From Okeania sp. (GTDB lineage: Bacteria > Cyanobacteriota > Cyanobacteriia > Cyanobacteriales > Microcoleaceae): a stretch of DNA of 6,212 nucleotides. The notes below the pieces were generated by a model. The model was not told the DNA's origin. It did no database searches and was given only the letters and a program-made list of their open reading frames with translations. A program made the position numbers and the translations under genes. Positions 1 to 6,212 of the stretch are shown here, one piece after another. Location: the NCBI RefSeq assembly GCF_035285525.1, contig NZ_JAYKGW010000045.1:1-6212 (forward strand), written 5' to 3'. How positions within the stretch are numbered: the first letter of the stretch is position 1; each line of letters starts with the position of its first letter.

Positions 1-1
1 A

Positions 2-823
2 ATTTTAGATTATTTTGGTGAAGTATTGCAGCCAGAATTAACTTTAGCTGATGCAATTAAACAAGGTGCTTTAGCTCGTTATCTTTATTATCCAGTTTTA
101 GTAGAATTGACTGAAGAGGAAAGTCGAAATTATGCAAAACTTACCTCTAAAATTGGTTGGGCATTATTATTATCAGAAAAAGAAAATGTAGAAATAGAAA
201 AAGAAGATTTAAAAGCTTTATTGATGCAGCGTTCCCGATTAATTGCTTCAGCAGCAAATAAATTAACAGCATTAAGAAAATTAATGGCAAGTCGTTTACA
301 AACAACTCATACTTTATTTTATTGTGGAGATGGTTCGGTAGAAACAGAAAATATTTCAAATTTACGACAAATGGAAGCGGTGGTAAAAATATTAGGTTCA
401 GAATTAGGTTATAGAGTTAATAGTTATATTGCGGAAACTCCGATTAAAAAAAGAGAGAAATTAAGACAACAATTTGAAAGTGGAGAGTTACAAGGTTTAG
501 TAGCAATTAATTGTTTAGATGAAGGGGTAGATATACCTGTAATTAAAAATGCAGTTATCTTAGCAAGTAGTCGAAATCCTCGACAGTTTATTCAGAGAAG
601 AGGTAGAATTTTACGACCTCATCCCAATAAGGAAAGAGCAACTTTATTTGATATGATTGTTTTGCCTCCAGATCTGGGTAGAAGTAGTTTAGAGGTAGAA
701 CGAAATTTGCTGAGAAAAGAGTTAAAAAGGTTCTTAGAATTTGCCGATTTAGCAGATAATGCTGGAGAAGCTAGAGTTAAGTTATTAAACATTCAAAAAA
801 GGTATGGATTATTAGATATTTGA
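2..823 (+). CDS. SF2 helicase, C-terminal (RecA2) half; ResIII/Helicase_C-type DEAD/DEAH-like helicase; 5' end lies outside the window
   Basis: The frame is open from nt 2 (ILDYFGEV...), so the TTG at 26 used by the ORF track is probably not the true start. The translation carries helicase C-terminal motifs: LFYCG (motif IV-like), LVAINCLDEGVDIP (motif V; DEGVDIP = 518-538) and QFIQRRGRILR (motif VI; QRRGRILR = 593-616). Stop TGA is at 821-823. Confidence 0.8.
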   Translation: MLDYFGEVLQPELTLADAIKQGALARYLYYPVLVELTEEESRNYAKLTSKIGWALLLSEKENVEIEKEDLKALLMQRSRLIASAANKLTALRKLMASRLQTTHTLFYCGDGSVETENISNLRQMEAVVKILGSELGYRVNSYIAETPIKKREKLRQQFESGELQGLVAINCLDEGVDIPVIKNAVILASSRNPRQFIQRRGRILRPHPNKERATLFDMIVLPPDLGRSSLEVERNLLRKELKRFLEFADLADNAGEARVKLLNIQKRYGLLDI

Positions 824-872
824 TAATATACAATATTAGAATAAAATTCATTAAGCTAATTGTTAACAATGA

Positions 873-878
873 AAGGAG
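873..878 (+). promoter_or_regulatory. Shine-Dalgarno-like AAGGAG upstream of the GmrSD-like gene
   Basis: AAGGAG at 873-878 lies 12 nt upstream of ATG 891. The spacer includes an A8 run (882-889). Confidence 0.55.
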
Positions 879-890
879 AATAAAAAAAAT

Positions 891-3014
891 ATGTCTCTAG
901 AATTACCAGAAGCAAATCCTAAAAACTTGTTAGATATTATTAAATATGCTGTGGAAGGAACAGTTGTTATTCCTGATTTTCAAAGATCTTTTGTTTGGAA
1001 AAAAGATGATATTCAAGATTTATTAACTTCTTTATTGCAGGGTTATTTTATCGGAATATTTTTGATGTTAGATACCTCTAGTAAAAACCCAATGTTTCCT
1101 TTTAGATTTGTGGAGGGAATAACAGATAAACCTAATGCTACAGACAATGTAAGGTTAGTTCTTGATGGTCAGCAACGCATTACTTCTCTATATTATGCAC
1201 TTTATGAACCTAATCAACCTCTAAAAGGGGCTAAAAATCCTTATCGTTTTTATTTACGTTTAGAGTCAGTTTTAGATAATGATTTAGAAAGTGCAGTGAT
1301 AGGTATATCTGAACGGGATAGCCGTAGAAGAAAAGAATATGATGAATTAGTAAAACAACACAAAGCCTTACCTTTTTCTCTATTGCGAGATTCTAATAGT
1401 TTTAATAAGTGGCTGTATCGAGAACAAGATATTTGGGAGGATAAACAACAAGAATTATTGATAAATATCCATGAAAGGCTCCATAAATTTATGGTTCCTG
1501 TTATTTCCTTATCTCCTGAAACAAGAGAAGAAGATATTGTCAATATTTTTGAGCGAATTAATCGTACTGGTGCTAGTCTTTCTCTTTTTGATTTGGCTGT
1601 AGCAAATATTTATAAAAAGGGAGTAAATTTACGAGATTTATGGCAGAAAGCTCAAAATAATTATCAGGAAGTTACAGATTTAATTAAACCAGAATTTTTA
1701 CTGAGACTAATTGCTTTGGGGCAAGCCATAGAACCAAAAAAAGGTAACTTATTAAAAATGACAAGATACATAGAAGGAGAATTATTTAAAAAGTTATGGC
1801 ATGAAGCAGTTAAGTCAATAGTAACAGCTTATCAAAGATTAATTAATGTGTATGGAGCCTTTGATTCTAAGTGGATTCCTTATACTACTTTAATTGTTCC
1901 TTTGGCTGCTTTATTAAATAAAATAAATCGAATTTCTGCTGGTGCTGAAGCTTATCAAAAGTTAGATTGTTTTTATTGGGGATGTATTTTAGGTCAGCGT
2001 TATGACAATGCTGTAGATAGCAAAATTCATTATGATTTTCAAAATGTTAGTGGATGGATAGATAATCAGGGAAATGCACCAGAATGGTTGCAAAAATTAT
2101 CTGTTCAAAGTTTTGATTTAAAGACTGAGGAAAGTTATACAACTTTATATAGAGGATTAATGGGATTAATTGCTTGTGAAGGTTCTAAAGATTTTTTAAC
2201 AGGGCAACCTGCAGAAATTAATAAATGTCAAGATGACCATATTTTTCCTAAGTCTAGGTATAGTGAAAAATATGATAATTTAGTTGATAGTATTCTGAAT
2301 CGAACTTTAATTTCTCAAGCAACTAATAGATGTAAAAGTAATAAACTTCCGGCGGATTTTTTAGATGATTGTTTGGCTAAACATGGTGGTAATAAAGAGC
2401 AGCTTTTAGAAACTTTAGCTAGTCATTTTATTGATGAGGATGGGTATGCAGCAATGCAAAATAATGATTTTATTCGTTTTATAAATTCTCGTCAGAAAGT
2501 TATGCAAAAAAAATTACAAGAAATTGTATCTTTAGCTGAACCTATTGAGGAGTTAGAAGTTGTTTTTGAAGATGAGGTGACATATTGGTTAACTCCAGTT
2601 GCTGCTACTGAGGAACGTTCTGCTTCTGAGCAAATTAAGTTTTTGGTTGGTGAAGAAAAGATTTATGCTTTTGGAGATAAAACTCCTGGTAGAAAAAGTC
2701 TTAAGTCTGGGGATAATATTTGTTTTTATGCTGCTGCTAAGGGTATTGTTGCTCATGCTTTAGTTAAAACTAAACCAGAAAAGTCGGCTCATCCTAAAAT
2801 TTTTAATTCTGATAGGTATCCTTGGGTTTTTGAGTTAGAAAAACCTTGTTTATATTTGGATAATCCTGTAGTTTTAGATGAAGATTTAAGGAATAAGTTA
2901 GATGCTTTTTTAGGGCGTAGCGATCGTTCTAATTGGTCATGGTTTGTTCAGGTTACTAGAAAAATTTCTGCCAATGATTTTGTAGTTTTGACTAGAGATT
3001 TTTATAAGGTATAA
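891..3014 (+). CDS. GmrSD-family (DUF262 + DUF1524) type IV restriction-like nuclease with an additional C-terminal EVE/PUA-like domain
   Basis: 707-aa ORF. DUF262 signatures: IPDFQRSFVW (aa 27-36), DGQQR (aa 92-96, nt 1164-1178) and FERINRTGASLSLFDL. DUF1524/His-Me finger-type signature: DDHIFPKS (His450 = nt 2238-2240) followed by LNRTLISQATNRCKSNK. About 145 further residues follow the nuclease domain. Stop TAA is at 3012-3014. Confidence 0.85.
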   Translation: MSLELPEANPKNLLDIIKYAVEGTVVIPDFQRSFVWKKDDIQDLLTSLLQGYFIGIFLMLDTSSKNPMFPFRFVEGITDKPNATDNVRLVLDGQQRITSLYYALYEPNQPLKGAKNPYRFYLRLESVLDNDLESAVIGISERDSRRRKEYDELVKQHKALPFSLLRDSNSFNKWLYREQDIWEDKQQELLINIHERLHKFMVPVISLSPETREEDIVNIFERINRTGASLSLFDLAVANIYKKGVNLRDLWQKAQNNYQEVTDLIKPEFLLRLIALGQAIEPKKGNLLKMTRYIEGELFKKLWHEAVKSIVTAYQRLINVYGAFDSKWIPYTTLIVPLAALLNKINRISAGAEAYQKLDCFYWGCILGQRYDNAVDSKIHYDFQNVSGWIDNQGNAPEWLQKLSVQSFDLKTEESYTTLYRGLMGLIACEGSKDFLTGQPAEINKCQDDHIFPKSRYSEKYDNLVDSILNRTLISQATNRCKSNKLPADFLDDCLAKHGGNKEQLLETLASHFIDEDGYAAMQNNDFIRFINSRQKVMQKKLQEIVSLAEPIEELEVVFEDEVTYWLTPVAATEERSASEQIKFLVGEEKIYAFGDKTPGRKSLKSGDNICFYAAAKGIVAHALVKTKPEKSAHPKIFNSDRYPWVFELEKPCLYLDNPVVLDEDLRNKLDAFLGRSDRSNWSWFVQVTRKISANDFVVLTRDFYKV
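2580..3011 (+). other. C-terminal EVE/ASCH-like (PUA-fold) putative modified-base reader domain of the GmrSD-like protein
   Basis: From aa 564: TYWLTPV ... LKSGDNICFYAAAKGIVAHALVKTKPE ... YPWVFELEKPCLYLDNPVVLDEDL ... RKISANDFVVL. This matches the EVE pattern: YWL start, GD-x-hFYH-like strand followed by G-I-V-hydrophobic, W-x-V-x-hydrophobic, and a C-terminal L-S/T-xx-F-xx-L. The assignment is by eye only. Confidence 0.45.
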
Positions 3015-3160
3015 AATTATCAATATAAGTCAGAAAAAAATTACATGATAATTAACACCAAAAATCTATGCCTAATATCATAATTAACCTACCCGATGAA
3101 ATATTTTATTCTTCATAGCTAGGTTGTGAAAAATAAATAATAAACTTTTTTTACCAGAGA

Positions 3161-3168
3161 GCGATCGC
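3161..3168. repeat. HIP1 (highly iterated palindrome 1) octamer GCGATCGC
   Basis: Perfect GCGATCGC, embedded in the 10-bp palindrome AGCGATCGCT (3160-3169). A 7/8 copy, GCGATCGT, lies at 2920-2927 inside the GmrSD-like gene. Confidence 0.6.
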
Positions 3169-3335
3169 TAATAATTCTTTATCAATAAATACCTATATTT
3201 TGATCTAAAAATTACTTAAAAAATATCAAAAATGACAGTTTAAATAAAACTCAATTCACTATAAAATATTGTCGAACCAGATTCAGTGTATTTCAGAAAG
3301 CTATCTCTATCATTTTTTTCTTTTTTTCCAAGTTT

Positions 3336-3377
3336 ACTCCTTCTTCCTTTTTCCTTCTTCCTTCTTACTTCTTACTT
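3336..3377 (+). repeat. Heptanucleotide tract, 6 units of consensus CTTCCTT, directly upstream of the 81-aa ORF
   Basis: ACTCCTT CTTCCTT TTTCCTT CTTCCTT CTTACTT CTTACTT, followed by AAATAAAA-ATG(3386). It is preceded by the pyrimidine run T7CT7CC (3313-3329). Confidence 0.85.
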
Positions 3378-3385
3378 AAATAAAA

Positions 3386-3631
3386 ATGACTTTAAAATAT
3401 TCAGATAAAGTAATCAAAGAAATATCAACTATTTTTGCTGAAAAGCATTCTAAATATAATCCTAAAACTCAAAATAAACTCAATAATATTCAAGAGCCAA
3501 TTACGACGGCTCCCCCAGAAGTAAAAAAAATTATTGCGCGAGTTTTACAATTAGAAAAAGACAGACTTTATAAAAAAACTCCTAGAATTAATGATGATAT
3601 TATCAAAATTATTAAAGAAGCAATTCAATGA
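3386..3631 (+). CDS. Hypothetical 81-aa lysine-rich protein. Its stop overlaps an ATPase-type start codon (ATGA).
   Basis: ATG 3386 is the first start after an in-frame TAA (3377-3379). There is no obvious SD. The stop TGA (3629-3631) overlaps ATG 3628 of the first copy of the ATPase start, an arrangement typical of translationally coupled operon partners. I recognise no family. Confidence 0.5.
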   Translation: MTLKYSDKVIKEISTIFAEKHSKYNPKTQNKLNNIQEPITTAPPEVKKIIARVLQLEKDRLYKKTPRINDDIIKIIKEAIQ

Positions 3632-3711
3632 AATTAATTTTAATTATTTTGTGTAATTTTCGACAATTTTACGGCAAAAGTCGAGAAATAGTTTTAGCAT
3701 CAGGGAAATAG
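3628..3711 (+). pseudogene. Truncated ATPase start, copy 0 (MKLILIILCNFRQFYGKSREIVLASGK*)
   Basis: 27 codons homologous to ATPase codons 1-27. TAG at 3709-3711 takes the place of Gln28. The ATG overlaps the small-ORF stop. Confidence 0.8.
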
Positions 3712-3717
3712 AGTTTT

Positions 3718-3745
3718 CTTACTTCTTACTTCTTCCTTTTCCCTT
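3718..3745 (+). repeat. Heptamer tract, 4 units
   Basis: CTTACTT CTTACTT CTTCCTT TTCCCTT. Confidence 0.85.
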
Positions 3746-3763
3746 AAATCAAGAAGCAATTCA

Positions 3764-3847
3764 ATGAAATTAATTTCAATTATTTTGTGTAATTTCTGGC
3801 AGTTTTATGGCAAAATATTACAAATAGTTTTGAAATCAGGGAAATAA
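3764..3847 (+). pseudogene. Truncated ATPase start, copy 1 (MKLISIILCNFWQFYGKILQIVLKSGK*)
   Basis: 27 codons plus TAA at 3845-3847. Confidence 0.8.
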
Positions 3848-3853
3848 AGTTTT

Positions 3854-3867
3854 CTTCCTTCTTCCTT
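3854..3867 (+). repeat. Heptamer tract, 2 units
   Basis: CTTCCTT CTTCCTT. Confidence 0.85.
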
Positions 3868-3885
3868 AAATCAAGAAGCAATTCA

Positions 3886-3969
3886 ATGAAATTAATTTCA
3901 ATTATTTTGTGTAATTTTCGGCAGTTTTATGGCAAAACTCCAGAAATAATCTTGGCATTGGGAAAATAG
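3886..3969 (+). pseudogene. Truncated ATPase start, copy 2 (MKLISIILCNFRQFYGKTPEIILALGK*)
   Basis: 27 codons plus TAG at 3967-3969. The variable part is of the same type as the genuine gene. Confidence 0.8.
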
Positions 3970-3975
3970 AGTTTT

Positions 3976-4018
3976 CTTAACTTCTTCCTTCTTCCTTCTT
4001 CCTTCTTCCTTCTTCCTT
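3976..4018 (+). repeat. Heptamer tract: one degenerate 8-mer followed by 5 perfect CTTCCTT
   Basis: CTTAACTT, then CTTCCTT x5 (3984-4018). Positions 3981-4018 are 38 nt of pure pyrimidine. Confidence 0.9.
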
Positions 4019-4036
4019 AAATAAAGAAGCATTTCA

Positions 4037-4120
4037 ATGAAACTAATTTCAATTATTTTGTGTAATTTTCGGCAGTTTTATGGCAAAATATTACAAATAG
4101 TTTTGAAATTAGGGAAATAA
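4037..4120 (+). pseudogene. Truncated ATPase start, copy 3 (MKLISIILCNFRQFYGKILQIVLKLGK*)
   Basis: 27 codons plus TAA at 4118-4120. It is in the same reading frame as the genuine ATPase ORF, since 150 nt equals 50 codons. Confidence 0.8.
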
Positions 4121-4126
4121 AATTTT

Positions 4127-4168
4127 CCTCCTTCTTCCTTCTTCCTTCTTCCTTCTTCCTTCTTCCTT
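4127..4168 (+). repeat. Heptamer tract: CCTCCTT followed by 5 perfect CTTCCTT
   Basis: Positions 4123-4168 are 46 nt of pure pyrimidine. The first unit, CCTCCTT, equals the core of the 16S rRNA 3'-end anti-SD sequence. Confidence 0.9.
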
Positions 4169-4186
4169 AAATTAAGAAGTAGTTCA

Positions 4187-6212
4187 ATGAAATTAATTTC
4201 AATTATTTTGTGTAATTTTCGTCAGTTTTATGGCAAAACTCCAGAAATAATTTTGGCATCAGGTAAACAAAATACAACAATTATTCATGGTAACAATGGT
4301 GCAGGTAAAACCACGATAATGAATGCTTTTACTTGGGTACTTTATGAAAAATTTAGTGCTGCTTTTGCAGCAGAAACTCAATTAGTAAATAAACGAGCAA
4401 TTACAGAAGCAAAACCAGGTCAAGCTATAGCTTGTTGGGTAGAAATTATGTTTGAACATGATAATAAACGTTATCAAATTAAACGTTTATGTCGAGCTTA
4501 TAGAAACGAAAAAAATCGAATTGAACATGGTAAAAGTGAGCTATATATGCAAATAGCTGGAGATGATGGACGTTGGTCTCCACCACCGGAACATCCTGAT
4601 GATATTGTTGGGAGAATTTTGCCAGAAAGTTTACATAGATATTTCTTTTTTGATGGGGAAAGAATTGAGTATATTTTTAGGGATAACCAGAAAAGTGAAA
4701 TTGCTGAAGCTACTAAAGAATTATTGGGAATTGAAGTATTAAATCGTTCTGTTAGACATTTAGGAGAAGCTAAAAAGTCTCTGGAAACTGATTTAAGATT
4801 GATTGGTAATCCTGAGACTAAAAAGTTATTGAAGGAAAAAAGTCAAGTTGAAAAGGAAATTGATAAATTATCAAAACGCCAAAAAGAAATAGACAAAGAA
4901 TTACAACATTATCGGGAATTTAAACGAGAAATTAGTAGTCGTTTATTGGATTTTAAAGGTGCAGAAGGTTTGCCTCAACAAAGAGATCAATTAAAAGTTC
5001 AGATTGGAGCAATTAGAGAACAAATAGTACAAGCAAATCAGGTTTTGAAAAGAGCTATATCAACTCGTGGTTATATGGTATTTTTATCAGAATCAATAGC
5101 AGAATTTCGAGAATTATTTGGTTATTTAAAAGAAAAAGGGGAGTTACTTACTGGAATTAATCGGCAGTTTATTCAACAGTTATTAGAGGCACAACTTTGT
5201 ATTTGTGGAACTGAATTAACTAAAGATTCGACTGGGAGAAAATTAGTAGAAAAATGGATGGAAAAAGTAGAGATTGCTGATGTTGAAGAAACTGCTATTA
5301 AAATGACTGTACAAATGGATGAAGTTGAGAAACAAGTAGTAGATTTTTGGGAGGAAGTTGATAGACAACAGGGAAATATAGAACAATTACGTTCTCAACT
5401 TTCCGGGATTGAAAATCAATTAGACATCGTTCAAAAAAAATTACGCAGTTATCCTAATGAGGATATTCAGAAGTTACAAAAAAGGTTAGATGAAATTGAA
5501 GTTAAGGTGGGAGATTTAAACCGGGAAACTGGTTCAAATAATTTACAGTTAGAAACTTTTAATCAACAAATTAAGGTTTTAGAGAAACAACTAGATCGCC
5601 AAAAAATGAATGAGGTAAAACAAGTTTTATGTCAAAGACGAATTGCTGCTACTCAAGATGCTATTCAGAGATTAAACGAAGTTAAGTTACGTTTAGAAAA
5701 ACAGTTTAGAGTTTCTTTGGAAAAACGGATACAAGAATTATTTTCGGAAATTTCTTTTACTCCTTATATTCCTCAACTTAATGAAAATTATGAGTTAACT
5801 TTAGTGGAAAATACTGGTGGTAAAAATTCTTTGGTTGCTGCTTCTACAGGAGAAAATCAAATTCTTAGTTTGGCGTTTATTGGTAGTATTATTGACCAGG
5901 TGAGAGAATGGAGTCAAAAAAATACTTTAATGGGTCCTGATAGTAGCACTTTTCCGATTGTTATGGATTCTCCTTTTGGCAGTTTAGATGAAATTTATCG
6001 ACGACAAATTGCTAAAAAAATTCCTCGATTAGCAAATCAATTAATTGTATTAGTAACTAAGACTCAATGGCGTGGTGAAGTTGCGGAAGAAATGGCTGAT
6101 TATATTGGTAGAGAATATGTTCTTTCTTATAATTCTCCAAAACCAGATTGTGAGGAAGATGCTATTGAGTTAGATGGTAAATCTTATGCTTTGGTAAAAC
6201 GTAGTCCGAATG
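4187..6212 (+). CDS. DndD-like / SMC-Rad50-like ABC ATPase with a long coiled-coil insert; 3' end lies outside the window
   Basis: My own translation gives 675 codons with no stop before the window edge. The gene is absent from the supplied ORF track. The N-terminus is MKLISIILCNFRQFYGK. Walker A is GNNGAGKTT (4289-4315). An FFFDGERIE motif is present. About 350 aa are heptad-like and rich in K, E, Q and L. The ABC signature-like ASTGENQILSLAF has STGE at 5843-5854. Walker B/D-loop is IVMDSPFGSLD (5957-5989). Confidence 0.85.
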   Translation, partial: MKLISIILCNFRQFYGKTPEIILASGKQNTTIIHGNNGAGKTTIMNAFTWVLYEKFSAAFAAETQLVNKRAITEAKPGQAIACWVEIMFEHDNKRYQIKRLCRAYRNEKNRIEHGKSELYMQIAGDDGRWSPPPEHPDDIVGRILPESLHRYFFFDGERIEYIFRDNQKSEIAEATKELLGIEVLNRSVRHLGEAKKSLETDLRLIGNPETKKLLKEKSQVEKEIDKLSKRQKEIDKELQHYREFKREISSRLLDFKGAEGLPQQRDQLKVQIGAIREQIVQANQVLKRAISTRGYMVFLSESIAEFRELFGYLKEKGELLTGINRQFIQQLLEAQLCICGTELTKDSTGRKLVEKWMEKVEIADVEETAIKMTVQMDEVEKQVVDFWEEVDRQQGNIEQLRSQLSGIENQLDIVQKKLRSYPNEDIQKLQKRLDEIEVKVGDLNRETGSNNLQLETFNQQIKVLEKQLDRQKMNEVKQVLCQRRIAATQDAIQRLNEVKLRLEKQFRVSLEKRIQELFSEISFTPYIPQLNENYELTLVENTGGKNSLVAASTGENQILSLAFIGSIIDQVREWSQKNTLMGPDSSTFPIVMDSPFGSLDEIYRRQIAKKIPRLANQLIVLVTKTQWRGEVAEEMADYIGREYVLSYNSPKPDCEEDAIELDGKSYALVKRSPN

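Follow-up and report, generated by a model that had tools for sequence, protein, structure and literature searches.

The window examined in this study spans the whole of a 6,212-bp contig from a draft assembly of Okeania sp.; it comes from a filamentous cyanobacterium and carries the HIP1 sequence GCGATCGC at positions 3161-3168. Its genes lie on the + strand. The first (2-823), cut by the contig end, encodes the C-terminal part of a predicted PbeA, a helicase of Pbe/Dnd-type defence (PADLOC PbeA, E=2.8e-91; NCBIfam dnd_restrict_1, E=3e-111; Pfam Helicase_C). A gene for a 707-aa protein with GmrSD_N (DUF262) and HNH domains follows (891-3014; Pfam GmrSD_N, 5e-31; HNH_4, 2e-5). This gene is missing at the equivalent position in all relatives examined; in two of them (L001 and L003) the interval between pbeA and the next, small ORF is made up of non-coding DNA only. 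In the window the small ORF (3386-3631) encodes 81 aa, and its stop codon overlaps the ATG of a first, dead pbeC start in an ATGA. The relatives have a conserved small ORF of 80-91 aa that overlaps pbeC by 4 nt. Searches of the small ORF against Pfam, PADLOC and NCBIfam gave no match, exact-sequence look-ups of it and of the 707-aa protein likewise returned nothing, and the archetype PbeB is itself a 66-aa protein of unknown function (PMC6459918); by its position and size we call the ORF pbeB-like. The last gene (4187-6212) is an intact pbeC, for a DndD/SMC-like ATPase, which runs into the contig end after 675 codons. It covers the entire PADLOC PbeC profile (1061.7 bits, 1-648/648), and its product is 90-93% identical to PbeC of the relatives and 100% identical to a partial protein recorded for Okeania sp. 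Divergence from the Dapis gene amounts to 26% at 4-fold sites versus 9% over all sites, which argues for purifying selection. With a PbeA helicase, a small ORF in the PbeB position and a DndD/SMC-like PbeC, the locus would belong to the PbeABCD type of operon, the contig ending before the position of pbeD.

Around the pbeB-like ORF and upstream of pbeC lie five tracts of a heptamer of the CTTCCTT type, with approximately 6, 4, 2, 6 and 6 units. These counts, made in a preliminary description of the sequence, were reproduced by TRF and by an in-register parse. Tract 1 (3337-3377) reads CTCCTT CTTCCTT TTTCCTT CTTCCTT CTTACTT CTTACTT, hence one 6-nt unit and five heptamers, and ends 8 nt upstream of the ATG of the small ORF. 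Tract 2 (3718-3745) has the four units CTTACTT CTTACTT CTTCCTT TTCCCTT; tract 3 (3854-3867) has two perfect units; tract 4 (3976-4018) consists of the 8-nt CTTAACTT, equivalent to a 1-nt insertion, and five perfect CTTCCTT, and tract 5 (4127-4168) of CCTCCTT and five perfect CTTCCTT. All are written on the + strand. TRF places the period-7 arrays at 3338-3377, 3716-3738, 3852-3867, 3981-4018 and 4125-4168, with 90-100% matches. To the variants already listed, CTTACTT, CCTCCTT and TTTCCTT, all of which were found again, we can add TTCCCTT and CTTAACTT. When up to two mismatches are allowed, the 14-mer (CTTCCTT)x2 matches 18 times against 0.20 expected, a score reached in 0/200 shuffles, and 18/18 matches fall on the + strand within 3336-4168. 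Tract length does account for the differences in array period, as had been proposed: the ATG-to-ATG distances of 136, 122, 151 and 150 nt equal 108+7n, with n being 4, 2, 6 (plus 1 nt) and 6. Pure-pyrimidine runs measure 30, 38 and 46 nt, the longest spanning 4123-4168 and containing tract 5, again as described. The reported mirror symmetry is genuine because (CTTCCTT)n read backwards gives back its own repeat, merely shifted in phase.

The segments between the tracts are decayed copies of the junction between the pbeB-like ORF and pbeC, in which pbeC is truncated to its 5' end. An ATG and an ORF of 27 codons, MKLISIILCNFRQFYGK..., are present in every one of them, and aligning them with the corresponding junction in front of the live gene and in five relatives yields a mean column identity of 89%. 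Dead start 1 (3611-3717; ATG at 3628, 27 codons, TAG at 3709-3711) is still joined to the small ORF; over the first 80 nt it shows 9 differences from the real pbeC. Dead start 2 (3746-3853; ATG at 3764, TAA at 3845-3847) opens with TTAAATCAAGAAGCAATTCA, which corresponds to the 3' flank of tract 1 fused to the final 17 nt of the small ORF; 34/38 positions agree with the predicted fusion. The least decayed copy is dead start 3 (3868-3975; ATG at 3886, TAG at 3967-3969), with 5/80 nt different from the real pbeC. Dead start 4 (4019-4126; ATG at 4037, TAA at 4118-4120) is a sister copy of unit 2, from which it differs at 4/80 nt. Overall, 34-36/38 positions of the unit heads agree with a fusion of tract-1 3' flank and pbeB 3' end as predicted. 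A stop at codon 28 is common to all four dead starts; the live gene has CAA there. At the tail, unit 4 has TAA AAT followed by TTTCC, where pbeC has CAA AAT followed by ACA and the flank 5' of the Dapis tract has CAAAAT followed by TTAC. Divergence between units (6-16%) is lower than the 26% that separates the gene from Dapis at 4-fold sites. A last head remnant, TAAATTAAGAAGTAGTTCA (4169-4186, + strand), precedes the live pbeC and keeps an SD-like AAGAAG 7 nt before its ATG. The live pbeC is intact and retains its native initiation region (SD-like AAGAAG and ATG), but has lost its translational coupling to pbeB.

The derivation of the units from the pbeC 5' end had been overlooked in the preliminary description, which stressed that heptamer slippage would change the reading-frame relationship of neighbouring units. 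That argument finds no support here: every dead start has its stop codon, TAG or TAA, before its tract, so slippage is without consequence for any protein. We also considered that units 2 and 4, which encode KILQIVLK, might be N-termini captured from foreign pbeC alleles. This idea was rejected: the (K/Q/R/E)(T/S)P(E/K/T) motif is retained in 120/120 homologues, and units 2 and 4 are therefore decay products. Mutagenesis of the DGR type was likewise rejected, the substitutions not being specific to adenine. Nor is the array a CRISPR-like succession of repeats and spacers: its units of approximately 108 nt all share homology with the start of pbeC and what separates them is microsatellite. A search against Rfam gave no family at threshold, the sub-threshold hits being Yfr10 (E=0.64) and, over tract 5 on the minus strand, IMES-5 (E=0.37). 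Viral contigs scanned for the unit core gave no match; a metagenome scan with the junction pattern GGRAAATARARTTTTCYT, which is degenerate and AT-rich, returned 120 single chance matches, 0 of which aligned to the window. The array inspires an analogy with one in Trichodesmium erythraeum IMS101, where a further copy of the Tery_0080 3' part is present in each of seven tandem repeats (Pfreundt et al. 2014, PMC4143802). Both belong to the same cyanobacterial family and both are made of tandem units with a truncated copy of the adjacent gene. However, the Tery_0080 units are 736-973 bp long, derive from the 3' end of the gene, give rise to a very highly transcribed ncRNA and have no interleaved heptamers.

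Comparison with relatives places the array in time. It is lacking in L001-L005, L124, L125, L246-254 and L258/259, in all of which pbeB overlaps pbeC via ATGA. A sister lineage, the closest one sampled (L255-257; 93% amino acid identity in PbeC), has a homologous array in which two dead starts alternate with tracts of 7, 4 and 4 units. It shares the tail junction GGGAAAT(G/A)GAGTTTT-CTTACTTCTTACTTCTTCC and the head start CCTTAAATTAAG, retaining 42 nt of the pbeB 3' end, and the CTTACTT CTTACTT CTTCCTT opening of tract 2 is also found in L255. Common junctions with different copy numbers indicate one origin followed by divergence in copy number; the numbers of units and of heptamers must both have changed since the split. 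The position of the array-free L258 is not firmly resolved: a split before the array arose was obtained in 115 and a later loss in 82 of 200 resamplings. In most relatives pbeB is directly preceded by a tract that is heptameric or rich in pyrimidines, none being present in L124 and L253. At this site, heptamer repeats of four different motifs are found across lineages, among them CCCTACT in Dapis, TAATTGT x5 in L246-252 and CTTCCTT in Microcoleus. The orthologues of tract 1 (6 units here) have 7 units in L255, ~2.4 in L003/L004, ~1.6 in L258/259 and ~2.3 in Microcoleus L254, and the internal tracts have 4, 2, 6 and 6 units here versus 4 and 4 in the sister lineage. These lineage-specific lengths, at orthologous and internal tracts alike, bear out the earlier suggestion that heptamer number changed after the units were duplicated. 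Two tracts are perfect five-unit runs, yet the units that flank them diverge by 6-16%. The variability postulated for the tracts exists between lineages (1.6, 2.4, 6 and 7 units for tract 1) but was not seen within populations, where few assemblies could be compared: the array is identical in the three sister-lineage assemblies, and the near-identical L003/L004 and L246-251 are invariant as well.

The motif itself is not tied to this locus or to defence, a link that the preliminary description had raised. More than 118 stretches of DNA from filamentous cyanobacteria, mostly Microcoleus, Okeania, Tychonema and Dolichospermum, contain (CTTCCTT)x3, at several sites per genome and beside housekeeping genes such as those for KdpC, TruB, MoxR and RecQ. 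There are at least 4-6 such sites per Okeania genome; dispersal was judged in related genomes, the source genome being represented by the contig alone. Of 91 non-redundant tracts, 15 lie inside ORFs of at least 100 aa. With respect to ORF boundaries the tracts show a strong genome-wide polarity of 50 vs 2. The commonest position, occupied by 34/91, is against the stop codon of an opposite-strand gene; another 16/91 end no more than 30 nt before a same-strand ATG, often at 0-6 nt, with no room for an SD. By its dispersal CTTCCTT is a generic microsatellite, an outcome that the preliminary description had itself named as counting against a link to this locus. It is similar to the heptanucleotides termed STRR (short tandemly repeated repetitive) in filamentous cyanobacteria, reportedly described by Mazel and colleagues in 1990. 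Both form tandem 7-nt units at many, mostly intergenic sites of filamentous cyanobacteria, with copy number varying between lineages. The STRR1-3 motifs are CCCCAGT, TTGGTCA and CAACAGT; CTTCCTT/AAGGAAG, pure pyrimidine/purine, is not among them, as the preliminary description had remarked, and therefore falls in the general heptamer class rather than in the three named families. A further difference from STRR is its occurrence, chiefly in Oscillatoriales (Microcoleus, Okeania, Tychonema) and in some heterocystous genera (Dolichospermum and Richelia).

In the literature searched, the motif string was not described from any cyanobacterium. A passage in PMC4692102 cites STRR as three tandem heptanucleotides of Calothrix PCC 7601. 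More generally, published work has noted heptamers as the over-represented class of SSR, heptamer repeats immediately before start codons, and indels of 7 nt between strains (PMC4679880, PMC4692102). One example is the intergenic direct repeat TAACTGA of Beggiatoaceae, cyanobacteria and Bacteroidetes (MacGregor 2015, PMC4679880). Like CTTCCTT, it is a direct heptamer repeat; it mostly ends a few nt before start codons, often leaving no room for an SD, varies between strains in 7-nt increments and precedes genes whose functions follow no pattern (PMC4679880). The motifs differ, however, and the commonest position of CTTCCTT is against the stop codon of an opposite-strand gene. A second example is provided by the GGGAATC and GGGGA(T/C)T repeats of Xanthomonas and Nostoc (Rehm et al. 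2015, PMC4692102). These, too, are genome-wide, mostly intergenic, variable in length and potentially able to adopt non-B DNA, and they have a polarity, lying much nearer to the ORF on one side whatever its orientation. They are G-rich and form G-quadruplexes, whereas CTTCCTT, if it adopted any non-B structure, would form triplex (H-DNA).

We propose, with a probability of roughly 0.78, that a single ordinary microsatellite gave rise to all five tracts as paralogous copies, duplicated together with ~87 nt of pbeC, and that the array is a near-neutral scar. In a clade of marine filamentous cyanobacteria this heptanucleotide microsatellite lies directly 5' of the pbeB-like ORF, tract 1 being the ancestral tract. 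The comparisons show that, in the common ancestor with the sister lineage, a tandem segmental duplication copied the tract, pbeB and the first ~87 nt of pbeC, and that the new copy lost most of pbeB, leaving a module of ~110-160 nt composed of tract, short pbeB 3' remnant and truncated pbeC start. This module was amplified separately in the two lineages, to two dead starts in the sister lineage and four here, presumably by unequal recombination between modules; heptamer numbers then presumably drifted by replication slippage to 7, 4 and 4 there and to 6, 4, 2, 6 and 6 here. We infer the order duplication, deletion, amplification from these comparisons. At three other loci (L058, L120 and L046) a duplicated unit is likewise combined with a heptamer tract of variable length. 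The duplication junction may have formed through CAAAAT microhomology, which is moderately supported: 17-21/32 positions at the tail match the predicted chimera as against 14-18/32 for uninterrupted pbeC. Neutrality is assumed, and a selectively near-neutral scar is the most likely status of the array. What could be taken for a defence-linked, structure-driven array is, on this reading, a generic microsatellite carried in a segmental duplication. If so, the locus offers a clean, datable case of tract evolution (0, 2 or 4 units and ~1.6 to 7 heptamers, in genomes whose adjacent gene differs by 6-7%), and it illustrates that a translationally coupled gene pair of a Pbe operon can be separated without destroying either gene.

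One could envision that the tracts were the cause of the array rather than its passengers, the pyrimidine mirror repeats forming H-DNA, stalling replication and driving duplications and contractions. The sequence has the features that the preliminary description put forward: the tracts are homopyrimidine, mirror-symmetric and, at ~40-46 nt, sufficiently long. Moreover, both novel junctions of the amplified module are no more than ~10 nt away from a tract, one in its 5' and one in its 3' flank, and variable heptamer tracts are embedded in tandem arrays at other loci. However, the accompanying claim that the tracts stimulate recombination was not supported by a crude control, in which local non-SSR duplications affected 9/62 intergenic segments with a tract and 26/233 of those without one at the same loci (odds ratio 1.35, p=0.5), and at most orthologous loci the tract 5' of pbeB is unaccompanied by a duplication. 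Y.R.Y triplexes require protonated cytosines; with C at 3/7 positions of the motif, their stability would therefore be limited at neutral pH. We consider a causal role of H-DNA unlikely. The tract resembles H-DNA-forming homopurine.homopyrimidine mirror repeats such as GAA.TTC (work of Mirkin and Frank-Kamenetskii, as cited in a passage of PMC4060949) in being a homopyrimidine mirror repeat of >40 nt; it differs in that tract-bearing sites showed no enrichment in rearrangements, and triplex here is only a potential of the sequence. Some cyanobacteria, Trichodesmium among them, have a moderate excess of mirror and oligopyrimidine runs (PMC4060949).

A cis-regulatory role of the tract, as an unstructured pyrimidine-rich leader bound by ribosomal protein S1 or as the site of a post-transcriptional regulator of the kind proposed for TAACTGA repeats, with copy number and the four decoy starts tuning or phase-varying PbeB/PbeC, appears somewhat less probable still. 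The closeness of tract 1 to the pbeB start codon, the recurrence of heptamers of other motifs at that site and the tracts elsewhere that end just before an ATG all speak in its favor, and binding of S1, Csp or Csr has been proposed for heptamers just 5' of start codons (MacGregor 2015, PMC4679880). In addition, collapse of the array by recombination would restore the pbeB-pbeC coupling exactly. The leader came out as less structured than shuffled controls (z=+1.58), within a range of -0.99 to +1.58 for both strands; a predicted 6-bp CUUCUU/AAGAAG hairpin is indistinguishable from those of shuffled sequences, and neither significant RNA structure nor an Rfam family was found. Against regulation, motif and tract are both unconserved, as the two tractless relatives and the ~1.6 units of L258 attest, and a leader function cannot explain why twice as many tracts abut opposite-strand stop codons. 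The promoter scan found no sigma-70-like hexamer pair flanking or spanning any tract, and no + strand terminators in the array. The situation recalls the phase-variable SSR loci of Haemophilus, Neisseria and Moraxella in that a slippage-prone SSR lies beside a DNA-modification-related defence gene. Unlike in those loci, the tracts are outside the coding frame and outside any recognisable -35/-10 spacer, 7n-nt changes alter no reading frame, and no length polymorphism was seen among the few near-identical assemblies.

Four motifs at the site 5' of pbeB and a polarity of 50 vs 2 nonetheless hint at a function or at strongly biased mutation. It is tempting to speculate, although we regard this as a long shot, that the heptamers are functional punctuation with a strict ORF-boundary polarity and that the pbeB-pbeC array is a reversible copy-number switch. 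If this were true, the tracts would act as SD-free pyrimidine leaders before start codons and as purine-rich (AAGGAAG)n 3' tails straight after stop codons, in organisms without Rho; expansion of the array would abolish, and its collapse restore, translational coupling between two components on which the defence system depends. The genome-wide polarity may merit a study of its own. Finally, repeat-induced mis-joining of reads, conceivable in a short draft contig given that short-read assemblies are error-prone at tandem repeats, is a very improbable source of the array, since its units differ by 6-16% and are therefore distinguishable in assembly, and a homologous array with the same junctions is present in three independent assemblies of the sister lineage.

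The heptamer array at positions 3336-4168 is real and was correctly described; its interpretation needs to be re-centred on the duplication of a gene start. It is best explained as a tandem segmental duplication of the beginning of pbeC that brought with it a commonplace heptamer microsatellite of the STRR-like kind, whose length drifted afterwards. TRF finds period-7 arrays at all five tracts of the window, and a two-unit probe (up to two mismatches) matched 18 times where 0.20 matches were expected, every match being on the + strand between 3336 and 4168. Read in register, tracts 1 to 5 contain about 6, 4, 2, 6 and 6 units, as first counted. Spacings of 136, 122, 151 and 150 nt between successive ATGs reproduce the period of 108 + 7n, the extra nucleotide coming from CTTAACTT at 3976-3983. 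The longest pyrimidine run, 46 nt without interruption, was recovered at 4123-4168; mirror symmetry holds by construction, and the tracts have the sequence features claimed for H-DNA (pyrimidine, mirror repeat), a structure that they might form. An Rfam match to IMES-5 over tract 5 (4104-4192, - strand; 23 bits versus a gathering threshold of 96, E=0.37) is most likely due to chance.

The window spans the whole of a draft contig from a filamentous cyanobacterium of marine origin. It is AT-rich, with 30.5% G+C, and has a HIP1 site, GCGATCGC, at 3161-3168. Its + strand encodes the C-terminus of the PbeA helicase (2-823; PADLOC 2.8e-91, NCBIfam dnd_restrict_1 3e-111), a 707-aa GmrSD_N/DUF262 and HNH protein (891-3014), a small ORF of 81 aa without family match (3386-3631) and the DndD/SMC-like ATPase PbeC, which runs from 4187 to the contig end as a partial product of 675 aa and covers all 648 positions of the PADLOC PbeC profile (1061.7 bits). 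The PbeB of the archetypal PbeABCD system is a small protein (66 aa), of unknown function and essential for defence (PMC6459918). From its position, we infer that the 81-aa ORF corresponds to this PbeB. ORFs of 80-91 aa overlapping pbeC by ATGA are kept in Okeania, Dapis, Trichodesmium-like, Microcoleus and Capilliphycus loci; neither the window ORF nor its orthologues match the protein family libraries, and the conserved ORF is probably the cyanobacterial PbeB. The GmrSD_N/HNH gene lies between pbeA and the small ORF in this contig only, whereas the same interval in the relatives examined is either non-coding or occupied by other genes. The last ~140 residues of the GmrSD_N/HNH product (~570-707) have no match in Pfam, PADLOC or NCBIfam and by eye look like a small nucleic-acid-binding domain. 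A Yfr10 match inside this gene (1794-1865, - strand; 27.5 bits versus a gathering threshold of 43, E=0.64) is again most likely accidental.

Every unit between the tracts is a copy of the pbeB/pbeC junction, in which the final 17 nt of the small ORF (…AAGAAGCAATTCAATGA) are followed by ~87 nt from the start of pbeC. The unit ATGs lie at 3628, 3764, 3886 and 4037, and the live pbeC, with its ATG at 4187, is the fifth copy. Each unit encodes a 27-codon ORF (MKLISIILCNFRQFYGK…GK*) whose TAG or TAA stop falls just ahead of a tract. That units 1, 2 and 4 might be captured pbeC alleles can be ruled out: the motif (K/Q/R/E)(T/S)P(E/K/T), typically KTPE, occupies residues 17-20 in 120 of the 120 PbeC homologues retrieved and is absent from units 2 and 4 (KILQIVLK) and unit 1 (KSREIV). 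Because every homologue has kept it, these units are decaying pseudo-starts. Units differ pairwise by 6-16%, less than the 26% separating the window and Dapis pbeC genes at 4-fold sites, which fits an origin after the divergence from Dapis. The claim that 7-nt steps shift the reading frame between neighbouring units stands, but the shift affects no protein, since every dead ORF in the window stops before its tract. Beyond the tract, two of the three frames stop within ~25 nt, and the third is open, in frame into the next unit's ATG. In L255, a locus of the sister lineage, the dead ORFs (4683-4800 and 4841-4958) have TGG in place of the window's TAG/TAA, read through the tract and terminate at a TAA within CCTTAAAT. 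In that lineage a change in tract length does alter the dead-ORF peptide, which presumably has no meaning.

In most relatives, the orthologous position directly 5' of the small ORF holds a tract. An A/T-rich spacer of 4-10 nt separates a CTTCCTT-type tract from the ATG in all four loci compared here, and opens with AAAT in the three closest relatives. The sequence preceding the ATG is ACTCCTT(CTTCCTT)2TTTCCTT(CTTCCTT)3 AAATAAAAATG in L255 (7 units), CTTCTTCCTTCTTACTT AAATAAAAATG in Okeania L003/4 (~2.4 units) and CTTCCTTCCTT AAATCAAAATG in the metagenomic L258/259 (~1.6 units); Microcoleus L254, ATG included, reads CTTCCTTCTTCCTTCT AATTATG (~2.3 units). Over 38 positions, unit heads match a fusion of the tract 3' flank with the pbeB 3' end at 34-36, so each internal tract is a copy of tract 1. 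At the unit tail, the junction (slash) falls after pbeC codon 29 and reads …TAA AAT/TTTCC in unit 4, …CAA AAT/ACA in the live gene and …CAAAAT/TTAC in the Dapis 5' tract flank; these readings suggest joining through a 6-nt microhomology, a step with only moderate support, as 17-21 of 32 positions fit the predicted chimera. Tracts 4 and 5 contain perfect 5-unit runs although the units differ by 6-16%, which argues for continuing slippage turnover. These runs and the differences in heptamer number between lineages support the proposal that slippage followed unit duplication; comparison of assembled sequences within the near-identical sets L255-257, L003/L004 and L246-251 showed no differences in length. 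Heptamers of different motifs (CTTCCTT, CCCTACT, TAATTGT) have repeatedly occupied the site 5' of pbeB, so that the motif turns over while its position stays fixed. At this site immediately before the pbeB-like ORF, (TAATTGT)x5 ends at the GTG start in L246-252 (~2727-2761), and (CCCTACT)x2-3 is found in Dapis (L001 7722-7748); Okeania L003 has (CCCTACT)x5 some 170 nt further upstream (7551-7590).

An ATGA overlap joins the small ORF directly to pbeC in Dapis (L001/2), a second Okeania (L003/4), Microcoleus (L254) and Capilliphycus (L253), and the overlap without array recurs in the metagenomic relatives L005, L124, L125, L246-252 and L258/259. The array is present in the sister lineage L255-257 (PbeC 93% aa identity, 6.3% nt divergence from the window), with two dead starts and ATGs at 4683, 4841 and 5001. 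The tail junction there, GGGAAATGGAGTTTT-CTTACTT CTTACTT CTTCCTT…, equals the unit 1/tract 2 junction of the window save for one base. Unit heads open with CCTTAAATTAAG in both lineages; those of L255-257 retain 42 nt of the pbeB 3' end, and the window heads are the same sequence minus 24 nt, between TTAAG and TTAAAG. Because these junctions and heads are common to both, the array must have had a single origin that predates the split of the two lineages. Since then, dead starts have come to number four in the window versus two in L255-257, and heptamers per tract 6, 4, 2, 6, 6 versus 7, 4, 4. L258/259 has no array though equally close (92%); it may never have been present there or may have been lost later, the tree being compatible with either. 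Recombination between a dead and the live start would restore the ancestral pbeB/pbeC overlap exactly. Upstream of pbeB in the two closest lineages (L255-L258) lie first a 183-185-aa ORF and then a large opposite-strand NACHT/NB-ARC STAND NTPase, with no pbeA within 5 kb. Homology to the window is lost ~60-110 nt ahead of tract 1, near window position ~3275, and the region just 5' of tract 1 is a synteny breakpoint. In Dapis sp. BLCC M229, a block of ~370 bp in the pbeA-pbeB intergenic region (L001 6760-7500; …tattgctcctgggaaaaattcctgca…taataaaatttagttgaataaa…) is present twice as a direct duplication, another sign of this region's tendency to tandem duplication.

Both novel module junctions lie within ~10 nt of a tract, and compound arrays of the same architecture, a unit plus a variable heptamer tract, occur elsewhere, in Okeania sp. 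KiyG1 (L058 5780-6380) and at L120 1540-2200 and L046 880-1030. In these, a conserved non-SSR unit (in L058, the 26-nt GTAAAAATTTAGTCATTATTCAGAAG, ~9 copies) alternates with heptamers varying in length and motif (GAAGGAA, GAATAAG, GAGGGAA). The preliminary description held that H-DNA, for which such tracts have the sequence, stimulates recombination. A control drawn from the 118 listed (CTTCCTT)x3 loci gave no significant excess of local non-SSR direct repeats, with 9/62 tract-bearing versus 26/233 other intergenic segments (odds ratio 1.35, p=0.5). Tandem repeats are abundant in these genomes generally, so the tract need not be a driver.

Live pbeC now starts 556 nt downstream of pbeB; the overlap is lost, and the pbeB stop overlaps a 27-codon decoy. 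The gene is intact and under purifying selection, with 9% nt divergence overall versus 26% at 4-fold sites. Each module retains the native initiation region, in which 7 nt separate an SD-like AAGAAG from the ATG, and live pbeC is therefore predicted to be still translatable. Tract-containing leaders are no more structured than shuffled sequence (z -0.99 to +1.58), and searches of the array for Rfam families, promoter pairs and + strand terminators detected none.

Across 185,579 species genomes scanned, (CTTCCTT)x3 is present in at least 118 stretches. Among the matches listed, several loci per genome are seen, overwhelmingly in Microcoleus, Okeania, Tychonema, Kamptonema, Dolichospermum, Richelia and members of the Oscillatoriales. 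The association with defence genes raised earlier did not materialize: the tracts among these matches are flanked by ordinary genes (such as KdpC, MoxR-type AAA, TruB, RecQ, methyltransferase and DUF1825), whose Pfam matches extend to the true termini, and CTTCCTT is a generic motif. Heptamers are an over-represented SSR class in bacteria, STRR repeats are known in Calothrix, and TAACTGA repeats, which differ between strains by 7-nt indels, stop a few nt short of start codons (PMC4679880, PMC4692102). Some cyanobacteria, Trichodesmium among them, show a moderate over-representation of oligopyrimidine and mirror patterns (PMC4060949); our literature search found no paper naming the CTTCCTT motif in cyanobacteria. 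Most intriguing among what is left, alongside the notable motif change 5' of pbeB, is the genome-wide polarity of tracts toward ORF boundaries. For 91 non-redundant tracts among the matches listed (L006-L123), 50 boundaries fall within 30 nt 3' of the tract, as read on the pyrimidine strand, versus 2 that fall 5' of it (binomial p=6e-13). On that 3' side, an opposite-strand ORF has its stop codon within 30 nt (often 0-4 nt) of 34 of the 91 tracts, and a same-strand ORF has its ATG within 30 nt of 16 others, a polarity resembling that of GGGAATC/GGGGATT repeats, reported to lie close to one neighbouring ORF (PMC4692102). In Microcoleus, a composite repeat dispersed over many loci (L254 1040-1225) runs from tandem ACATCCGTT-type 9-mers through GTTGCCGAA to (CTTCCTT)n, with (GGCATAG)x5 nearby in L254; the heptamer tract is thus sometimes part of a larger dispersed element.

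Follow-up and report, generated by a model that had tools for sequence, protein, structure and literature searches.

Why the start of an ATPase gene should be repeated five times in a row is the question raised by a 6,212-nt stretch of an Okeania sp. contig (the window, i.e., the whole stretch of DNA that was analyzed). Five head-to-tail units, with ATGs at 3628, 3764, 3886, 4037, and 4187 and periods of 136, 122, 151, and 150 nt, each join the last 13-17 nt of an 81-aa ORF to the first 27 codons of the ATPase gene. Codon 28 is a stop in the four upstream units, here called decoys (TAG at 3709, TAA at 3845, TAG at 3967, and TAA at 4118), and CAA in the genuine copy (4268-4270). These coordinates had been given by a first-pass annotation of the same DNA, and all of them match the sequence. 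AAGAAG(C/T)A(A/T/G)TTCA precedes the ATG in every unit, and each decoy stop is followed by a short junction and a (TTCTTCC)n tract (TRF: 3716-3738, 3852-3867, 3981-4018, and 4125-4168). The junction AGTTTTC, initially ascribed to every decoy, is present in decoys 1-3 and reads AATTTTC in unit 4. TRF scored the array at 464 (3615-4271, period 150, 4.7 copies) and 660 (3852-4273), and since the units are pairwise 84-95% identical over 94 nt, the five-unit repetition is far beyond chance. The AAGTTTAC segment and tract that had been noted upstream of the 81-aa ORF are indeed there (Table 1), Dapis and Okeania loci likewise have a tract at this place, and by alignment the inter-unit spacers derive from this sequence. 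Alignment and junctions also agree with the earlier description of the unit as a condensed form of the region that runs from the tract through the last nucleotides of the small ORF into the beginning of the ATPase gene.

The genes of the window (in order, the pbeA 3' end, an inserted GmrSD/HNH gene, pbeB, i.e., the 81-aa ORF, and pbeC) are assigned by their sequences to a PbeABCD (CxC ABC-ATPase) defence locus. The 273-aa C-terminal fragment of PbeA matched the PADLOC model PDLC02704 (E=2.8e-91, model positions 430-681 of 682) and Pfam Helicase_C (6.9e-14); the N-terminal (HKD) part of PbeA falls beyond the window edge. The protein previously called a DndD-like ATPase is an ATPase and, more precisely, PbeC, matching PDLC02753 over model positions 1-648 of 648 (E=0, 1062 bits) versus 5.8e-50 for the DndD model; it carries the Walker A motif GNNGAGKT from aa 35 and CIC at aa 338-340 (CxC Zn-hook, coiled coil), and is 92% identical to that of Dapis M172 and 90% to that of Dapis M229. 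The window stops inside pbeC and the downstream gene is known from relatives alone, in which a 154-aa DUF4332 gene lies 3' of pbeC in the position of pbeD (the DndE cognate). PbeB is characteristically a small and fast-evolving protein. For the 81-aa ORF, no match emerged among Pfam and PADLOC models with the E cutoff relaxed to 10, and thus its assignment as pbeB is by position and size only, both of which agree with PbeB in PMC6459918 (where it has 66 aa) and PMC10853773. The ORF is 81-89% identical across Dapis and Okeania loci, and it overlaps the real pbeC start there, as in all canonical relatives. The GmrSD_N/HNH_4 gene, outside the array, occupies the variable pbeA-pbeB slot as cargo; it was also found in Dapis M172 (90% identity) and at two further loci (L029 and L038) and is missing in most relatives.

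Table 1. Features of the window and of the reiterated pbeC start.
Feature	Position	Strand	Remarks
pbeA 3' part, SF2 helicase subunit	2..823	+	PADLOC PbeA PDLC02704 and Pfam Helicase_C; outside array
707-aa GmrSD_N (DUF262) + HNH_4 gene	891..3014	+	Pfam GmrSD_N 5e-31, HNH_4 2.1e-5
AAGTTTAC + heptamer tract (TCCTTCT)n, directly 5' of pbeB	3330..3377	+	TRF 3338-3377, period 7, 5.7 copies
pbeB, 81-aa small protein	3386..3631	+	ORF list; TGA overlaps decoy 1 ATG (ATGA)
Decoy 1, pbeC codons 1-27 + TAG (MKLILIILCNFRQFYGKSREIVLASGK, then stop)	3628..3711	+	4 non-synonymous codons vs real copy
Spacer 1: AGTTTTC junction, heptamer tract, CTTAAATC, pbeB 3' remnant AAGAAGCAATTCA	3712..3763	+	
Decoy 2, 27 codons + TAA (…NFWQFYGKILQIVLKSGK, then stop)	3764..3847	+	6 non-synonymous codons vs real copy
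Spacer 2: junction, short tract, pbeB remnant	3848..3885	+	
Decoy 3, 27 codons + TAG (…TPEIILALGK, then stop)	3886..3969	+	Sister of real start
Spacer 3: junction, (CTTCTTC)5.4 tract, remnant AAGAAGCATTTCA	3970..4036	+	
Decoy 4, 27 codons + TAA (…KILQIVLKLGK, then stop)	4037..4120	+	
Spacer 4: AATTTTCC junction, (TTCTTCC)6.3 tract, remnant AAGAAGTAGTTCA	4121..4186	+	Adjoins real start
Genuine pbeC, CxC-type ABC ATPase	4187..6212	+	PADLOC PbeC; runs past window end

The fivefold start of pbeC is real in the window, and the same arrangement was found in four relatives, Okeania SIO3B5 (seven decoys), SIO2C9, SIO2B3, and Dapis M172 (two each). That a single start was mis-assembled as several is extremely improbable. 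The related arrays come mostly from short-read MAGs, and both the four identical 167-nt units of SIO3B5 and a triplicated pbeA 3' end in M172 (253-nt unit, 99% identical) could be miscounts, but the same architecture occurs in independent assemblies of five organisms, and the window units, which differ at 5-16% of positions and have different spacers, are too diverged for simple repeat mis-assembly, which is therefore excluded for the window. The unit is not a dispersed genome-wide repeat, an outcome that the first-pass annotation had named as a refutation: a whole-collection scan matched only the pbe locus of each genome, with the exception of a single orphan copy in Okeania SIO3B5. With decoy numbers of 0, 2, 2, 2, 4 (window), or 7 across genomes and periods that differ between units and genomes almost always by multiples of 7 nt, the expansion and contraction proposed at first are borne out.

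The array is missing from about 34 of the 39 loci, including those of the closest relatives with an intact system, and these loci show the canonical pbeB-ATGA-pbeC overlap of 4 nt and an intact pbeC. At array-bearing loci, which are scattered through both clades of the pbeC tree, the ATGA overlap is with decoy 1 and pbeC is likewise intact. The pbeC-side junction (codon 27 joined to TGG AGTTTTCTT and the tract) and the pbeB-side junction (CCTTAAATTAAG joined to ATGATATTCTC…) are found in SIO3B5, SIO2C9, SIO2B3, and Dapis M172, and because the same two junctions recur in all arrays, a single origin is indicated. Moreover, the tracts upstream of pbeB at loci L005 and L008 use different heptamers (ATTATCC, CCCTACT), hence the array junction was inherited and not remade. 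Stop-terminated 27-codon decoys, stressed by the first-pass annotation, do not define the array; codon 28 is TGG (once TGA) in the other four arrays, so this stop is specific to the window, and decoy ORFs there continue into the tract, reaching ~40-47 codons. It had also been suggested that the array consists of scars of repeated 5'-end allele replacement; here incoming alleles, or integrative elements, would each have brought a fresh pbeC start that displaced the previous one. The pbeA-pbeB slot does take cargo genes, and a clustered block of differences in units 2 and 4 (ILQIVLK vs TPEIILA) resembles a different allele, but the scars do not fit because all units of the five genomes share their junctions (single origin) with nothing except the tract between them. 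As neither ILQIVLK nor another decoy variant, SREIVLA, is present in any of the real PbeC N-termini examined, and no integrase or att-like features were found in the window, we consider serial replacement very improbable.

The best explanation, to which a probability of about 0.6 may be given, is that the array arose by tandem segmental duplication at the pbeB-pbeC junction, its four upstream copies being pseudo-starts in decay. The array has the make-up of a tandem duplication of part of a gene: its units lie head to tail, are homologous to the neighboring gene and the flank of that gene, and share their junctions across five genomes. Judging from the junctions, an ancestor of Okeania/Dapis-type cyanobacteria would have duplicated in tandem a segment comprising AGTTTxC, the heptamer tract, pbeB, and pbeC codons 1-27, and the body of the duplicated pbeB was probably deleted from its ATGA start as far as a GATGA that lies ~37 nt short of the pbeB end. 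A further 24-nt deletion in the pbeB remnant and a change of codon 28 from TGG to TAG and then TAA may have followed in the window lineage; just one or two G-to-A changes in a unit ancestor would suffice for these stops. Comparison of the arrays shows that unit number shifts by unequal recombination between units and spacer length by tract slippage in 7-nt steps. If decoy 1 recombined with the real start, the canonical pbeB-ATGA-pbeC arrangement would return without a scar, and such collapse would explain the patchy distribution of the array.

The genomic background is also in line with a duplication origin. Period-7 repeats are the dominant class, with 225 of ~490 TRF rows in 303 kb of pbe loci, and about 12 other tandem arrays with periods >100 nt are present, among them the pbeA 3'-end triplication of Dapis M172 and 149-nt arrays directly 3' of pbeC. 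Heptamer tracts and long-period tandem arrays are thus common in these genomes, a background prone to such duplication. In MacGregor 2015 (PMC4679880, citing Mrazek 2007), heptanucleotide repeats (STRR/long simple sequence repeats) are reported from cyanobacteria and Beggiatoaceae, often just 5' of start codons. The window tracts are STRR-like, being tandem 7-nt intergenic units directly 5' of start codons that vary between strains in 7-nt steps; however, the repeats described there are simple tracts, whereas those of the window bound a ~150-nt unit with a gene start. For Tery_0080 of Trichodesmium erythraeum IMS101 (Pfreundt et al. 2014, PMC4143802), a member of the same cyanobacterial family, a neighboring tandem array built from pieces of the gene has been published, and it resembles the window array in its head-to-tail placement beside the parent gene, a gene fragment per unit, copies of mixed age, and an origin attributed to duplication. 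In contrast, its units are 736-973 bp long, contain the 3' part of the gene in opposite-strand orientation, and produce an ncRNA of very high abundance, whereas the window units (122-151 nt) carry the 5' end and start codon in sense orientation within an operon. A reiterated pbeC start was not found in a literature search that included parts of the papers on the host operon, the PbeABCD or CxC ABC-ATPase-DndE system (Xiong 2019, PMC6459918; PMC10853773), in which a small pbeB lies between pbeA and pbeC; canonical Pbe loci differ in showing the pbeB-pbeC ATGA overlap. If the array is duplication debris, it offers a clean, dated example of heptanucleotide tracts seeding higher-order tandem duplications in repeat-rich marine cyanobacteria, and illustrates how such duplications can disappear without a scar.

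Divergence of the decoys points in the same direction: they have the look of remnants in decay, left behind by repeat-driven duplication, and not that of a device designed for control. Each unit had been read as encoding the first 27 residues of the ATPase; the unit structure holds, while the decoy peptides differ from the real N-terminus at 1-6 of 27 residues. Pairwise comparison of genuine N-termini over codons 1-25 revealed 669 synonymous and 0 non-synonymous codon differences, the decoys show amino-acid changes in 10 of 25 columns, and the extra copies appear to be free of the constraint acting on the functional copy. Decoy 2 is 94.7% identical to unit 4 and decoy 3 is 92.6% identical to unit 5 (the real start); with divergence of up to 15-16%, the window units are evidently old. 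Codon 12 is a decoy-specific CGG in both the window and L008, and CGT in all real copies. Against decay, all 17 decoys from the five genomes keep their ATG and are free of internal stops and indels over the 27 codons, but the evidence is weak because only ~11 of the sequences are distinct. Variable columns in the window are fewer in codons 1-17 (7/51) than in codons 18-27 (13/30; Fisher p=0.0065), which could reflect constraint on the initiation region and could equally reflect gene conversion or a single multi-base event in the unit from which units 2 and 4 descend.

Several known types of repeated gene segment were compared and rejected. Silent-cassette gene conversion (pilE/pilS-like) is at odds with the expressed N-terminus, which showed no variation over codons 1-25 among the closely related real copies that were compared and lacks the decoy variants. 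Differences between units include C>T, T>A, G>C, and A>G and are not adenine-specific, and no RT domain was found among the window proteins, which argues against a diversity-generating retroelement. A CRISPR array is excluded in that heptamer tracts stand where unique spacers would be and homology between copies extends over the entire unit; an Rfam search gave no match near threshold and no CRISPR family.

Could the array affect expression of pbeC? A transcriptional role, with the unit (tract and TTAAAT…) as a promoter or UP-like element multiplied for pbeC or with tract length setting promoter spacing in the manner of phase-variable promoters, seems quite improbable. TAnnnT-like hexamers (TAAATT, identified by eye) follow every tract and tract length changes in 7-nt steps, but a consensus scan for sigma-70-like promoters found none within the units on the + strand; every candidate lay at 2988-3267, upstream of pbeB. 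The different tract heptamers upstream of pbeB in relatives also argue against a sequence-specific element.

At the level of translation, the gene arrangement suggests that ribosomes ending on pbeB would re-initiate on decoy 1 and not on pbeC, and that the real pbeC start, 559 nt downstream of the decoy 1 start, would need de novo initiation or leaky re-initiation through the decoys, so that the PbeC:PbeB ratio is probably lowered. Under the duplication reading, this uncoupling of pbeC from pbeB translation is likely a side effect of the array, and no evidence of selection for it was seen. Persistence of the array in both pbeC clades despite scarless collapse, and the intact pbeC at every array locus, would fit a regulatory effect that is tolerated or even useful.

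Such an effect is central to another, unlikely explanation, namely that the array is a selected, copy-number-tunable translational attenuator or uncoupler, in which decoys capture the termination-reinitiation flux from pbeB and pass on a fraction per unit, unit number setting PbeC:PbeB. It would then act as a contingency locus by which a defence ATPase that may be toxic to its own cell is restrained or released, with recombination changing the units and heptamer slippage the spacing; this part, too, we hold to be unlikely. In favor are the shift of the ATGA overlap from pbeC (all canonical loci) to decoy 1 (array loci), the initiation context, ATG, and reading frame kept in every decoy, the short gaps from stop to next ATG (38-67 nt in the window), the better conservation of codons 1-17, the polymorphism of copy number and tract length, and the persistence noted above; PbeB is also proposed, speculatively, as a negative regulator in PMC10853773. 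On the other side, the array is absent from most loci, decoy stop position and peptide vary, no RNA structure was found alongside it, and the same genomes hold many tandem arrays without an obvious role, one of them at the pbeA 3' end. The decoy-start or uORF control suggested by the first-pass annotation is possible and has gained no positive evidence, as the peptides are unconstrained and most close relatives with an equally intact pbeC do without the array.

In bacteria, leader peptides are single, conserved, and tied to RNA structures or stalling motifs. The decoys resemble uORFs, leader peptides, and translationally coupled genes in being short ORFs before a start, presumably on the same mRNA, with decoy 1 inheriting the ATGA coupling of pbeB, but they differ in that they repeat, in series, the start of the very gene they precede, with neither sequence nor stop position under constraint and no accompanying structure. 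Leader-peptide or uORF attenuation in the strict sense was rejected: a stop at codon 28 occurs only in the window, RNA-folding z-scores (-0.9 to +2.2) gave no signal, and no terminator-like site was found on the + strand at 2950-4400. Contingency loci and phase variation offer a likeness in slippery tracts and strain-variable unit number beside a defence gene. However, the tracts lie upstream of the real ATG, outside the real ORF, any predicted promoter, and any demonstrated promoter spacer, and no ON/OFF consequence is readable from the sequence. In a rather doubtful extension, the array would serve as a "gain control" that is inherited and can be adjusted rapidly, whose ~150-nt units siphon ribosomes from pbeC and whose recombination, which slippery, H-DNA-prone heptamer tracts would help to make unequal, tunes or switches PbeC:PbeB between cells or lineages. 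If true, this would be a contingency mechanism made of copies of a gene's own start instead of a simple repeat within the gene. Any tuning of PbeC output by the array would represent a new way to vary defence-system dosage and a handle on the role of the small protein PbeB. The array also has a practical consequence for annotation, in that gene callers can choose a decoy ATG or call phantom genes of 27-47 aa in Pbe loci.

The array at the pbeB-pbeC junction is real: an old tandem duplication of single origin, which grows, shrinks and collapses through unequal recombination and heptamer slippage while its extra starts decay; it is a genuine but probably ordinary product of a repeat-prone genome, of modest interest to those working on Pbe systems and genome annotation. 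Its description in the first-pass annotation was borne out in the window (G+C of 30.5%) by the ORF listing and direct reading of the sequence. Each of five ATGs opens 27 codons with homology to the 5' end of the large ATPase gene; units 1-4 are decoys, and in the fifth copy the ORF runs on to a Walker A motif beginning at aa 35 (GNNGAGKT). After each stop come, in order, AGTTTTC (in unit 4, AATTTTC), a (TTCTTCC)n tract, CTTAAATNAAG, and lastly the final 13 nt of an 81-aa ORF (AAGAAGCAATTCA and variants). The TRF scores of the array were 464 and 660. Pairwise unit identity was 84-95% over 94 compared nt, a divergence that rules out a simple assembly artefact, which the annotation had named as a possible refutation. 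Units 2 and 4 (94.7%) and units 3 and 5 (92.6%) formed the closest pairs, indicating that the latest expansion duplicated a block of two units.

Features of the window and of related loci (L-numbers)
Feature	Position	Strand	Basis or details
C-terminal part of PbeA helicase	window 2-823		2.8e-91 match
707-aa gene, GmrSD_N (DUF262) + HNH_4, between pbeA and pbeB	window 891-3014		domain matches; in some relatives only
81-aa ORF in the place of pbeB	window 3386-3631		position; no family match
Start codons, units 1 to 5	window 3628, 3764, 3886, 4037, 4187	+	ORF listing and direct reading
Codon 28, units 1 to 5	window TAG 3709, TAA 3845, TAG 3967, TAA 4118, CAA 4268 (fifth copy)	+	direct reading
Okeania SIO3B5 array			7 decoys + real start; four 167-nt units identical
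Okeania SIO2C9 array			2 decoys
Okeania SIO2B3 array			2 decoys
Dapis BLCC M172 array			2 decoys; GmrSD/HNH gene also present
Arrays 3' of pbeC	L012 1-741; L026 7218-7609; L029 3211-3479		

The ATPase is PbeC of Pbe, a CxC ABC-ATPase defence system (full-length match to PADLOC PDLC02753, E=0; DndD match, 5.8e-50), and it has a CxC motif (CIC at aa 338-340), which PMC10853773 gives as the defining feature of CxC-type ABC ATPases. No family was found for the 81-aa ORF in domain and profile searches. In PMC6459918 and PMC10853773, pbeB is described as small, rapidly evolving, and essential for defence in Haloterrigena. A 154-aa DUF4332 gene lies downstream in relatives at the position of pbeD, the latter being a DndE cognate according to PMC10853773.

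The nearest PbeC proteins (84-92% identity) were those of Dapis and Okeania, which are marine filamentous cyanobacteria, and the locus closest to the window overall was that of Dapis sp. BLCC M172 (L012). When residues 1-17 were scanned as a DNA pattern with degenerate codons over one genome from each of 185,579 species, 27 stretches matched, and arrays were detected in four further genomes after a mismatch-tolerant rescan. The canonical arrangement was present in ~34 other loci; the array was absent, with the pbeB stop overlapping the pbeC start (ATGA), in Dapis M229, Okeania SIO2G4, and several ENA/Logan contigs. The possibility that the unit is a dispersed repeat unrelated to this gene, which had been put forward as a refutation, fails, since the pattern matched the pbe locus alone in each genome, the one exception being an orphan unit in SIO3B5, located where a contig ends. 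This second SIO3B5 contig (NZ_JAAHHG010000257; L020 1-100, reverse-complement orientation) opens with a pbeB remnant and pbeC codons 1-25, followed by unrelated repeat-rich non-coding DNA, and the orphan either is a unit displaced by rearrangement or reflects a different assembly path or a variant strain. A pattern specific to the junction, meant to reveal further arrays in JGI metagenomes, gave 0 matches, and the 8 loci matched there by the degenerate start pattern were all single-copy. The literature searched yielded no account of gene starts being reiterated in Pbe or cyanobacterial loci.

The pbeC-side junction at codon 27 (TGG AGTTTTCTT followed by the tract) is common to all arrays, and the pbeB-side junction (...CCTTAAATTAAG joined to ATGATATTCTC plus 35 nt from the 3' end of pbeB) is common to the four non-window arrays. 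The tract that precedes pbeB itself in L005 and L008 is built of other heptamers (ATTATCC, CCCTACT), making local regeneration of the junction impossible. In addition, at codon 12 both the window and L008 have a decoy-specific CGG, and every real copy has CGT. Together, these sequence comparisons indicate one origin for the arrays, which would afterwards have been inherited or laterally exchanged. Array-bearing loci are spread over both major clades of a pbeC tree computed without the repeated part, implying repeated loss, transfer, or both.

The spacer corresponds to the region upstream of pbeB (AGTTT(A/T)C, tract, CTTAAAT(A/C)AA). The junction CCTTAAATTAAGATGATATTCTC of the Okeania-type units (L005, L007, L008, and L012), whose pbeB remnant is longer than that of the window, may have formed by a deletion between the ATGA start of pbeB and a GATGA 37 nt before its end; on direct reading, it differs by one base from the predicted product. 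A further 24-nt loss (ATGATATTCTCAAAATTATTAAAG) would yield a window-type remnant of the correct length and would also take away the relic pbeB ATG. In Okeania-type units (e.g., L005 4677-4740, reverse-complement orientation), this relic ATG is kept, fused out of frame, and opens a 20-codon ORF (MIFSKLLKKQCNEINFNYLV, then a stop) overlapping every pbeC-type ATG, the real one included; direct reading of the window remnant, 24 nt shorter, confirmed that it is gone there. Codon 28 probably passed from TGG to TAG to TAA by two G-to-A changes in unit ancestors, which would make the stop-terminated 27-codon decoy, described in the first-pass annotation, a local derived state; elsewhere, decoy ORFs enter the tract and span ~40-47 codons. 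A TGA at codon 28 arose independently in one SIO3B5 unit.

Among 18 closely related real copies, 669 synonymous versus 0 non-synonymous pairwise codon differences were observed in codons 1-25, whereas the decoys carry S5L, N10D/K, R12H/W, T18S/I, P19R/S/L, E20Q, I22T/V, A24K, S25L, and G26E, indicating that the decoy peptide is free of the constraint acting on PbeC. The main rival explanation, a selected and tunable attenuator, appears unlikely. The ATG and frame were retained in 17 of 17 decoys (only ~11 distinct sequences), and variation in the window is lower in codons 1-17 than in codons 18-27 (p=0.0065). Both are weak evidence of constraint because of the small number of distinct decoys, one clustered change common to units 2 and 4, and gene conversion with the real copy, which is evident from the presence of M172's private synonymous variants in its decoys. 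As for the decaying duplication favored here, the likeliest physiological consequence, judging from the gene arrangement, is probably that pbeB-coupled ribosomes would be diverted to decoy 1, lowering PbeC relative to PbeB. pbeC is intact in all array-bearing loci; thus the array is at least tolerated.

Several other functional candidates were rejected. An RNA element was dismissed as the sequence folds no better than shuffles: z-scores ranged from -0.9 to +1.6 for five of six segments singly and for the whole 701-nt array, and the remaining segment, which is the tract preceding pbeB, was less structured than shuffles (z = +2.2). A 6-bp CUUCUU/AAGAAG hairpin in some minimum-energy folds did not beat shuffles either. 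Rfam returned two sub-threshold matches alone, Yfr10 (E=0.64) and IMES-5 (E=0.37), both far below gathering and treated as chance. No sigma-70-like promoter was found inside the units on the + strand, candidate promoters all lying upstream of pbeB. The 14-nt palindrome TGAAATTAATTTCA across the start codons (window 3629-3642, 3765-3778, 3887-3900, and 4188-4201; perfect in units 2, 3, and 5) is disrupted by synonymous changes in relatives, which argues against a conserved operator, and is probably a by-product of M-K-L-I-S coding. Read-through coupling, with tract length framing the decoy ORF to end at the next ATGA, is contradicted by TTAAATTAAGATGA, which stops all three frames after the tract in Okeania-type units, and by the window decoys, which end at codon 28. 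The defining features of the DGR, CRISPR, and silent-cassette models were each absent, and minus-strand ORFs across the tracts are purine-tract artefacts, whose frame any heptamer gain or loss would shift.

The genomic background is rich in repeats. Period 7 accounted for 225 of ~490 TRF rows in 303 kb of related loci, with CCTTCTT/AAGAAGG among the most frequent units, and about a dozen other arrays had periods >100 nt, among them the pbeA and post-pbeC arrays described below. Being a homopurine mirror repeat, the (GGAAGAA)n tract belongs to a class of sequence that is H-DNA-prone and destabilising. Heptanucleotide repeats adjoining start codons have already been described (PMC4679880), as has a Trichodesmium tandem array with partial copies of a neighbouring gene (PMC4143802). 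In Dapis M172 (L012 1218-1976, reverse-complement orientation), the final ~240 nt of pbeA, together with 13 further nt, occur as three tandem copies (99% identical; period 253) with a premature TGA (...KRF, then stop) in every copy, representing a second partial-gene tandem array within one operon. Directly after pbeC, before the expected pbeD, three genomes have 148-149-nt tandem arrays (1.8-5 copies, 91-92% matches), in a region that begins beyond the end of the window.

The pbeA-pbeB gap is a variable cargo slot. It is occupied by the 707-aa GmrSD_N + HNH gene, the C-terminal ~150 aa of whose product matched no Pfam family, in the window, in Dapis M172, and in the loci L029 and L038. The slot of Okeania SIO2C9 (L007 1262-6156) contains a 1321-aa NACHT/NCAB1 NTPase on the minus strand and a DUF2726 ORF, and that of most relatives consists of 1-1.5 kb of repeat-rich non-coding DNA. 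In the window, the slot also contains GCGATCGC (3161-3168), the HIP1 octamer typical of cyanobacteria; together with a 7-nt partial match, GCGATCG (2921-2927), towards the end of the GmrSD/HNH gene, it fits the cyanobacterial origin inferred from homologues.

What the first reader, a model, noticed from the sequence alone, without database searches (positions are those of the whole stretch)
3628..4270. The decoy copies look like coding sequence, with three sequence types in an A-B-A-B order and mostly synonymous differences
Codons 18-27 fall into three types. Copy 0 reads SREIVLASGK. Copies 1 and 3 read ILQIVLK(S/L)GK. Copy 2 and the genuine gene read TPEIILA(L/S)GK. The alternation of types implies that a two-unit block (~275-300 nt) was duplicated as a higher-order repeat. 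All types keep the x-x-E/Q-I-I/V-L-A/K-x-G-K pattern expected for the strand leading to the P-loop. In codons 1-17, I count about 6 synonymous differences among the five copies: TTA/CTA at Leu3, TTT/TTC at Phe11, CGA/CGG/CGT at Arg12, CAA/CAG at Gln13 and TAC/TAT at Tyr15. Only 2 are non-synonymous (S5L in copy 0, R12W in copy 1). Dead fragments drifting freely should show the opposite bias. Either the 27-aa peptides are translated and selected, or the fragments were templated from distinct functional ATPase alleles by gene conversion or cassette-like replacement. The numbers are small, so this is only suggestive.
Basis: seen in the sequence. Interest (0 to 1): 0.65.

Follow-up and report, generated by a model that had tools for sequence, protein, structure and literature searches.

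The report
Decaying tandem copies of pbeC start
Four truncated copies of the start of an anti-phage ATPase gene sit in tandem in front of the real gene in a marine filamentous cyanobacterium. Their "coding-like" synonymous differences most likely come from sequence exchange with working alleles, not from selection on 27-residue peptides or from a cassette system, so the feature is real but fairly ordinary.

Summary
The five copies, the three sequence types and the 6 synonymous / 2 non-synonymous count in codons 1-17 are all in the sequence. The order is A-B-C-B-C, not A-B-A-B. Over all 27 codons the count is 13 S : 11 N.

The locus is a Pbe defence operon: pbeA, an inserted GmrSD-like gene, pbeB and pbeC. 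Each repeat unit is pbeC codons 1-27, plus the pbeB leader with its heptamer tract, plus the last bases of pbeB. It is a segmental duplication that was later amplified. The same junction occurs in four Okeania/Dapis genomes (3-8 copies), while 22 other close loci have one copy.

The synonymous excess is real. Synonymous sites vary about three times more than the unit's own non-coding parts (p=0.0006); non-synonymous sites vary at the non-coding rate. Decoy synonymous states match states in functional alleles. Variants found only in decoys are 4 S : 16 N and hit residues that are invariant or ≥90% conserved in 121 PbeC proteins. No full-length allele carries SREIVLAS or ILQIVLKS.

Best reading: neutral pseudo-5' ends that exchange sequence with selected functional copies. 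Selected peptides and cassette replacement are not supported.

The parts
2..823 (+). 3' end of pbeA (helicase)
   Evidence: PADLOC PbeA E=2.8e-91 and Pfam Helicase_C.
891..3014 (+). GmrSD_N + HNH gene inserted between pbeA and pbeB. It is context, not part of the repeat.
   Evidence: Pfam GmrSD_N 5e-31 and HNH_4 2e-5. The same insertion is present but broken in L001. It is absent in L019 and L060-L064.
3330..3385 (+). pbeB leader with a heptamer tract (CCTTCTT/ACTTCTT)n followed by TTAAATAAAA. This is the source sequence of the inter-copy spacers.
   Evidence: TRF finds 3338-3377, period 7. The spacers align with this leader and with the pbeB ATGA at 29/32 identity against L015, L061 and L062.
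3386..3631 (+). pbeB (81 aa). Its TGA stop overlaps the ATG of copy 0.
   Evidence: The 81-aa ORF is conserved with the ATGA overlap in all close relatives. Its position between pbeA and pbeC matches PMC6459918. It has no HMM hit.
3615..3711 (+). Unit 0: last 13 nt of pbeB plus pbeC' codons 1-27 plus TAG (type A, SREIVLASGK).
3712..3750 (+). Spacer 0: GAGTTTTCTT, heptamers, TTAAATC (derived from the pbeB leader).
3751..3847 (+). Unit 1: 13-nt pbeB remnant with AAGAAG, plus pbeC' codons 1-27, plus TAA (type B, ILQIVLKSGK; R12W).
3848..3872 (+). Spacer 1 (about 2 heptamers).
3873..3969 (+). Unit 2: remnant plus pbeC' codons 1-27 plus TAG (type C, TPEIILALGK).
3970..4023 (+). Spacer 2 (5.4 heptamers, 3981-4018).
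4024..4120 (+). Unit 3: remnant plus pbeC' codons 1-27 plus TAA (type B, ILQIVLKLGK).
4121..4173 (+). Spacer 3 (6.3 heptamers, 4125-4168).
4174..6212 (+). Last unit, which is the real gene: 13-nt remnant with AAGAAG, then intact pbeC (ATG at 4187, open to the end of the window).
   Evidence: PADLOC PbeC E=0, 1062 bits, covering model positions 1-648. There are no stops in 675 codons. dN/dS against relatives is 0.13-0.18.

Best explanation
The array is a locus-specific minisatellite made of dead 5' ends of pbeC.

Origin (inferred from junction sequences):
1. A tandem duplication copied the segment running from the pbeB leader, through pbeB, to pbeC codon 27.
2. In the downstream copy, pbeB was deleted between its own ATGA and a GATGA near its 3' end (microhomology). 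This left a unit of about 150-190 nt.
3. Unequal crossing-over amplified the unit, and slippage changed the number of heptamers.
4. The window's lineage lost a further 24 nt, and a two-unit block (types B and C) was duplicated.

Evolution: the truncated copies decay neutrally. They also keep exchanging sequence with functional pbeC 5' ends, both by gene conversion or unequal crossover with the real copy in the same genome and by homologous recombination with alleles of other strains. Because functional alleles differ almost only at synonymous sites, this exchange loads the decoys with synonymous differences and makes them look like coding sequence.

Likely consequence (inferred, untested): pbeC loses its ATGA translational coupling to pbeB and must initiate on its own copy of the AAGAAG...ATG region. 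The gene clearly stays functional.
For: Anatomy and origin:
- The spacers align with the pbeB leader plus ATGA at 29/32 identity, and then with the last 33 nt or so of pbeB.
- The window's units lack exactly 24 nt relative to those of the relatives.

Single origin and variable copy number:
- The identical junction GGGAAA|T(G/A)GAGTTTTCTT is present in L001 (3 copies), L009 (8), L011 (3) and L014 (3), in two pbeC clades. 22 of the 27 close loci have a single copy.
- L009 copies 0-2 are identical and copy 3 differs only by one extra heptamer, which indicates recent amplification.

Neutral decay:
- Decoy-only variants are 4 S: 16 N, against 29 S: 11 N in functional alleles (Fisher p=0.0002).
- The decoys carry S5L, N10K/D, R12W/H, P19R/L/S, E20Q and G26E, all at positions invariant or at least 90% conserved in 121 PbeC proteins.
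- The non-synonymous rate equals the non-coding rate of the unit (0.17 vs 0.24 per site, p=0.59).

Exchange with functional alleles:
- The synonymous rate is 0.75 per site, about three times the non-coding rate (p=0.0006). Selection on peptides cannot produce that.
- Variants shared by decoys and functional alleles are 18 S: 1 N.
- Decoy synonymous haplotypes lie closer to real alleles than randomly placed synonymous changes would (sum of minimum distances 47 vs 64.5 +/- 3, p<0.0002).
- L001 decoys share 57T (found in no other allele compared) and also 15C, 21C and 69A with their own real gene. 21T is a decoy-lineage marker that appears in a real gene only in the window.
- pbeB and pbeC identities are discordant. 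For L009 and L011, pbeB is 87% identical and pbeC 96-98%, so strains recombine at this junction.

pbeC remains functional: it is intact, with dN/dS 0.09-0.18, in the array-bearing genomes.

Genomic background:
- These genomes are full of 100-280-nt tandem arrays and heptamer tracts. L001 also triplicates the 3' end of pbeA.
- T. erythraeum has a tandem array in which each repeat holds a duplicated part of the adjacent gene (PMC4143802).
Against: - The numbers are small and the copies are not independent.
- The split into 'shared' and 'private' variants is biased, because nearly every synonymous site is polymorphic among functional alleles. A new synonymous mutation in a decoy will therefore often look 'shared'.
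- The haplotype test assumes equal mutability of synonymous sites.
- Non-synonymous sites of codons 1-17 vary less than the non-coding parts (2/42 vs 8/34, p=0.036). I attribute this to homogenisation with the selected copy, but that is an inference.
- The cluster of 8-10 changes within 19 nt of type B has no identified donor and is unexplained.
- Persistence of the array in two clades could mean that it is useful.
- No expression data were available.
- MAG assemblies may collapse or mis-count repeats.
Confidence: 0.7

Rival explanations
1. The array is an adaptive expression device. Each unit carries the pbeB leader (pyrimidine tract plus TTAAAT) and the pbeC ribosome-binding region. Copy number and heptamer number would then tune, or phase-vary, PbeC output relative to PbeB, through extra promoters or translation enhancers or through the loss of coupling.
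For: - The array persists with the same junction in two pbeC clades, and pbeC stays under purifying selection behind it.
- Copy number differs between strains at 3, 3, 3, 5 and 8.
- Heptamer counts differ between spacers.
- The leaders are unusually unstructured (z up to +1.9), as expected for good initiation regions.
Against: - The consensus scan found no sigma-70-like promoter in any unit on the + strand.
- There is no RNA structure beyond chance and no Rfam family.
- The units decay: the pbeB ATG and 24 nt are lost in the window, and the stop at codon 28 is present or absent.
- Most relatives do without an array.
- Similar arrays with no obvious role are common in these genomes.
Confidence: 0.15
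2. The 27-aa peptides are translated and kept by selection, for example as modulators of PbeC.
For: - Every copy keeps AAGAAG, the ATG and an open frame to codon 27.
- Codons 1-17 have few non-synonymous changes.
Against: - ORF length is not conserved. The relatives read TGG at codon 28 and end 39-59 codons in, depending on the heptamer count.
- Invariant residues are replaced.
- The overall non-synonymous rate equals the non-coding rate, and it is the synonymous rate that is elevated.
- The peptide lacks the P-loop.
Confidence: 0.04
3. The copies are silent cassettes that replace the N-terminal segment of PbeC by gene conversion, diversifying the protein (pilS-like).
For: There are three sequence types in codons 18-27, and there is evidence for exchange between the copies and the real gene.
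Against: - Types A and B occur in none of 27 genomic alleles, 121 cluster representatives or 21 partial proteins.
- Homology ends at codon 27, so the variable segment has no 3' flank for a conversion tract.
- A crossover in the conserved 5' part leaves the real gene's own codons 18-27 in place.
- Arrays in the relatives have no such types.
Confidence: 0.03
4. Assembly artefact: reads from a single pbeB-pbeC junction were mis-assembled into a repeat.
For: Short-read MAGs often mishandle repeats. The identical units in L009 cannot be counted reliably.
Against: - The window's copies differ from each other at 5-14 of 94 positions and have different spacers.
- The same junction was assembled independently in four other genomes.
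Confidence: 0.03

Closest known systems
Tandem repeat array next to Tery_0080 in Trichodesmium erythraeum IMS101 (Pfreundt et al. 2014, PMC4143802)
   Same: - It comes from the same cyanobacterial lineage.
- It is a head-to-tail array in which every repeat holds a duplicated terminal part of the adjacent gene.
- The authors interpret it as a product of duplication events.
   Different: - Those repeats are 736-973 bp, contain the 3' part of the gene on the opposite strand, and are very highly transcribed as ncRNA.
- Here the units are 122-151 bp, contain the 5' part plus the upstream gene's leader, and nothing is known about their expression.
Mycobacterial interspersed repetitive units (MIRU-VNTR; Supply et al. 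1997, as described in PMC3184786 and PMC12548453)
   Same: - These are tandem units of variable copy number lying between co-oriented genes of an operon.
- They contain short ORFs whose ends overlap the neighbouring start or stop codons. Here the pbeB TGA overlaps the ATG of copy 0.
   Different: - MIRUs are dispersed at about 40-50 loci and may be mobile. This unit is made from the locus's own sequence and was found only here.
- The last unit here is not coupled to the downstream gene by a 4-nt overlap.
Concerted evolution of gene fragments or pseudogenes by gene conversion with a functional paralogue (general principle, from my own knowledge)
   Same: Non-functional copies show an apparent 'purifying selection' signature because they receive sequence from a selected copy.
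   Different: Here the homologous tract is only about 94 nt, and exchange also seems to involve alleles of other strains.
STRR-type heptanucleotide tandem repeats of filamentous cyanobacteria (from my own knowledge: Mazel et al. 1990)
   Same: Heptamer tracts lie in non-coding DNA and vary in number. They are abundant in the related loci, at 1.8-5.9 per 10 kb in most Okeania/Dapis loci.
   Different: The unit here is CCTTCTT/ACTTCTT, not one of the classical STRR sequences. Here it is part of a gene leader that was duplicated along with coding sequence.
PbeABCD phosphorothioate-linked defence (Xiong et al. 2019, PMC6459918)
   Same: The host operon matches: PbeA helicase, a small PbeB, the DndD/SMC-like PbeC and a small PbeD.
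   Different: No repeat array is described for Pbe loci. This operon also carries an inserted GmrSD-like gene, and no dnd genes are visible in the window.

Membership tests
PbeABCD defence operon (the host locus) | PbeA DEAD/ResIII-type helicase | tested here: met
   PADLOC PbeA 2.8e-91 on the C-terminal 273 aa; Helicase_C.
PbeABCD defence operon (the host locus) | PbeC DndD/SMC-like ATPase | tested here: met
   PADLOC PbeC E=0, 1062 bits, full model length; AAA_23 and SMC_N.
PbeABCD defence operon (the host locus) | Small PbeB directly upstream of pbeC | tested here: inconclusive
   The 81-aa ORF is conserved with a 4-nt overlap in all relatives, but it has no HMM hit. It is assigned by position and size only (66 aa in PMC6459918).
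PbeABCD defence operon (the host locus) | Small PbeD downstream; phosphorothioate (dnd) partner genes | not testable with these tools
   These lie beyond the window's end. Relatives have a 154-aa gene after pbeC with PF27807 DNA_S_mod_dnd_assoc_4 or DUF4332. dnd genes were not looked for.
Locus-derived tandem duplication / minisatellite | Head-to-tail units built from the flanking sequence, with a traceable junction | tested here: met
   TRF and repeat finder. Unit = pbeC 1-27 + pbeB leader/ATGA + pbeB 3' end.
Locus-derived tandem duplication / minisatellite | Copy number differs between related genomes | tested here: met
   Copy numbers of 1, 3, 3, 3, 5 and 8. Caveat: these are short-read assemblies.
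Locus-derived tandem duplication / minisatellite | Sequence exchange among the units and with the functional copy (concerted evolution) | tested here: inconclusive
   Genome-specific synonymous states are shared by decoys and the real gene, and the haplotype test gives p<0.0002. Site-specific mutability was not excluded.
Silent-cassette gene conversion systems (pilE/pilS type) | Cassette variants appear in expressed alleles | tested here: not met
   No ILQIV, LQIVL, QIVLK, SREIV or REIVL in 121 representatives, 27 genomic alleles or 21 partial proteins.
Silent-cassette gene conversion systems (pilE/pilS type) | Homology on both sides of the variable segment | tested here: not met
   Homology stops at codon 27 (GGNAAA). 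After that, the decoys continue into the spacer and the real gene into QNTTIIHG.
Diversity-generating retroelement target | Differences confined to adenines of a template repeat | tested here: not met
   Differences between types B and C fall on C, T, G and A alike (read).
MIRU-like intercistronic repeat | The same unit dispersed at many loci of the genome | tested here: inconclusive
   The unit was found only at the pbeB-pbeC junction in the 770 kb or so of fetched loci, and the junction-pattern scan of metagenomes returned no contig with pbeC 5' homology. Whole genomes were not scanned.
Regulatory leader peptide / uORF | Conserved peptide length and sequence across relatives | tested here: not met
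   Codon 28 is a stop in the window and in L009 copy 6, but TGG in the other 12 decoys. ORF ends shift with the heptamer count.

The most novel reading that the evidence does not exclude
The array is maintained because it is useful. It would be a recombination-driven rheostat or phase switch that sets PbeC dosage relative to PbeB, with copy number and heptamer number as the variables. Alternatively, it would be a set of homologous 'landing pads' at the pbeB/pbeC boundary that promotes swapping of defence-gene modules between strains.
Probability: 0.1. Interest if true: 0.65.

Novelty: new member of a known kind. Interest (0 to 1): 0.3.

Why it matters
It is a clean worked example of how dead gene fragments can mimic coding-sequence evolution. 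The signal is an excess at synonymous sites imported from selected alleles, not a deficit at non-synonymous sites. Comparing both classes with the repeat's own non-coding parts tells the two apart.

It also documents a recurrent structural polymorphism, reconstructable step by step, inside an anti-phage Pbe operon of bloom-forming marine cyanobacteria (relatives of Okeania, Dapis and Trichodesmium). In these genomes tandem arrays that include gene ends appear to be common. If copy number affects PbeC expression, it would be a new route to heterogeneity in phage defence, but nothing here shows that.

Tried and rejected
- **Source contig.** The GmrSD-like protein is not on record. The best relative is 92% identical (Dapis sp. 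BLCC M172), so the organism is known only approximately.
- **Metagenome scan** with the junction pattern GAAATRRAGTTTTYTTNCTTCTT. It returned 20 contigs, none with pbeC 5' homology.
- **Viral contigs**, scanned for codons 9-17: no match.
- **Donor for the type B segment.** There was no exact match and no match with up to 6 mismatches in 59 loci. No donor was needed for type A, which is 4 changes from ordinary alleles.
- **Protein search with a 27-aa query.** A 56-aa chimera found only short partial proteins, none of decoy type.
- **DGR-type mutagenesis.** Rejected, because the changes are not adenine-specific.
- **Promoter in each unit.** There is no consensus hit on the + strand.
- **Structured RNA or a thermometer-like CUUCUU:AAGAAG hairpin.** It appears in some minimum-energy folds, but the energies are not better than shuffles (z from -0.8 to +1.95). 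Rfam gave nothing above threshold.
- **TSS data for the IMS101 orthologue.** The supplementary tables are not held.
- **Simple 'fossil snapshot' model** (decoys copied at different times with no later exchange). Rejected on reasoning: it predicts about 2.3 non-synonymous changes per synonymous change in codons 1-17, the opposite of what is seen.


Full report
**What is in the window.** The window is AT-rich (about 30% GC). Its closest relatives are Dapis, Okeania and Trichodesmium genomes, with PbeC 84-92% identical.
- It encodes the 3' end of a PbeA helicase (1-823; PADLOC 2.8e-91).
- Next comes a GmrSD_N + HNH gene (891-3014).
- Then an 81-aa ORF (3386-3631) in the position of pbeB.
- Last is a DndD/SMC-like ATPase that matches PADLOC PbeC over the whole model (ATG at 4187; E=0).
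- Pbe is a phosphorothioate-linked defence system in which the small PbeB, PbeC and PbeD are all required (PMC6459918).
- Relatives have a 154-aa pbeD-like gene after pbeC.

**The observation.** Between pbeB and pbeC lie four truncated copies of the pbeC start, with ATGs at 3628, 3764, 3886 and 4037.
- Each copy is open for 27 codons and closed by TAG or TAA.
- The types run A-B-C-B-C. Copies 1 and 3 differ at 5 of 94 positions and copies 2 and 4 at 7 of 94, against 14 of 94 for copies 1 and 2. A two-unit block duplication (273 and 301 nt) is therefore supported.
- The repeat is not purely coding. It begins 13 nt before each ATG, and these bases are the last bases of pbeB (AAGAAGCAATTCA|ATGA). 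The units are separated by GAGTTTTCTT, then a (CCTTCTT/ACTTCTT)n heptamer tract, then TTAAAT.

**The same array elsewhere.** Among 38 genome loci encoding relatives, four others carry the array with the same junction (GGGAAA|TGGAGTTTTCTT...). These are L001 Dapis M172 (3 copies), L009 Okeania SIO3B5 (8), L011 Okeania SIO2B3 (3) and L014 Okeania SIO2C9 (3).
- Counting six further contigs, 22 of the 27 close loci have one copy with the ATGA overlap.
- The array-bearing genomes fall in two pbeC clades.
- In the relatives the unit keeps more of pbeB (GATGATATTCTCAAAATTATTAAAGAAGCAGTGCA|ATG).
- In the relatives codon 28 is TGG in 12 of 13 decoys (TGA in L009 copy 6). Most decoy ORFs therefore run into the spacer and end at different places depending on the heptamer count. 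The 27-aa length is peculiar to the window.

**Origin of the unit.** The spacer aligns with the leader directly upstream of pbeB, including the pbeB start. The spacer reads TTACTTCTTCCTTCTTCCTTAAATTAAGATGA and the leader of L015, L061 and L062 reads TTACTTCTTCCTTCTTACTTAAATAAAAATGA (29/32 identity). After that it continues with pbeB's last 33 nt or so. From this I infer four steps:
1. A tandem duplication of the segment from the leader, through pbeB, to pbeC codon 27.
2. Deletion of pbeB in the downstream copy between two ATGA microhomologies.
3. Amplification by unequal crossing-over, together with heptamer slippage.
4. In the window's lineage, loss of a further 24 nt (AAGATGATATTCTCAAAATTATTA), visible as a clean gap.

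Steps 1-4 are read from the junctions. None was observed happening.

**Is the synonymous bias real?**
- In codons 1-17 there are 8 events, 6 of them synonymous. Under neutrality P(>=6) is 0.001-0.036 depending on the transition bias, and 0.024 with mutation types preserved.
- Pairwise Nei-Gojobori dN/dS between window copies over all 27 codons is 0.05-0.43.
- The bias is therefore more than chance, although the sub-region was picked by eye and the numbers are small.

**What causes it?** The informative comparison is with the repeat's own non-coding columns.

| Class of site | Events / sites | Rate per site | Against non-coding |
|---|---|---|---|
| Non-coding | 8 / 34 | 0.24 | reference |
| Non-synonymous | 11 / 63.7 | 0.17 | p=0.59 |
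| Synonymous | 13 / 17.3 | 0.75 | p=0.0006 |

The anomaly is an excess at synonymous sites, not a deficit at non-synonymous ones. Selection on peptides cannot raise the synonymous rate above the neutral rate. Import of sequence from functional alleles can, because those alleles differ from one another almost only synonymously (dS 0.1-0.5, dN/dS 0.09-0.18).

Further support comes from 17 decoys and 21 functional alleles:
- Variants seen in both classes are 18 S: 1 N. Variants private to decoys are 4 S: 16 N. Functional alleles give 29 S: 11 N (Fisher p=0.0002).
- Decoy synonymous-site haplotypes lie much closer to existing functional haplotypes than the same number of randomly placed synonymous changes would (47 vs 64.5 +/- 3, p<0.0002).
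- L001's decoys share 15C, 21C, 57T and 69A with L001's own real gene, and 57T occurs in no other allele compared.
- 21T marks decoys in four genomes and occurs in a real gene only in the window.
- pbeB and pbeC give discordant identities between the same genomes, so strains recombine around this junction.

Two caveats apply. The shared/private split is biased, because nearly all synonymous sites are polymorphic among functional alleles. The haplotype test assumes uniform mutability.

**Are the decoys constrained as protein?** No.
- In 121 PbeC cluster representatives, S5, N10 and R12 are invariant, and P19, E20 and G26 are at least 90% conserved.
- The decoys carry S5L, N10K, N10D, R12W, R12H, P19R/L/S, E20Q and G26E.
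- None of the motifs ILQIV, LQIVL, QIVLK, SREIV or REIVL occurs in those 121 proteins, in 27 genomic alleles or in 21 partial proteins.

**Cassette replacement is mechanically unlikely.** Homology ends at codon 27. A crossover in the conserved 5' part would leave the real gene's own codons 18-27 in place.

**What remains unexplained.** Type B packs 9-10 differences into the last 30 nt, against 4-5 in the first 64 nt (p=0.01 and 0.001). No donor was found, and the changes are not adenine-specific, so a DGR is excluded. I suggest that the 5' 64 nt are homogenised more often than the edge of the homology. That would also explain why non-synonymous sites of codons 1-17 vary less than the non-coding parts (p=0.036). 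This is an inference.

**Function.**
- No sigma-70-like promoter lies in the units.
- No Rfam family matches.
- No RNA structure exceeds chance.
- pbeC is intact and under purifying selection behind every array.
- The one predictable effect is that pbeC is no longer translationally coupled to pbeB and must use its own AAGAAG...ATG copy.
- These genomes are full of 100-280-nt arrays and heptamer tracts. L001 also triplicates the 3' end of pbeA. T. erythraeum has a known array containing partial copies of the adjacent gene (PMC4143802).
- I therefore rate a neutral, unstable minisatellite as most likely (0.7), and an adaptive expression rheostat as the main rival (0.15).

**Verdict.** The 'selected peptides' and 'cassette alleles' readings are not supported. 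'Templated from functional alleles' survives as ordinary gene conversion and recombination into dead fragments. This is a new member of a known kind, of modest interest.

Noticed in passing
window 891-3014: A GmrSD_N + HNH (type IV restriction-like) gene sits between pbeA and pbeB. Its last 150 aa or so match no Pfam family. The same insertion is present in L001 but is split into two ORFs. Other relatives have different or no inserts here, so the pbeA-pbeB gap looks like an insertion hot spot.
   Followed up: partly
L001 6450-7208: The last 79 codons of pbeA plus 10 nt are tandemly triplicated (253 nt x 3, 99-100% identical). All three copies carry an in-frame TGA where the window has TTA. This is a second gene-end duplication in the same operon, and pbeA is probably truncated in that genome.
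   Followed up: partly
L001 12492-13232; L002 12111-12502; L007 3211-3479: A tandem array of about 149-nt period begins just after the pbeC stop in three relatives. It contains a GCGATCGC (HIP1) site and its content is unknown.
   Followed up: no
L009, L011, L014 and L001 arrays (e.g. L011 10260-10330): In the relatives each unit keeps the pbeB start codon fused out of frame to the pbeB 3' end. This gives an ORF of about 20 codons (MIFSKLLKKQCNEINFNYLV) that reads across the next pbeC ATG, including the real one. The window has lost it through the 24-nt deletion.
   Followed up: partly
pbeB vs pbeC in L009, L010, L011, L014, L015: pbeC is 95-99% identical within this Okeania clade, but pbeB is only 87-97% identical. 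L009's pbeB is closer to the Dapis clade. This indicates recombination breakpoints between the two genes.
   Followed up: partly
L010 about 9740-9775: The start of pbeB is duplicated over 16 nt (ATGACTTTCAAATACAATGACTTTCAAA).
   Followed up: no
L016 pbeC: There are two in-frame stops near the 3' end of pbeC (the first at codon 628 after the repeat region) in Trichodesmium MAG_R03. This is either a pseudogene or an assembly error.
   Followed up: no
window 3161-3168 and upstream regions of relatives: There is a HIP1 palindrome GCGATCGC in the pbeB upstream region. The pbeB leaders of the relatives carry different heptamer families (CCCTACT, ATTATCC, CCTTCTT) at the same position.
   Followed up: no
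window 3239-3267: The best promoter-like site upstream of pbeB is TTTAAA-17-TAAAAT. It lies in a stretch conserved in L001 and L007, and it is only a consensus match.
   Followed up: no
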